From: an uncultured bacterium | GTDB lineage: Bacteria; Fidelibacterota; Marinisomatia; Marinisomatales; UBA1611 | Assembly (NCBI GenBank): GCA_943788175.1 | Contig: CALSPG010000006.1 | Coordinates: 128,001 to 192,000 of the forward strand | Direction of reading: 5' to 3' | Length of the DNA stretch: 64,000 nucleotides | Shown: positions 1 to 64,000 of the stretch, piece by piece | Layout: every line of letters begins with the position of its first letter | How positions within the stretch are numbered: the first letter of the stretch is position 1 | Made by a program: the position numbers and the translations under genes | The notes under the pieces: model-generated | The model's input: only the letters and a program-made list of their open reading frames with translations | The model's database searches: none | What the model was told of the DNA's origin: nothing

Positions 1-1366
1 CACGGTACATACGTTTTTCCCTATAATAGCCTCCAAGGGTTGCCATCGAGCTAGCTAACCATTGGTTGGTATTCTGGTTTATAGATAGAGCATTTTTAAA
101 TGACTGTCTTCCCATGGAGGGATTTCCTAAACGATTATATTCTATAGCTAGTATATAATATGTTTGAGGTAGTAGAACTCTTACAACCTCATTATCAGGC
201 TTATAGTGAAGAAGGTCTTCCCAAGCTGCTGCTGCTCTTCCCCATTCTTGGGCCTTAAAATAACTCAAGCCTTGCATGTAGCGGGAATCAGCATCTTCAG
301 GATCAAGAAAAATAACATCGCCAAATGATAAAGCGGCATAAACATATTTACCTAAATCAAAATACAAATTAGCTAGACTAACATGTGAATTTTTATCTTT
401 AGCATTTAGTTTTATAGACCTTTGAAAGGCTGACTTCGCATCTTCAATATTTCCTAAAGCTAATTCAGTCTCGCCAGTAAGTTGTAGAAAACCATTATGA
501 GTAGGGAAGTTTTTCTGGCCTTCTTCACATAAGCGGAGAGCGTCAGTATAGTTCCCTTCTACTAAACGCTGTCTTATAATTGTAATTTTTTGAGCTGGGC
601 CTTCAGGAACTAGTCTTGATGACATTCCAAGAATTTGATTACTTAGGGATCTTTGATCTGGTGAATTTGTGTACATTGCCATTGCGTCAATCGTACCTTT
701 ATGATCTGGATTTAATTCCAAGGCTTCTTCAAAAGATTGCCTGGATTTATCATACTCGCCTAGCATAGCAAAAAAAGAACCTAAGTAAAAGTGAGCATCA
801 GGGTTCGTTGGATGCTTTTTAATTTGGCGAAGATATATATCTTTGGCAGACTCCCAATTATTAACAGCCTCATAATGAAGACCTAATTGGCGCTGGATAT
901 AAATATTATTTGGATTGTTACGAGCATCCGCTTCATAATCACCAGTTGTTAAGAACGGCAAACTTTCAATATTTTTAATTTTTTTCTTAGGCATATCATT
1001 ATAAATATATCTGGTAGCTCTAGCCATTTCATTGTTTGATGCCTCTAATTCACTTGATAATTGATATAGTTCATCAGCAAATGCTGCCACATTTATTTGA
1101 GGACCTTTGTTTACAATAGGAAGCGGTTTTGAGGCATTAGATGATGATTTCGCTTTTTTCTTTTTAGAAGACTTTTTCTTCTTCGATGGTCTTTTCTTTT
1201 TAGAAGATTTTTTCTTTTTAGAAGGCTTCCTTTTTTTCGAAGATTTTTTCTTTTTCTTAGACTGAGCGCTTAAAGATTCTCCAAAACGCAAATCTCCTGA
1301 AGAGGAGATATGTATCCCTCCGACCAGTACTATAGATAGTAATAGCTTAAATAATTGTCTTATCAT
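1..1366 (-). CDS. Exported TPR-repeat protein with N-terminal Lys/Ser-rich repeat (runs off the window; not in ORF track)
   Basis: Own translation from ATG at 1366: MIRQLFKLLLSIVLVGG (signal/anchor), then SKKKKKSSKKRKPSKKKK..., then TPR-like helices (DAHFYLGSFFAMLGEYDKSRQSFEEALELNP; SHVSLANLYFDLGKY; SRYMQGLSYFKAQEW). The frame is open to the window edge. Confidence 0.85.
   Translation of the reverse strand, partial: MIRQLFKLLLSIVLVGGIHISSSGDLRFGESLSAQSKKKKKSSKKRKPSKKKKSSKKKRPSKKKKSSKKKKAKSSSNASKPLPIVNKGPQINVAAFADELYQLSSELEASNNEMARATRYIYNDMPKKKIKNIESLPFLTTGDYEADARNNPNNIYIQRQLGLHYEAVNNWESAKDIYLRQIKKHPTNPDAHFYLGSFFAMLGEYDKSRQSFEEALELNPDHKGTIDAMAMYTNSPDQRSLSNQILGMSSRLVPEGPAQKITIIRQRLVEGNYTDALRLCEEGQKNFPTHNGFLQLTGETELALGNIEDAKSAFQRSIKLNAKDKNSHVSLANLYFDLGKYVYAALSFGDVIFLDPEDADSRYMQGLSYFKAQEWGRAAAAWEDLLHYKPDNEVVRVLLPQTYYILAIEYNRLGNPSMGRQSFKNALSINQNTNQWLASSMATLGGYYREKRMYR
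1151..1261 (-). repeat. Degenerate 18-bp tandem repeat encoding about six (S/P)SKK(K/R)(K/R) units
   Basis: Minus-strand TCT AAA AAG AAA AAA-type units repeat with 6-codon period. Confidence 0.85.
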
Positions 1367-1442
1367 AGTGGGTGTAACTTCGGATTACACTTGAATTTGA
1401 AAAAAAAAGTCCTAACTACCAAACATTATTTATTTTAACGTT

Positions 1443-1781
1443 TTACCCATTAATCTTACAACATCTCGGAAGCTTGTTGTAGGCTTCTTTGAGAGCCATC
1501 GTTTCATTTGCTTGGTAGCCTGCTATTGATATTTGTGTTTCGATTTGAGCCAGAGAAACTTTTTGTGGATTAAAATAAACTTTACCATTTTTATTCTCAA
1601 GGTCAACTTTTACTTTTAATACTCCATCAGTCTTTGAAAAGGCATCCACAATGTTTGTCTCGCACATACCACACATTATCGTCGGAAGCGAAATATTAGC
1701 TTCCTCAGCATTTGTAGAAACTGAACAATTTAGCAGGGTAAAACCTATAACAATTAACAAAATATCTAATTTAAACTTCAT
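1443..1781 (-). CDS. Exported heavy-metal-associated (HMA, CopZ/MerP-like) protein
   Basis: MCGMC (CxxC) HMA motif, C-terminal LPRCC and a signal peptide. Start placed at MKFKL (1781) because GAGGA precedes it. Confidence 0.85.
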   Translation of the reverse strand: MKFKLDILLIVIGFTLLNCSVSTNAEEANISLPTIMCGMCETNIVDAFSKTDGVLKVKVDLENKNGKVYFNPQKVSLAQIETQISIAGYQANETMALKEAYNKLPRCCKING

Positions 1782-1855
1782 TTTTATCCTCACTTTTTTA
1801 TAAAACACTTAAAAAACTTTAAATAACCAATTATAATTTTAGCAATAAAAATACT

Positions 1856-2353
1856 CTAAAATTGCCTTTGAAATACAGTTTCCCAATTTTTTACATTTTT
1901 ACCAGTTTTAACTATTGATAAGCCATTAAAAACTACATGGTTAGGAATTATAAGACTCTTTGTAGCAAAATATATTTCTTCTTTTGAAAAAATACCATAA
2001 GCAATACTAATGTGCGGATCAAAACCATATTTTCTTGAGCTCCTGAATTTATTTTTACATATAGTATTTAGTTGATTTAAGGCACCACTATTTTCAATAG
2101 AGACATATAATGATTTGGAGTAAGAATCTCCACTTTTTATTTTTTTTATACTTGCTGAAAATTGATTATAGTTTTTAGCTAGTTCAGTAATAAGAGGTTT
2201 TAAAATTTCAATATCTGTATTTAAATGACCATATATTGTACAATGAGGTTCAAAAATTGGCGTTTTCAAGCGCTTAGAAATTGATTGATTAATTTGCCTA
2301 TAGTTTGAACGACTTTCTTTTTCAAGGATTAGCCAAATCGAAAAACTACTCAT
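1856..2353 (-). CDS. 2H phosphoesterase (cyclic phosphodiesterase-like)
   Basis: Two HxT/S motifs: FEPHCT and FDPHIS. Confidence 0.8.
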   Translation of the reverse strand: MSSFSIWLILEKESRSNYRQINQSISKRLKTPIFEPHCTIYGHLNTDIEILKPLITELAKNYNQFSASIKKIKSGDSYSKSLYVSIENSGALNQLNTICKNKFRSSRKYGFDPHISIAYGIFSKEEIYFATKSLIIPNHVVFNGLSIVKTGKNVKNWETVFQRQF

Positions 2354-4834
2354 TAATCATTTAAAATATTTTTTATTGCTCTGAGTTTTTTATCTAAAAT
2401 TTCTACAGCTTTTGAATCGGACTTTTTGGACGAACTGTTTTTCCTGTTCTCGATTTTAGATTTTGCTCTTTTTGCATTGATAGATAGTACGGGGTCTTTC
2501 TCCACCATAATATCAAGCAATGAATAATTTGATTCACCACCATAATTTCCAACCTGCGCTATTACTGCCATTCTTACGAACCTATCATTATCATCAAAAA
2601 ATGATAAAATAAAATCAAATGTACTTGGCCTCTTTTTCTGATATTTTGATAACTCATAAATTATTGTTGGCCTAGAAGGCCAGCTAAAATTACCATATTT
2701 AGCTAATTCTTTTAATCGCATATAGTTTGATGCTGTTTGGACTTGACTAAAATAAGAAAGAGCTGCTTTCCTAATTACATCATTATGTGATTCAGTATTG
2801 AGTAATTTATCAACATGGGGTTTTGCCGCAGCAGTATCAATAATTGCTAAGGTTCTAATAGATTCTGAAATAGCATAATAACTAGTATCAGAAATAATTA
2901 TATCTTCTAAAAATTTACTCACTTCTAAATTGTTTTTTTGATTTTTTAATATTTTAATAAATGATCTCTTCACTCTATTGTCTATTTCTTTTCTTTTTAC
3001 CCAATCAATATCTTCTGAAATAATTTTTGTTTTAAGTCTTCCCAATGAAGTATAAGCTTCTTTTCTTACAGCCCAAAATGGATCTTTTTTAGCAGCTTCC
3101 ATTAATGCGTATTCAACGACTTTTCGACCTTTTTTCTTGGAAAGCTCTTGAGCAGCCCATATCCGATCTAGAGCATTTGATGCGTTTTGTAATTGATATT
3201 TGAGATCAGCAACTGATTTTTGCATTTTTAAATTTGAAGGAACTCTTTGCCCAGAATTAAATATTACCATTTTCGGTCTTTTATCAGACTTTATTTTGTA
3301 GACAGAATCCAAATTATCCACCCAAATAACGTGTTCTTTTTTTTCTCCACTATCAACAATAATTTTAATTGGCATTTTAAATAAACTTGTCGTTTTTAAA
3401 TCCTGAGTTTGTTTAACATGAATTGAAAGTTCTTTTTTTCTTTGGTTATAATTCCATGAAACATCATAATTAGGAAATCCTGGTTCATAAAGCCATTGCT
3501 TAAAGAACCAATCAAGATTTTGCCCCGTGGTCATTTCAATTGTCTTTTTTAGGTCATTGGTTTCCACATTTTTTAATTTATTTTCATTGGTATAATTCCG
3601 TATAGATCTCCAAAAGCCTTCTTCACCAAGCACATCACGAAGCATGGTTAAAATCAAACTTCCTTTTGCGTATACGTGACTGCTAAAAAGTTCAAAAGGT
3701 TCATCATAAACAAAGTCAACAGTCGGCCTTCTTTTATTTTTATCGGCACGTTTGAAGCTTCTTATTTCACCAAGTCTTATATAATCACCCTCATCATCTC
3801 CTCTATCTTTTGTCAAATACAATCTCGAAAAGAATGTTGCGAAACCCTCATTGAGCCAAATATTTGCCCAATTCCGAGTTGTAATCATATCCCCAAACCA
3901 CTGATGGGCTAGCTCATGGGCCACGAGACCGTCACTACTATGATCAGGATGTGCCTTTGAATCAAACATTGTCCTATCAGAATTATGAGTTAAAGTAATA
4001 TTTTCCATTCCTCCCCACATAAATTCTGAAACAATTATTTGATCATACTTTTCAAATGGATAAGAAACTCCTGTCAAATTATTAAAGTAATCAATCATAT
4101 CTGGAGTTTTACCAAATGAACGAAAAGCCTCATTTTTATTTTCAGGATATACCCAATAAGCAACTGGAACGTCCTTATGATTATCTTCTACTTTAACATA
4201 ATCACCGATAACAAAAGAAATTAAATAACCTACCATTGGAAAATTTTCTCTCCAGTGAAATGTATGCGTTCCATCTTTATTGTCTTGAAAAGAAACTAGC
4301 TCACCATTTGAGATAGCTTTGAGTTTATTATCAACCGTAAGAATACATTCAAAAGTGGCTCTTTCATTAGGGTAATCATACATTGGTACCCAATGATGAT
4401 TATCTGTTTCTTCTCCTTGAGTCCACGCCTGCATTTTTCTTTTAGGATAAAGTGAATCAGGTTTGAAAAAATATAATCCTGTCCGAGGAGTTGCTGTGTA
4501 AGTTTATTGTAACGTCAAGAGTATCTGACCATGCATAATTTTTTAATAAGTCCATATGCAACTTCTCTTCACTTTGAAAAAAAGGAATGTCTTTGTTTCC
4601 AATTCGGACCCTTCTAACAATCATATCCTCTGCATCAAGTTCAAGTTCTGATAAAGCAGATCCTAGAGGACTAAATGAATGAGTTACTTTTCCGGTCACT
4701 TTCTCTGACAAAATATCAATTTTTATGTCGATTAAACTATGGAGTATATCAACGGATCGATCTGGAGTAGAATTATTTGCAAATAAAACGCCACTTAAGC
4801 ACAGTACAAAAATTGTAAAAAATAGTTTCTTCAA
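2353..4834 (-). CDS. Secreted M1 aminopeptidase with C-terminal HEAT-like repeats; split by a 1-nt insertion near 4500
   Basis: GGMEN and HELAH...WLNEG motifs. Removing one base at 4500/4501 joins ORFs 4457..4834 and 2353..4434 as VTINYTATPRTGLYFFKPDSLYPKRKMQAWTQGE. Confidence 0.9.
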
Positions 4835-4926
4835 TAGATTAGCCTTCTTGATTATAATTAAAAATAACTAAAAGCTTTAAAAAACAACAACAACTTAAAA
4901 ACAGGAAGAATATTGTATAAATAAGC

Positions 4927-4954
4927 AAAAAAAAAGGAGCAGCGCTCCTTTTTT
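4927..4954. terminator. Intrinsic terminator after the sigma factor gene (potentially bidirectional)
   Basis: A-run, GGAGC-AGC-GCTCC hairpin and T-run, immediately after the sigma stop codon. Confidence 0.8.
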
Positions 4955-4957
4955 AAT

Positions 4958-5941
4958 TTATCCCAGATATCTTCTCAAACTTTTACTTCTTGATCGATGT
5001 CTCAATCTTTGAATTGCTTTTTCTTTAATTTGTCTTACTCTTTCACGGGTTAGATCAAATTCTTCACCAATTTCATTTAATGTCATTGCACTATCTCGAT
5101 TGATACCAAAATACATTTCAAGAACAGATCTTTCTCTACCGGATAATGTCTCCAAAGCACCAGTTACCTCTTCAGACATCGACTCTCGCATGATATTAGC
5201 TTCTGGCTCTTCTGCTTGATCATCTTCAATTATATCAAGCAGACTACTATTCTCACCATCTTGAAATGGAGAATGCAGCGAACTATGTCTTCTAGAATAT
5301 TGCATGGCCATTAATACTTCATCACCACTCATTTCTAATTGATTACCTATCTCATCACCTTTTGGTTGTCTCTCAACTTCTGCTTCTAATTTTTCAGCAG
5401 CACGAGTTATCTTAGTGATAGTACCTACACGATTTAGAGGCAAACGAATCAACCTAGATTGTTCAGCCAATGCTTGGAGTATCGACTGACGAATCCACCA
5501 AACAGCATAAGAAATAAATTTGAAACCTCTCGTGTGATCAAAACGCTTTGCTGCTTTTATTAGCCCAAGGTTACCTTCATTTATTATATCAGCAAGAGAT
5601 AAACCATTACCTTGATATTTTTTCGCAACAGAAACAACGAAGCGAAGGTTTGCTTCAACAAGTTCTTTCATAGCCGCTTCATCGTTGTTTTGAATTCTAA
5701 TTGCTAACTCGACTTCTCTTTCTGGAGGCAATGGATTGTATTGACCTATTTCAGCAAGATACATACTTATACTTCCGCTTGCGACCTTACTTGATTTCTT
5801 CGTCTTCGGTGCAGGCGCAGCTGCTTTTTTATCTTTAGCTCCTTTTTTGCCTTTTTCTTCTTTCGATATAGCTTCGACTTCTTTTTTAATTTGTTTTACA
5901 TCAACTTTTTCTTTTTTTTGCTTAGCTTTAGTTTTTGGCAA
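4958..5941 (-). CDS. rpoD: RNA polymerase sigma70 factor, RpoD/SigA family (short form without region 1.1)
   Basis: ANLRFVVSVAKKY, DIINEGNLGL, RGFKFISYAVWWIRQ and region 4 TRERVRQIK. Confidence 0.88.
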   Translation of the reverse strand: MPKTKAKQKKEKVDVKQIKKEVEAISKEEKGKKGAKDKKAAAPAPKTKKSSKVASGSISMYLAEIGQYNPLPPEREVELAIRIQNNDEAAMKELVEANLRFVVSVAKKYQGNGLSLADIINEGNLGLIKAAKRFDHTRGFKFISYAVWWIRQSILQALAEQSRLIRLPLNRVGTITKITRAAEKLEAEVERQPKGDEIGNQLEMSGDEVLMAMQYSRRHSSLHSPFQDGENSSLLDIIEDDQAEEPEANIMRESMSEEVTGALETLSGRERSVLEMYFGINRDSAMTLNEIGEEFDLTRERVRQIKEKAIQRLRHRSRSKSLRRYLG

Positions 5942-6005
5942 GATGATAGCTCCTAATTTTTTGTGTACATTTACAACAGTGCCGGCGATATTACAAAATA
6001 ATTGT

Positions 6006-7199
6006 TTATTTTATAAACATTATCTTTGATGAACTTGTAATTCCTTCTGATATTAATTGGACTATATATATTCCACTAGATATAATAGATGCTGAACTAC
6101 TATTCGGACTCCAATAAATTTCACCTTTATTTTTATCTAATGGACTCATTTTCCTATCAAAGACTTTCTTACCAGCAATAGTATAAATCGATATTGATGA
6201 AGATTCTAACATATCAACATCAAAGCTCAAGGAGATTCGGCCATTAAAAGGGTTAGGATAAGGATTAAATAGCTTTGGACTTTTCGGAGTCAATAGATCA
6301 GAATTATCATTTTCAAGAACAACAAAAGTAGGGTACCTAGCAAGCTCATTGGAATTAATTACTACCAATTCATTTGAAGCAATTGGCTCCCATGTGAAAT
6401 CAGAAGCTGATGCTGGTGGAGTAGTCATTATAGAATAATAGCCCTCTGTTTCCAAAATTTTAAGTCCATTGCTCCCACCATATACGTATAGGTTATCAGA
6501 GTCAGAAAAAACGAAGTTTAACATGTAAGGATTTATGCCAGCTTCAAGCATTAATCTTAAAGCTGTATTTAATCCTTCAATCACGTCTCCCTGAGCAGTA
6601 ATCATTTTCATAATTAATAGCATAATTAGTTCTGAATCCACAACCGCGCTCCACCCTTCATCTGCCCAATTTCCAGCTCCAAAAGTTTGAGGAGGGTTTA
6701 GGATTAACCATTCTTCGTTAATTCCGTTTTCTGTTATTAGATCATACAATAAATCTTTTGATGCCCCACCATTATGTACGAATGAAAAAGTTTTTTCCCC
6801 TTCAAAAATCCACGGGTGAGGATTTGGAATATCACTAGCACCAGATGTTGCCGAGCGAAGATGAGCAATGGCTATCTTTGAATTAAAATCATTAAAAACA
6901 GAGAGCATCTCGTTCCAATAATTAAGCGAATCATAATTTGCTGGTAGTGCAGACCTGTAAACACTTATTTCATTGTATGCTGGAGATAGAGGATATTGTA
7001 AAATTGACCAGCCATTTGCATTATGTTGACTCTGGTTGAAATAAATACCTAATTGCTCATTAATTAATAATAATTCATCTTGGCTTTGGATATTTAATGA
7101 ACGGTCATGTTTTGAGATAATAGCCCAAATTTTACAAGCACTTAGCTCAGTAAAATGAATAAGGACCAAAAATATTGATATAAAAAATTGTTTAGGCAT
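6006..7199 (-). CDS. Secreted class II glutamine amidotransferase-like (Ntn) hydrolase with PNPFN C-terminal sorting domain
   Basis: Signal peptide then Cys; NANGW, AHLRSAT, NPHPW, FVHNG and DSE motifs of the YafJ/EgtC-like family; C-terminal YPNPFN...SGIYIV. Confidence 0.8.
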   Translation of the reverse strand: MPKQFFISIFLVLIHFTELSACKIWAIISKHDRSLNIQSQDELLLINEQLGIYFNQSQHNANGWSILQYPLSPAYNEISVYRSALPANYDSLNYWNEMLSVFNDFNSKIAIAHLRSATSGASDIPNPHPWIFEGEKTFSFVHNGGASKDLLYDLITENGINEEWLILNPPQTFGAGNWADEGWSAVVDSELIMLLIMKMITAQGDVIEGLNTALRLMLEAGINPYMLNFVFSDSDNLYVYGGSNGLKILETEGYYSIMTTPPASASDFTWEPIASNELVVINSNELARYPTFVVLENDNSDLLTPKSPKLFNPYPNPFNGRISLSFDVDMLESSSISIYTIAGKKVFDRKMSPLDKNKGEIYWSPNSSSASIISSGIYIVQLISEGITSSSKIMFIK

Positions 7200-7384
7200 A
7201 ATTACATATAATTATTTGAGAAGTATAATTTAATATAAATACATATACTTATTTTCTTAAAAAACTATAATTACAACAATTAAGATGGAATCAAACTTTA
7301 ATATGAAATATTATAATATTTTATAAATAAAATAAAATCAGCTTACTTTAAAACAATGTATAGTCAAAATAAATTACCTGATTA

Positions 7385-8857
7385 TTGTTAATGGAAATCA
7401 TTTTAGTTTTCTATTTATCAATTTTGATAGGCATTGGAGTTGCCGCCTCAAAAAATGTTAATAATATTAGCGATTATTATGTAGGTGGTAAGAAACTAAA
7501 CTATTGGATTGCAGCACTATCTGCTAGAGCCACGGGAGAATCAGGATGGTTACTACTTGGTGTGACTGGTATGGGTGCTGTAATGGGCATTAGTGCATTT
7601 TGGATTGTACTTGGTGAAGTTATAGGTGTGTTTTTTTCTTGGCATTTTATGGCTGAGAAGTTTAAAAAGCTTACTGATGACTATAAATCAATAACAGTAC
7701 CTGACTTTTTGCACAGTCATTTTAGCTCAAAAACAAATACAATAAGAATTATTGCGGCAACGGCTCTATCTGCATTTGTAGTTATTTATGTTAGCGCTCA
7801 GATTGATATTACGGGTAAAGCTTTTGAATCTTTTTTAGGCTATAACTATTATTTTGGCATTCTTATTGGGTTTGGAATAGTTGTAGCTTATATATTTTCT
7901 GGCGGGTTTTTAGCCGTCGCATGGTCTGATCTTTTTCAAGGATCTATGATGTTTTTAGCTTTATTATTTCTTCCTATTACTGCATATATACAATTACCCA
8001 AAAGTATAACTTTTTTAAAAGGACTTAAAGATATCGACCCTGCTTTGGTAAATATTTGGGGTGATGGTGGATTTACTTTCATGAACTTTTTATCTGTAAT
8101 AGGTCTATTATCAATAGGCATAGGATTTCTAGGTTCACCTCAAGTTTATGTTCGATTTATAGCAATAAAAAATACCCAAGAAATAAAAAAAGGGAAAATT
8201 ATTGCAGTCATTTATACCTTTGTCTCAAGCTCATGTGCTGTCATGATTGGTATGATAGGACGTTTTATGTTCACTACGAATAATCAAAATCCCGAAATAG
8301 TATTAGGGCCTGCAGGTGAAAATGTATTGTATTTACTTTTATTAGAAATCATGCCTACAATTGTTGTTGGTATTTACATTGCTGCATTATTATCTGCAGT
8401 TATGTCGACCGTAGATTCACTACTTGTGGTTGCTTCAAGTGCAGTAACAAGGGATTTTTACCAAAAAATTGTAAATCCACTGATTGACCAAAAAACTTTA
8501 ATAATACTTTCTAAAAAAATTACTTTAGGATTAGCGCTTTTTGCTTTATTTGTTGCAATAAGCGTATCGATTATATCGCCTGACCGTACTATATTTTGGT
8601 TTGTTATTTTTGGTTGGTCTGGTATTGCAGCTACATTCTGCCCTGTAATTATACTGTCAATTTTTTGGAATGATTTTGATGAAAACGGGGCGATTGCGTC
8701 TATGATTACAGGATTTTTATCTGTACCAATTTTTAAATTTTTGGTACCGAAATTAGAAAATATTGGTATCTATTTTGAAAAAATAGATGTATTACTGCCA
8801 TCAGTAATCTTGGCAATATCAGCAGGATACTTTACGACAATAATAAAAAGAAAATAA
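7385..8857 (+). CDS. putP: Sodium:solute (proline-type) symporter
   Basis: About 13 TM helices; ALSARATGESGW, GGFLAVAWSD, GFLGSPQ and SAVMSTVDS motifs. Confidence 0.8.
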   Translation: MLMEIILVFYLSILIGIGVAASKNVNNISDYYVGGKKLNYWIAALSARATGESGWLLLGVTGMGAVMGISAFWIVLGEVIGVFFSWHFMAEKFKKLTDDYKSITVPDFLHSHFSSKTNTIRIIAATALSAFVVIYVSAQIDITGKAFESFLGYNYYFGILIGFGIVVAYIFSGGFLAVAWSDLFQGSMMFLALLFLPITAYIQLPKSITFLKGLKDIDPALVNIWGDGGFTFMNFLSVIGLLSIGIGFLGSPQVYVRFIAIKNTQEIKKGKIIAVIYTFVSSSCAVMIGMIGRFMFTTNNQNPEIVLGPAGENVLYLLLLEIMPTIVVGIYIAALLSAVMSTVDSLLVVASSAVTRDFYQKIVNPLIDQKTLIILSKKITLGLALFALFVAISVSIISPDRTIFWFVIFGWSGIAATFCPVIILSIFWNDFDENGAIASMITGFLSVPIFKFLVPKLENIGIYFEKIDVLLPSVILAISAGYFTTIIKRK

Positions 8858-9910
8858 CTATTCTTCAGATTTAAAAGTCATAGGAGCATCCATTAATGTA
8901 CTAATCCACTTCGCACTTTCAGAATTTGATAATGCAATTTTTATTGTCATTGTTAAGGGGACAGATAGTACCATGCCAACTGGTCCAAATACCCAACCCC
9001 AGAAAAGTAGAGATACAAAAACGACTAGAGTAGAAAGACCTAAACCATGACCTAATAATCGAGGTTCTAAGATACTTCCTATAGATATATTTATAAATAA
9101 ATAACCTGATAGCGACAATAGTGATGTCACAACACCATACTGAATTAAGGCTAATAACGCTGGTGGAACTGCTGCTATAATTGAACCAACAGTCGGAACA
9201 TAGTTGAATAAAAAAGTTAAGAAGCCCCACAGTAGTGGGTAATCGACACCTAAAAACATTAACCAAATTGTGGCAATAAAACCTGTGGCTAAACTAGTGC
9301 CCGTTTTTATAAGCATGTATCTATTAACTGTATCGGAAAAAGAATCAACCTGGCTAGCACCGTCACTTTGAGTTCCAAAAATATGTCTGATTTTGAATCT
9401 AAATATTGTTGCTTCGAGCAACATAAAAACAATCATCAATAGAATTAGAAGGCCGCTGCTTAAAACACCGCCGAAACCAGATAATAAGGATGAAGTCAAT
9501 GACATTGCAGCACCAGGATCAAACCTTTCAATAATTGCAGAGCCAGAAATTTGCAACCCTAACTGCTCAAAGAACTCAAAAAAACTAGTAGCAGAAGCGT
9601 TCACCATTTCTTTATATCTAGGAAGATTTTCTTTGAAATCGCTCAAAGAAGTTCCCAAAAGAGAGGCTATACCCGTTCCGACAGCAACAATTCCAAAAAT
9701 AACTACCAAGATAGCACCCAAAATGGGTATGCCTTTTGATCTAAGCTTTGTAACGAGCGGGTTTGCAATTACCGATATAAAAATTGCGAGCAAAAAAGGT
9801 ATCAATATATCACTTGCCGCTCTCAATCCGGCAACAACAATCATAAAAGCTGCTAAATTAAAAATTACTTGTTGAACATGACTCTGACCTGTGTAAGATT
9901 TTTTAGACAT
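8858..9910 (-). CDS. AI-2E family transporter
   Basis: Multi-TM; FNYVPTVGS, LEPRLLG and FWGWVFGPVGMVLSVPLT. Confidence 0.9.
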   Translation of the reverse strand: MSKKSYTGQSHVQQVIFNLAAFMIVVAGLRAASDILIPFLLAIFISVIANPLVTKLRSKGIPILGAILVVIFGIVAVGTGIASLLGTSLSDFKENLPRYKEMVNASATSFFEFFEQLGLQISGSAIIERFDPGAAMSLTSSLLSGFGGVLSSGLLILLMIVFMLLEATIFRFKIRHIFGTQSDGASQVDSFSDTVNRYMLIKTGTSLATGFIATIWLMFLGVDYPLLWGFLTFLFNYVPTVGSIIAAVPPALLALIQYGVVTSLLSLSGYLFINISIGSILEPRLLGHGLGLSTLVVFVSLLFWGWVFGPVGMVLSVPLTMTIKIALSNSESAKWISTLMDAPMTFKSEE

Positions 9911-9953
9911 GCCTAAAATTAGAATAAAATATATTTATATCTACAAAAATCTT

Positions 9954-11699
9954 TTATTCAACTGTATCAAGTTCTGCTAATCTTTCTGCTATTAAATCAA
10001 TAAAGATGCTTATCTCTTTTAACATATCCATAAGGTCCAAATAAATCTGTTCCTGCGCCTGATTTTCATCCTTGGAGTTTGAACGTTTTAGGTGCTCAAT
10101 TCGATATTTTTCTTCCAGATCTTTAAACTTCTTACCCTTACTAACAATTTTATCTATTTTATTTTTCTCATATTTTTCAAAAAACTTTCCTAACCTTTTT
10201 ATCTGCTTGATAATTTTTTTATGATAGGATTCAACCTCTTTAATGAGGTTATCAGATAATTCTTCAGATTGGCTCTCTTTTTTTACTAGCAAGTCGTGTA
10301 ACCTTAGGTTTACACTATTTTTTACAGAGTTGATATTGTGAACAACAGAAACTAAAGTGAAAACTTCTCTCGATTGTACATCATTTAAATCTTGATTATT
10401 AACTTTTATTAAATACGTTGATATTTCATTATTCAGAAACGAAATTTTTTCAATACGGTTTTTAAGACCCCCTTCAAAGTCTTCTTCCTCATCTTCAATA
10501 TCATGTAAAGAATCATTTGAAATAAATGGTTTAGCTACAGATCCAACTACTCTCTCAAGTAAACCAATTACTCCTCTTATTTCAGCCTGAGCGTTCGAGA
10601 TAGCAACAGTTGGAGTATCAAGAACATCATCATTTAGATGCATTACTTTTGGTTTGCTTATATCACGATTGATGTTTTCATCTGGAAAATATTTCATAAT
10701 TAGCTTTCCAACTAATGGCGTAAAAGGAATAAACACAACTGTAGCCAGAATGTTAAAAATAGTGTGTGCATTTGCAATTTGCCTTGGAATATTATCAGAT
10801 GTTTGAGTAATGAATTCTGCAAAGGTTGGAATCCAGAAACAAAAGAGTGCTACACCAAGCAAATTAAATGTTACATGGGCAATTGCAACTCTCTTTGCTT
10901 CTCTAGAAGCATTCAACCCAGCAAGGAGAGCAGTCACACAGGTTCCTACATTTGCACCAAGTATGAGCGGTATGCCCGCCTCGAGCGTTATTGATCCTCC
11001 ACTAGCAAGCGTAATAACGATACCCGTAGTTGCACTGCTACTTTGAATGAGTGCAGTAAAGGCAGCACCAGCTAAAATACCCATAAATGGATTTTCAAGG
11101 CTAATTAGGATATCATTAAATGTCGGATTTGATCGAAGTGGCTTCATTGTATCAGACATGACTTTCATTCCATAAAAAAGCAGACCAAACCCAAGAATCA
11201 CAAATCCAATATTTTTGTTAGAATCTTTCTTCGAAAACAAGGCTGTTAAAGCACCAATGGCAACTAATGCAAGAGCATAATCCGTGACTTTAAATGCAAC
11301 AATCTGCGCTGTGATAGTACTTCCAATATTAGAACCAAGTATCACACCTAAGCCTTGAACGAATGTCAAAAGCCCAGAATTAACAAAACTAACTAACATT
11401 ACCGTTGTTGCGCTGCTACTTTGAATAACCATGGTAACGAAAGCACCAACGCCAACAGCCAAGAAACGATTTGAAGTTAGTTTCTCTAAAACAGAACGCA
11501 TCTTGTTACCAGCTGCAATTTTCATTCCATCGCTCATCATTTCCATTCCATACAAAAACATTCCTAAGCCACCAAACAAGCTAGTAAACATTAAAAATAT
11601 AGAAACTTCCTTCGGACTAGAACCTGCTGATGAGGATGCCATAAGCAAAGAGGGAATTGCTCCAAAAATTATAATCGATGTAAGTAATATTTTTTTCAT
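9954..11699 (-). CDS. Na+/phosphate cotransporter with PhoU-like C-terminus
   Basis: Duplicated QSSSAT motifs with GSNIG/GANVGT; helical cytoplasmic tail. Confidence 0.9.
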   Translation of the reverse strand: MKKILLTSIIIFGAIPSLLMASSSAGSSPKEVSIFLMFTSLFGGLGMFLYGMEMMSDGMKIAAGNKMRSVLEKLTSNRFLAVGVGAFVTMVIQSSSATTVMLVSFVNSGLLTFVQGLGVILGSNIGSTITAQIVAFKVTDYALALVAIGALTALFSKKDSNKNIGFVILGFGLLFYGMKVMSDTMKPLRSNPTFNDILISLENPFMGILAGAAFTALIQSSSATTGIVITLASGGSITLEAGIPLILGANVGTCVTALLAGLNASREAKRVAIAHVTFNLLGVALFCFWIPTFAEFITQTSDNIPRQIANAHTIFNILATVVFIPFTPLVGKLIMKYFPDENINRDISKPKVMHLNDDVLDTPTVAISNAQAEIRGVIGLLERVVGSVAKPFISNDSLHDIEDEEEDFEGGLKNRIEKISFLNNEISTYLIKVNNQDLNDVQSREVFTLVSVVHNINSVKNSVNLRLHDLLVKKESQSEELSDNLIKEVESYHKKIIKQIKRLGKFFEKYEKNKIDKIVSKGKKFKDLEEKYRIEHLKRSNSKDENQAQEQIYLDLMDMLKEISIFIDLIAERLAELDTVE

Positions 11700-11830
11700 T
11701 TTATCTAGTTTCTTATTAGTTATTTAAAGTTATTACGGCTGAATTGGAGCGTAATGTATTTAAAAAATGTATCAAGATGAAGTCTAAAGAATATTTTTTG
11801 TTATTTTTAAAAAGTTAAATAGATTTAAAG

Positions 11831-12640
11831 ATGTCTAAAGTTCTAAAAGATTTTTTTTCAGTTATTAATACCAAATCACTCATAGTGATTGTTGCAGCGT
11901 GTGCAACTACCACTTTATGCTATGAACTTGATTTTCATTTTATTGTTCCCACTGACCTAATAAGCATAGCAATCGTATTCCCAATTGTTTTTTCTATTCA
12001 TGCTGCATATAATCGCAGAGAGAAAGCCCTTGAACATTATTCTATCTTTAAAGCTAGTGCTTTATCAATAAGATTTGCACACACTCATTGGATTAATGAA
12101 AAACAAAAGGAAAACCGCCAAAACAAAGTACTAGATCGAAAAGAGCATATAGATAGACTTGATGATATTTACAAAAATTTATTCGCGAAAATATATGACT
12201 ACTTGAATTCAAAGAATCCAACATCAGAAACATACAATCAAATAATAAACCTAATCGGCGAAATATCAATATCTAATGAAAAATTAAGACCTTTTGTCCT
12301 TGACCCTGAAAATGTTAGATCAAATGAAAATTTGAGATTAATGATTGTTGAGCTTGAAAATATTATAAATATAAAAAATTATCGGACTCCAAACTCCCTG
12401 CGTGCATACACTAAAGTTTTTCTTAATATTTTCCCAATAATATTCGGTCCATTTTTTGCTCATGTTGCTATTGAAAAAGGGATTGAATTTGGTATTGCAA
12501 TGGCAATTATTTACAGTTTAGTCTTAACTATTCTTGATAATATCCAAGAAGATTTAGAAGACCCTTTTGATGGTGTAGGTAGCGATGATATACAATTAAA
12601 CTACCCCACAATGCTTCAGGTCAATACAGTTAAACCATAG
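11831..12640 (+). CDS. Bestrophin-like membrane channel
   Basis: AYNRR after TM2 and C-terminal LEDPFDG..DDI. Confidence 0.7.
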   Translation: MSKVLKDFFSVINTKSLIVIVAACATTTLCYELDFHFIVPTDLISIAIVFPIVFSIHAAYNRREKALEHYSIFKASALSIRFAHTHWINEKQKENRQNKVLDRKEHIDRLDDIYKNLFAKIYDYLNSKNPTSETYNQIINLIGEISISNEKLRPFVLDPENVRSNENLRLMIVELENIINIKNYRTPNSLRAYTKVFLNIFPIIFGPFFAHVAIEKGIEFGIAMAIIYSLVLTILDNIQEDLEDPFDGVGSDDIQLNYPTMLQVNTVKP

Positions 12641-12688
12641 TATTAATACTTCTAATACCATACGTACCCCCCATTTAGAAAAACCAAA

Positions 12689-12955
12689 ATGGATGTTCTA
12701 AGTACTCTCAAGCTTGTTAAAGGCATTTTTGCTATTTTAGATCTGTTTGTATGGGCTAGAGTTATCCTTAGCTGGATTCCCCATAATCAATACAATGAGA
12801 TTACACGTACTGTTTTTAATGTTACAGAACCTTTGCTTAGACCAATTAGAGATCTAATTCCTACTTCATCAATTAATATAGATATATCACCTTTCATCCT
12901 TCTATTCGCGCTGAACATGGCAGAATCCTTAGCCCTTCGAACATTCGTTTACTAG
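12689..12955 (+). CDS. yggT: YggT family membrane protein
   Basis: RVILSW, TEPLLRPIR and IDISP motifs. Confidence 0.9.
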   Translation: MDVLSTLKLVKGIFAILDLFVWARVILSWIPHNQYNEITRTVFNVTEPLLRPIRDLIPTSSINIDISPFILLFALNMAESLALRTFVY

Positions 12956-13005
12956 ATATTTTTATCTTAAGATAAATATGATTATTAAAGTTTGAAAAAA
13001 TTTTA

Positions 13006-13773
13006 GTGGAATATTTATATCTAATAATTGCATCCCTTTTTACATCTGCGATATCAGCTATGATTGGTATGGGCGGTGGAATAATTTTACTTGGTATAAT
13101 GGCATTAGTCATTCCAGAAGGTTATTTGGTGGTCGCATTACATGGGATGATACAATTAGTGGGAAATAGTACTCGAGCTTTTGTCTTTAGAAATGCTATA
13201 AAAAAAGATTTGGTTTTTAATTACTTTTTTGGCTCAATTATTGGTTCAATGATTTCTATAAGTATTATCGTTGCGTTAATTAATCTTTATAAAGTTGACT
13301 CAGCTAATCAAATTGCTTTTGACTATTTAAAGCCTCTTATAGGGATATATATTCTATGGTTTGTTTACTTGAGAAAAAAAGAAGGCATAAAAAAACATAA
13401 CTTTTTTTATGTGGGAATTCTTGGAGGTTTGACATCGATTTTTATAGGTGCTGTAGGTCCATTAATTGCTCCATTTTTTTTAAAAAATAATTTTCAAAAA
13501 GAAGAGATTATTGCTAATAAAGCAACATGCCAAATAGTATCTCATCTCGGTAAAGTACCAATTTTTATCTATTACTTTGAATTAGAGTATTCCAAACATT
13601 TAGAATTATTATTACCGCTAATGATATCAGTTTATTTTGGAACCATTATTGGAAAAAAACTATTAGGGCTTATATCTGAAAAAACTTTTAAAAAATTATT
13701 TAAAATTTGTTTGTCTATCATTGCTGTACGTTTAATAATTGACCAAATTTTAGAAACCTATTTATCTATTTAA
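13006..13773 (+). CDS. TauE/SafE family exporter
   Basis: GMGGG motif, about 8 TM helices, internal duplication (GAVGP). Confidence 0.85.
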   Translation: MEYLYLIIASLFTSAISAMIGMGGGIILLGIMALVIPEGYLVVALHGMIQLVGNSTRAFVFRNAIKKDLVFNYFFGSIIGSMISISIIVALINLYKVDSANQIAFDYLKPLIGIYILWFVYLRKKEGIKKHNFFYVGILGGLTSIFIGAVGPLIAPFFLKNNFQKEEIIANKATCQIVSHLGKVPIFIYYFELEYSKHLELLLPLMISVYFGTIIGKKLLGLISEKTFKKLFKICLSIIAVRLIIDQILETYLSI

Positions 13774-13833
13774 TTAATAATTGAAAAGAATATTGACTTT
13801 AGAAAATTCGCAAAAAACAGATACGATAATTTC

Positions 13834-14367
13834 ATGAAAACTTTAGATATACTTTTAAATAATTATATACAAGAAAACAAGTATGATACGAATGCAATAA
13901 AGATGCTAAACTTTTATAGAAATAATGAAAATTGCTTCAGTAAAGATAATACAAAAGGCCATTTTACTGGTTCAGCATGGATAATAAATCCTGCAAAAGA
14001 TACTGTTTTAATGACACATCATAAAAAGTTAAATATGTGGCTTCAACTTGGTGGACATGCAGATGGTGATAATAATCTAATCAATGTAGCACTGCGAGAG
14101 TCCGAAGAGGAATCTGGGTTTAGTAATTTTAAATTATTAAGTGAAGAAATTTTTGACTTAGATATCCATGAAATCGAGCCTATGAATGATGAGCATAGAC
14201 ACCTTCATTACGATGTTAGGTTTTTACTTGAGGCAGATCCAATCAAAAGTAATATAATTGTTAGTGATGAATCACATGATGTTAAATGGATTCCTCTAGG
14301 CGAAGTAGATAATTATAATTCAGAGGATTCGATTAGAAGAATGGTTGCTAAAACGATTGAGCTATAA
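13834..14367 (+). CDS. Nudix hydrolase
   Basis: Nudix box GGHADG...ALRESEEESG; GHFTGS and HLHYDVRF. Confidence 0.9.
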   Translation: MKTLDILLNNYIQENKYDTNAIKMLNFYRNNENCFSKDNTKGHFTGSAWIINPAKDTVLMTHHKKLNMWLQLGGHADGDNNLINVALRESEEESGFSNFKLLSEEIFDLDIHEIEPMNDEHRHLHYDVRFLLEADPIKSNIIVSDESHDVKWIPLGEVDNYNSEDSIRRMVAKTIEL

Positions 14368-14386
14368 TTTTTGCACCTTTACATAA

Positions 14387-15373
14387 TTATAAGCTTATCA
14401 GAATGACGCCATAAGTAGTTAGACTGCTCTCAATTTTTAGATGAGCATTACTAATATCTTTTAGTCCATATTTGTGAGATAACCTATTAATCAATCTTTC
14501 CTCTTTTAATGCAACAGTAATATCATTTATTGCATTGATTTTAGCTTCTGGGGGGATATCATAAACAAAAACCATTTTTAAATTAAGATTCGCATTCATC
14601 ATTTTATAAAATGGCATTTTTGGATACATTTCCGACATTGATGCAAAAGTGACTATTTCACAATTTGGTTTAATAACTGCCAATAAATAATTTAGATTGA
14701 CACCAAAATCACCATCTATTATTTTATCTATTTTTTGGCCATTCGTATAATCCATAACTTGATCTACAAAAAGTTTTGAAGGATGTTCTAGAACAAGATC
14801 TGCACCGGCATTTTGACAATGCTTGATACTTTTTGAATTAGAGGCCGTTGCTATAACAACAGCACCTGCTTGCTTTGCCCATTGTATAGCATAATTTCCT
14901 ACCCTGCCTGCACCTCCAGTAATTAAAACATAACGATTTTCAATGCGATCACCAATATGAACACATCTATGCGCTGTGATAGCTGGAATACCCATCATCG
15001 AACCAACGTCGTAATTAGTATTTTTAGGCAAGCGAATCGCATTAATTGAAGGCAAACAAATGAACTCGGCAGAGGTTCCAAAATTTCGATTATGCTGCGC
15101 CTCATATAGCCAGACTCTTTCGCCTATTCTATCTTTTAAATCATTATTACCAACATCGATTATTTCTCCTGCTCCATCACTATGAGGAATAATTAGACCT
15201 TGATCGAGAGCAAATGGAATTGATCCTAATCTTTTTTTTGTATCAGAAGGATTAACTGCGGAAAAAAAAACACGAACTTTAACCTCTCCAACTTTAGGTA
15301 CTGGTTCGTCTAATTCTCCAACTTTAAGTACCTTTTCCGCTAGACCAAATTTGCTATACCAAGCAGCGAGCAA
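14387..15373 (-). CDS. NADPH:quinone oxidoreductase (MDR family)
   Basis: VNPSD, PHSDGAG and GGAGRVG Rossmann motif. Confidence 0.88.
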   Translation of the reverse strand: MLAAWYSKFGLAEKVLKVGELDEPVPKVGEVKVRVFFSAVNPSDTKKRLGSIPFALDQGLIIPHSDGAGEIIDVGNNDLKDRIGERVWLYEAQHNRNFGTSAEFICLPSINAIRLPKNTNYDVGSMMGIPAITAHRCVHIGDRIENRYVLITGGAGRVGNYAIQWAKQAGAVVIATASNSKSIKHCQNAGADLVLEHPSKLFVDQVMDYTNGQKIDKIIDGDFGVNLNYLLAVIKPNCEIVTFASMSEMYPKMPFYKMMNANLNLKMVFVYDIPPEAKINAINDITVALKEERLINRLSHKYGLKDISNAHLKIESSLTTYGVILISL

Positions 15374-17158
15374 TTATATTTTCTTTCCTGTTTGTATATT
15401 CCATAATTCCGCGTAAAAACTTATATTGTTCTTCATCAAATCGTCATGTGTACCAGATTCATGAATTTTAGAATCTTTTATAACAAAAATATTATCACAA
15501 TTACGGATGGTAGATAACCTGTGTGCAACTATAATCATCGTACGATTTTTCTTCAAATCAAAAAATGATTTTTGAATCAACCTCTCGGTTCTATTATCAA
15601 CAGATGACGTCGCCTCATCAAATATGAGTATATCTGGATTTCTTACGATAGCTCTTGCAATCGCTAAACGCTGCCTTTGTCCACCTGAAAGTCGTTGACC
15701 ACGCTCACCAATTAATGTATCATAACCATCTTTCATTGATGAAATAAATTCATCACATTGGCTTTGCTTTGCAGCTAGAATAATATCTTCATCTGAACAC
15801 GATTGATTTCCATAGCTAATATTTTCTTTTATCGAAGCATTAAAAAGGAATGTGTCTTGGCTTACAATTCCAATCTTACTTCTCAAGTTTTCAATAGAAA
15901 TATTTGAAATATTATTATCACCAATAAAAATTTTTCCGGATAGCGGATCATAAAGACGTAATAATAATTTTGCTAAAGTAGTTTTGCCAGATCCCGTATC
16001 TCCAACAATACCAACTGATGATCCATATTTAATTTCCATACTAAAATTATCAAATAAATCTGCGCCGTTTGGATATCTAAAAGAAACGTTAGTATATCGA
16101 ATGTCTTGCTTCAAGTTATCTACAATTTTTGGATCAGTATTTTCAGGTATGTGTTCATTGGTTTTTAAAAGGTCAAAAATTCTTTTACTTGACGCCATAG
16201 ATCTTTCAAAATCATCGACCAAAGTTCCTAATGTAGTAAACGGCCACAAAAATCTTTGAGTAAGAAAAACCAGGACACTGTAAGAACCAACCGCTAAAGT
16301 GCCACTCAAAGCCATGTGACTTCCAATCAATATAGTGCCTAAAAACCCAGCCAATACACCCATGCGAATCACAGGCACAAACGCGCTACTAATTAAAATA
16401 GCATTAATATTTTCTTTTTGATAATCCTTACTTAAATGACTAATTCTATTTTTTTCATTTTTAAAAGACATAAAACTTTTTATGGTTTGTATACCTAATA
16501 AGTTGTTGAACACAGAAGAATTAAGCGCTCCGACTTTATCTCTTACACTACGATACCTTGGCGAAAGTTTTTTTTGAAATAAAAAACTAACTGCGAAAAT
16601 AATTGGAACAGGTAGAACCGCAATTGATGCAATTATTGGGGAGATATAAAAGAATATAATTCCAATGCAAACTGTCGATACAACAACTTGAATAATTTGG
16701 TTCATCCCATTATTCAAGAATCGTTCTAACTGGTTTACATCATCATTCAATACAGCAGTAATATTCCCAGTAGATTGGTTTTCGTGCCAACTCAATCCAA
16801 GCCTTTGAGCATGATCATATGCAGAAACTCTAATTTCGTGCTCAACGTCTTGCGCCAGACCACGCCACTGAATCGAGTAAATATATTGAAATGTTGATTC
16901 TAAAGCCCAAATTACAAAAGTGATTATACCTAAAAATATTACCTGACTTTCAATTGAACTAAAACCCAAAGAAGCAACAAAACTATTTTCCTTTTCGACC
17001 ACTAGATCTACAGCAACGCCTATTAGTACCTCAGGTGCTATATCAAAAATTTTATTTAAAACCGAGCATGTGGACGCAAATATGGCTTTGCCTCTCCAGG
17101 GATAGATGTAACGAATTAATTCGCTAAAAGAATTTGCTGAGCTATGATTAAGTTTCAT
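15374..17158 (-). CDS. ABC exporter, fused permease/ATPase
   Basis: TM domain, Walker A GDTGSGKT, LSGGQ and DEATS. Confidence 0.93.
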   Translation of the reverse strand: MKLNHSSANSFSELIRYIYPWRGKAIFASTCSVLNKIFDIAPEVLIGVAVDLVVEKENSFVASLGFSSIESQVIFLGIITFVIWALESTFQYIYSIQWRGLAQDVEHEIRVSAYDHAQRLGLSWHENQSTGNITAVLNDDVNQLERFLNNGMNQIIQVVVSTVCIGIIFFYISPIIASIAVLPVPIIFAVSFLFQKKLSPRYRSVRDKVGALNSSVFNNLLGIQTIKSFMSFKNEKNRISHLSKDYQKENINAILISSAFVPVIRMGVLAGFLGTILIGSHMALSGTLAVGSYSVLVFLTQRFLWPFTTLGTLVDDFERSMASSKRIFDLLKTNEHIPENTDPKIVDNLKQDIRYTNVSFRYPNGADLFDNFSMEIKYGSSVGIVGDTGSGKTTLAKLLLRLYDPLSGKIFIGDNNISNISIENLRSKIGIVSQDTFLFNASIKENISYGNQSCSDEDIILAAKQSQCDEFISSMKDGYDTLIGERGQRLSGGQRQRLAIARAIVRNPDILIFDEATSSVDNRTERLIQKSFFDLKKNRTMIIVAHRLSTIRNCDNIFVIKDSKIHESGTHDDLMKNNISFYAELWNIQTGKKI

Positions 17159-17242
17159 TTAGTAAAAACCTGTTTAAATAATATTTAAGTTATGAATAAC
17201 TCTCTCTCACATAAATGAAAATCTTTTAAATCTAAAAATGTT

Positions 17243-17911
17243 ATGACAAAAAATAATACAGATTCAGTTCTTAAATATAGAATCAAAGAACCTTTAAAGG
17301 AGTCTACCGACACTCCTACTATTTTTCTTCTTCATGGGATCGGAAGTAATATGGATGATTTGTTTTCATTGAATCATTTTTTTGCTGATGAATGGAGAAT
17401 AATAAGTTTTCAAGCTCCTATACCCTTAGGCTTTGGAGGGTGGGCCTGGGCTGAATTAGATTTAAATAATTTAAGAAGATATCCAAAACCAAAGCAACGA
17501 ATTGCAAGCCGAAATGCAATTATTCAATCTATAAAAACCCTCAAGAAAGAATTCAAGATTAAATCAAAAAATTCTTACCTGCTTGGTTTCAGTCAAGGAG
17601 CAGCATTTACGTTATTCAGTGGTTTGACAAGTCCTTCCGAGTTCAATGGACTCATTGCTATTTGTGGTTTTTATAAGGTAGAAGAAGATATTAAAGAAAT
17701 AGATACTGAAAAGATTAAGAATTTAGAAATATTAGTAAGTAACGGCACCGCTGACGATGTGATTCCCATTCACATGGGAAGGATGACTAATTTAGGATTG
17801 AAAAAAGTTGGTTTATCACACACTTATAATGAGTATGACACTGGGCATACAATATCAAATGATTGCTTAAATGATATTTTATCTTGGCTGCAAGAAAAAC
17901 ATCAAAGCTAA
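17243..17911 (+). CDS. Phospholipase/carboxylesterase (alpha/beta hydrolase)
   Basis: LHGIG, GFSQG, GTADDVI and GH triad motifs. Confidence 0.88.
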   Translation: MTKNNTDSVLKYRIKEPLKESTDTPTIFLLHGIGSNMDDLFSLNHFFADEWRIISFQAPIPLGFGGWAWAELDLNNLRRYPKPKQRIASRNAIIQSIKTLKKEFKIKSKNSYLLGFSQGAAFTLFSGLTSPSEFNGLIAICGFYKVEEDIKEIDTEKIKNLEILVSNGTADDVIPIHMGRMTNLGLKKVGLSHTYNEYDTGHTISNDCLNDILSWLQEKHQS

Positions 17912-19132
17912 TTATTTAATTAATATCATTTTTTTAGAAGTAACCGATACATCAGATTTTAATCTGTAATAATAAATACCTGAGGGCATTTGAAGGCCAT
18001 CATCATTACTTCCGTCCCATTGTAAAGTAATGCTTCCAGCAGAATAATTTTGATTACCTAATACCTTTATTTCTTTTCCTTTGATATCAATTATAGAGAT
18101 TTTTAAAAATGACATTTTTTCCAATTCTATATCAATGTTTGTAATAGGATTAAATGGGTTAGGATAATTTTGTTTTAAAACAAAATCTTCGGGTATCTCA
18201 TATGACTTTTTAACACCGGCAATATTGACGCCTATAAAATCACAAATCCCGCTAATGAGGGCGCTTGCAGTTAAGTTATAGTTTCCAGCATCACTACAAT
18301 TCATATCTTCATAAGTTAGAGCCATAACATTTTCTGCATAATTGAACCACCACCAACTTTCAGGATATTGATCAGGCGTACTACTAGACCAACTTACAAA
18401 ATAATTCCAATTTTCAAAACCACCCGGATAATAAAACTGGATCCCTGATATAAATTCTTTTTCTGAATCAGCAAAATAACTACTTGTCCCATTTTCATGA
18501 TGATAAACAAAATACCTTTTACAAGCATATGCAGAATGCATATTTAAGGCTACTTGAATCGGGTTTGGTAGGGCAAAAGAAAGTTCTATAAATCTGTTTT
18601 GCAATGCAGAAACTTCAGGCTGGAGTTCATCATCATCCCAGCCACTTTCAATATCAAGACCATTAGCATTTTCTCTTGCATATCCTAATTCAACTCCATC
18701 TGGATTATGCATAGGCACAATATGAAAAATAGTATTGGCTCTTATTAAAGCTGCCTCCGGTGTATCCGCAATTAAAAAATTAATAATTTCATCCGCAACC
18801 CAAAACGATTCTTCTTCGCCAGGATGTGTACGAGCATGAATATATATTCTCTTGTAAGTTAATGAACTATGTTGATCTGATATAATTAATTCCCAAATAC
18901 CTCTACCCTGAACGGAAGCCCCAATGGAGTCAATTATAACATATGGACTTTGAGACCATTCTGATAAATCGCTAATTAAATCATCATAACCATATCCCCA
19001 GTTTCTTTCATAATTGATGTGATCAGGCAATGACCCACATTTTCGATTTTCAATCATTTGGGCATTAGCATGGTAAAAAATGAATAAAAATGAAATAAAT
19101 AATTTTTTTCGAAACTTAAAAGTCATATTCAA
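17912..19132 (-). CDS. Secreted M14 zinc carboxypeptidase with PNPFNP C-terminal sorting domain
   Basis: GASVQGR, RTHPGE (HxxE), NPDG, REN and LNMHS; C-terminal QNYPNPFNP...WDG...SGIYYY. Confidence 0.87.
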   Translation of the reverse strand: MNMTFKFRKKLFISFLFIFYHANAQMIENRKCGSLPDHINYERNWGYGYDDLISDLSEWSQSPYVIIDSIGASVQGRGIWELIISDQHSSLTYKRIYIHARTHPGEEESFWVADEIINFLIADTPEAALIRANTIFHIVPMHNPDGVELGYARENANGLDIESGWDDDELQPEVSALQNRFIELSFALPNPIQVALNMHSAYACKRYFVYHHENGTSSYFADSEKEFISGIQFYYPGGFENWNYFVSWSSSTPDQYPESWWWFNYAENVMALTYEDMNCSDAGNYNLTASALISGICDFIGVNIAGVKKSYEIPEDFVLKQNYPNPFNPITNIDIELEKMSFLKISIIDIKGKEIKVLGNQNYSAGSITLQWDGSNDDGLQMPSGIYYYRLKSDVSVTSKKMILIK

Positions 19133-19313
19133 ATATAATGATTAATACTGAAGAAACTTTATGCTTAAAAATCCTTAAATCTATTATGTCATATTTTAAG
19201 ATGTTTTAAGTAGCAACTAATTGTGATGCCATTGTGGCAGAAAAACCTATGCGGGTATAATTTTTGATGATATATACTAAACATATCAAAATAATAATTA
19301 AACGGAGTTTCCA

Positions 19314-21179
19314 TTGGCAAAACAAACATTTCAAACTGAAGTAAGTCAACTTTTACAATTAATAATACATTCACTTTATTCTCAAAAAGAAATATTTTTA
19401 AGAGAATTAATATCTAACTCCTCTGACGCGCTTGACAAACTTAAATATTTAACCCTAACCCAAGATGAATTTAAATCTCTAAAATTTGAACCAAGAGTAG
19501 ATATCGAATTTGAAGAAGGTGATAATCCAACATTAACTATTAGGGATAGCGGTATCGGGATGAGCAAAAAAGACTTCAAAGATAATCTTGGTACAATAGC
19601 CCGATCAGGAACAAAAAACTTTTTATCAAAAATGTCTGGTGATGCCAAAAAAGATTCAAATTTAATTGGTCAATTTGGGGTTGGGTTCTACTCATGTTTT
19701 ATGGTTGCTGATAAAGTCGAAGTCATTTCTAAAAAAGCTGGCCATAAACAAGGTAATAAGTGGACTAGCGATGGAAAATCAGGATATGAGATTGTACCGC
19801 AGAAAACTGAAGACACGGGTACTACAATTATTTTATATCTAAACGATGAGGGTAAAGAATTTGCAAGCAGGTGGAAAATTGAAAGTACCATAAAGAAATA
19901 TTCCGACCATATTGATTTTCCTATTTTTCTTTCTTACGAAGACACTGAATATGATGATGAAGGTAAAGAAAAAGGGAAAACGCAGAAAAATGAACAAATA
20001 AATGACGCTACTGCTTTCTGGAAAAGACCAAAAAATGAGTTAAAGAAAAAAGATTATAATGAATTCTATAAAACCTTATCGTATGATGCAGAAGATGCTC
20101 TAGATTGGGTTCACAGCTCTGCAGAAGGTATGTTAGAGTTTACAGTACTCTTTTTCATTCCCAAAAAAGCTCCAGCAGATATTTACAGAGCTGACTACCA
20201 GCCAGGAGTTAAACTTTATGTAAATCGAGTTTTTATAACAGATGATGAAAAAGAACTTCTTCCCACTTGGTTACGTTTTGTGAAAGGTGTGATTGACTCA
20301 TCCGATTTACCTCTTAATGTTAGTAGAGAGATTCTTCAGCAGAATAAAGTAATGGCGAAAATAAAATCAAACTCTGTAAAAAAAGTACTAGATAAAATAA
20401 AGACAATAGCAAAAAACAAAGACAAGTATGAGGGCTTTTATAATGAATTCGGAAGATTGCTAAAAGAAGGTGTCTATCAAGAGTTCGAGCATAAAGAGGC
20501 CTTAACAGAACTTTTAAGGTTCAAATCCACAAAGGAAGATGGTTTTGTTTCCCTCCAAGAATATGTGGACCGTATGGGTAGTGATCAAGAGTCTATTTAT
20601 TATATTACCGGTACTAATGAGCTCGCGTTAAGAAACTCTCCACTTTTGGAAATGTATAAGAAAAAAGATATAGAAGTATTAATACTTGATGATGAAATTG
20701 ATGAAATCATAATGCCTTCTGTTCCTACTTTTAAGGAAAAGAGTTTGAAATCAGTTAATAGAAGTGGCGCTGCCGATGAATTAAATAAAGATGATAGCAA
20801 GGATAAGAAAGATGAGCTCAAGCCGCTTATTAAAAAGGTGAAATCTGTTTTAGGTGATAAAGTTAAAGACGTCAAATCATCGAATCGACTTAGTGATTCA
20901 CCCTCATGTATAGTCGCGGATGAAAATGACCCTACTGCTCAAATGCAAGAAATTATGAGAGCAACTGGTCAAGTGGGCATGCCTGAGATTAAACCTATTT
21001 TAGAAATCAATCCTGGACATAAAATTATCAAAAAGCTTGTCGCTATGCGCAAAGGAAAAGCATTTGATGATGGCGTATTGTTGATTTATGAACAAGCCTT
21101 ATTGCAAGAGGGTGTTAAACTTGAAGACCCTGCTGGGTTTGTTAAAAGGCTTAACCGATTAATGGAGAAATCGCTTTAG
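19314..21179 (+). CDS. htpG: Molecular chaperone HtpG (Hsp90)
   Basis: EIFLRELISN, DSGIGM, IGQFGVGFYS and LPLNVSREILQ. Confidence 0.97.
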   Translation: MAKQTFQTEVSQLLQLIIHSLYSQKEIFLRELISNSSDALDKLKYLTLTQDEFKSLKFEPRVDIEFEEGDNPTLTIRDSGIGMSKKDFKDNLGTIARSGTKNFLSKMSGDAKKDSNLIGQFGVGFYSCFMVADKVEVISKKAGHKQGNKWTSDGKSGYEIVPQKTEDTGTTIILYLNDEGKEFASRWKIESTIKKYSDHIDFPIFLSYEDTEYDDEGKEKGKTQKNEQINDATAFWKRPKNELKKKDYNEFYKTLSYDAEDALDWVHSSAEGMLEFTVLFFIPKKAPADIYRADYQPGVKLYVNRVFITDDEKELLPTWLRFVKGVIDSSDLPLNVSREILQQNKVMAKIKSNSVKKVLDKIKTIAKNKDKYEGFYNEFGRLLKEGVYQEFEHKEALTELLRFKSTKEDGFVSLQEYVDRMGSDQESIYYITGTNELALRNSPLLEMYKKKDIEVLILDDEIDEIIMPSVPTFKEKSLKSVNRSGAADELNKDDSKDKKDELKPLIKKVKSVLGDKVKDVKSSNRLSDSPSCIVADENDPTAQMQEIMRATGQVGMPEIKPILEINPGHKIIKKLVAMRKGKAFDDGVLLIYEQALLQEGVKLEDPAGFVKRLNRLMEKSL

Positions 21180-21793
21180 TTTTTCAATTGACCGACAACA
21201 CATAAAGTTCCAGGAAACTCATTTGACGCATTAACTCTAAAACTATAGCAACTAGACAAACCGGCACTTTTAAATATTTGCACCCATTCTTTTTCATCTT
21301 TGAGAGCCATGTGGACATTTAAATCCTCTGCCCAGCTATAACTATCTGGATTACCAATATAGTGATCTAGTCCGATAACTAGCATGCCACCTGGTGCTAA
21401 CCATTTATCAACTATGTGTTTAGTAAGTGTTTTAGGTGACTTGAAATAATAAAAAACCTCCATACTAAAAACAAAATCAATTTTATTTTTTGGAGACCAC
21501 AATAATAAATCTTCAAGATAATAATCTCCATCGGGATCAATTTCTTTCGCATTTTGAATCATAGATTTTGCTCCATCTACACCAAAAGAACTTTTACAAA
21601 ATGGCATCTGTCTGACTTTTCGTACAACCCACCCATTACCGCAACCAGCATCCGCGAAATTAAAGTTAGATTTCGTTTCAGGAAGCGTTTTATCTAAAAT
21701 TTGATTTACAGCGGGGCTATGAGATTGTGCCATACCTCTATCCTTTCCATTATCTGCCCATTTACTAAAAAGATCTGTGGCTATATTTTGCAT
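21176..21793 (-). CDS. Class I SAM-dependent methyltransferase
   Basis: DAGCGNG motif I; LAPGG. Confidence 0.85.
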   Translation of the reverse strand: MQNIATDLFSKWADNGKDRGMAQSHSPAVNQILDKTLPETKSNFNFADAGCGNGWVVRKVRQMPFCKSSFGVDGAKSMIQNAKEIDPDGDYYLEDLLLWSPKNKIDFVFSMEVFYYFKSPKTLTKHIVDKWLAPGGMLVIGLDHYIGNPDSYSWAEDLNVHMALKDEKEWVQIFKSAGLSSCYSFRVNASNEFPGTLCVVGQLKN

Positions 21794-21826
21794 TTTTTCC
21801 TCAATATTTATATCTTAAAATAACAC

Positions 21827-22600
21827 ATGACAAAAAAGAAAGATATAGCTTTTGATTGGCTAAGAAGATATACTGGCACGAACCCTAAAGATTATGGAGA
21901 TTGGATACTTTTAACAAATTTTCATAATTATGTAGAAAAATTTTCAGAGCGATTTGGTTGTGAAATAAATGGAATTGGTGGACCGATGACATCTTCAGTT
22001 AATTCGAATGGCCTTGGTATTATCAATTTTGGTATTGGTAGCGCAAATGCAGCTACTATTATGGATTTACTATCTTCAATCAATCCTAAGGGAATACTCT
22101 TCCTTGGAAAATGTGGCGGGTTAAAGAAGACAACCGATATTGGGAACTTCATACTTCCAATCGCAGCAATTCGAGGTGAAGGAACTAGCGATGATTATTT
22201 TCCCAAAGAAGTACCAGCAATGCCTTCATTCAAACTTCATAAATATGTTTCTGATATATTAGTTGAAAGAAAAATTGAATATAGGACAGGTGTTATCTAT
22301 TCAACGAATCGAAGGGTATGGGAACATGATAACAAGTTTAAAAAATATTTGAGAAAAATAAGAGTCATGGGAATTGATATGGAGACTGCGACGTTATTTA
22401 TAACTGGATTTTCGAATGAAATTAATAGAGGCGCTTTGTTACTAGTCAGTGATACTCCAATGATTCCAGAAGGAATAAAAACAGAAGAAAAAGATAGAGA
22501 TGTTACTCAAAAATACGTCGATTTACATATTGACATGGGCATTGAAGCGATGACAAAAATTGGAGATGAAGGCGAGAAAATCAAGCACTTCAAATATTGA
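21827..22600 (+). CDS. amn: AMP nucleosidase (short form)
   Basis: WLRRYTG, ILLTNF, GKCGGL, AIRGEGTS and IDMETAT. Confidence 0.9.
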   Translation: MTKKKDIAFDWLRRYTGTNPKDYGDWILLTNFHNYVEKFSERFGCEINGIGGPMTSSVNSNGLGIINFGIGSANAATIMDLLSSINPKGILFLGKCGGLKKTTDIGNFILPIAAIRGEGTSDDYFPKEVPAMPSFKLHKYVSDILVERKIEYRTGVIYSTNRRVWEHDNKFKKYLRKIRVMGIDMETATLFITGFSNEINRGALLLVSDTPMIPEGIKTEEKDRDVTQKYVDLHIDMGIEAMTKIGDEGEKIKHFKY

Positions 22601-22606
22601 TTAGAA

Positions 22607-22741
22607 TTAGCTAGCGCAGCAACAATTACTCTTACAGCAATTTCGAGCACAACCGCTCATACACGATTGACCTTTATTACAGCAGATACAATCACATCCG
22701 CCGTCACAACATTTACAACCTTTTGAACAACAGTTATTCAT
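22607..22741 (-). CDS. Small Cys-rich metallothionein-like protein (44 aa; not in ORF track)
   Basis: Own translation MNNCCSKGCKCCDGGCDCICCNKGQSCMSGCARNCCKSNCCCAS*: 16 Cys, no His or aromatic residues. RBS-like AAGAAAGGAA lies just upstream of the ATG. The ORF fills the intergenic gap. Confidence 0.85.
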   Translation of the reverse strand: MNNCCSKGCKCCDGGCDCICCNKGQSCMSGCARNCCKSNCCCAS

Positions 22742-22775
22742 AACGTTCCTTTCTTAAGATTCAATAAATAAAATT

Positions 22776-24245
22776 TCAATCCTGCCTATCACAATTTTCT
22801 TCTAAGAATACTTCCCAAGCCTCGCTGGTATCAAAAACAAAAACCATATCACCTCCAACAACGACCTCTATTGGAAATTGTAAAATAGGCTCTCTTTCAT
22901 AGTTCGGATTTTCTTCATAGAATCTTCGAATTAATCCCCAGCTAGGCTCATCATCTGCACTTAATATTTCTACAGTTGATTCATCTGGCAATATAAACGT
23001 AATCGGATAGACATATTCATAACAATCATATCCTTCATCCTCTTCATTCTCTACTTCACGACATTCCTCTTTAGCAGAGACCATCTCCTCTTCACTATTA
23101 ATGATTTGAGTTTCAGTTCCTTCCTCAGTTCTATAAGTAATTTCTACAGGATATTGTAAAGAAGGTCTCTCATCAGATTCAGGGTTATCATCATACCAAG
23201 ATTTGTATTCAGCCCAGCTTTCTTCATCATCAGCAGAAATTTCAATTGTTGCACTATCAGGCATTAGATATGAAACTGGATATACTAACTCAAAGCATTC
23301 GCGTTCTTCCCAGTCGTCATAATACTCGCCCCACATTTCACGACATTCCTCTTTCGCTTCTATCATCTCATCTTCACTGTTAATTGTGACTATTCTTTGA
23401 TCCTGAGTACCCTCGTCTACATCAATTTCATAGATAATGTCTACTGGATATTGAAGAGAAGGCCTTTCATCAGAATTAGAGTTGTCATCATACCAAGATT
23501 TTAATTCAGTCCAACTTTCTTCATCATCAGCAGAAATTTCAATTGTTGTACCATCAGGCATTAGGTAGTTCACTGGATATAAAATAGAAAAACAATTTTT
23601 GTTTTTATCCCAATCTCTTCCTTGGCCGTAACAATTTTTATATGTTTCCTCTAATCTTTCATCACTATCAATAGTAATTAATTCACCATCATTATCGGTT
23701 ATATTAATAGGATAAACAACCGATACATCTTCATCAACCTCATAAGCTTCATAATATTCTTTTATAGATTCTTCATCTTCAAAGGTATACGTGTTGCCAA
23801 TAGGAGTAGTCACCGTTATCGGAAATTCAATACTAAAACATTCCCAGTCTCTCTTATCTCTAGATTCACCTCTGCTGTAATAATCATCCTCATCAAACCG
23901 ATAGTCTTTTTCATATTCTGAATAATCTAGTTTTTTACCCTCTACGTCAAAATATAATTCACTGCGCTTTCCTAAACGTCCAGGTCTCCCAGCTATAGAT
24001 ACTTCGTAACCAAGATTTGAAGCTTTTAGGGATTGCAAATGATAATATTCAGATAAATAATTATCTTCCATCGTAGATTTTGCTGAAGATGGTAGACCAT
24101 CCATCTCAACCTCTATTTTATCATCAGCATCAATAATTGCTTGAATCAATTCTGCATCAGATAAACCTTGAGGCTCATCTTTAGCACATCCAGCAAAAAA
24201 GAATGTTATAATAGTAAAAATAAAAACTTTTTTAAAATGGTCCAT
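22776..24245 (-). CDS. Very acidic lipoprotein with PepSY-like N-domain and four Cys-bounded internal repeats
   Basis: Lipobox FAGC; ELYFDVEG; four units starting C(F/Y)xxx(F/Y)P and ending xxxC; units 2 and 3 are similar even at DNA level. Confidence 0.8.
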   Translation of the reverse strand: MDHFKKVFIFTIITFFFAGCAKDEPQGLSDAELIQAIIDADDKIEVEMDGLPSSAKSTMEDNYLSEYYHLQSLKASNLGYEVSIAGRPGRLGKRSELYFDVEGKKLDYSEYEKDYRFDEDDYYSRGESRDKRDWECFSIEFPITVTTPIGNTYTFEDEESIKEYYEAYEVDEDVSVVYPINITDNDGELITIDSDERLEETYKNCYGQGRDWDKNKNCFSILYPVNYLMPDGTTIEISADDEESWTELKSWYDDNSNSDERPSLQYPVDIIYEIDVDEGTQDQRIVTINSEDEMIEAKEECREMWGEYYDDWEERECFELVYPVSYLMPDSATIEISADDEESWAEYKSWYDDNPESDERPSLQYPVEITYRTEEGTETQIINSEEEMVSAKEECREVENEEDEGYDCYEYVYPITFILPDESTVEILSADDEPSWGLIRRFYEENPNYEREPILQFPIEVVVGGDMVFVFDTSEAWEVFLEENCDRQD

Positions 24246-24424
24246 AATGTTTTCCTTTAAGACTAAGCAAAATAAATGTTTAAAATGTAAATTTGTTCCA
24301 AAACAAAAATTCTATATGTTTACTAAACACAAGATAATCGTTAATTTAATGCTTTATAATTACCCTATTCAATATAATATAAATCATACCTTACCGCACT
24401 AACAGTATTTTATTTTCTTCGTAT

Positions 24425-26695
24425 ATGTTTATTAAAAATCGTATTTCATTATTATTACTATTATTATCTGTCTTAAACGCTGAACCTACTGGATTTGTAA
24501 AAGGAAAAATTATCGATATTAATAGTCAATTACCTCTAGTAGGCGCAAACATTGTAATTAAATCTACTTCATTAGGTACTATATCAGATGAAGATGGATA
24601 TTTTTCAATTGAAGATATTCCAAACGGAAATTATTCTATATCAGCGAGCTATATAGGTTATAAGACTGTTTATTTATCTGATATCTGGGTGCGACCTAAC
24701 GCCTATGATTTTTTAAACGTTAAGCTAGAGCAATCAGTTATTCAGATTGATGATATCACTGTTGAAGAAAATTTTTTTAAAAAATCTCTAGTAAATGAAT
24801 TTCAATCTGTTTCATTTAATCGCGATGATATGAGGCGTTCTCCCGGGTCAGGACAAGAAATAACTAGAATTATTAATACACTTCCTAGTGTTGCTAGCGT
24901 TGGCGAGAATAGACAAGATATGATGGTACGTGGTGGAGGACCTACAGAAAACGGGTTTTTAATAGATAACATATACATTCCGAGTATTTCTCATTTTCAG
25001 CAGGCAGATGGAAGATCAAACGGACCAGTCGGGATTATTAATACAGACATGGTAGAAAATTTAGATTTTTATAGTAATGGTTTTTCATCAAAATATGGGA
25101 ATAAGCTATCAAGCTTTGGTGATATTACATACCGTTCAGGTAATAGAGAAAAAAGTGAAGGATATGGACTCCTTGGGATGGGTGGTCTTGGTTTTTTGAT
25201 AGAAGGGCCTGTCTCTAATAAGGTAAGTTACATTACATCATTCAGAATGAGCTATCTTGATATAATTGCTGATGCAATTAATGCTAGTGGCGGAATGCCT
25301 TCTTATAATGATTTTCAAACAAAAATTGATTATAAACCTAATATATACAATACTTTCTCTATATTGGTTATTGCTGGGGGCAGCTTGTATGATAGAGATA
25401 AAAAAGGCGCATTAGATGTCGGGGAAAGTGAATATGGAGAACTAAAAAATAATCAGCTAACAATAGGCATTAATTACAAGAGAATTTGGAATGAAAAAGC
25501 ATATTCAAATACCAGCTTATCCATTTCAAATAAATATTCAAAAGTTAACTTTTCAAATATTAATACAGATACTTTAGTTTTCAAGAATATTGAGGAAGCA
25601 GATATATTTAATTTCCGTCAAATAAATCATATTAAAATAGCCTCCCAAACAAATTTAGAATTTGGTTTTGATGCTCAATGGACAACGCAGTATTATGATT
25701 ATTTGCGAAAGTTGAATGATAGCAATATTCTTCTAGATGAAATAAAATTTGACCAAAAAGTATCAATATCTAATTATTCAGCCTTTTTTACTGTAAAGAA
25801 AAATTTAGGCAGAAAATTAATATCTTCTATTGGGCTTAGAACAGATCTTAATGATTATGAGAATACAACTTTAATTTCACCTAGAATTAACTTAGACTAT
25901 GAAATAGTTAATAGTAAAACAAACTTAATATTTAACATAGGTGATTATTACCAAAATCCTCCTGCTATATATGTTGCTAATAAAACTTCAGATAGATTAA
26001 AGAGCGCTAGAGCTAGACAATATTCAGTTTGTCTTGAACACATGATTACAGCAAGTACAAAATTTTCAGTATCAGCTTATCAGAAAGACTATAATAACAG
26101 CCCCATACTCCCAAATTCAAACCTACATAATGATCCGACTTTTCTTTTCGATGAATTAAGAATGTATAATGGAATCGTTTCAGAAGGATCAGCATCATCA
26201 AAAGGGCTAGAAGTTTTAATCCAAAAAAAGAGAGTTGAAAATTTTTATGGATTAATTGGCGGCTCTATCTTTAATTCAACTTTTATCGATTTTGAAGGAA
26301 TTGAAAGAAATAGGAATCATAATTATCGTTATATTTTTAATATTGTTGGTGGGTATCGGCCTAAATCAGATTGGGAACTATCTATTCGATGGTCCTATTT
26401 TGGAGGGAGACCATATACACCAATTAATTTAGAAGCATCGATTTCAGATAACGAACAATATTCAGATGTTGAAAATTTCAATGAAAACAAAACCCCAGAT
26501 TACCATTCACTTTTCGTCAGGTATGAAAGAAGATATAATCTAAAGAAATCAAATTTGATTTTATTTTTTGAAATTTGGAATACATATAATCGAGAAAATA
26601 TCGAAACATTCTTTTTCAGTAAAGAACGAGACTCAATAGAAAAAATACTCTATTTTAGTACAATCCCTGTTGGAGGATTTGGAATAGAATTCTAA
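24425..26695 (+). CDS. TonB-dependent receptor with N-terminal carboxypeptidase-regulatory-like domain
   Basis: Signal peptide; GTISDEDGYF...SYIGY; plug VRGGGPTEN; GFSSKYG; terminal Phe (GFGIEF). Confidence 0.9.
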   Translation: MFIKNRISLLLLLLSVLNAEPTGFVKGKIIDINSQLPLVGANIVIKSTSLGTISDEDGYFSIEDIPNGNYSISASYIGYKTVYLSDIWVRPNAYDFLNVKLEQSVIQIDDITVEENFFKKSLVNEFQSVSFNRDDMRRSPGSGQEITRIINTLPSVASVGENRQDMMVRGGGPTENGFLIDNIYIPSISHFQQADGRSNGPVGIINTDMVENLDFYSNGFSSKYGNKLSSFGDITYRSGNREKSEGYGLLGMGGLGFLIEGPVSNKVSYITSFRMSYLDIIADAINASGGMPSYNDFQTKIDYKPNIYNTFSILVIAGGSLYDRDKKGALDVGESEYGELKNNQLTIGINYKRIWNEKAYSNTSLSISNKYSKVNFSNINTDTLVFKNIEEADIFNFRQINHIKIASQTNLEFGFDAQWTTQYYDYLRKLNDSNILLDEIKFDQKVSISNYSAFFTVKKNLGRKLISSIGLRTDLNDYENTTLISPRINLDYEIVNSKTNLIFNIGDYYQNPPAIYVANKTSDRLKSARARQYSVCLEHMITASTKFSVSAYQKDYNNSPILPNSNLHNDPTFLFDELRMYNGIVSEGSASSKGLEVLIQKKRVENFYGLIGGSIFNSTFIDFEGIERNRNHNYRYIFNIVGGYRPKSDWELSIRWSYFGGRPYTPINLEASISDNEQYSDVENFNENKTPDYHSLFVRYERRYNLKKSNLILFFEIWNTYNRENIETFFFSKERDSIEKILYFSTIPVGGFGIEF

Positions 26696-26696
26696 A

Positions 26697-27305
26697 ATGG
26701 AAAAAAATAATGATATAAACAAATCTAGTTTTTGGGAAAACAGATATGATAAAGGCGAAATTGGATGGGACTTAGGATCAGAAACTCCGGTTTTTTCTGC
26801 TATATCTGAAACATTAAAACCAGGAAGTGTTTGCATCTTAGGATGCGGAAACGGATACGATGCAATTTTCTTTAGCAAAAAAGGATTCAATGTTACTGCA
26901 GTAGATTTTGCAGAAACACCAATCAAAAATATTAATAATATCGCAAATAATTTATCTTTGACAATAAATACTATTCAAGAAGATATCTTTGATTTAACAC
27001 CAAAATACAATAATAACTTTGATTATATACTTGAACAAACTTGCTTTTGTGCTATAGATCCAAAAAATAGAGTCCAGTATAGTAATTTAGCTTATGACCT
27101 TTTGAAGGTAGGTGGAAGACTAATAGGATTATGGATGCCGCTGGATAAAGATATTAAGGAAGGCGGCCCTCCATTCGGAGTTAAAGAAGATGAGGTTAAG
27201 AAATTATTTTCAAAACAGTGGAAGATAACAGAAGACTGCTTCCCAATACAATCAATCCAAGCTCGTAAAGGAAGAGAAAAATTGATTGTCTTTGAAAAAT
27301 TATAA
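26697..27305 (+). CDS. Thiopurine/thiol/halide S-methyltransferase (TPMT family)
   Basis: FWENRY...GWDLG, GCGNGYD, EQTCFCAI and GGPPFG. Confidence 0.85.
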   Translation: MEKNNDINKSSFWENRYDKGEIGWDLGSETPVFSAISETLKPGSVCILGCGNGYDAIFFSKKGFNVTAVDFAETPIKNINNIANNLSLTINTIQEDIFDLTPKYNNNFDYILEQTCFCAIDPKNRVQYSNLAYDLLKVGGRLIGLWMPLDKDIKEGGPPFGVKEDEVKKLFSKQWKITEDCFPIQSIQARKGREKLIVFEKL

Positions 27306-28292
27306 CATATCAGGCTCTGGACTTGGTCTGTTTTTTAAAATTTTATCAATTAAGCTCATTACTTTATCATCAAGAAGCCTAGCATATTCTGCTGCTTTAA
27401 TATTTTCGTCTAACTGTTTAATTGTAGTAGCTCCGAGAATTACAGTGCTAACATTTTTATTTTTCAAACACCAAGCTATGCTTAATTGAGCCATTGAGAT
27501 ATCTAATTTTTCTGCGATCTTAGATAATTTAATTACTTTTTTAATATTCTCAGCTCCTTGTTTGGACTCCAAACCGTCTCTTAAAAACTTGTAATCAGGC
27601 AAACTCATTCTTGAGCCTTTTGGAATATTTTCATTGTACTTACCAGTTAAAATTCCTGATGCTAAGGGTGACCAAATTGTCGTACCCAATCCTTCTGTTG
27701 AAAAAAGCCCTAAGAATTCTTTTTCTAATTTTGACCGGTGAAACATATTGTATTGAGGTTGCTCCATGCTAGGTGGCGTCAACCCATATTGATGTGCTAC
27801 GGAATAAGCTTCTCTAATCCTGTCAGCAGACCATTCAGAAGTACCCCAATAAAGGATTTTACCTTGTTTTATAAGTACATCCATTGCCCGCACGGTTTCT
27901 TCAACAGGGGTATGGAAATCAGGCCTATGGCAAAAATACATATCCAAGTAATCAACACGTAAACGTTTTAATGCTGCATCGCAAGCATCTCGAATATGTT
28001 TAGTGTTTAGACCTCTTTGGGTTACAGCTTGACCACCCCAAAAAACTTTACTTGAAACAATGTAGGTATCTCTATGAAGACCAAGATCAAAAATTACGTC
28101 ACCCATAATTTTTTCTGATTCCCCAGATGCATAGACTTCAGCGTTATCAAAAAAGTTAATTCCAGAATCATATGCATGTTTCATGGTTTTCTTTGCTTTA
28201 GCTTTATCGAGTTGAAATGAAAATGTCACCCAAGAGCCATAAGATAACTCACTCACTCTTAAACCTGACTTGCCTAAATTTCTAAATTCCAT
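27300..28292 (-). CDS. Aldo/keto reductase (Kv-beta-like)
   Basis: LGKSGLRVS, FFDNAEVY, YWGTSEW and WSPLASG. Confidence 0.92.
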   Translation of the reverse strand: MEFRNLGKSGLRVSELSYGSWVTFSFQLDKAKAKKTMKHAYDSGINFFDNAEVYASGESEKIMGDVIFDLGLHRDTYIVSSKVFWGGQAVTQRGLNTKHIRDACDAALKRLRVDYLDMYFCHRPDFHTPVEETVRAMDVLIKQGKILYWGTSEWSADRIREAYSVAHQYGLTPPSMEQPQYNMFHRSKLEKEFLGLFSTEGLGTTIWSPLASGILTGKYNENIPKGSRMSLPDYKFLRDGLESKQGAENIKKVIKLSKIAEKLDISMAQLSIAWCLKNKNVSTVILGATTIKQLDENIKAAEYARLLDDKVMSLIDKILKNRPSPEPDML

Positions 28293-28333
28293 ATGTATTT
28301 TCCTTTTAAATAAATTTTATATATATCAACACA

Positions 28334-30217
28334 CTAATTATTTGAACGTATCAATACCTTATTTTTTGATTTAGCCCAATAATATGTTCCAACGCCTGTA
28401 ACAATCTCAAATAATGTAAATAGGATTAGGTTTACTGCTATTCCACTTGCAAAGCCGTAACTATGTAAGCCTATGGAAAGTAGGTTTACACCGAACCATG
28501 CCATTATAACAACGATATTATTAAGTACCATACCAAGCGCAAATTTATCAGGTTTAGCTAAACCACTCAGTCTCATGTGAACCATCATTAACTGCCACAG
28601 AACAATTAAAAGAGCACCATTTTCTTTAGGATCCCATCCCCAAAATCTACCCCAAGACTGATCAGCCCAAATACCACCAAGGATTGTCCCAAAAAGGGTG
28701 AAAAAGAGCGCAATCAATGTGACGCCAAACATATTATTATAAATACTCTTTAATCGTACACTATCTTTTGGTACTCGTATTTTTTCGATTAAATAAATAT
28801 GACCAATTAAACCGGCCATTAAAGACGTACCATAGCCAAGAATGATTGTGGTGACATGAGTCGCAAGCCAAAAGTTAGAATTCAAAACAGCGACAAGCAT
28901 CTCCAAAGTATCACCATCTGCGGCATAACCAAAGCCAACATAATGAAGAAGAGATCCACTAATTGACCCAATAAAAATTCCTAAACCATCTCTTCGAATA
29001 TATTCAATAATAAGTGAAATAAGGACAATTACAACCCCAACAAAAATTACAGTTTCATAAAGAGTAGAAATTGGTGGACGGCTCATAATTACCATCCTCA
29101 AATAAATACCAAGTGTGTGTAGACAAAAACCAATTATAATTGAACAAAATGCAACATTTTTAAAAATAACAGGCTTGATCATCCAACTTATGCCCAGCAA
29201 GATGAAGCCAAGTAGATAGAAAACTAAACTATTTGTAAACAAATCAACTTCATTAAGCCATCGCTCCTTGCTAAGTATTGAGAAATCTACTTTTTTACCA
29301 ACATGAGAAATGAGTCCTGTTTTATATGAACTCAAAGCAATATTTTGATTTTCAATGTTATTTTCAAATCTTGCAAGCAGGTAAGATTCTAATGATTTGA
29401 TAATTTTATCTTGGTGAGGCTCTATTAATCTACCATCAAATAATTCCCAAGGTGATAGCCACAAACCTGATGAATCATTTTTTGAAGGAGGTATAATTTT
29501 TAGTGCCTTTGCAAAATCGTCCGAACTAGTTTGCTGTAAATTATAGAGAAGCAGCGCAATCTCTTTTTCAGAAACAGACCATTCTGATTCGGGTTTAGTA
29601 AGGATTCCTTGGGACGTTTCAAATAATGACCCTCGATGACTCATTACGTGGGCATAGCTGATAAGCTGCCCGGGCTCTACGTGAAGGCTAGAGGCTAAAT
29701 CTGAATCATAAACTGAAAAAAGAGGAAGTAGGCAACTTAGACTAGATACTATTTCTCTAAATTTCATTACATTTTGATATATTTCCACCAATTGACTTTC
29801 AAAAACATCTCTATCAACTTCTTTTTTTTCAAAAATTTCTCTAATAAGGGGTAATTGCTTTTCAATACCTGGAAATAATTCATTATAACTATATTTATGA
29901 AAGTTATTTGTCCAAATTAGACCTAAGGCATTGACAACTTCAGGGTTTCTAAGATTAAATACTTTTTGATCCAGCCCTTTTTCAGGGTGCGTAAACAGAT
30001 TTAAAAGCCAATCAATAGCAGAAAGGTCCTCATGTTTAATTTCTCTCTTACCATAAAAAGCTAAGGATTGATTTCTAGCAAATGAATCGAGAGGCTTTAT
30101 TCTACCACCTTCTTGAATTGGAATATCACTAACAAAAAAACTCTCTGCTGATAAGCTACTATAAAGCATAATGGTAGATGCAATTATGCTTATTGAAATG
30201 ACTGAAAGATTTTTCAT
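28334..30217 (-). CDS. ccsA: Cytochrome c biogenesis protein CcsA/ResC (system II)
   Basis: WWD motif GGIWADQSWGRFWGWDPKE, GLHSY and GRIKP. Confidence 0.9.
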   Translation of the reverse strand: MKNLSVISISIIASTIMLYSSLSAESFFVSDIPIQEGGRIKPLDSFARNQSLAFYGKREIKHEDLSAIDWLLNLFTHPEKGLDQKVFNLRNPEVVNALGLIWTNNFHKYSYNELFPGIEKQLPLIREIFEKKEVDRDVFESQLVEIYQNVMKFREIVSSLSCLLPLFSVYDSDLASSLHVEPGQLISYAHVMSHRGSLFETSQGILTKPESEWSVSEKEIALLLYNLQQTSSDDFAKALKIIPPSKNDSSGLWLSPWELFDGRLIEPHQDKIIKSLESYLLARFENNIENQNIALSSYKTGLISHVGKKVDFSILSKERWLNEVDLFTNSLVFYLLGFILLGISWMIKPVIFKNVAFCSIIIGFCLHTLGIYLRMVIMSRPPISTLYETVIFVGVVIVLISLIIEYIRRDGLGIFIGSISGSLLHYVGFGYAADGDTLEMLVAVLNSNFWLATHVTTIILGYGTSLMAGLIGHIYLIEKIRVPKDSVRLKSIYNNMFGVTLIALFFTLFGTILGGIWADQSWGRFWGWDPKENGALLIVLWQLMMVHMRLSGLAKPDKFALGMVLNNIVVIMAWFGVNLLSIGLHSYGFASGIAVNLILFTLFEIVTGVGTYYWAKSKNKVLIRSNN

Positions 30218-31356
30218 TTTATACTCTTTTTAAAAAGGTTCGGCATACTAACCAGCATGTGCAATAATAATCCAATAGACATTATAATACTCGAAATATA
30301 GGGGAACAATCTTCCATAGTTCTTAACGGCTGCTAACACTGTTGTTTCTTCACCACTTGGACTTTCAATAAATGAAGCTTGATAAAATGTATAACCTTCG
30401 TGCCTTAAAGGTTTATTCATTTCAATTAAGACCGGCCTTGGAATATTATTTTCTATTAAATTTATATTTGAACTATAGCTTTTAGCCACCTCTGTACCGG
30501 GGTGCATAACTTTCTTAAAATCTTTCAACTCTATAGCAAATGGTAGGTATGTTTTTTTCTTTTGCAAGTTCATTACATATTGTCTTCCACCGACATTAAT
30601 AGTAGCTGGAACCGATTGTCCAAAAATAAGCCCGTAAATACCATCTGACTCCGTGAAACTACCAGAAACCTGATAAATGATTCCGGGACGGTTTTTCATA
30701 TCATCTTTGTCTCTTTTTATTTTTTTTAAAATAAAATTTTTCAACATTCCTCTAAACTGAATACCTGAAGGATTTGTTAGAGGCTCTAATGTTGCATTGT
30801 CCATGTAATCCAATATTGTAATGTCAAAATCTAATTTTTCATGCATCAAATTATTCCCATTTATGAACAATGGCTGTCCAAAAATAAAATATTGATCGTA
30901 ATTCACATCTGTGATATCTATGATAGCCAGCTCTGTTATATTATAATCGTCTACCGTATTCGACTTTGAACCTTCTTCAATAACCATACTACCTTCAGAA
31001 CTGAAAATAGCCGTCATACCAGCACCTACAAGGAGCATTACACCGCCGAGGTGAACGATTACCACACCAATCTTTTTCATTTTCCATAAATTTTGCTTAA
31101 ACATCATAGATACTAAATTAATTAACATTAATGCCAAAACAATTCTCCCACCAGGCAAGGGAATCGGACCAAAAGAAAAGAAGTATGATGAAAAGAATTT
31201 CAGTTGAGATGCGTATAAACCAATATCTCTCTGAGACACAGTACCCACAACGACTAAAATCATTAGCCAGACTAAGCTGTAAACAAATAATTTTGGACTA
31301 CTTAATAATTTGATTATTTTATTTCCCACTAGTATCAACTCCCTATTGAAGAGCAA
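30214..31356 (-). CDS. Cytochrome c biogenesis protein ResB/CcsB-like
   Basis: Three N-terminal TMs with a conserved His (VHLG), MNKPLRHEGYTFYQAS and a C-terminal TM; overlaps ccsA. Confidence 0.85.
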   Translation of the reverse strand: MLFNRELILVGNKIIKLLSSPKLFVYSLVWLMILVVVGTVSQRDIGLYASQLKFFSSYFFSFGPIPLPGGRIVLALMLINLVSMMFKQNLWKMKKIGVVIVHLGGVMLLVGAGMTAIFSSEGSMVIEEGSKSNTVDDYNITELAIIDITDVNYDQYFIFGQPLFINGNNLMHEKLDFDITILDYMDNATLEPLTNPSGIQFRGMLKNFILKKIKRDKDDMKNRPGIIYQVSGSFTESDGIYGLIFGQSVPATINVGGRQYVMNLQKKKTYLPFAIELKDFKKVMHPGTEVAKSYSSNINLIENNIPRPVLIEMNKPLRHEGYTFYQASFIESPSGEETTVLAAVKNYGRLFPYISSIIMSIGLLLHMLVSMPNLFKKSIK

Positions 31357-31898
31357 AATTTTTCAAAGACAGATTCTAGTTCCCGGAGCCCTTGTTGACT
31401 AACTGTAAGTTTTATAAAGAATGTTTTATTACCAGTAGGAAGAACGGCTGCAATTATCGCTTTTTCTTTATTTAAATTATTTACCATTTTGAATATCCTA
31501 AAAGCGCCCATTTTACTTTCTCCAGACTCAGAAAATTCAAGGATTTGATTTTCAGATATTGGATCTAGATTTATTTGGCCTCTCCACCTATTTACGTTTG
31601 CTAATAGGCCTCCACTAATGCCGCTTAAAGAAACAACAGAAAGATCGCCGACACCTGTTGAAAATGGGACATCAAAGCTAGCTAGTCTCATAGAATGCCC
31701 TTTTGATGGAATCCAACCCCTTGGTAAATCCCAGGTTAAGTTACTTATTACTTGTTGTTGGTTCTCTTCACTTGATCGGGATTGATTTATACCAAAGTCT
31801 TTTTTAGGAGTTCTATAATATTGAATATGTCGACTGTTATCACATCCAGCAAAAAAGATAAAAGCAAGACATAGGCTATGTTTTAGGAAAATCATCAT
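31335..31898 (-). CDS. Lipoprotein co-transcribed with cytochrome c biogenesis genes
   Basis: Lipobox FAGC; LPRGW, MRLASF, ANVNRWRGQ and FFIKL. Confidence 0.7.
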   Translation of the reverse strand: MMIFLKHSLCLAFIFFAGCDNSRHIQYYRTPKKDFGINQSRSSEENQQQVISNLTWDLPRGWIPSKGHSMRLASFDVPFSTGVGDLSVVSLSGISGGLLANVNRWRGQINLDPISENQILEFSESGESKMGAFRIFKMVNNLNKEKAIIAAVLPTGNKTFFIKLTVSQQGLRELESVFEKFCSSIGS

Positions 31899-31931
31899 AT
31901 ATTATTTATTTATCTATCTAATCGATACATG

Positions 31932-32441
31932 TTAATTTGATTTATTAGCGTAAAATAAATAAAGTATTATTGCTAAAAAGTTAAATAAAAGTTCTATGCC
32001 CGTTAGAATCTTGTTTTCAACATAAAATGTTATGTAAGGATCTACAATCATCTCCCAAATTGGAATATTACCGTTTTCTGGCTTTATTGGAAATAAATAA
32101 TAGTCTGTATTATTCAGCGGATACAGCCATTTAATCCCAACAGTTCTAGCTGTAATATAATCTGTAAAAAGATGGACGCTTGATCCTATAAGAATGATAA
32201 TAAAGAATGTTTTTATATTTTCATCTTTTCTCAATAAACCCACAAACCAGCCAAAACCACAAATGACAATCCAAATAGAAGGTGTGTGAAGTATACTATG
32301 ATGCTCAACTACGGACTTAGACCATAGTCCATCAATATCAGGAATTACTGCAGCAATTAGCCATAAGGCTAGCCACTTTTTCTCAAAAAATTTTAATCTA
32401 TGTAATAAGTAACCTGTTGCTAAATGAGAATTAATAAACAT
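31932..32441 (-). CDS. Membrane-bound metal-dependent hydrolase (YdjM-like)
   Basis: SH, PDID, HHSILH, HLFTD and LYP motifs. Confidence 0.8.
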   Translation of the reverse strand: MFINSHLATGYLLHRLKFFEKKWLALWLIAAVIPDIDGLWSKSVVEHHSILHTPSIWIVICGFGWFVGLLRKDENIKTFFIIILIGSSVHLFTDYITARTVGIKWLYPLNNTDYYLFPIKPENGNIPIWEMIVDPYITFYVENKILTGIELLFNFLAIILYLFYANKSN

Positions 32442-32479
32442 ATTTCTGCTTATAAATTTTCAAAAATTAAACCACTAGT

Positions 32480-34273
32480 TCAATTTTTCTTTTTACGAAA
32501 CTTTCTATTGTCCATAGAACGTTTTAATCGATTTTTAGGTCGATTACTAGATTTGTTTTTCTTAAAACTATCTTTCCTCGTTCTATCTTTTCTATTTTCT
32601 GGCGCTGGTCTAGAACCTTCAATTTTAACAATTGTCCCATTGAAGTTTTTTCCATTTAGTGCCCCAGCTAGTGATTTAGAAAATTTTTCATCAATTTCAA
32701 AAAAGGAAAAGCCTTTCATTATTTCAATTTTTCCTATTTCCATATTTTTTGATTTTAGATTATCGTTGATTAAACCTATCAATTTAACGGGGTTAACATT
32801 GTTTTTTGAACCAACATTAATATGAAATCGACTAAACTTGACTCTACTAGACCTATCTTTATTATTTCTAGATTTATCTCTATTGTTTCTAGGTCTATCC
32901 CTATTGCTACGATTTTTTCTTCCACCACCATCCCTAGAATCTTTTGAGTTAATATTTATATCTCTGGCATTTTTGTAATAGGAAACAAAACGGTTAAATT
33001 CCGCCGATACAAATTGTTTAATTAATTGTTCTCTAGATAAGCCTTCTAGCTTTTCATTTATTGTATCAAGGAATGGTTCTATCTTTTCATTATCGACTTG
33101 CACGCTTTTAATCTTTTCAATTAAAGAAAATAATTGTTTTTTGCAAATATCTTCTCCGGTAGGGACTAATTTTTTTTCAAAACGGACACCTGACAATTTT
33201 TCAATATCTCTAACCTTGCGATTTTCTCTGGAATGAACGATCGCAATAGAGATGCCTTTTCTTCCAGCTCTTCCTGTTCTACCGCTTCTATGGGTGTAGA
33301 CCTCAGGGTCATCTGGTAGGTTGAAATTTATTATGTGAGATAAGTCGTTTACATCTAAGCCCCTAGAAGCGACATCGGTTGCAACCAATAGCTGCAATTG
33401 CCCTTTTCTAAATTTTCTCATTACATCATCACGCTGAGATTGAGACAGATCACCATGCAATGCATCAGCATTATAGCCATCATATACTAACTTACTTGCG
33501 ATATCTTTTGTTTCTCTTCGTGTTCTACAAAATACGATGCCATAGATGGTTGGATTAATATCAGCAATTCTTTTAACTACTTCATACCTATCTCTAGCCT
33601 GTACCATGTGTACAATGTGTTTAACATTTGTAGATGCAGTATTGACTGGGTCAACTGCAACCGTTACTGGATTATTCATATATTGCTTTACAATAGATGA
33701 TAATTTTTTAGGCATTGTAGCAGAAAAGAATAGCTTTTGATTCTCAGTAGATATTTTTGATAAAATAAAATCAAGATCATCCTTGAAACCCATGGACAAC
33801 ATCTCATCTGCTTCATCGAGAATTACTCGCTCCACTCTATCGATGAAAAGCTTTTTCCTCTTTAATAAATCTTTTGTTCTACCTGGTGTTCCTACAACAA
33901 TTTGAGCGCGTTTTTTTATAGCTCTAATTTGCACGTCCATGCTTGCGCCGCCATAAATAGGCACAACACCAAGATTGTCAACATATTTAGAATAAGTTTT
34001 TATGTCACTAGTAACCTGCATGCACAATTCTCTAGTTGGGCAAAGAATAAGAGTTTGTGTTCTTGAATCAGATAAGTCTGTTAAATGAATCGAAGGAATT
34101 CCAAAAGCAGCGGTTTTTCCTGTTCCAGTTTGTGCAGAACCAATTAAATCATTATTGGAGTCCATTAATAGTGGAATTGTTTTTGCCTGAATTGGGGTAG
34201 GTTTTACGAAACCAAGTTCACTCAGTGATTTTGTAATTTGCTTACTTAATTTTATATCATTAAAGGTTTCCAT
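32480..34273 (-). CDS. DEAD-box RNA helicase with DbpA-type RNA-binding C-domain
   Basis: Q motif, AQTGTGKT, PTRELC, DEAD, SAT and HRSGRTGRAG. Confidence 0.95.
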   Translation of the reverse strand: METFNDIKLSKQITKSLSELGFVKPTPIQAKTIPLLMDSNNDLIGSAQTGTGKTAAFGIPSIHLTDLSDSRTQTLILCPTRELCMQVTSDIKTYSKYVDNLGVVPIYGGASMDVQIRAIKKRAQIVVGTPGRTKDLLKRKKLFIDRVERVILDEADEMLSMGFKDDLDFILSKISTENQKLFFSATMPKKLSSIVKQYMNNPVTVAVDPVNTASTNVKHIVHMVQARDRYEVVKRIADINPTIYGIVFCRTRRETKDIASKLVYDGYNADALHGDLSQSQRDDVMRKFRKGQLQLLVATDVASRGLDVNDLSHIINFNLPDDPEVYTHRSGRTGRAGRKGISIAIVHSRENRKVRDIEKLSGVRFEKKLVPTGEDICKKQLFSLIEKIKSVQVDNEKIEPFLDTINEKLEGLSREQLIKQFVSAEFNRFVSYYKNARDININSKDSRDGGGRKNRSNRDRPRNNRDKSRNNKDRSSRVKFSRFHINVGSKNNVNPVKLIGLINDNLKSKNMEIGKIEIMKGFSFFEIDEKFSKSLAGALNGKNFNGTIVKIEGSRPAPENRKDRTRKDSFKKNKSSNRPKNRLKRSMDNRKFRKKKN

Positions 34274-34403
34274 TTACTATCTTCTTTCGACTGTTTTATA
34301 AAATACGCTAATCAGTCTAGGGAACACCAAAAATTAATATCACAAAAGGTGTGCATATAAGGCTGTGTTAGGTCGTGAATATAGCAGTTAAATAGTTAGG
34401 TCA

Positions 34404-36080
34404 CTATGGAATTGGACCGACAATAAAATCCATTCGAATCTCTTGCCCAAAATCCGATGGAAAGGTTTTCAAGAGATTCTGGCCTAGATCATAAAACCCT
34501 AAAGTCCCTGCTATTCCAACAGAATCTTTTTGTCTCCACCATAATTTGTCTATTCCATCTTCATTAAAATCATTAAAAACAAATTGATAGAGACCGTCTT
34601 CGAGTTTTATCAAAACATCATAATCTGTATTATCTAAAAATTGAGATTCAGAATAATATACGTTTTTCTGATAATCATGAATGCTAAATGAATTTTGCTT
34701 AGCCCTTCCAAAATTATTTGTTTTTAATTTCATTATAAAAGTTGTTGGAAATACTGGAGGTATATTTATAATTGAAATAATTTTATTATCAATCTCATTC
34801 TCATCTTTTCTTCCATTTATTGTCGCTGCCTGAACACAAAAACTTTGATTGTTTTTTAAACCGGTCCAATCATTTATTGGTAAAATAATAGTCGTACTAT
34901 CCAAAAATTTCAAATCACCAGACCAGTGGTGTATTGTTTTTTTTCCAAATTCAAGGCCATAATAAAACTTTATTCTCCTTATTTGTTCAGTTCCAATATT
35001 TCTAATCAGTACTTTCGCGTCACCTAATGTTGGATTAATTCTGGAAAATCTATCATGTGAACTAGGATTTATAATATCCAATATTTCTAAATTTCTCTTA
35101 AAATTCGGAGGCCCAAAAGAAAATAACTGGTGACTAATTCTATATATTCCATCTTTTTCATCAAAGTCTTCCATTTTTTCTATTTCATAATCAAATTTAA
35201 TTGTCTGCCCAGGATTAACTAAGTGAGTCAATTCAAATATTTCTTCATGTACTTTTGTACCAGGGCACCAACCTGCTCTATCAAATGGCCAAGTACCTCC
35301 TTGAGGATATATTGGGTTGTTTCCACAATCTTCCCAAACATTCCAAGTATGTTCTTTTGAATCATTAATGATATAATGGTGTGATTTACTTACCCATTCA
35401 CAACAATAGTTAGGCCCCTCATGTCCATGCCCACTTATTATTGATTTAATACTAAACTCAGATGCTAGTGGATCAAGATCTACTCTTCTTGGCTTTAGAA
35501 CTTTATTCTCAGATATTTCACCATATTTGTACGTGTATCCGTAATGCCCATCATACGCTCCTAATGGATATAAGTTTTTAACTGACATAGAATTGCGAGG
35601 TGGAATACCTTCGATAAAATGAAATTTAAGATCTAACAGTTCTTGATTATTACCTATATGTAATTCTTTTTCTCCTCGCAGAAGTGGCGCATAATCTGTC
35701 AGGTCATAAACCCATTGCCAACCCTCTTTTCCTCCCATCTTGAGCCTTTTACCATATGGCGTGACAAAACTTCCAATTTTAAAAACTTCAACAGTATCAC
35801 TAACCGGAACAAAAAGCATTGCGTCCCAAATGTAATCCCACTCGCCGCAATCATATTTATCTGCTTTCGTCATGGAATCACATTTAAGAGTTTGAATCAT
35901 TAATATTTTTCTCCAATTATTTTCTGTTTCAGGAAAATTAACTTGTACTTCATACTGTGCGACCCAGCCTTCAGGGCTAGGAGTAGAAAAACTAATCGGA
36001 TTAATTGTTAAGGTATCCTCTGAAAATGATTTCCCACAAATTAAAACAGAGAAAAAGATTATGAAAAAACGAATTTGGAT
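34404..36080 (-). CDS. Peptide-N-glycosidase F-related secreted protein (start uncertain)
   Basis: CGEWDY, FVTPYG, DLTDYAPLL, SGHG, NPIYPQGGTW.FDRAGWCPG. The frame is open from 35900 up to a stop at 36087-36089 and encodes a signal-peptide-like segment. Confidence 0.8.
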   Translation of the reverse strand: MQIRFFIIFFSVLICGKSFSEDTLTINPISFSTPSPEGWVAQYEVQVNFPETENNWRKILMIQTLKCDSMTKADKYDCGEWDYIWDAMLFVPVSDTVEVFKIGSFVTPYGKRLKMGGKEGWQWVYDLTDYAPLLRGEKELHIGNNQELLDLKFHFIEGIPPRNSMSVKNLYPLGAYDGHYGYTYKYGEISENKVLKPRRVDLDPLASEFSIKSIISGHGHEGPNYCCEWVSKSHHYIINDSKEHTWNVWEDCGNNPIYPQGGTWPFDRAGWCPGTKVHEEIFELTHLVNPGQTIKFDYEIEKMEDFDEKDGIYRISHQLFSFGPPNFKRNLEILDIINPSSHDRFSRINPTLGDAKVLIRNIGTEQIRRIKFYYGLEFGKKTIHHWSGDLKFLDSTTIILPINDWTGLKNNQSFCVQAATINGRKDENEIDNKIISIINIPPVFPTTFIMKLKTNNFGRAKQNSFSIHDYQKNVYYSESQFLDNTDYDVLIKLEDGLYQFVFNDFNEDGIDKLWWRQKDSVGIAGTLGFYDLGQNLLKTFPSDFGQEIRMDFIVGPIP

Positions 36081-36107
36081 AAAACTTTAATGGAAAAAAT
36101 TAGATAA

Positions 36108-36881
36108 TCATGACTGATGACGAGTAAAAACCGGTTTCATTTTGGATGAAAGAGAGGGATCAAATGAATAACCATCTAAATTAAATGATAATATCTCTTC
36201 GGAGCTATCGATTCTATTATCAATGATATATCTCGCCATCATTCCCCTAGCTTTTTTAGCATAGAAAGATATCATTTTAATAGTATCATTTTTTATTTCC
36301 TTAAACTCTGGTGTAATAACAGCAACTTCTAAAAATTGATTAGCAATTGATTTAAAATATTCATTTGAAGCACAATTAATAATTACTTTTTGTTTGTGGC
36401 CTTTTAATTCATTTGAAATATTCATTGCAATACTACTACCCCAGAAATCATAAAGATTTTTCCCTCTACTGTTCTGAAGTTTAGTACCCATTTCTAACCT
36501 ATAAGGAAGCATAAGGTCTAAAGGTTTTAGCACCCCATAAAGGCCTGAGAGTATTCTAACATTATCTTGCGCAAAAATAACATCTTTCTCTGATAAGCTT
36601 TCTGCATTTAAGCCGGTATATGTATCACCTTTAAATGAAAAAAAAGCTTCTCTGGATATACTAGGGGCATAATCTGAGGTCCATGATTGAAATCTTTCCC
36701 AATTAAGTTCAGATAGATTTTGACTGATTCCCATTAAGTTTTGCAATTGGTCAGGTTTATAATTCTTTAAAATACTAACTAACTTATCAGAGTCTTCTAA
36801 AAATACAGGCTTTGTGTAAGCGTTACCTTTGGCAGAACAATCAGTTGAAAGTTTTTTAGCGGGAGATAATACAGTTATCAT
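36108..36881 (-). CDS. yaaA: Peroxide stress protein YaaA
   Basis: SPAK, ILSGLYGVLKPLD, YRLEMG and AKKARG. Confidence 0.93.
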   Translation of the reverse strand: MITVLSPAKKLSTDCSAKGNAYTKPVFLEDSDKLVSILKNYKPDQLQNLMGISQNLSELNWERFQSWTSDYAPSISREAFFSFKGDTYTGLNAESLSEKDVIFAQDNVRILSGLYGVLKPLDLMLPYRLEMGTKLQNSRGKNLYDFWGSSIAMNISNELKGHKQKVIINCASNEYFKSIANQFLEVAVITPEFKEIKNDTIKMISFYAKKARGMMARYIIDNRIDSSEEILSFNLDGYSFDPSLSSKMKPVFTRHQS

Positions 36882-36956
36882 AAATCAAATTTATTAAAGA
36901 ATCTGTATAAACATAAAACATTGTTTATGAAAAATTTAAATACTGATAATACATTT

Positions 36957-37100
36957 TTAAATTCTCGTTTTTTTATTTTTTTGTATTAAAAATGGCGATT
37001 GAATAAAGGACCTAAAACCAATCCTCATTTTATTCATTAAAGCATCGACATCTTCATCTTTAAATAATTGAGCTTTTTTTATAGTTATATTTTTTTTCAT
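36957..37100 (-). CDS. Possible small basic hypothetical protein (47 aa)
   Basis: Own translation MKKNITIKKAQLFKDEDVDALMNKMRIGFRSFIQSPFLIQKNKKTRI*; co-directional with both neighbours; no clear RBS. Confidence 0.35.
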   Translation of the reverse strand: MKKNITIKKAQLFKDEDVDALMNKMRIGFRSFIQSPFLIQKNKKTRI

Positions 37101-37157
37101 TTTTGATTTTATAATTACATACAAGCATTTATTGTAATAATATTTTCAGTAGTTTAT

Positions 37158-40058
37158 TTAAAAAAACCAGTACAATCGTATTCTTTCTTTAACCCAATTT
37201 ACATTGTTTGGAACTTTATTTTTCATCTCCCAGTTTTGATAAAGGGGTATTAGTATTGGACCAATAATTATTCCAACAGAAATATAGTTTGTTTCAGGAA
37301 GGCTTCTTCCAGTCGCAAAATCAAAAAACACATCTGGAGTAAAAAAGTTAGGGAATGATTGCCTTACGCGCACCGTAAAAATATTATCATCTGATGAAAG
37401 AAATGGATTTTCAATGTTAATTCCTCTAATCCCGCCACCATTATAGACCTTCTCAAGAACACTCAACCTGTTTCCAGCGTTGCGATCCCATACGTAGTTA
37501 TCAAAATCAGGACTAATAGAACCACTTAAAAAGTAATGATATTGCTTAGGAATATTATTAAAATGTAAAAATGATCCGGCATCTAATTGAATTTTTGTTT
37601 TCAACCCTTTCGAAAAAGTTTTTTCAAGACTTGCACCAATGTCAAATTTTGCAAAATTATTACCAGCATGAATCTTTGAAAAAATCTCATATGAACTTGA
37701 GAAAGATGGTTCCCAAAATGTTCCTAAACGCAATTTAACGGTTCCAAATTTTCCGACATTATAGATATTAGGATTCAATGCTATCGTCGATTTTATGCTA
37801 TGATAATTAAAAGAAATTTTCATATTATTTTGCTTATAAGTTTTTTGAGATCTATCGTTATCTTTTGCCTTAATAATAAATTTGATACCTTCTCTACCTC
37901 CACGAGAATCAAACACGGATTCAAATGAACCTGCGCTCAAAAACCCTAAATTATAAAATTCTTTTTTTGATCGGATAATTCCATTTATCTTTTTATTCTT
38001 ATCACCATAAAGCACAAATGCATTAAAACTCTTTTTGCCAAATCCAGCATCCCCACCATAAGAAAATAATAGACCATTTAAATTCCCATCATATGAGTTA
38101 TAGGTTGGTAGCCAAGGACTAATATTTATATCTGTATTATTATAGGTAGGTTTATCATAAATAAAATGAGGTTTTAATGGCCTCTTTGTTGAATTATTTG
38201 CTCTATTTACATCTGGCATGTATTGATCAGGGTCAATAATAATTTTTTTACATCCAATTGGTGTTTCTAATGTATGGCTACCTCCTTGAAACCTCACCCA
38301 CTCTTTGCCAACTTCCTTATTACGTTTATCATAAAATGCAACTTCGACAGGTACATTAAAATTTCCATTATTTTTTATAATAAATTTTCCATTTCTTTTA
38401 TGAGCCATATAATCAATGTATGTTGTACTATCGATCAAATTTTCGAAAAACCAACTTACATCCTCATCTAGGTGATTATTAAAAGAATTAATTAAATCAT
38501 TCGATTTGGGGTGCTTGAATTTCCAAGATTCGAAATAATCTTTTAAAATTATATCTATTTTACTCTCACCTATATAATGTTGAAGATATCTCATCATCAC
38601 AGCGACTTTTGAATAATTTTGGCCATAATTACGATATGAATAATTTTTATTAGATGAAATATTTAAAGGTTGCGCACCATCTTTAAGAGCATTGGAAGCA
38701 TAATTAGAATATTGAAAATGAGGCATATTAAAGTTTTTACCAATCCCAATTTTGTTTTGTAAAACATCTGAAAAAACTAACTGCGCATTCCTTCTAGCGT
38801 ATTTTTTTTCCCAATATCGAATTCCAGAATATTCTGTTAGACCCTCATCCATCCATGCATGATCCCTTTCGTTTGTACCTAAAATCCCATAGAACCAATT
38901 ATGTCCCACTTCATGCATAATAACATACTCTAGTAAATCTTCCGATGGAGAACTTGAAATTACAGTTATATTAGGATACTCCATTCCACCACCAGCTGAC
39001 ATATCTCCATCAACAGCTGAAATATGATTATAAGGATAATCCCCGTAAAACCTACTATACCAAAGTCCAGAATCATGAATATAATCTAATGACTTGCGCC
39101 ACATCCATGCATTTTTTGGTAGATACATACTCCATAATGAAATTTGTTTAGTGGAATCATCAAGCCAGAGTTCACCTTTTTGTACAATCCAGTTCGGATC
39201 AGCAAACCAAGCAAAATCATGAACATTATATTGTCTAAAATGAATAGTTTTGTTTGGATAAACTTTTAATGAATCTTTTTCATCACTTTTCTTTTTTTTA
39301 TCACTCTTTGGTTCTTTATTTTTAAAGTGTTTTGCTAATTCTTTTTTTGTAAGATTTTTTAAAGAGTCACCAATACTTGAAAGTGAATCTAACCAGGCAA
39401 GCTCTTTTTTACCATTAATCATATCCCCCGTAGCCATTAATCGATAATTTTCTGGTAGCGTAATTTTTACGTCAAACGTACCAAATTCGCTGTAAAATTC
39501 TCCCATATTTAAGTATGGCATTGGATGCCAACCCTCATTGTCATAAACAGCTGGTTTGGGATACCATTGCGTTATTTCAAAATGTTTTCCAGAATGACCA
39601 AGCCTTGAAACTACTTTTGGAAGTTTGACAAAAAATGGAGTTTCAATTATTATTTTATGTCCAGGGAGAAGTGGTTTTGGGAGATTAATTTTTGCAACGT
39701 CAATCCATTCAACATGAAAATCCCAATTAGCTTTTACACCATCAACATAAAAATCTAGACTATCTATATATCCCCGGTCCTTTTCTTTTGTATAAAGAAA
39801 ACGTGTACTACCAAGCCTAAGAAATTGTTTTGCTAATGCTGTCGAGTCATTTTTATAGGCATTTGGCCAAAGATGAAACCAAATAAAATTTAAGGTGTCT
39901 CTACTATTATTTTTATAGGTTATTTTTTCAAAAGCTGATAGAGTTTTATTAGAGTCATTCAGAGTAACATCAATATCATATGTAACATCTTGTTGAAAAT
40001 ATTCTTCACTTCGAATGAAAGCAAATAAAAAGAGTATAAAGAATGCATAAGACTTCAT
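37158..40058 (-). CDS. Secreted M1 metallopeptidase with probable C-terminal beta-rich domain
   Basis: QWYPK, HDFAW, GGMEYP and HEVGH...WMDEG. Confidence 0.9.
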   Translation of the reverse strand: MKSYAFFILFLFAFIRSEEYFQQDVTYDIDVTLNDSNKTLSAFEKITYKNNSRDTLNFIWFHLWPNAYKNDSTALAKQFLRLGSTRFLYTKEKDRGYIDSLDFYVDGVKANWDFHVEWIDVAKINLPKPLLPGHKIIIETPFFVKLPKVVSRLGHSGKHFEITQWYPKPAVYDNEGWHPMPYLNMGEFYSEFGTFDVKITLPENYRLMATGDMINGKKELAWLDSLSSIGDSLKNLTKKELAKHFKNKEPKSDKKKKSDEKDSLKVYPNKTIHFRQYNVHDFAWFADPNWIVQKGELWLDDSTKQISLWSMYLPKNAWMWRKSLDYIHDSGLWYSRFYGDYPYNHISAVDGDMSAGGGMEYPNITVISSSPSEDLLEYVIMHEVGHNWFYGILGTNERDHAWMDEGLTEYSGIRYWEKKYARRNAQLVFSDVLQNKIGIGKNFNMPHFQYSNYASNALKDGAQPLNISSNKNYSYRNYGQNYSKVAVMMRYLQHYIGESKIDIILKDYFESWKFKHPKSNDLINSFNNHLDEDVSWFFENLIDSTTYIDYMAHKRNGKFIIKNNGNFNVPVEVAFYDKRNKEVGKEWVRFQGGSHTLETPIGCKKIIIDPDQYMPDVNRANNSTKRPLKPHFIYDKPTYNNTDINISPWLPTYNSYDGNLNGLLFSYGGDAGFGKKSFNAFVLYGDKNKKINGIIRSKKEFYNLGFLSAGSFESVFDSRGGREGIKFIIKAKDNDRSQKTYKQNNMKISFNYHSIKSTIALNPNIYNVGKFGTVKLRLGTFWEPSFSSSYEIFSKIHAGNNFAKFDIGASLEKTFSKGLKTKIQLDAGSFLHFNNIPKQYHYFLSGSISPDFDNYVWDRNAGNRLSVLEKVYNGGGIRGINIENPFLSSDDNIFTVRVRQSFPNFFTPDVFFDFATGRSLPETNYISVGIIIGPILIPLYQNWEMKNKVPNNVNWVKERIRLYWFF

Positions 40059-40808
40059 TTAATGAAAAATATTATTAAATAAATCAGCTAGCCTAACTCC
40101 CGCTTGCATTAATCTCATATCTAAAATTGGTTTTGTTACAAACATATAATTATAAGTTAGGTTATTAGTTTCAAAACTATAACATACGTTTCTATACTTT
40201 TTAGATTCATTCGCATAAAATTCGAAATCTTTAACTATCCATTTAATGCACTCTGATTCGTCAAACTCTAAATTTAAAAAATGTGCATATTCAGTAAAAC
40301 TCAAGTTCTGATGTTCAATTAATTTCTCATCCCAAACCTCATGCAAGTTGGTGTCCTCACCAAACCATTTTACTTTTATATTGTTGCCCCCTCTATCCTT
40401 GCCATTACCAACATGTAAAGGCTGATGTAAATCACCAACAAGATGCACCAACCACTTAATAGCCTGCTTTTTTTCTTCTAAACTCATGTCAACAGAGTTG
40501 GCATTTTTAGAAAATTCATTTATTTTATCTACTAGTTTCCCAGAATGCTTTCCAATTTCATAAACTTCTCCATCAGGAATAGTAGCCCAATGCCAATCAT
40601 AAGCATGGTTCCAATTAGGATTTGATTTTATTCTATCTGCCCAAATGCTTATATAAGCTAAGTCATGATGACCAATAATATTTTTGATTTGACGTTTTGC
40701 TTTATTTGACAACCTATCTTCAGCAACTTTTCCAACAATCCGATGGCCAGTATTACCCCATCCAAAAAGGGTTGAAAAAAGAGTAAGAATTGATAATATT
40801 TGCTTCAT
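40059..40808 (-). CDS. S1/P1 nuclease
   Basis: Signal peptide then WGNTGH; WAD; HLVGDLHQPLH; NLHEVWD. Confidence 0.93.
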   Translation of the reverse strand: MKQILSILTLFSTLFGWGNTGHRIVGKVAEDRLSNKAKRQIKNIIGHHDLAYISIWADRIKSNPNWNHAYDWHWATIPDGEVYEIGKHSGKLVDKINEFSKNANSVDMSLEEKKQAIKWLVHLVGDLHQPLHVGNGKDRGGNNIKVKWFGEDTNLHEVWDEKLIEHQNLSFTEYAHFLNLEFDESECIKWIVKDFEFYANESKKYRNVCYSFETNNLTYNYMFVTKPILDMRLMQAGVRLADLFNNIFH

Positions 40809-40887
40809 TTCATTATGTAGTGAAAAATTAGATATAAAACATTTTTCTAATGTAAAGAAAATTTTTAAACAAATTATGAAAGAATAT

Positions 40888-41598
40888 TTATTGAATATTC
40901 CTCTTCTTTTTTATCTCGCTATAAGCATCACTAACAGCTTTAAATTTTTCTTCAGCAGTTTTTTGTATTTCTTTGCCTAAGTGAGCAACTTTATCTGGAT
41001 GATATTTAACTGCCATCTTTCGATAAGCTTTTTTTATTTCACTATCAGTAGCACTTGGTTCAATTTCTAGTATTTTATAGGCGCTATCCATATCTTTGAT
41101 AAAAATAGCTTTAATTGATTCATAGTCTTTTTTACTAATATTTAAATATCCAGATATAGTGCTAATCACCTTTACTTCTTGAGGGTGGATTTCTCCATCA
41201 GATGCAGATAGACCAAAAAGAACATGTAAAAGTTCGAGTCTGCTTGGATGATCCATAGACTTTTGTATCTGCCCGCATACTTCTGCAACACTGTAATCTT
41301 GTTTTAATATTTCTTGGAACATTTTAATAAAGACACTTGATTGCTTCGAACTCAGATTGCGTTTTAAGAAACTTTTTACATAGTCTAATTCCGATTTAAG
41401 GAGCTTGCCATCAGCTTTCATAACCTTTGCAAAAAGAACCAAAAGAGAGACCATAAAGTCTCCGGCCTGAGATTGTTTTATACTTTTGTAAGAGCTCTGA
41501 TCTCCCGATCCCGCAAAAATGACACCTAAAATCCCACCAATTGGACCACCAAATGCCCAGCCTAAGGTTCCCCACAGTATTTGTTTTCCTGATATCAT
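40888..41598 (-). CDS. djlA: DjlA-like co-chaperone (TM, TerB-like and C-terminal J domains)
   Basis: GGPIGG anchor, KADG, HPD J-domain. Start moved to MISGK (41598) to avoid overlap with typA. Confidence 0.82.
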   Translation of the reverse strand: MISGKQILWGTLGWAFGGPIGGILGVIFAGSGDQSSYKSIKQSQAGDFMVSLLVLFAKVMKADGKLLKSELDYVKSFLKRNLSSKQSSVFIKMFQEILKQDYSVAEVCGQIQKSMDHPSRLELLHVLFGLSASDGEIHPQEVKVISTISGYLNISKKDYESIKAIFIKDMDSAYKILEIEPSATDSEIKKAYRKMAVKYHPDKVAHLGKEIQKTAEEKFKAVSDAYSEIKKKRNIQ

Positions 41599-41602
41599 TA
41601 TT

Positions 41603-43429
41603 TTAGACTGAGTACTTTTCCTTTTTACGTGCAGACATGCGTTTGTTTTGATCAAGCTCCATTTTTCTAAGCCTAATAGATAGCGGTGTGATTTCAACCA
41701 GCTCATCTTCTGCAATAAATTCAATAGATTGATCCAGCGATAATCTTTTAGGGGGACGAAGAGTTACAGTATTATCAGATCCAGAGGCTCGCATGTTAGA
41801 GAGCTTCTTTTCTTTTGTAATATTAACATTTAAATCTTCTGGCCTATTTCTTTCGCCAATTACCATTCCAGAATAAACTTCTGTACCTACATCTACAAAT
41901 AATTCACCACGATCAACCATTCCAAGGCAAGCAAAAGTAGTTATTTTCCCAGAACGATCAGATACAATGGCTCCACTTTTTCGCTGCGGTATTGGACCGA
42001 ACCAAGGCGCATAACCATCAAAGAGTTTATTCATTATTCCAGCACCCTGAGTGTCCGTCATGAACTGAGAACGAAACCCAATTAACCCGCGTGAAGGAAT
42101 AGAAAACTCCATATTAACCCTACCACTTCCATGGTTTTGTAAATTTGTCATACGTCCTTTCCTTGTAGATAATTTTTCTGTAATCGTACCAACCTTATCT
42201 TCGGGGATATCAAGGAATACTTTTTCCATTGGTTCTAATGTTTTTCCATCTTCCTCTTTTGTAATCACTCTAGGTTTTGAGACCATAAGTTCATACCCTT
42301 CTCTTCTCATTGTTTCAATGAGAATAGCCATTTGCAGTTCTCCTCTACCACGAACCTCAAAAGCATCAGTACGCTCAGTTTCTAATACCTGTACAGACAC
42401 ATTGGATAGGATTTCTTTATCTAGTCTCTCTTTGATATGACGCGTAGTCAAATACTTACCTTCTTTTCCTGCAAAGGGGCTATTATTTATATAAAACAAC
42501 ATTGACACTGTTGGCTCATCGACTTCAATTCTTGGTAACGGTTCAGGGTTTTCATTACTAGATATAGTGTCACCAATAGTAATACCCTCTATACCTGCAA
42601 CAGCTATAATATCACCAGCTTCAAGTTTTTCAACTTTGATTTTATCCAAGCCATCAAAGGTATAAAGCGTTGAAAATTTTTGATTATGCAAAATATTATT
42701 TTCACTACACAACGCATAAGATCCATTCATGTCAAGCGTGCCATTATTTAATCGACCTATTGCAACCTGCCCAACATATGAATCATAATCAAGACTAGTT
42801 ATTAAAAATTGAGACGCTTTATTATCGTCAGCAATTGGCCCTTGAATTTTTGTTAATATCGTATCAAACAGAGGTTCCAAATTTGTAGAACCATCATCTA
42901 ATTCATTATGAGCAATCCCATCTTTAGCATTAGTATAAATTATTGGAAATTCAATTTGAGTTTCTGTAGCATCTAAATCAATAAATAAGTCATATACCTC
43001 ATCGACTACTTCCTCAATCCTAGCATCAGACCTATCAATTTTATTTATTATAAGAATTATAGGGAGATTTTTTTCTAGAGCCTTCTTTAATACAAACCTG
43101 GTTTGAGGCAAAGGCCCCTCACTAGAGTCAACTAGCAAGAGAGCGCCATCAACCAGGTTGAGGCTCCTTTCTACTTCACCACCAAAATCAGCGTGACCAG
43201 GGGTATCCATGATATTAATTTTTATGTCTTTATAATTAATAGCAGTGTTTTTGGCCGTTATTGTAATGCCTCTTTCTTTTTCAAGATCCATCGAGTCCAT
43301 CACTCGGTCTTCAACATTTTGATGTGCTTGAAATGTTCCACTTTGTTTCAATAAACCATCAACTAGTGTAGTTTTTCCATGATCAACATGCGCAATAATT
43401 GCAATGTTTCTAAAATTTTCTTTTCTCAA
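41603..43429 (-). CDS. typA: Translational GTPase TypA/BipA
   Basis: AHVDHGKTT, ERGITI, DTPGHADF, NKID and GRGELQ. Confidence 0.96.
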   Translation of the reverse strand: MRKENFRNIAIIAHVDHGKTTLVDGLLKQSGTFQAHQNVEDRVMDSMDLEKERGITITAKNTAINYKDIKINIMDTPGHADFGGEVERSLNLVDGALLLVDSSEGPLPQTRFVLKKALEKNLPIILIINKIDRSDARIEEVVDEVYDLFIDLDATETQIEFPIIYTNAKDGIAHNELDDGSTNLEPLFDTILTKIQGPIADDNKASQFLITSLDYDSYVGQVAIGRLNNGTLDMNGSYALCSENNILHNQKFSTLYTFDGLDKIKVEKLEAGDIIAVAGIEGITIGDTISSNENPEPLPRIEVDEPTVSMLFYINNSPFAGKEGKYLTTRHIKERLDKEILSNVSVQVLETERTDAFEVRGRGELQMAILIETMRREGYELMVSKPRVITKEEDGKTLEPMEKVFLDIPEDKVGTITEKLSTRKGRMTNLQNHGSGRVNMEFSIPSRGLIGFRSQFMTDTQGAGIMNKLFDGYAPWFGPIPQRKSGAIVSDRSGKITTFACLGMVDRGELFVDVGTEVYSGMVIGERNRPEDLNVNITKEKKLSNMRASGSDNTVTLRPPKRLSLDQSIEFIAEDELVEITPLSIRLRKMELDQNKRMSARKKEKYSV

Positions 43430-43475
43430 AATAAATACCTATCATTTGTTAAAATTAAAATTATTTTCAAAACTC

Positions 43476-43505
43476 AAAAAAAAACCCGCCATAAAGACGG
43501 GTTTT
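43476..43505 (-). terminator. Intrinsic terminator after tRNA-fMet
   Basis: Minus strand AAAACCCGTC-TTTAT-GGCGGG followed by a T-run. Confidence 0.85.
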
Positions 43506-43512
43506 CTTGAAG

Positions 43513-43586
<74 letters not shown>

Positions 43587-43762
43587 ATCATTAATTTTTA
43601 TCTATATTAAATAGCGGTCGAAAGATAAGCTAAGTAAAAAATTTATACAACAGTTACAATTAATTATTTAATAAAAAACAATCAATACAAAACGTAAATA
43701 TATTTTTAGGATAAATGACATTAGATTAATAAGATTTGGCCCCGTAAACGGGTAAAATAACT

Positions 43763-44419
43763 ATGTCAAATAATAAAGAATTAGACGCTCTGTTACAGAT
43801 ATTATCTGGAGAACAGACAATTATCCAACGTACTGATCAAAAAGCGTTTACCCTTCTATCTATTCTTGGTGCTTTTATGGTATTTTTTATTGTCCATTTT
43901 ACAAAAATGCAACTCGACATGGTCATTTTTTCACTAATTATGATCTATTTTCCTGCAGCAATGGGAACAATTTACTTTTTGGTGAGAGTTTTAATACCTA
44001 GAGTCAGGGGAGCAAAAGAAAAAAATGAAGAACCCGATGAAGAACAAACTGAAGATATCAACCCAACTTTTTTTGCTGGAATCAGTCAGTTTAACTCTCC
44101 AAATGAATATGCTATATATCTAAAGTCAATAGCAAATGATGAAAAAAAATTATACAAAATGTTTTCTGCTCAAGTATTTTCGTTAGGTTTAATCAATCAG
44201 CGTAAAAACAACAGCCTTAGAAAATCAATGGTATTTTTTGTTACTGCGTTGGTCTCTGAATTGTTGATTATCATGTATTTAGCATACCTAAGAGCCTACT
44301 CTTATCTTGATGATAGGATTTATCAATTTATTTACGGTATCATATTTATCAGTGTGGTTGCCATTGCTTTAGCACGATATGATGTTATTAGCAAAGTACG
44401 AAAGTCACTAAACATATGA
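43763..44419 (+). CDS. Pycsar effector-like (PycTM/DUF5706-type) membrane protein
   Basis: RTDQKA before TM1, PR after TM2, FFAGI, then Q...K before TM3; one extra C-terminal TM. Recognised by motif pattern only. Confidence 0.72.
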   Translation: MSNNKELDALLQILSGEQTIIQRTDQKAFTLLSILGAFMVFFIVHFTKMQLDMVIFSLIMIYFPAAMGTIYFLVRVLIPRVRGAKEKNEEPDEEQTEDINPTFFAGISQFNSPNEYAIYLKSIANDEKKLYKMFSAQVFSLGLINQRKNNSLRKSMVFFVTALVSELLIIMYLAYLRAYSYLDDRIYQFIYGIIFISVVAIALARYDVISKVRKSLNI

Positions 44420-44934
44420 GCAAAAATATTTATGTTATTCTACTCAGCTTCTTAATAGGGTGCATACCTCCATCCTCAAGCATACCTGGTCCAAAAGGAG
44501 ATATTGGTCCAAGAGGCCCAATAGGAGTTCAAGGTCCAAAGGGAGATAAAGGCCCAAAAGGAAATAACGGCGAAAGCGTGCCATCAGAATTATTAAAAGA
44601 ATTAAAAAACTCATTAAATAATTCAAACAATGAAACAATTGTAGGTACTTTAGCTTACAGCTTTGGCATTGCACCACGAATAACTGGCTTTTCCTATTTA
44701 ACTTCCGCAGGTAAAGTTTTTAAGCTAGAAAATAAAAACCCTCAAAAATTTGGTAGTGAAATAAAACTAATTACTCAAATATCAACAGATCAAAAATTTG
44801 TTTCCTTTGGCCGTACCACATATGGCGATGACATAAAACAACTTTTCACTGCGGTTTCAACAAATGGTGATATATACATTTCTGAAAAATTAGATTCTTG
44901 GGCAAAAGTAGCTACCATTCCACTTAGCAATTAA
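44416..44934 (+). CDS. Collagen-like lipoprotein
   Basis: Lipobox LIGC; ten Gly-X-Y triplets (GPK GDI GPR GPI GVQ GPK GDK GPK GNN GES); ATGA overlap with the upstream gene. Confidence 0.8.
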   Translation: MSKNIYVILLSFLIGCIPPSSSIPGPKGDIGPRGPIGVQGPKGDKGPKGNNGESVPSELLKELKNSLNNSNNETIVGTLAYSFGIAPRITGFSYLTSAGKVFKLENKNPQKFGSEIKLITQISTDQKFVSFGRTTYGDDIKQLFTAVSTNGDIYISEKLDSWAKVATIPLSN

Positions 44935-44952
44935 ATTTTTATTGATTAACTT

Positions 44953-46131
44953 TTGATTATGGGCATAATCACAAAGTTTATCGGAAACAAACTTGTCAAA
45001 GCTGCTATCAAAGCTGGTCATATTCCAGCAGAAATACCTTCCAATGAGAAAGAAAGACTTGAAGACCTAAAGCGTTTAAAATTAGTAGAACAAAATATTA
45101 ATAAAGATAAACGCTATTCTAGTTTTCCAAAATTAGCCGCTACATTAACAGGCTGCTCTCAGTCAGCAATACACATACTTGATGACGATACCCAACATTG
45201 TAAAGTAAGCTATGGTAAAGATTTACCAACAGAAATCATGACAAAAGAAGCGCCAAGACAGCTTGCAATATGTTCTCACGTATTAAACAATAATTCAAAA
45301 CCCTTAGTAATAAGTGATGTTTCAATTGATGAAAGAACAAAACACGCATATGCTTTAGCACCAGGATTTCCTAGATTTTATGCCGGTAGCCCAATTATAT
45401 CAAAATCGGGTTTTACACTTGGAACATTTTGTGTATTTGATGACGAACCTAAAGTTCTTGAGCATTCAAAGATTGATGCATTGCGAATGCTGGCAGACCA
45501 ATTTATAAATATTTACGAATCATCAAATGAGTTTGCTTCAAATGATATTGACATAAATACTAGTTCAGAAAAAATCATTGGAGAATATTATTCATCAACA
45601 ACTATTTTATTTTCTGATTTTGTAGGATTTACAAAAAAAACTGAGGAATTAGATCCTGGTCAATTAATTGAAATTTTAGATTCATTTTTTAGTGGTTTTG
45701 ACAAAATTATGGAAAGATTTTCTATTAAAAAAATTAAAACCATTGGCGATGCATATATGGCTGCTGGAGGTATTCCTGATCTTAATTCAGATCACGCAGA
45801 TAGAACTGTGATGGCAGCCATTGAGATGATAAACTATGTAAGGGGAATAAACTTTCAACAAAAAGCGCTAGGAAATGAACCTTGGGAAGTCAGAATAGGA
45901 GTACATACTGGTCCTATAATCGCTGGAAAAACATCAAGTGAATTTGATATTTGGGGAGACTCTGTAAACATCGCTGCAAGATTAGAAAGCAGCGGAAAAA
46001 AGATGCGGGTTAATTGCTCAGAGGAAACAAAGTCGCATTTAAAAAACGCCTATAACTTTGAGACAAAGAGCAACGTTGAATTGAAAGGAAAAGGACAAGC
46101 GACTACTTTTATTATCAAAGATCAAATCTAA
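44953..46131 (+). CDS. GAF-domain class III adenylate cyclase
   Basis: GAF (NEKERL, FYAGSP, GTFCVFD) plus cyclase motifs ILFSDFVGFT, KTIGDAYM and DIWGDSVNIAARLES. Confidence 0.9.
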   Translation: MIMGIITKFIGNKLVKAAIKAGHIPAEIPSNEKERLEDLKRLKLVEQNINKDKRYSSFPKLAATLTGCSQSAIHILDDDTQHCKVSYGKDLPTEIMTKEAPRQLAICSHVLNNNSKPLVISDVSIDERTKHAYALAPGFPRFYAGSPIISKSGFTLGTFCVFDDEPKVLEHSKIDALRMLADQFINIYESSNEFASNDIDINTSSEKIIGEYYSSTTILFSDFVGFTKKTEELDPGQLIEILDSFFSGFDKIMERFSIKKIKTIGDAYMAAGGIPDLNSDHADRTVMAAIEMINYVRGINFQQKALGNEPWEVRIGVHTGPIIAGKTSSEFDIWGDSVNIAARLESSGKKMRVNCSEETKSHLKNAYNFETKSNVELKGKGQATTFIIKDQI

Positions 46132-46223
46132 TAAGCATATTTATTAACTTAAGGTTTTCGGCTACCACACTACTACTAATAACAATAAAAAACTTGGAAC
46201 TTTTTAAACTACCTTAAGTTAGT

Positions 46224-46300
46224 AATAATAGGAGCAGGCTTTTAGTATGACACCTTTCCTCCTCTTTGGTTTCACCCCTGCCTGCTCCTATTATTTTTTT
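46224..46300 (+). ncRNA. Candidate structured small RNA / long hairpin with CCUCCU apical loop
   Basis: Perfect 16-bp inverted repeat (46224-46239 / 46280-46295), inner stem TGACACC/GGTTTCA, loop TTTCCTCCTCTTT and a trailing T-run. Confidence 0.45.
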
Positions 46301-47606
46301 CTAAATGATAATCTAATTGGCAAGCCCTTTAAGTCAAAATTTAACCGTATCTGGTTCATAAGAAAACGTTGGTACGAAACCTTTATTAATTTTGGATAAT
46401 TAGCAAATAAAGCAATTACAACAGGCTGCTTGTGAACTTGGACACAATAATTTATTTTAATTACCTTCCCTTTTTCAGCTGGAGGAGGGTTTTCGTTCAT
46501 AGCTTTTTCAACTAAAGAATTCAACTTGTTTGTTGGAATAGAATTTTTTGACCTTTCGTAAACTGACCATGCGTCTCCAAAACTTTATTGATTCTTTGCC
46601 TGGTTGTGGAAGATATAAAAATAATTGGAAAATGATCTAATTCCTTATACTGTAAACGGATCTCTTCCTCAAATTCTTTCATTGTACTTGTGGATTTTTC
46701 AATTTTATCCCATTTATTTACAACAAAAATCAATGCCTTGCCCTTACTTATTACATAATCAACAATTGACTTATCTTGCTTACCAAAACCTTTTTCTGCA
46801 TCAATTAGAACTAAAGCAACATTACAACTAAAAATTGCATTTTGTGTTCTAAGGCTACTGTAATATTCTATTTTATCTTTTATTTTGGACAGTTTTCTAA
46901 GTCCAGCAGTATCAACTAATGTTATTTCATTCCCATGCCATTTTAAATATGAATCAATAGCATCTCTGGTCGTACCAGCTATTGGAGTTACAATTGTTTG
47001 TTCTCTCTGAAGAAGAGCATTCGTAAGAGATGATTTTCCAACATTTGGCATTCCGACGATTGCTAATCTTAAATCTTCAGGATTGTCATATTCTTCATTG
47101 GTTACTCCTAGACCAAGCTTACTAAGGACAGCATCAAGAAGGTCTCCTGTTAATCTACCATTAAGCGCAGAAATAGGATATGGTTCTCCAATTCCTAAAT
47201 GATAAAAATTTTGAACTATTGAATCGTATTTCATTGTATCAACTTTATTAACGACCAATAAGTGTGGACGATCACTTTCTCGAACAAATTGAGCGAGTGT
47301 AAGATCACTTGAGGTTGCATCAACACGACCATCAATCATAAGAAGAATTAAATCTGCTTCTGAAATAGCTAATTTTGCTTGTTCTCTTACAGCCGCATTA
47401 AATATATCAGTATCTTCTGGTATAAACCCACCGGTGTCAATAAAACGGAGCTTTTGTCCGCACCATTCCATTTCTCCATAGATTCGATCTCTGGTTATAC
47501 CCTCAGTTGCATCTACGATTGCCTGCCTTTGGCTCAAAACACGATTGAAAAATGTGGATTTACCGACATTCGGTCGACCAACTATTGCTATAAGGGGCGT
47601 TGACAT
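46291..47606 (-). CDS. der: Ribosome biogenesis GTPase Der (EngA); 1-nt deletion near 46572
   Basis: Two G domains (GRPNVGKS, GMPNVGKS). The KH-like tail lies in ORF 46291..46524; adding one G gives VLETAWSVYERSKNSIPTNKLNSLV. Confidence 0.95.
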
Positions 47607-47687
47607 ATATAAAAATACTTAATTTAAACTAAAATCTTCACCAATAAATCAACTCAAAACTTGAATTATTTTAAAAGAAAAGCTTAA

Positions 47688-49560
47688 CTAATCAAGCAAT
47701 ATCATTTTTTTAGTTGAACTAAACTCGCCCGACTGAATTGAATAAAAATAAACGCCTGTGGAAACTTTTTGCTTATTATTATTCTTCCCATCCCATTTTA
47801 CACTTCTGAACCCTGCGGTCTGATATTCATTAGCCAATGTTTTTACTATTTTTCCCATTGTATTATAGACAGCAATTTTCACGTGGCTACTAATTGACAA
47901 CTGATATCTTATTTGAGTGCTTGGATTAAAAGGATTTGGATGATTTTGATATAATCTAAACACAGATGGATTGATTTCGTTTTCATTTTTTAATGTTGAT
48001 GCTGATATGCAGTCAAACAACGAGCTGTAAAACTGATTTGAATAATTAATATCATCAACAATATAACCGCAACCGCTAATCATACCACAATGATTATTTA
48101 CCCATGCAAATCCTAACGCCATGTCACAAAGGCCAAAATCCACTCCAGAAAGATCATTCATATTTCCCGGGTTTTCGCAAGTGATAAGTTGATCATCTTG
48201 ATAGTAATCAGCATAACAACCGCCGCAATAATTAGCGGCACATTCAGCACTATCATTTGAAGAACAATTTGAAACTGTGCAAGGCTCAACAAAACAGCTC
48301 ACTGGCTGCTGACATTGATCGGATAAAAAAATTGAATTAATGTTTACAGCGCTACATTCCACACATTGAATTGTATCACCTTCTATTTCAACAAATCTAT
48401 TTACAAAATATTCAAAATTCGGAATATTATTTTGATTTGCGACATTGTAAAGAAACTCTCCATTTTCGGATTCTAAATGATACATGCCACAATCATCCAT
48501 GCAGAAAGAAGCTTCAGTTGCACGTAAATAACCAATGTTTGTATCAGGAGGTGGTGGCGGTGGACCTTGCTCACAAATAATGGATGTTAGGAAAGAAGAA
48601 ACTCCATCAGGTTGTGTTATAACGGAATCACAATATGATTCATCATTTTTCATAAAGTAATTCAACCAGAAAAGAGCCTGCTTTCCAACAATTCCTGATG
48701 GCACTATAGAAGACCCATGCCCTTCATTAGCTGATTCAAAATATAATTTATCTGTATCATCCGGAACATGTTCATACTGAGGTAATGCCCACATATTATC
48801 ATATGCGTCATCATCTGGAGTTACAAGCTCATTATATTCATTTTCCCCTGCGAAAATAAGGACTGGTACATCATGATTTAGGTGCTCTTCGATTAAGCAA
48901 TAATAGTCACTTTCAGCATTACAATTAACAGAATCTAAAAATGCAACCGCTGGGTTTAATAATATCCCAGTTTTTAATGTAGAGTCTATTGTCAAAGCAG
49001 TATGCGCTCCGCCTCCACTTGTTGAATAACCAGAAACAGCAAAACTTGATGTATCGATCATATTAAATAAAGGTGATATTTGTCTTCCATTTTCTGATTT
49101 TACTGTTTCAATAGCACTCAGGAGAGCAATTGCTCTGTCCATATAATCCCAATCTGAATTGGAATCCCTTAAAGTCTCATCTAAATTGCCAATTGACATA
49201 GCTATATAACCGTGTGAGGCAAAAAATTGAGCCCAATTTATTAGACCGGGTTCGGACCCAAAAGCATCAATGAGTACAACGCTTTTGTAGGGTGGACTAG
49301 CATCAATAGGGTAATATAAAAATCCACTGCTGTATAAGTCACTAGATTGGAGACCGTCAAACTCTGTTAAATAAGTGTATTCATAAGGACCATTATTAGT
49401 TCCTCCGCCGCCGTTATCTTCACAAGAATTTTGGTCTTCATTCCAAGTGCAATAATCAGGATATGCCGCACAATCTGTTTGATTTAAATCACTGCATTCA
49501 GAAAATGCAAATTGTAAAAAGTAAATGACTATTAAAAAAAATACCTTTTATATGAAACAT
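47688..49560 (-). CDS. Secreted cutinase/PETase-like alpha/beta hydrolase with Cys-rich modules and PNPFNP C-terminal domain; frameshift in A8 run at 49534-49541
   Basis: The frame extends upstream of 49199 (GPY, LYYP, WAQFFASHGY). GYSTSGGG, VPVLIFAGENE and KLYFESANEGH. Shortening the run by one base joins ATG 49560 and gives signal peptide MFHIKGIFLIVIYFLQFAFS. Confidence 0.8.
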
Positions 49561-49650
49561 TCTACTTAACCTTTTTATTAACCTAACTTAAGAACTGTAC
49601 GTATTAAAATGCTAAGGTACTCACGATTAAAAATGTTTTAAAAATATATT

Positions 49651-49726
49651 TTGTATAAGGAGCAAACTAGGGAGGATACAATAGATGAAATTTTAATCTA
49701 CTATAAAGTGTCTGCTCCTTTTACAA
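49651..49726 (-). ncRNA. Candidate structured small RNA / long hairpin carrying CCUCCC
   Basis: Minus strand: outer stem AAGGAGCAGAC/GTTTGCTCCTT and inner stem TATAGTAGAT/ATCTATTGTA; both use G-U pairs only on this strand. Confidence 0.42.
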
Positions 49727-49731
49727 TTTAA

Positions 49732-50337
49732 TTAATAGTTTTTAGCAACCCTCTTTGACAAACGCGAACGAATTCTACTCAAAGCAACATCGGTGATACC
49801 TAGATAAGATGCTATCATTTTAAGAGAAATTGATTGGATTATCTTCGGATGATTTTCAACCAATTCAAGATATCTATCTTCTGCAGATTTCGTAATCATG
49901 GACTCAAATCTTTTCTCAATATTCTGATGAAATAAATTTGTAATCTTAAATGCGATAATTTCGAGGTTGGGAATTTTTCTCTTCCCGATCTCAAAATTTT
50001 CTTTTGTCAGCTCCCATACATCACAATCAGTGACAGCTTTTATTGAGTACCTTGAAGGTTCTTCCAGATAAAAACTCGGGTAGACCAATGCTGGAGAATC
50101 TCTAAATATAAAGTCTCTAACGAACACTTTCGAGCCATGTTGATATTCCATCGAAAGAATACCCTTATTTAGGTAATAAACAGACTTTGAGATAGTTCCT
50201 TGTTGATCAATTACAGATTTTTTTTTGTACTGTTTTCGAGAGTGTAGTGCTCCTAAAAAAATTTTTTCTTGTTCATTAAGCGAGGCAATTTTACTCATTC
50301 TATCAACATGAGAATTTTTTGATTTTATGCTAGACAC
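49732..50337 (-). CDS. Crp/Fnr family transcriptional regulator
   Basis: cNMP-binding barrel and C-terminal HTH (AEDRY...IASYLGITDVALSRIR). Confidence 0.9.
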   Translation of the reverse strand: MSSIKSKNSHVDRMSKIASLNEQEKIFLGALHSRKQYKKKSVIDQQGTISKSVYYLNKGILSMEYQHGSKVFVRDFIFRDSPALVYPSFYLEEPSRYSIKAVTDCDVWELTKENFEIGKRKIPNLEIIAFKITNLFHQNIEKRFESMITKSAEDRYLELVENHPKIIQSISLKMIASYLGITDVALSRIRSRLSKRVAKNY

Positions 50338-50580
50338 ATATTATTTACGGGCAAAAACATTCCAGTACTCACACAAAATTTTTTAAATATTTATGCTAAA
50401 AAAAGATAAAAACAAAAAAAATGCAATATTTTGAACTTACAGTTTGACTCAAAAGTACCGCGCAATATATATTATGATTCGCCAATCACGCATTAAATAA
50501 TGCTTTCATTTTAGTCAACTGTTTTGTTTTAAAAAATTGCCGCAGGGCATGAAAACCACATACTACATAGGATGTAAATT

Positions 50581-52989
50581 ATGGCAGAAGCATTAGATCT
50601 CAACATACCCCTTGGTGAAGGCGGAACAGAATCAGTCGAAAACATTATCAAACCTCTCCTAGAACTCGAAAAGGAGAAGAACAAAATTGATAAAAATGAA
50701 GTTTATACGATTGAAAATTATTATACTGACGACGCCCTAGGCTCAGACGTCTTAAAAAATAAATATCTAGCACCTGGTGAAAAACATCCATATCAAATGT
50801 GGGAAAGACAAGCAAAGGCCTTAGCCGGAGTAGAAAAAACAAACCCCGACAAAGAAAAGTGGGAAGAAAAATTCTACTCAATTCTTGAAGACTTTAGATT
50901 TGTGCCAGGTGGAAGAATTATGCATGGCGCTGGAAGAGAGGACATCACAACCACTTTAAATAACTGTTATGTTGTCGCTGTTAAGGACGATTCAATCAAA
51001 TCAATATATAATACAATTATCGAAGAAGCTTTGACCTATAAATACGGTGGTGGTTGTGGCCATGATTTATCGCTATTGAGACCATCAGGTGCTCCTATTA
51101 ATGGTACTGGGGGGGACTCTTGTGGTCCAACAGGTTTTATGAATCTTTTCAGCGAAAACACAAATACTATTGCACAACATGGTCGAAGAGGTGCAAACAT
51201 GCAAACACTCAGGATTGACCATCCAGACATAGAAAAATTTATCACTATTAAAACTGGTGATATAAACATGGTCAAATATTCTAACATTTCCGTATTGTTA
51301 ACCCATAAATTTATGGACGCTGTTAAGAATGATACTGATTTTGAATTAGTATTTGATGGGCAAGTTTACGAAACAATCAAAGCAACAGATCTCTGGAATA
51401 AAATTATCAGTAGTGCTCATGCAAGTGCTGAACCTGGTTTATTATTTTGGGATACTATGACCGATTATCACAATGCAGAGTACTGCTCGCCACTAGTTTC
51501 TACGAATCCCTGCGCAGAACAACCACTTCCTGATGGCGGATGTTGTAACCTAGGAGCTGTAAATTTGGAACGTTTTGTGGATGAAAATCAAAACTTTATG
51601 GTTGAAGAATTTAAAGAGACTGTTGAAATAGGTACTAGGTTCTTAGACAACGTCGTCGATTATAACTTGGATAGACATGCACTTGAAGATCAGAAAAAAA
51701 ATGCCATGAATGACAGAAGAGTTGGTATGGGCATACTTGGTCTTGGAGATATGCTTGTAAAGATGGGCATTAAATATGATAGTCAAGATGCCATTCAGAC
51801 AATAGACCAAATCATGACGATTTTTAGAGATGCTACGTACGAAACCAGCATAAACCTTGCTAAAGAAAAAGGCCAGTTCCCTCATTTTGATTGGAAAGGA
51901 TATAATAAAAGTAAATTTGTAAAGTCCCTTCCTAAATCATTAAGAGAAAGAATTAAAAATAACGGAATTAGAAATTGCACTCTAACCACAGTTGCTCCTA
52001 CAGGTAGTGGTGCTATAGTTGCAAGAGTAACATCTGGAGTAGAACCAATTTTCGCAACTTCATACAAAAGAATGGTTAAAAAGAACGATGGCGGTTACGG
52101 CAAGGAATTTGATCAATACACAGTATATCACCCAATTATAAAAGAATTATTTGGTACAGATGAAGATTTGCCAGACTATGTTACAACATCTCACAAAATT
52201 GATCCATTCTTTAGGGTAAAAATGCAGGGTACGGTGCAAAAATATATAGATTCTTCTATCTCCTCTACAGTTAATCTAAAAGAAAATACAAGCATAGAAA
52301 CAGTTGCAGATATTTACATGAAAGCCTACGAAAATGGTTTAAAAGGAATTACAGTCTATAGAGAAGGTAGCCGTGAAGGCATTCTAATTACCAATGATGA
52401 CAAAGAGGAAGACAAAAACACTGAAACTAACCTAGGTCAGTCCAAAGAAGTAGAAGGCCAACCACGTATAAGACCTACTCAAACTGCAGGATTAACAAGA
52501 AGAATAAAGACAGGTGAGGGGACTCTTTACATAACTATAAATGAAGATGAGCAAGGTCTATGTGAAGTGTTTACTACCATAGGTAAAGCAGGCGGCAATG
52601 CAGCAGCGCAATCTGAAGCAATAAGTCGACTAATTTCGTTAGCATTAAGATCTGGAGTCAATCCGCAATCAATTGTAAGACAATTAAAAGGTATTTCTGG
52701 TCCGAACCCAACATGGGAAGATGGGAGACTGATACTTTCTACCCCAGATGCAATTGGTAAGGCTCTTGATGATTATTTACATGAAAAAAAACAAAATCCG
52801 CATGATGATGATGGGAAATTATTAATCACGATGGACACAAATAAAGATGAAAAATTAGCAAAAACTATAGATCCAGAAATGATTGCTTCAGCAAAATTAA
52901 TGATGTGCAAAAGTTGTGATAGTAGAAGTGTAGTAAATGAAGGTGGATGTCTGACTTGCCAGAGTTGTGGCTGGTCGAAATGTGACTAA
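50581..52989 (+). CDS. nrdJ: Class II (adenosylcobalamin-dependent) ribonucleotide reductase with TSCPD-like and Zn-ribbon C-terminus
   Basis: NNCYV, RRGANM, TNPCAEQ, CNLG, RRVGMG, APTG, KGITVYREGSR and terminal CxxC..CxxCGWSKC; no beta subunit adjacent. Confidence 0.92.
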   Translation: MAEALDLNIPLGEGGTESVENIIKPLLELEKEKNKIDKNEVYTIENYYTDDALGSDVLKNKYLAPGEKHPYQMWERQAKALAGVEKTNPDKEKWEEKFYSILEDFRFVPGGRIMHGAGREDITTTLNNCYVVAVKDDSIKSIYNTIIEEALTYKYGGGCGHDLSLLRPSGAPINGTGGDSCGPTGFMNLFSENTNTIAQHGRRGANMQTLRIDHPDIEKFITIKTGDINMVKYSNISVLLTHKFMDAVKNDTDFELVFDGQVYETIKATDLWNKIISSAHASAEPGLLFWDTMTDYHNAEYCSPLVSTNPCAEQPLPDGGCCNLGAVNLERFVDENQNFMVEEFKETVEIGTRFLDNVVDYNLDRHALEDQKKNAMNDRRVGMGILGLGDMLVKMGIKYDSQDAIQTIDQIMTIFRDATYETSINLAKEKGQFPHFDWKGYNKSKFVKSLPKSLRERIKNNGIRNCTLTTVAPTGSGAIVARVTSGVEPIFATSYKRMVKKNDGGYGKEFDQYTVYHPIIKELFGTDEDLPDYVTTSHKIDPFFRVKMQGTVQKYIDSSISSTVNLKENTSIETVADIYMKAYENGLKGITVYREGSREGILITNDDKEEDKNTETNLGQSKEVEGQPRIRPTQTAGLTRRIKTGEGTLYITINEDEQGLCEVFTTIGKAGGNAAAQSEAISRLISLALRSGVNPQSIVRQLKGISGPNPTWEDGRLILSTPDAIGKALDDYLHEKKQNPHDDDGKLLITMDTNKDEKLAKTIDPEMIASAKLMMCKSCDSRSVVNEGGCLTCQSCGWSKCD

Positions 52990-53015
52990 TAAATATTAAT
53001 CACTAATGGAAAATA

Positions 53016-53573
53016 CTAAACTTCCATTAGCTCTTTTTCTTTATTTTCTTGATGTAGTTCTAAATCCTTAATGTGGCTATCTGTAATTTCTTGTAAATCT
53101 GTCTCACGACCTTTTATTTCATCCTCACTTTCGTTTTCTTTCTTACCATAGTCATGAATTTTATGAAGGGTATCTCTTCTTATATTACGAATGGCGACTT
53201 TTCCATCTTCTATTATTTTGTGGACAAATTTTATTAATTCTTTTCTACGCTCCTCGGATAATGCAGGAATAGGTATAAGTATAGCATTCCCATTATTCCC
53301 AGGAGTATACCCTAAATTTGCGTCTACAATAGCCTTCTCAATTACAGGAATAAGAGATTTTTCGTAAGCCTGCAACGTGATTAACTTCGGTTCAGGAATG
53401 GAGACAGTTGACACCTGATTAAGAGGAGTAGGAGTACCATAATAATCAATAACGATAGAGTCAAATATTTCAGGGTTAGCTCGCCCAGTTCTTATTTTAT
53501 TTAATTCATTTTGCGTATGGTTAACAGCTGAATCCATACGCGAGATAGCGTCTTGGTGAATATTATCTAACAT
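53016..53573 (-). CDS. frr: Ribosome recycling factor
   Basis: IRTGRANP, YYGTPTPL and AIRNIRRD. Confidence 0.97.
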   Translation of the reverse strand: MLDNIHQDAISRMDSAVNHTQNELNKIRTGRANPEIFDSIVIDYYGTPTPLNQVSTVSIPEPKLITLQAYEKSLIPVIEKAIVDANLGYTPGNNGNAILIPIPALSEERRKELIKFVHKIIEDGKVAIRNIRRDTLHKIHDYGKKENESEDEIKGRETDLQEITDSHIKDLELHQENKEKELMEV

Positions 53574-54289
53574 TATTTGCCTATAGTAGTTCCTATTTTA
53601 CTTCCCATAATTATATCATACAAGCCACCCGACGACTTAATATTGAAAACACGAATTGGAATATTATTTTCATTACATAGTGTAATAGCGGTCATATCCA
53701 TTACACGCAAGTTATCTCGAATAACTTTGTTGTATGTTAAATTTTCATATTTTTTTGCATCAGAATTCTTAATAGGATCCTTATCATAAACACCATCTAC
53801 CTTTGTACCTTTTAAAAGGATTTCTGAACCCAATTCATTTGCCCTTAAGGCAGCTGCAGAATCCGTGGTGAAAAATGGGTTTCCAGTCCCTCCAGCAATA
53901 ATTACAATTCGTCCTTTTTCCATATGCCTGATTGCGCGCCTTCGAATATAGGGTTCCGCTATTTGTGTTACATTAATTGCTGATAGAGCTCTAGTCTCGC
54001 ACCCAACTTTTTCCAATGCATCTTGCAACGCTATAGCATTCATGATCGTCGCTAGCATGCCAAGATAATCACCTGTGACTCTATCCATTCCACCAGCGCT
54101 AGCTTCCAATCCTCTAAAAATATTACCAGCACCAATAATCAAACCAATTTTAACATTGGCATCGTATACAGGTTTTATCTGTTGAGCTAGGTAAAGGACT
54201 TTTTCAGGATCAATACCGAAACCATGCTTATCGGCTAATACTTCACCGCTGAGTTTTAATAAAATTCGACTGAAAGCTGGTTCAGACAT
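53573..54289 (-). CDS. pyrH: UMP kinase
   Basis: RILLKLSGE, GNIFRG and GTGNPFFTTD. Confidence 0.97.
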   Translation of the reverse strand: MSEPAFSRILLKLSGEVLADKHGFGIDPEKVLYLAQQIKPVYDANVKIGLIIGAGNIFRGLEASAGGMDRVTGDYLGMLATIMNAIALQDALEKVGCETRALSAINVTQIAEPYIRRRAIRHMEKGRIVIIAGGTGNPFFTTDSAAALRANELGSEILLKGTKVDGVYDKDPIKNSDAKKYENLTYNKVIRDNLRVMDMTAITLCNENNIPIRVFNIKSSGGLYDIIMGSKIGTTIGK

Positions 54290-54309
54290 TTTTTAAAAAA
54301 AGAAAAAAC

Positions 54310-54918
54310 CTAATTTTGAGGATTTGACTCACCAACTGCAAAACGGGTGAATTGACTGATGGTAATATTTTCACCAAGAGTAGCAATTGTTTCAGTCATT
54401 AAATCAACTACCTTCTTGTCAGAATCTTTTATATATGCCTGTTCCATTAAACAATTTTCTTGATAGAACTTTGAAAGTCTTCCCTCAACCATTTTTTCAA
54501 TAATATTATCCGGTTTTCCCGAAGATTTTGCCTGATCAGTATAAATTTCTTTTTCTTTTTTAATTACATCTGTGGATACAGAATCTTTATCAAGAGATAT
54601 CGGATTCGTAGCCGCTATTTGCATAGCAAGGTTGTGAGCCAATTCAATGAAACCATCTGTCTTAGCTACAAAATCAGTTTCACAATTGACTTCGATCATT
54701 ACACCTAGCCTTCCACCTGCATGAATATATGAATAGACTAGGCCTTCCTTAGTCTCACGCTCACCTTTTTTTTCGGCCTTAGCAGCACCTGATTTTCTGA
54801 GATAGTCAACCGCACTGTCTACATCACCATTAGACTCAGTAAGGGCATTCTTACAATCCATCATTCCAGCACCCGTTTTATCTCTTAATCGCTTTACAGT
54901 TTTAGCATCTATTGCCAT
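54310..54918 (-). CDS. tsf: Elongation factor Ts (short form)
   Basis: TGAGMMDCK and NCETDFV. Confidence 0.97.
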   Translation of the reverse strand: MAIDAKTVKRLRDKTGAGMMDCKNALTESNGDVDSAVDYLRKSGAAKAEKKGERETKEGLVYSYIHAGGRLGVMIEVNCETDFVAKTDGFIELAHNLAMQIAATNPISLDKDSVSTDVIKKEKEIYTDQAKSSGKPDNIIEKMVEGRLSKFYQENCLMEQAYIKDSDKKVVDLMTETIATLGENITISQFTRFAVGESNPQN

Positions 54919-54921
54919 AGA

Positions 54922-55692
54922 TTATTCCTCTTCGCCTTTTGCTTTTACAGGAGCTATAATTTTTGGCGTACTATTAGTAGTTTTATCTGTAGAGTCATCC
55001 TTCTCATCCTTATTCGTACCAGTTATCTCTAAAATTGAATCTGCAATGCAGCCTACAATAAGTTGGATTGTTCTCAAAGAGTCATCATTAGCAGGAATCG
55101 GGAAATCAATTTTATTAGGATCTGTATTGGAATCAACTATTGCTACCGTAGGTATATTCATACTAGTGGCTTCTTTAATAGCGGTCGCTTCGTACTGACT
55201 ATCTACAACGACAACAGCATCTGGCGGTTTTCTCATATCTTTAATACCTCTATGCTGGTCAGAAAGTTTAACTTTCTCCCTATTAAGCATCTGAGTTTCT
55301 TTTTTTGTAAGGTTTTCGTAAAGATTTGAACCCTCTTTTTCCAACATTTTTAGTCTTTTTATACTTTTTTTGATAGTTGTAAAGTTCGTTAGAGATCCAC
55401 CTAGCCATCTTTCAACAATATAAAACATTCCACACCTATCAGCCTCTTGCTGAACAATATCCTTGGCTTGCTTTTTTGTACCTATAAACAATATTTCACC
55501 ATTTTTCTTGACGATACCTTGGAGAAAATTCATAGCTTTATCAAAAGCGGCAATTGTTTCTTCTAAGTTAATGATGTGAACACCATTTTTTTCCATTAAA
55601 ACATATGGTTTATAATTAGGATGCCATTTTCTCGTCACATGACCGAAATGTGCTCCTGTATCAATTAAATCTTCAAATTTTATGAGTGCCAT
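54922..55692 (-). CDS. rpsB: 30S ribosomal protein S2
   Basis: GAHFGH, RWLGG and PIPANDD. Confidence 0.97.
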   Translation of the reverse strand: MALIKFEDLIDTGAHFGHVTRKWHPNYKPYVLMEKNGVHIINLEETIAAFDKAMNFLQGIVKKNGEILFIGTKKQAKDIVQQEADRCGMFYIVERWLGGSLTNFTTIKKSIKRLKMLEKEGSNLYENLTKKETQMLNREKVKLSDQHRGIKDMRKPPDAVVVVDSQYEATAIKEATSMNIPTVAIVDSNTDPNKIDFPIPANDDSLRTIQLIVGCIADSILEITGTNKDEKDDSTDKTTNSTPKIIAPVKAKGEEE

Positions 55693-55702
55693 ATGTTTGT
55701 TC

Positions 55703-56101
55703 TTATCTTTTAGAAAATTGAAACTTTTTTCTCGCGCCAGGTTGCCCAGGCTTTTGTCTCTCTACTTTACGAGAATCTCTTGTTAATAAGCCATTAGACT
55801 TTAAAATTGGCCTATCTTCAGGTGTAGCAGAAATGAGAGCTCGGGAAATACCAAGTCTGATTGCGCCGGCTTGCCCTGAAAGACCCCCACCTTTAACATT
55901 AACAGAAATGTCATATTCTTTATTTTTATCAAGCGCAGCAAGAGGCTGTTTAACCATAGTAGCTAAACTTTCTCTTGGAACATAATTATCAAGAGCGACG
56001 CCATTAATCTCAATGTTTCCCTTACCTGGGGATGTTAAGGTGACTCTCGCTACTGAACTCTTTCTTCTACCTGTTCCATTAAATTTTGATTTTTCTGCCA
56101 T
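55703..56101 (-). CDS. rpsI: 30S ribosomal protein S9
   Basis: [14 protein letters not shown] and QFSKR. Confidence 0.97.
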
Positions 56102-56102
56102 T

Positions 56103-56531
56103 TTATAACTCTATTGTTTTTGGGGATTGTGCTTCATGAGGATGATTCGTTCCAGTGTAAACCTTAAGATGCGAGAACATTCGCCTACCAAGTTTATTGC
56201 TTGGTAACATACCCTTAACTGCTTTTTCAATTATTCTTTCAGGGTAAGTTCTTCTCATATGAGCAAGACTAGTCGTTTTTACACCACCAACATAGCCAGT
56301 ATGTCTAAAATAAGTTTTTTGTTCCTCTTTATTACCAGTCACAACCACTTTCTCAGCATTAACAACTACGACACAGTCACCATTGTCCATGTGAGGAACA
56401 TAATTGACTTTATGTTTTCCTTTAAGAATTTGAGCAATTTTACTTGCCAATCTACCCAATACTTGCGAATCTGCATCTGCAATCCACCAGTTCTTCTCTA
56501 TTTCTGATATTTTAAGTGTTCTTGTCTTCAT
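56103..56531 (-). CDS. rplM: 50S ribosomal protein L13
   Basis: LGRLAS, GKHK and GMLP; start placed at MKTRT (56531). Confidence 0.96.
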
Positions 56532-56624
56532 ATTTAAAACATTTAAGCCTGCGAACTTAATTAATTGATTAGTTGATTTCAATCATTATTACAAAGAAAA
56601 TTGAAATATCTTAGTTTTATCAGT

Positions 56625-57929
56625 TTATAAAGTAGTGGCTATCTGCCCACTTGAAATAGTATACTTTACCCGACCTGACAACTCTTGGTTTATAAAAGGA
56701 GAATTTTTTGATTTAGACTCGATATTTTTTTCTTGAAAAGTCCATCGCTCTTCATCGTCAAAAATAACTAATTCTGCCTCTTTGCCTATTTCAAGTAAAT
56801 TATTATCAAATCCCATTATTTTTCTTGGCGAAATTGTAAGTAGCTTAATTATATCAACTAAGCTTAAACCCTCTTCATCAGCAAGTATTTTTTTCACAAC
56901 TCCAAAACAAGACTCCAAGCCAATTAATCCACAAGTGGCTAAATCAAAAGTTGTCTCTTTATCATGTGCGGTATGAGGCGCATGATCTGTAGCGATACAA
57001 TCAATTGTTCCATTTTTTATGCCTTTTATTAACGCTTCTCTAGATAATGGATCTCTAATCGGTGGCGCAACTTTTAAATTCGTATTATAATCTTCAAGGT
57101 ACTCATCATTATAAAATAAATGATGAGGAGTTACCTCAGCAGTAATTTTATCATAAGCATTCTTCATCTCATTAATATATTTAACAGAGTCTGCTGTACT
57201 CACATGCGGAATGTGCAGCCTAGCACCTGTAAGCTCAGCTAATTTTAAATCTCGAAAAACCATAATTGATTCTGCAATACTTGGGTTACCCACTAATCCA
57301 AGCCTTGTCGAGACCCTACCTTCATTCATTAGGCCCTCTGCTCTAAGACACTCATCTTCAGCATGATTAATTATTGGAAGTCCGAACATCTTTGAATACT
57401 CTAATGCCTTCCGCATAACCAAACCATTTTGGACTGGTAAACCATCATCACTAAACGCAACCGCACCGGCTTGATGCATTAGACCCATTTCGCTTAACTC
57501 AACACCATGCTGCCCTTTTGTTACTGATCCTATTGGGTGAATATGAACAGGCAGCGGCTTTGACTTTTCTATTATATAATTTATGGATTCCGGGTTGTCT
57601 ACTGTTGGTTGAGTATTAGGCATTGTACAAACCCTGGTAAAGCCACCGGCTAACGCCGACATAGAACCTGACTCAAGTGTCTCCTTATCCCCATTTCCTG
57701 GATCTCTAAAATGAACATGTAAATCACAAAACCCATGTGTTAAAGTCAGACCACTACAATCTATGGTTGTAATTGCATCGAGGTCTCGGATTCTGCCTAT
57801 TTCTGCTATTTTCCCTTCTACCAATAAAATATCGGCTATTGATTGACTTTCTTTTAGAGGATCAACTACCGTGGCATTTTTTAACAAAACTTTATTATCT
57901 AATTTATTAACCTTCATTTGCACTCTCAT
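56625..57929 (-). CDS. pyrC: Dihydroorotase
   Basis: DLHVHFR, MPNT, EVTPHH and ATDHAPH; follows pyrB. Confidence 0.94.
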   Translation of the reverse strand: MRVQMKVNKLDNKVLLKNATVVDPLKESQSIADILLVEGKIAEIGRIRDLDAITTIDCSGLTLTHGFCDLHVHFRDPGNGDKETLESGSMSALAGGFTRVCTMPNTQPTVDNPESINYIIEKSKPLPVHIHPIGSVTKGQHGVELSEMGLMHQAGAVAFSDDGLPVQNGLVMRKALEYSKMFGLPIINHAEDECLRAEGLMNEGRVSTRLGLVGNPSIAESIMVFRDLKLAELTGARLHIPHVSTADSVKYINEMKNAYDKITAEVTPHHLFYNDEYLEDYNTNLKVAPPIRDPLSREALIKGIKNGTIDCIATDHAPHTAHDKETTFDLATCGLIGLESCFGVVKKILADEEGLSLVDIIKLLTISPRKIMGFDNNLLEIGKEAELVIFDDEERWTFQEKNIESKSKNSPFINQELSGRVKYTISSGQIATTL

Positions 57930-58845
57930 CTTTAACCCCTAAAAGCAAATATAGAATTGACATTCTTGAGGCTACACCATTAAGAACTTGATCTAATATT
58001 ATTGCTTGGTCACTATCTGCAACTTCACTATCGATTTCAACACCTCTATTCATTGGACCAGGATGCATAATTGCTAATTCTTTTTTTCTTCGATTAATTC
58101 TTTCAGAAGTAACACCAAACAATCTTCGGTATTCTCTATTTGATGGAACAAGTCCTATACCCATCCTTTCTCTTTGAATTCTAAGAATATTTACAGCATC
58201 TGCCCACTCGATAACTTCGTCAATATCATAATTTACTTTTACTCCAAGATCACTAATATTTTCAGGAATTAAATTAGCCGGACCACAAACCGTCACATTT
58301 GCCCCCATTGAAATAAGACCATACATATTACTTCTTGCTACTCTACTATGATTAATATCTCCAATAATTGCAATGTTAAGATCTTTTATTTTACCAAATT
58401 TTTCTTGAATGCTCATCATGTCTAAGATTGCTTGAGTGGGGTGCTCGTGAGTGCCATCGCCAGCATTTACAACTTTCGCATCTATAAATTCAGTAAGATG
58501 TTTAGAAGACCCTGGAGCAGGGTGTCTCATAACTACAGCATCTATTTTCATAGCTTCAATATTTTGTGCAGTATCTTTAAAACTTTCACCTTTTTTTAAA
58601 CTACTTGTTGAGGCTGAGAAGTTGACAGTATCCGCACTCAACCTCTTTTGGGCAAGTTCAAAGCTTATTCTTGTTCGTGTTGAATTTTCAAAAAATAAAT
58701 TAACAATCGTCACTCCCTGGAGTGATGGTACTTTTTTTATGGGCCGGTTTAGCACCTCTTTAAATTCGAATGCAGTATCAATTATTTTTTGAATATCTTC
58801 TCTTGGAAAATTTTCTAAACCTAAAAAGTGCTTATGGTCAAACAT
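57907..58845 (-). CDS. pyrB: Aspartate carbamoyltransferase
   Basis: FENSTRT, HPTQ, RIQRER and HPGP. Confidence 0.96.
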   Translation of the reverse strand: MFDHKHFLGLENFPREDIQKIIDTAFEFKEVLNRPIKKVPSLQGVTIVNLFFENSTRTRISFELAQKRLSADTVNFSASTSSLKKGESFKDTAQNIEAMKIDAVVMRHPAPGSSKHLTEFIDAKVVNAGDGTHEHPTQAILDMMSIQEKFGKIKDLNIAIIGDINHSRVARSNMYGLISMGANVTVCGPANLIPENISDLGVKVNYDIDEVIEWADAVNILRIQRERMGIGLVPSNREYRRLFGVTSERINRRKKELAIMHPGPMNRGVEIDSEVADSDQAIILDQVLNGVASRMSILYLLLGVKDESANEG

Positions 58846-59387
58846 TATCCATCTCCAAATATTAAAAATACACCTTCATCGTTGTCTGACTCTTTTAATT
58901 TAACTTCTACATGTTCACCATCATTAGTGGGAATATTTTTACCCACAAAGTCAGCTCTAATAGGAACCTCTCTATGCCCTCTATCAATAAGCACGGCTAA
59001 GGCAACAATTGAAGGACGGCCAAAACTGTTGATTTCGTCAAGTGCTGCTCTAACTGTTCGGCCAGAGAAGAGAACATCATCAACTAGAACTACAATTTTC
59101 TCATCTAAATTAAAATTTATATCTGTGCCTTTGATTTCTGGCATAGTGAGTCGCTCTCTAAAATCATCTCTATGAAATGTAATATCTAAGGAACCCATAG
59201 GTACATCAATATCTGTAAGATTCTTCATAAACTTTTTTAATCTTTGAGCAATAGGAACACCTCTATTATGAATACCCAGAAGTACTATCCTAGATATATC
59301 ACTATAGTTTTCAACAATTTCATGTCCTATACGTATTATTTTTCTAGAAATATCACTAGATGTTAATATTTGTTTATTTTTGTTCAT
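58845..59387 (-). CDS. pyrR: Pyrimidine operon regulator / uracil phosphoribosyltransferase PyrR
   Basis: LDITFHRDD, VDDVLFSGRT, DRGHRE and PIRADFVGK. Confidence 0.95.
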   Translation of the reverse strand: MNKNKQILTSSDISRKIIRIGHEIVENYSDISRIVLLGIHNRGVPIAQRLKKFMKNLTDIDVPMGSLDITFHRDDFRERLTMPEIKGTDINFNLDEKIVVLVDDVLFSGRTVRAALDEINSFGRPSIVALAVLIDRGHREVPIRADFVGKNIPTNDGEHVEVKLKESDNDEGVFLIFGDG

Positions 59388-59437
59388 TACTTAAAAAAAT
59401 TACAAAGTCAAGGAGAGCATAAAACGAATTTGAATTT

Positions 59438-59468
59438 CCTTTTTAGTCTCTCTGTACTATTTTAAAGG
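59438..59468 (-). promoter_or_regulatory. PyrR-binding RNA element in the pyrR leader
   Basis: Minus strand CCTTTAAAATAGTACAGAGAGACTAAAAAGG resembles the CUUUAA...AGUCCNGNGAGGCU..AAGG binding loop. Confidence 0.75.
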
Positions 59469-59523
59469 TATTATTCTTGATAAATGTTACAAAAAAAACG
59501 AATACCAAAAAACTATAAATGAA

Positions 59524-60462
59524 TTAATCAATGTAACTGCTTCTGTATATGTCACTAATATGTAAACCAAGCTCTTTTAAATCTAAGTTTGTAGTATCAA
59601 CCGTAAGGTTTACACATTCTTTTTTGAACCATTGATTTTGCTTCCTAGCATACTGCCAAGTTTTATTAACGATGATATCAAACAATTCATTTTTATCTAT
59701 TTTCCCCTCTAAATAATCTGAAATTTGTTTATAACCAATTGAGTTGAGAGCTGGGAATGGAATATTTTTTTTATTCTTTAGAGCAATCAAGTTTTCAACT
59801 TCTTTTATCCATCCATTGTCTAGCATTTTTAATGCCCTGTCTTTAATGATTTTTCTGTGATCATCCCTTTTTAAAACCAAAAAAACAGTAAACAAATCTA
59901 GCTTTTTGGATTGATTCATTTTTTGATTGTCAAAGTGCTTTGTGGGAGGAATTCTACTAATTTGATATATTTCGAGTGCTCGAACTAATCGTTTTTTATT
60001 ATTTATGTGAACAATTTTGGAATATACTGGATCAATTTTTTTTAATTTTTCGTATAAAAATTCGGGATTGTCATCATACTCTTTTTCTAAATTTGATCTT
60101 ATCAAACTATTCGAGCAACTTTTATCAAAAATACCGCGCGTTATTGCACGGTAATATAGGCCTGCTCCTCCGATAATAATCGGAGTAAACCCGCCATCAA
60201 TAACATCCTTTACTTTTGATAAAACCATATCAGAATATTTACCAGCAGATACGATTTCATTAGGATCCTTGATGCCAATAAGGTGATGTTTAATTGACAT
60301 CATCTCATCTTTACTGGGCTGAGCTGTCCCAATTGGCATTTTCTTATATATTTGCCTAGAATCGAGTCCAATTATTTGACCATTTATATCTTTTGCTATT
60401 CTGATACCCAGCTCAGTTTTACCAATAGCAGTTGGTCCAATTATAGTTAATATTTTTTTCAA
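59524..60462 (-). CDS. miaA: tRNA dimethylallyltransferase
   Basis: GPTAIGKT, DSRQIY, SIGYKQ and YARKQ. Confidence 0.95.
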   Translation of the reverse strand: MKKILTIIGPTAIGKTELGIRIAKDINGQIIGLDSRQIYKKMPIGTAQPSKDEMMSIKHHLIGIKDPNEIVSAGKYSDMVLSKVKDVIDGGFTPIIIGGAGLYYRAITRGIFDKSCSNSLIRSNLEKEYDDNPEFLYEKLKKIDPVYSKIVHINNKKRLVRALEIYQISRIPPTKHFDNQKMNQSKKLDLFTVFLVLKRDDHRKIIKDRALKMLDNGWIKEVENLIALKNKKNIPFPALNSIGYKQISDYLEGKIDKNELFDIIVNKTWQYARKQNQWFKKECVNLTVDTTNLDLKELGLHISDIYRSSYID

Positions 60463-60538
60463 TTAATTAATTGCTATTTTTACAAAAAAGTTAAATCAAT
60501 GTACAAACCTTGCATTAAAATATGCATAAATTTTATTA

Positions 60539-61033
60539 ATGGGTAAGCGTAGTATTATAATTTTTCGTCACGGTAAATCTGATTGGGACGCAACATATAG
60601 CAAAGATCATGATAGACCATTATCTTCTAGAGGAATAGAAGCATCAAAAAAAATGGGCCGTTTTTTGAAAGACATAAAGACGATACCTGATATTATTATT
60701 TCATCAACTGCGGTGAGGACAAAAACGACTGCAGAGCTTGCAATTAAGTATGGAGGTTGGTCATCACATTTTATTACGGATAACAGAATTTATGGCTGTT
60801 CTTCAAATTTCTTATTAGAACTTACTCATCTTTTAGATGACTCAAATAGTACAGCTTGTTTTGTTGGTCATGAACCTACATGCTCAAGCTTTATTTCGTT
60901 GTGCACTTTTCAAAGCGAGAAATTTAAAACAGCAAGCATGGCAAAAATTGATTTTAATTGTGATACTTGGGAAGAAGTTAAATTCGGAAAAGGAAACCTT
61001 GACTGGATAAAATCTCCTAAGGATATATCTTAA
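60539..61033 (+). CDS. Histidine phosphatase, SixA-like
   Basis: RHGKS, DHDRPL and VGHEP. Confidence 0.88.
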   Translation: MGKRSIIIFRHGKSDWDATYSKDHDRPLSSRGIEASKKMGRFLKDIKTIPDIIISSTAVRTKTTAELAIKYGGWSSHFITDNRIYGCSSNFLLELTHLLDDSNSTACFVGHEPTCSSFISLCTFQSEKFKTASMAKIDFNCDTWEEVKFGKGNLDWIKSPKDIS

Positions 61034-62769
61034 ATTCTTTCAAACCTTCTATCTAACTCCTCTAACGATAATTGCATTATTATTGGCCTTCCATGGGGGC
61101 AATAATAAGGATGCTCTGTAGAAAATAAACGATTAACCAACATAACCATTTCATCTTTTGACATTTGATCTCCAGCTTTAACCGCCGCTTTACAAGCAAA
61201 AGACGCAGCCAATGCCTCTTTATAAGAGCTATACTTTTTTCTTGTACTTATGAACTCATCTATAATTTCCTTAATAATTTTTTTCTCATCACCCCAGCTG
61301 ATATCTGAAGGAGTGGCTTCAACAACTAGTTTTGAATTTTCTGTTTCAACTATTTTAAACCCGATTTTTTCAAGGTAAGGAAAAATTTCTAAAAGGATAT
61401 CATATTCATCTTTTGAAAATTCAATTTCTTCTGGGAATAATAAAGTTTGAGATGACATTATTTTTGATTCAAACGCTTGTAAACACTCTTCATAAAGTAC
61501 TCTTTCGTGCGCCACATGCTGATCAATAACAACTAATCCACTATTTAATTCAGAAATGATATATTTCTTATGCACCTGCCACATTTTTTCAATGTTAAAA
61601 TTGTCTATTCCGTCTTTTGAAGAGTCAATATTTGATGCGTAAAGTTTTGCCCTATCAGTTTTTTCAAGGTTTGAAACCAGTCCGTTACCTTGAATGGTAT
61701 TGTTGAAATCAATAGAAGACTGATTATTAGAATTTTGAAAAAATGAGCTTGAGTCAGAGCTTATTCTTTGAAAATTTGGAATTGTATTTAGTATCTCTGA
61801 TAACGATTGACTTACTCCAGACTTTAATACATGATATACTCTCCATTCATCATTGAATCTAACTTCTGTTTTCATTGGATGAACATTGACGTCTACCTGT
61901 TCATAGGGCATTTGAATATTAATAATAAAAAATGGGTACTCTCCTCGCTGTACTAGGGATTGATAAGAAGAATAAACTGCAGAATTTAAAAGTCTATCTT
62001 TAATGTATCTACCATTCAAATAAATATATTGTTCTCCAAAACGTTTTCGAACGAGATTAAGGTTCCCAATATATCCTGTAAAAGTAAAATCCGCTTTTGA
62101 AATTTCTATAGGAATAATATTTTTTTGATAGGTATTATCAAATAAAGAACCAATTCTTTCTGATAATGTTTCAATTAATAAATTAATCACTTTTTTCCCA
62201 TCTACGACCAAAGAGAAACCAACCTGAGGATTTGACAATCCAAAACGTTTGACCATCTCAATAATTTTTCTTCCTTCAGTTCGAGGGGTTTTTAAAAATT
62301 TCCTTCGTGCTGGGGTGTTGTAGAATAGATTCTGAATAGTAATTTGAGTTCCACTAATGCTTGGGGCCGGCTTTATACCACCCGCCTGCCCATCTATTAC
62401 ACTAATTTCTGCGCCACCAGAATTCCCATCATCGGAAATAATTGATAATTGAGCAACCGAAGCAATGCTCGCTAAAGCTTCGCCTCTAAATCCAAGCGTG
62501 TTAATATTAAATAAATCATCTAGTTTCGATAATTTACTCGTATGAAAACGTTTAATTGAATTAGGCAGCTGATCTTTTTTAATGCCGATACCATTGTCTC
62601 TGACCTGAATCAATTGATTTCCTCCCTGCTCAATTGTAATGTCAATTTGATTTGAATTAGCATCAAGACTATTTTCTAGCAATTCTTTTACTACAGAAGA
62701 CGGTCTTTCAACAACCTCACCAGCAGAAATTTTATTTTGTAAATCTTCAGAAAGGCGAGAAATATTCAT
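61030..62769 (-). CDS. mutL: DNA mismatch repair endonuclease MutL
   Basis: AGEVVERP, GFRGEAL, DQHVAHER and CPHGRP. Confidence 0.97.
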   Translation of the reverse strand: MNISRLSEDLQNKISAGEVVERPSSVVKELLENSLDANSNQIDITIEQGGNQLIQVRDNGIGIKKDQLPNSIKRFHTSKLSKLDDLFNINTLGFRGEALASIASVAQLSIISDDGNSGGAEISVIDGQAGGIKPAPSISGTQITIQNLFYNTPARRKFLKTPRTEGRKIIEMVKRFGLSNPQVGFSLVVDGKKVINLLIETLSERIGSLFDNTYQKNIIPIEISKADFTFTGYIGNLNLVRKRFGEQYIYLNGRYIKDRLLNSAVYSSYQSLVQRGEYPFFIINIQMPYEQVDVNVHPMKTEVRFNDEWRVYHVLKSGVSQSLSEILNTIPNFQRISSDSSSFFQNSNNQSSIDFNNTIQGNGLVSNLEKTDRAKLYASNIDSSKDGIDNFNIEKMWQVHKKYIISELNSGLVVIDQHVAHERVLYEECLQAFESKIMSSQTLLFPEEIEFSKDEYDILLEIFPYLEKIGFKIVETENSKLVVEATPSDISWGDEKKIIKEIIDEFISTRKKYSSYKEALAASFACKAAVKAGDQMSKDEMVMLVNRLFSTEHPYYCPHGRPIIMQLSLEELDRRFERI

Positions 62770-62770
62770 T

Positions 62771-64000
62771 TTAAATATTATGGCTAATTATTTTTTTTGT
62801 TAATGAAAAAGCTCTCCGGTGTAAATAAACAGATTCTTTCAAAATATTGTCAACTTTTTCAACGATTTTAGAATCGTAGTCTTCAATTTTTTCAAAACTT
62901 GATAGATTGATTAATACATTCATACAACCTCCACGAGCACCAGCTAGACCTACCTCTGCTGCAACATGACCATCAGTTACAGAATTTGGGTTTCCATTTT
63001 TAATTATATCTATTGACATCCTAATAATTTCCAGTGAAACCTGGGCAGTTTCAAGCGGAGTATCCGTAGCAAGTTTATTAGCTAAAAATAGTTTTTTGGC
63101 TTTATTTTTTTTATCTAATGATGTTTTACTTGGAAGTTTATTAGCTGACATGAGATCATAAAATGCTGCAGTATCTTCATCGACAAGTTCCATTAATCTT
63201 TTTTGATATTTTTGCGCTTGCTCACCAAAATCACTCATTTTTTTCTTCTTATTTATGAACTCTTTTTTTTCATGAGTAAGTGCGGCGACCATTGATAATA
63301 GAGCAGCACCTAAGGCCCCAGCAAAAGCAGATACGCTTCCTCCACCTGGGGCAGGACTACTTTCTGATATAGAAGAAATTAAATTTCGCCCAGTTAAGTC
63401 CATTAGCTTTGTAGCTTTGTCAGCAATAGCATACTCAATAATTTTTTCACTTACCTTGAAAGTTGATACATCATTAAGACCTAAACTTTGAATAGCACAT
63501 TCTAAAACATCATTTTCCGATACCCCTAGAGTCCTACCCTGTTTATTAAGATAATATTTTCCGGATGATAAAATTGCCTTTTTAGGTATGAGCCCCACTA
63601 ATTCGCTCCCAGTCACTCGAATACCTCTCATATTAGCCAATTCACAAACAGCATCAAAAACATGGTGTAATGAAGATATTTTAAAATTTGTAAAATTTAT
63701 AGATATTTGAGCCCTATTATATTCTTCTACATACCACCCTATTGCTTTAATATTTTTAAATATTCCAGGTACTTTTACTGGAGAGCCATCTTTATTTCTT
63801 ACAATTTCTCCATCGAGCAGATTATGTGATTCAGGATTTTTTTTACGTTTACTTCTACCTAGCTCTCTTATATCAAATGCTATGTCTGTAGCTAAACGTT
63901 TATCTTTTGTATTTAAATTAATATTATATGCAATTAAGAATTCTCTACATCCAATTACAGTTGCGCCTGCAAATTTATTCAGAGGTTCAACACCATAGTC
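62771..64000 (-). CDS. ftcd: Bifunctional glutamate formiminotransferase / cyclodeaminase (5' part outside the window)
   Basis: The frame stays open upstream of 63640 (GATVIGCREFLIAYNINL, KAIGW, AQISIN, GSELVGL); cyclodeaminase motif PAPGGGS. Confidence 0.9.
   Translation of the reverse strand, partial: DYGVEPLNKFAGATVIGCREFLIAYNINLNTKDKRLATDIAFDIRELGRSKRKKNPESHNLLDGEIVRNKDGSPVKVPGIFKNIKAIGWYVEEYNRAQISINFTNFKISSLHHVFDAVCELANMRGIRVTGSELVGLIPKKAILSSGKYYLNKQGRTLGVSENDVLECAIQSLGLNDVSTFKVSEKIIEYAIADKATKLMDLTGRNLISSISESSPAPGGGSVSAFAGALGAALLSMVAALTHEKKEFINKKKKMSDFGEQAQKYQKRLMELVDEDTAAFYDLMSANKLPSKTSLDKKNKAKKLFLANKLATDTPLETAQVSLEIIRMSIDIIKNGNPNSVTDGHVAAEVGLAGARGGCMNVLINLSSFEKIEDYDSKIVEKVDNILKESVYLHRRAFSLTKKIISHNI

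What the first reader, a model, noticed from the sequence alone, without database searches (positions are those of the whole stretch)
22607..22741. Uncalled 44-aa His-free metallothionein-like gene with eukaryote-style Cys clusters
Seen: ORF MNNCCSKGCKCCDGGCDCICCNKGQSCMSGCARNCCKSNCCCAS has 16 of 44 residues as Cys, arranged as CC, CxCC, CxCxCC and a terminal CCC. It has no aromatics, His or signal peptide, carries a good RBS and fills the gap between amn and the lipoprotein gene. Known: characterised bacterial metallothioneins (SmtA/BmtA, MymT) contain His and have different spacing, whereas CC/CCC-rich, aromatic-free sequences typify animal and ciliate metallothioneins. Inference: a possibly undescribed bacterial metallothionein family for Cu/Zn/Cd storage, missed by ORF length cut-offs.
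Basis: partly seen in the sequence, partly recalled or inferred. Interest (0 to 1): 0.88.

Follow-up and report, generated by a model that had tools for sequence, protein, structure and literature searches.

The report
Cysteine-packed mini-gene in marine bacteria
A real, conserved 44-codon gene in one genus of uncultured marine Marinimicrobia encodes a peptide that is over one third cysteine, most likely a metal-binding "sponge" (metallothionein) of a kind not yet described in bacteria; metal binding has not been tested.

Summary
The ORF is there as described: minus strand 22607-22741, 44 aa, 16 Cys, no His or aromatic residues, no signal peptide. It is the most Cys-dense ORF of the 2.27-Mb genome (16 Cys in a 40-aa window; next best 11, among 28,375 ORFs). 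It is a gene under purifying selection. It is intact in 5 of 8 congeneric genomes and 10 of 10 metagenome loci, with all 16 Cys kept. Cys codons show TGT/TGC swaps and dN/dS is 0.06-0.19. A sixth congener carries a shortened 34-aa, 12-Cys form at the same position. Contigs from four metatranscriptome studies cover it. No Pfam, NCBIfam or PDB sequence matches it, including SmtA-type and two animal metallothionein models. Two billion-scale protein searches returned only four clusters, all of this same gene. No peptide-maturation enzyme lies within about 12 kb. The organism is Candidatus Marinimicrobia. No P-type ATPase was found in any of the 9 genomes of the genus. The best reading is a cytoplasmic metal-thiolate peptide of an undescribed, genus-restricted family, resembling ciliate CC/CCC-type metallothioneins in pattern only. 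Metal binding is inferred. A possible distant link to a wider family of membrane-anchored Cys-repeat proteins was noticed.

The parts
22607..22741 (-). 44-codon Cys-rich gene (16 Cys, 36%), the putative metallothionein-like peptide. Residues 4-21 hold 9 Cys, residues 22-26 form a variable linker, and residues 27-42 hold 7 Cys.
   Evidence: ORF and translation. Genome-wide outlier. Orthologues with invariant Cys and dN/dS 0.06-0.19. 10 of 10 metagenome loci intact. Cys columns vary in 1 of 16, other columns in 13 of 28.
22746..22752 (-). Purine-rich SD-like element AAAGGAA, 5 nt before the ATG
   Evidence: Sequence. Equivalent AAGGGAA, AAGAGGA or AGGAGGA in orthologues. SD use is low in this genome, 19% against 9% in the control, so this is weak evidence.
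22776..24245 (-). Upstream gene, probably co-transcribed: a 489-aa acidic repeat protein with a lipoprotein-like N-terminus. The 34-nt gap to the Cys-rich gene has no terminator-like site.
   Evidence: RNA-library contigs bridge its 3' end and the Cys-rich ORF (X7 record 22 at 22565-23226, X9 record 26 at 22577-23233). The family is in 77 of 401 genomes of the phylum. It is followed by a Cys-rich ORF only in this genus.
21827..22600 (+). Convergent neighbour, AMP nucleosidase. Its stop lies 6 nt from the stop of the Cys-rich gene.
   Evidence: NF005500, E 1.3e-112, 375 bits against a cut-off of 264.
24425..26695 (+). Divergent neighbour of the lipoprotein gene: TonB-dependent receptor (CarboxypepD_reg plus Plug). 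This is context only.
   Evidence: Pfam, NCBIfam.

Best explanation
The ORF is a translated, lineage-specific gene of one genus of Candidatus Marinimicrobia. It encodes a cytoplasmic thionein: a 44-residue peptide with no stable fold of its own. Its 16 thiolates would wrap thiophilic metal ions (Zn(II), Cd(II) or Cu(I)) into metal-thiolate clusters, so buffering or storing them.

Shown here: the gene is real, it is under purifying selection that protects the cysteines above all, it is present in RNA libraries, it has no export signal by eye, and it belongs to no described family.

Inferred:
- Metal binding itself.
- A two-module layout: 9 Cys in residues 4-21, a variable linker at 22-26, and 7 Cys in residues 27-42. 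By analogy with 9-Cys/3-metal domains of animal metallothioneins this would hold about five divalent ions, or more Cu(I).
- Co-transcription with the upstream lipoprotein gene.

The metal is not resolved. The CC/CCC pattern resembles ciliate Cd/Zn thioneins. The apparent lack of P-type ATPases in the genus would make a cytoplasmic Cu(I) or Zn sponge useful.
For: Composition and pattern. The peptide is 36% Cys with no His or aromatic residues and has CC, CxC and CCC motifs. This fits the operational definition of metallothioneins quoted in PMC13578184 (passages read): low mass, Cys-rich, C-X-C and C-C motifs.

Selection. 5 of 8 congeners have the gene by sequence search, with all 16 Cys kept. 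dN/dS is 0.06-0.19 in the 8 of 15 pairs where it can be computed. Own versus L005 shows 18 synonymous differences on 21 synonymous sites against 15 non-synonymous on 111 sites. 7 of 16 Cys codons occur as both TGT and TGC. Cys columns vary in 1 of 16 and non-Cys columns in 13 of 28 (Fisher p 0.007; the sequences are kin and partly duplicates).

Variant form. A sixth congener (G007) has, at the same position, a 34-aa form with 12 Cys. It aligns as an internal 13-residue deletion. Cys-richness is therefore what is kept.

Wider samples. 10 of 10 metagenome loci are intact. RNA-labelled libraries of 4 studies have contigs over the ORF.

RiPP context. No radical-SAM, YcaO, lanthipeptide or DUF692-type enzyme was seen among the 21 annotated ORFs between 9954 and 35900.

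Genome context. No SmtA-type gene was found, no CDF and no P-type ATPase. P-type ATPase was found in 0 of 9 genomes of the genus and 10 of 54 of the family, while all 14 control genomes have one.

Fold. The AlphaFold model shows no confident fold, with pLDDT 50. This is expected for an apo-thionein but is not evidence by itself.
Against: No experiment or metal-related genomic context supports binding.
- The neighbours (AMP nucleosidase, acidic lipoprotein, TonB receptor, methyltransferases) are not metal-homeostasis genes.
- No metal-sensor site was identified. The promoter scan gave 14 sites against 12.2 expected.
- The family is confined to one genus in the genomes searched: 0 of 32 other relatives, and no convincing hit in 401 genomes of the phylum outside the genus. 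A general physiological need is therefore not obvious.
- No metallothionein HMM or solved structure matches. The protein-atlas likeness to a Metallothio_5 cluster scores 0.78, below the level that separates real from shuffled.
- The RNA evidence comes from assembled contigs. These show neither strand nor level and cannot exclude carried-over DNA.
- Two natural variants break the pattern. One is a C18Y representative (P0002, a cluster of 5 member sequences). The other has a frameshifted tail (P0003, 1 sequence).
Confidence: 0.6

Rival explanations
1. The peptide is a cytoplasmic thiol-rich peptide whose main role is not metal storage. It could be a redox or electrophile buffer, a cysteine or sulfur reserve, or a ligand for an Fe-S or other cluster.
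For: The sequence facts are the same as for the main reading: conserved Cys and no export signal. No metal-homeostasis gene lies next to it. A TauE/SafE sulfite-exporter-family gene lies about 9 kb away at 13006-13773. That is weak context.
Against: There are no ferredoxin-type CxxCxxC motifs, and in fact no CxxC at all. Strict positional conservation of every Cys, and of the spacing between them, suits a defined cluster geometry better than a bulk thiol reserve. Known thiol buffers in bacteria are small molecules (my own knowledge).
Confidence: 0.15
2. The peptide is an anchor-less offshoot of the membrane-anchored Cys-repeat proteins of sister genera (repeat K-x-C-G-x-x-C-T-K-P-C-C). It shares their still unknown function, which need not be that of a classical metallothionein.
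For: The profile of the 44-aa family picks up the anchored protein of G281 (E 0.006). hhalign aligns 20 columns at 60% identity (probability 44%, E 2e-4). In composition-preserving shuffles, 7, 8 and 3 of 2000 reached the observed score against three members. The anchored family was found in 21 of 53 other genomes of the taxonomic family and 0 of 9 of this genus, whereas the 44-aa gene is found only in this genus.
Against: Against two other members, 102 and 34 of 2000 shuffles reached the observed score. The best hit was chosen from 401 genomes, so the shuffle counts are optimistic. Short Cys-rich motifs converge easily. The two gene types lie in different genomic contexts. The flanking gene of the anchored locus was not found in this genome.
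Confidence: 0.13
3. The peptide is the precursor of a ribosomally made, modified and exported product: a Cys-derived RiPP, bacteriocin or chalkophore.
For: It is a small Cys-rich ORF, as in several RiPP classes. An ABC transporter with a membrane domain lies at 15374-17158, about 5.5 kb away.
Against: The peptide has no leader/core division, because the cysteines run from residue 4 to residue 42. There is no GG or signal motif by eye. None of the 21 ORFs annotated between 9954 and 35900 is a maturase (radical SAM/SPASM, YcaO, LanB/C/M, DUF692). NCBIfam models, which include SCIFF-type precursors by my recollection, gave 0 hits. In orthologous loci the only constant partner is the lipoprotein gene.
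Confidence: 0.07
4. The ORF is not a functional protein-coding gene. It would be a chance ORF or a recently born ORF without function.
For: It is restricted to one genus. It is rarely called by gene finders. One frameshifted and one Cys-substituted variant exist.
Against: It is the genome-wide outlier in Cys density. Synonymous sites are saturated between clades while all 16 Cys and the reading frame are kept, with dN/dS 0.06-0.19. It is intact in 10 of 10 metagenome loci.
Confidence: 0.03

Closest known systems
Ciliate (Tetrahymena) metallothioneins, subfamily 7a (Cd/Zn thioneins)
   Same: Most Cys sit in CC and CCC clusters, there are CxCC(K)-type motifs, and aromatic residues and His are absent. 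PMC1808422 (passages read) says CCC is rare in metallothioneins outside this group. It also says that small hypothetical proteins with CCC clusters are candidates for new metallothioneins.
   Different: Sequence homology was not tested; no Pfam model matched. The ciliate proteins are much longer (up to 162 aa) and built of repeated modules. This one is a single 44-aa unit in a bacterium. The likeness is one of pattern and is probably convergent.
SmtA/BmtA bacterial metallothioneins (Pfam PF02069, Metallothio_Pro)
   Same: Both are small bacterial Cys-containing peptides presumed to sit in the cytoplasm and bind metal.
   Different: There is no HMM match, either to the peptide or anywhere in the genome. 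SmtA-type proteins have about 16% Cys in about 60 aa (PMC13578184, Table 1 as read), use His ligands and fold as a zinc-finger-like domain (PMC10612145, passages read). This peptide has 36% Cys, no His and no predicted fold.
MymT (mycobacterial Cu(I) metallothionein) and Csp copper-storage proteins
   Same: Both are cytoplasmic Cu(I) sequestration by Cys thiolates. PMC11672702 (one passage read) describes this as a mode of copper resistance.
   Different: No NCBIfam or Pfam family matched. Csps are four-helix bundles of more than 100 aa. My recollection, not a tool result, is that MymT has far fewer Cys and contains His.
Animal two-domain metallothioneins (vertebrate PF00131; snail Cd-MTs)
   Same: Cys fraction is about one third, and the intervening residues are rich in Lys, Ser, Gly and Asn. 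The peptide has a 9-Cys N-terminal block. Snail metallothionein domains bind 3 Cd each (PMC7084494, abstract start seen in a search listing).
   Different: PF00131 and PF02067 do not match the genome. The peptide has no CxxC motifs and is shorter. It occurs in a bacterial genus with no sign of a eukaryotic origin; codon use is TGT-rich like the host genome.
Membrane-anchored Cys-repeat proteins of sister Marinimicrobia genera (undescribed; loci L067-L076)
   Same: They share the motif CC-N-K-x-x-S-C-x-S-G-C-x-[KR]-x-C-C-K. They occur in the same bacterial family and also have no Pfam or NCBIfam match.
   Different: They have an N-terminal hydrophobic anchor and 2 to about 10 tandem repeats. 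They lie in a different gene neighbourhood. Homology is only suggestive.

Membership tests
Metallothionein superfamily (operational definition) | Low molecular mass (under about 10 kDa) | tested here: met
   44 aa.
Metallothionein superfamily (operational definition) | High Cys content with C-C, C-x-C and C-x3-C motifs that are conserved | tested here: met
   16 of 44 residues are Cys. All 16 are invariant in 19 of 20 collected sequences.
Metallothionein superfamily (operational definition) | Few or no aromatic residues or His | tested here: met
   None in the window's peptide. One variant, P0002, has a Tyr at position 18.
Metallothionein superfamily (operational definition) | Binds several metal ions in metal-thiolate clusters | not testable with these tools
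   Needs expression followed by ICP-MS or native MS.
SmtA/BmtA (PF02069 Metallothio_Pro) | Match to the family HMM | tested here: not met
   0 Pfam hits at E up to 10. No match in the genome, while the control rang over the cut-off in one of the 14 control genomes.
SmtA/BmtA (PF02069 Metallothio_Pro) | His ligands and a zinc-finger-like fold | tested here: not met
   No His. The AlphaFold model has mean pLDDT 50 and no fold.
Eukaryotic metallothionein Pfam families (PF00131, PF02067 and all others in Pfam-A) | Match to a family HMM | tested here: not met
   HMMER's composition filters may suppress weak matches.
Any NCBIfam-named bacterial family (including metallothionein and Cys-rich RiPP precursor models) | Match to a family HMM | tested here: not met
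   0 families at E up to 10.
RiPP precursor | A maturation enzyme encoded nearby, and a leader/core layout | tested here: not met
   No maturase family among the 21 ORFs annotated between 9954 and 35900. Cys run from residue 4 to 42, so there is no leader.
Anchored Cys-repeat family of Marinimicrobia (undescribed) | Sequence relationship beyond shared composition | tested here: inconclusive
   hhalign probability 44%. Shuffles reaching the observed score: 3 to 102 of 2000, depending on the member.
Anchored Cys-repeat family of Marinimicrobia (undescribed) | N-terminal hydrophobic anchor and tandem KPCC repeats | tested here: not met
   The peptide starts MNNCC, has no anchor and is a single unit.

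The most novel reading that the evidence does not exclude
The 44-aa peptide is the soluble, anchor-less offshoot of a wider, undescribed family of Cys-repeat proteins. These have a membrane anchor plus tandem K-x-C-G-x-x-C-T-K-P-C-C units and were found in 21 of 53 other genomes of the taxonomic family. Together the two would form the metal-buffering system of a marine bacterial lineage that largely lacks P-type ATPases (no match in 44 of 54 genomes). The lineage would handle thiophilic metals by sequestration instead of efflux. Because these bacteria are abundant in the deep and low-oxygen ocean, such peptides could be a biological sink for Cd, Zn or Cu there.
Probability: 0.2. Interest if true: 0.8.

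Novelty: new variant of a known kind. Interest (0 to 1): 0.62.

Why it matters
Bacterial metallothioneins are regarded as few. The functionally studied ones are essentially the SmtA/BmtA type and MymT (PMC7387436 and PMC13578184, passages read). They have about 16% Cys and often use His.

A His-free, 36%-Cys thionein in an uncultured, widespread marine phylum would matter in three ways:
- It would add an independent bacterial family with animal- or ciliate-like cluster chemistry.
- It would show that such genes escape annotation because of their length. Billions of predicted proteins hold only four clusters of it.
- It would give a concrete, 135-bp synthesisable candidate for testing how genome-streamlined marine bacteria without the usual efflux ATPases handle Zn, Cd and Cu.

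No paper in the searchable library combines metallothionein with Marinimicrobia, SAR406 or Marinisomatota.

Tried and rejected
- AlphaFold2 on the 7-row alignment gave mean pLDDT 50 and no fold. No fold search was run on it.
- The PDB profile search found 0 hits at E up to 10.
- The protein atlas gave a best score of 0.78, to a Metallothio_5 cluster. That is below the informative range, so it is a lead only.
- The promoter and terminator scan of 22300-24600 found 14 promoter-like sites against 12.2 expected and 0 terminators, so it is uninformative. Inverted repeats in the 24230-24440 intergenic region are AT-rich and unremarkable.
- Rfam found only one tRNA in the window, far from the site.
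- The search for longer or fused forms found none: 16 candidates, none scored. The tool itself rates this as weak evidence.
- RNA contigs cannot give strand, level or transcript ends. Several contig breaks near 22565-22594 overlap by up to 30 nt, as assembly-graph branch points would, so I draw no 3'-end from them. Depths were not used to rank genes. No silent control stretch could be laid because the cap is one call.
- The 13 weak hits of the phylum-wide profile search (E 0.006-0.6) were inspected. Only L007 holds a Cys-rich ORF.
- Lipoprotein homologues in other genera (24 loci, L033-L056) have no Cys-rich ORF beside them. The pairing is therefore not an ancient operon.
- The flanking gene of the anchored Cys-repeat locus was not found in this genome.
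- Supplementary files of papers were not consulted. They could hold small-ORF catalogues that list this peptide.

Full report
**1. What is in the sequence**

The minus strand of the window carries an ORF at 22607..22741: ATG, 44 codons, TAA.

- Sixteen residues are Cys, laid out as CC-x3-C-x-CC-x3-C-x-C-x-CC-x5-C-x3-C-x3-CC-x3-CCC.
- The other residues are N, S, G, K, D, A, M, I, Q and R. There is no His, Phe, Tyr or Trp.
- I see no hydrophobic N-terminal segment by eye.
- The ORF begins 34 nt after the stop of a 489-aa gene on the same strand (22776..24245). That gene encodes an acidic repeat protein with a lipoprotein-like N-terminus.
- The ORF ends 6 nt from the stop of a convergent gene (21827..22600). 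That gene is an AMP nucleosidase (NF005500, 375 bits against a cut-off of 264).

The window is G000:C6:128001-192000 of a 2.27-Mb, 12-contig assembly of about 33% G+C.

**2. More than chance**

I laid the whole genome in the script box and listed all 28,375 stop-to-stop ORFs of 30 aa or more. I scored each by the most Cys in any 40-residue window. This ORF scores 16. One ORF scores 11 and five score 10, and those six are off-frame readings of repeats or other non-genic frames.

**3. A gene under selection**

*Congeners.* A six-frame search of 40 related genomes found the ORF in 5 of 8 other genomes of the same genus. It found it in none of 32 genomes of other genera. In all five the frame is open, the length is 44 and all 16 Cys are kept.

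The two clades of the genus are 75% identical in protein. Their synonymous sites are near saturation. Own versus L005 has 18 synonymous differences on 21 synonymous sites, against 15 non-synonymous differences on 111 sites. dN/dS is 0.06-0.19 in the 8 of 15 pairs where it can be computed. The other seven pairs have saturated or zero dS.

*Metagenomes and variation.* A scan of metagenome contigs gave ten more loci, all intact with 16 Cys. I collected 20 sequences in all, giving 9 distinct proteins. Some are the same genomes seen through two collections, and all are kin.
- 1 of 16 Cys columns varies, against 13 of 28 other columns (Fisher p 0.007).
- 7 of 16 Cys codons occur as both TGT and TGC.
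- The variable positions cluster at residues 22-25, between a 9-Cys block and a 7-Cys block.

*The same position in other congeners.* Using the AMP nucleosidase as an anchor, I looked at the same position in congeners that had no sequence hit.
- G007 has a different small ORF between the lipoprotein gene and amn: 34 aa with 12 Cys (L026:1386-1487). It aligns to the 44-mer as a form lacking 13 internal residues, with the N-terminal C-K-C-C-[DN]-G-x-C-x-C and the C-terminal C-C-K-x-x-C-C kept.
- G008 (81% complete) has neither the lipoprotein gene nor the ORF beside amn.
- G005 (63% complete) gave no hit.
- Overall the gene is present in this genome and in 6 of 8 congeners.

*Exceptions.* One cluster representative has Tyr in place of Cys18 (P0002, 5 member sequences). 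One sequence has a frameshifted C-terminus (P0003, 1 member).

**4. Expression**

Thirteen runs on record as RNA hold part of the 2.5-kb stretch. I laid the assembled contigs of four runs from four studies. All four have contigs over the ORF.
- X1: records 2 and 3 cover 22628-22751.
- X3: records 10 and 11 cover 22567-22739.
- X7: record 22 covers 22565-23226.
- X9: record 26 covers 22577-23233.
- The X7 and X9 records bridge the ORF and the 3' end of the lipoprotein gene.

These are contigs, so they show presence in RNA libraries only. They do not show strand, level or transcript ends, and DNA carry-over cannot be excluded.

**5. Not a member of anything described**

- Pfam and NCBIfam give 0 families at E up to 10 for the 44-mer and for the 34-aa variant.
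- A profile of the family finds nothing among PDB sequences at E up to 10.
- Searching the genome with Metallothio_Pro (SmtA type), Metallothio_5 and Metallothio found nothing.
- The 5.8-billion-protein index held only a 28-aa fragment for the single sequence. For the profile it held four clusters: the C18Y form, the frameshifted form and two 28-aa fragments. None carries a name.
- An exhaustive phmmer run over 1.84 billion cluster representatives found one protein, the C18Y form.
- No longer or fused form was found (weak evidence).
- The protein atlas put a dipteran-type metallothionein cluster first, but at 0.78, below the informative range.

The organism is Candidatus Marinimicrobia, by the record title of one near-identical locus. 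No paper in the searchable library holds metallothionein together with Marinimicrobia, SAR406 or Marinisomatota.

**6. Surroundings**

Twenty-one ORFs between 9954 and 35900 were scanned:
- Na/Pi cotransporter
- TauE-family exporter
- NUDIX hydrolase
- Zn-dependent dehydrogenase
- ABC exporter
- esterase
- M14 peptidase with a type-IX secretion tail
- HtpG (by eye)
- two methyltransferases, one of TPMT/TehB type
- TonB-dependent receptor
- aldo-keto reductase
- cytochrome c assembly proteins
- DEAD-box helicase
- others

None is a peptide-maturation enzyme, and none is a metal sensor or pump.

The lipoprotein family occurs in 77 of 401 genomes sampled across the phylum. Of the 30 loci fetched, a Cys-rich ORF follows the gene in five of the six from this genus (the sixth, L030, ends before that point) and in none of the 24 from other genera. 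The small gene is therefore a genus-level addition downstream of an older gene, not half of an old pair.

The lipoprotein model has mean pLDDT 69 and repeated strand-strand-strand-helix units. It resembles, weakly, DUF2874-type periplasmic proteins of Bacteroides, some of which were deposited as calcium-binding (best E 0.026).

**7. Genome-level context**

The genome is 92% complete.
- It has three HMA domains and two Fur-family genes.
- No Cation_efflux (CDF) match was found.
- No E1-E2 P-type ATPase match was found. Both of these families ring in all 14 control genomes.
- P-type ATPases were found in 0 of 9 genomes of the genus and in 10 of 54 of the taxonomic family.

Absence in incomplete assemblies is not proof. 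Nine concordant genomes do make it likely that this genus lacks the usual CopA/ZntA-type exporters. That would give a cytoplasmic sponge a role. This is context, not evidence of binding.

**8. How it most likely works**

The best-supported reading is a cytoplasmic thionein (confidence about 0.6).

*Shown:* a translated gene whose selection protects the cysteines and their spacing, with no export signal by eye, no maturase nearby and no known family.

*Inferred:*
- The thiolates bind Zn(II), Cd(II) or Cu(I) in clusters.
- There are two modules (9 Cys and 7 Cys) joined by the variable linker at residues 22-26. The G007 form would be a single fused module.
- Capacity would be about five divalent ions, by analogy with 9-Cys/3-metal domains of animal metallothioneins (PMC7084494, abstract start seen in a listing).
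- The peptide is co-transcribed with the lipoprotein gene.

*Which metal* is open. In Tetrahymena, proteins with most Cys in CC/CCC clusters are the Cd/Zn-induced subfamily 7a. Those with CKC motifs are the Cu subfamily (PMC1808422, passages read). That points to divalent metals. The missing Cu/Zn ATPases would fit either.

*Rivals:*
- A thiol peptide with another main role, such as redox buffering, sulfur storage or Fe-S binding (0.15).
- A derivative of the anchored Cys-repeat family that shares its unknown function (0.13).
- A RiPP precursor (0.07).
- Not functional (0.03).

**9. A possible wider family**

The only weak phylum-wide hit that held up is a 97-aa protein of a sister genus (L007/L067). 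It has an N-terminal hydrophobic anchor and tandem K-x-C-G-x-x-C-T-K-P-C-C units.
- Relatives with 2 to about 10 repeats occur in 21 of 53 other genomes of the taxonomic family. They occur in 0 of 9 of this genus.
- They too match no Pfam or NCBIfam family.
- hhalign aligns residues 19-38 of the 44-mer to one unit: 60% identity over 20 columns, probability 44%, E 2e-4.
- In composition-preserving shuffles, 7, 8, 3, 102 and 34 of 2000 reach the observed local score against five members.

This is suggestive but not conclusive, because the best target was picked from many genomes and Cys-rich motifs converge readily.

**10. Comparison and novelty**

The peptide works like a metallothionein. It meets the three sequence criteria of the operational definition. 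The fourth criterion, metal-thiolate clusters, cannot be tested here.

It is not a member of the SmtA/BmtA family: there is no HMM match, no His, and 36% Cys against about 16% (PMC13578184, Table 1 as read; PMC10612145, passages). It is also not a member of any Pfam metallothionein family.

In pattern it is closest to ciliate subfamily 7a. The authors of that paper remarked that small hypothetical proteins with CCC clusters are candidates for new metallothioneins (PMC1808422).

I rate it a new variant of a known kind. It is interesting to metallobiologists and marine microbiologists. The interest is tempered by its restriction to one genus and by the lack of any experimental or regulatory link to metals.

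Noticed in passing
L067:1501-1791(-) and L068-L076 (sister genera); first seen as L007:1399-1689(-): An undescribed family of small proteins with an N-terminal hydrophobic anchor and 2 to about 10 tandem Cys repeats (K-x-C-G-x-x-C-T-K-P-C-C). It has no Pfam or NCBIfam match. It was found in 21 of 53 other genomes of the taxonomic family and 0 of 9 of this genus.
   Followed up: partly
whole genome G000 and 53 genomes of its taxonomic family: No P-type ATPase (PF00122) match was found in 44 of 54 genomes, including all 9 of this genus. No CDF (PF01545) match was found in this genome. Both families ring in all 14 control genomes.
   Followed up: partly
window 1443-1808 (-): A 121-aa protein with a lipoprotein-like N-terminus and an HMA domain (37 bits against a cut-off of 24.8). 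It has a CxxC motif and a C-terminal CC pair, and may be an exported metal-binding protein.
   Followed up: no
window 22776-24245 (-): An acidic (about 26% Asp+Glu) repeat lipoprotein found widely in the phylum (77 of 401 genomes). The model has pLDDT 69 and repeated beta-beta-beta-alpha units. It resembles weakly DUF2874-type periplasmic proteins of Bacteroides, some deposited as calcium-binding (best E 0.026).
   Followed up: partly
window 26697-27305 (+): A TPMT/TehB-type methyltransferase (related to the family that methylates Se and Te) lies directly after the TonB-dependent receptor. It scores below the equivalog cut-offs.
   Followed up: no
L026:1386-1487 (+) in congener G007: A shortened 34-aa, 12-Cys allele of the gene at the same position. 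It aligns as an internal 13-residue deletion and has a different C-terminus.
   Followed up: yes
P0002 and P0003 (public protein clusters): Natural variants of the peptide: one with Cys18 replaced by Tyr (cluster of 5 sequences) and one with a frameshifted tail after residue 33 (1 sequence). They may be real alleles or assembly errors.
   Followed up: no
whole genome G000: Only 19% of 789 long genes have an SD core within 20 nt upstream, against 9% in a within-gene control. Shine-Dalgarno pairing therefore seems little used in this organism.
   Followed up: partly
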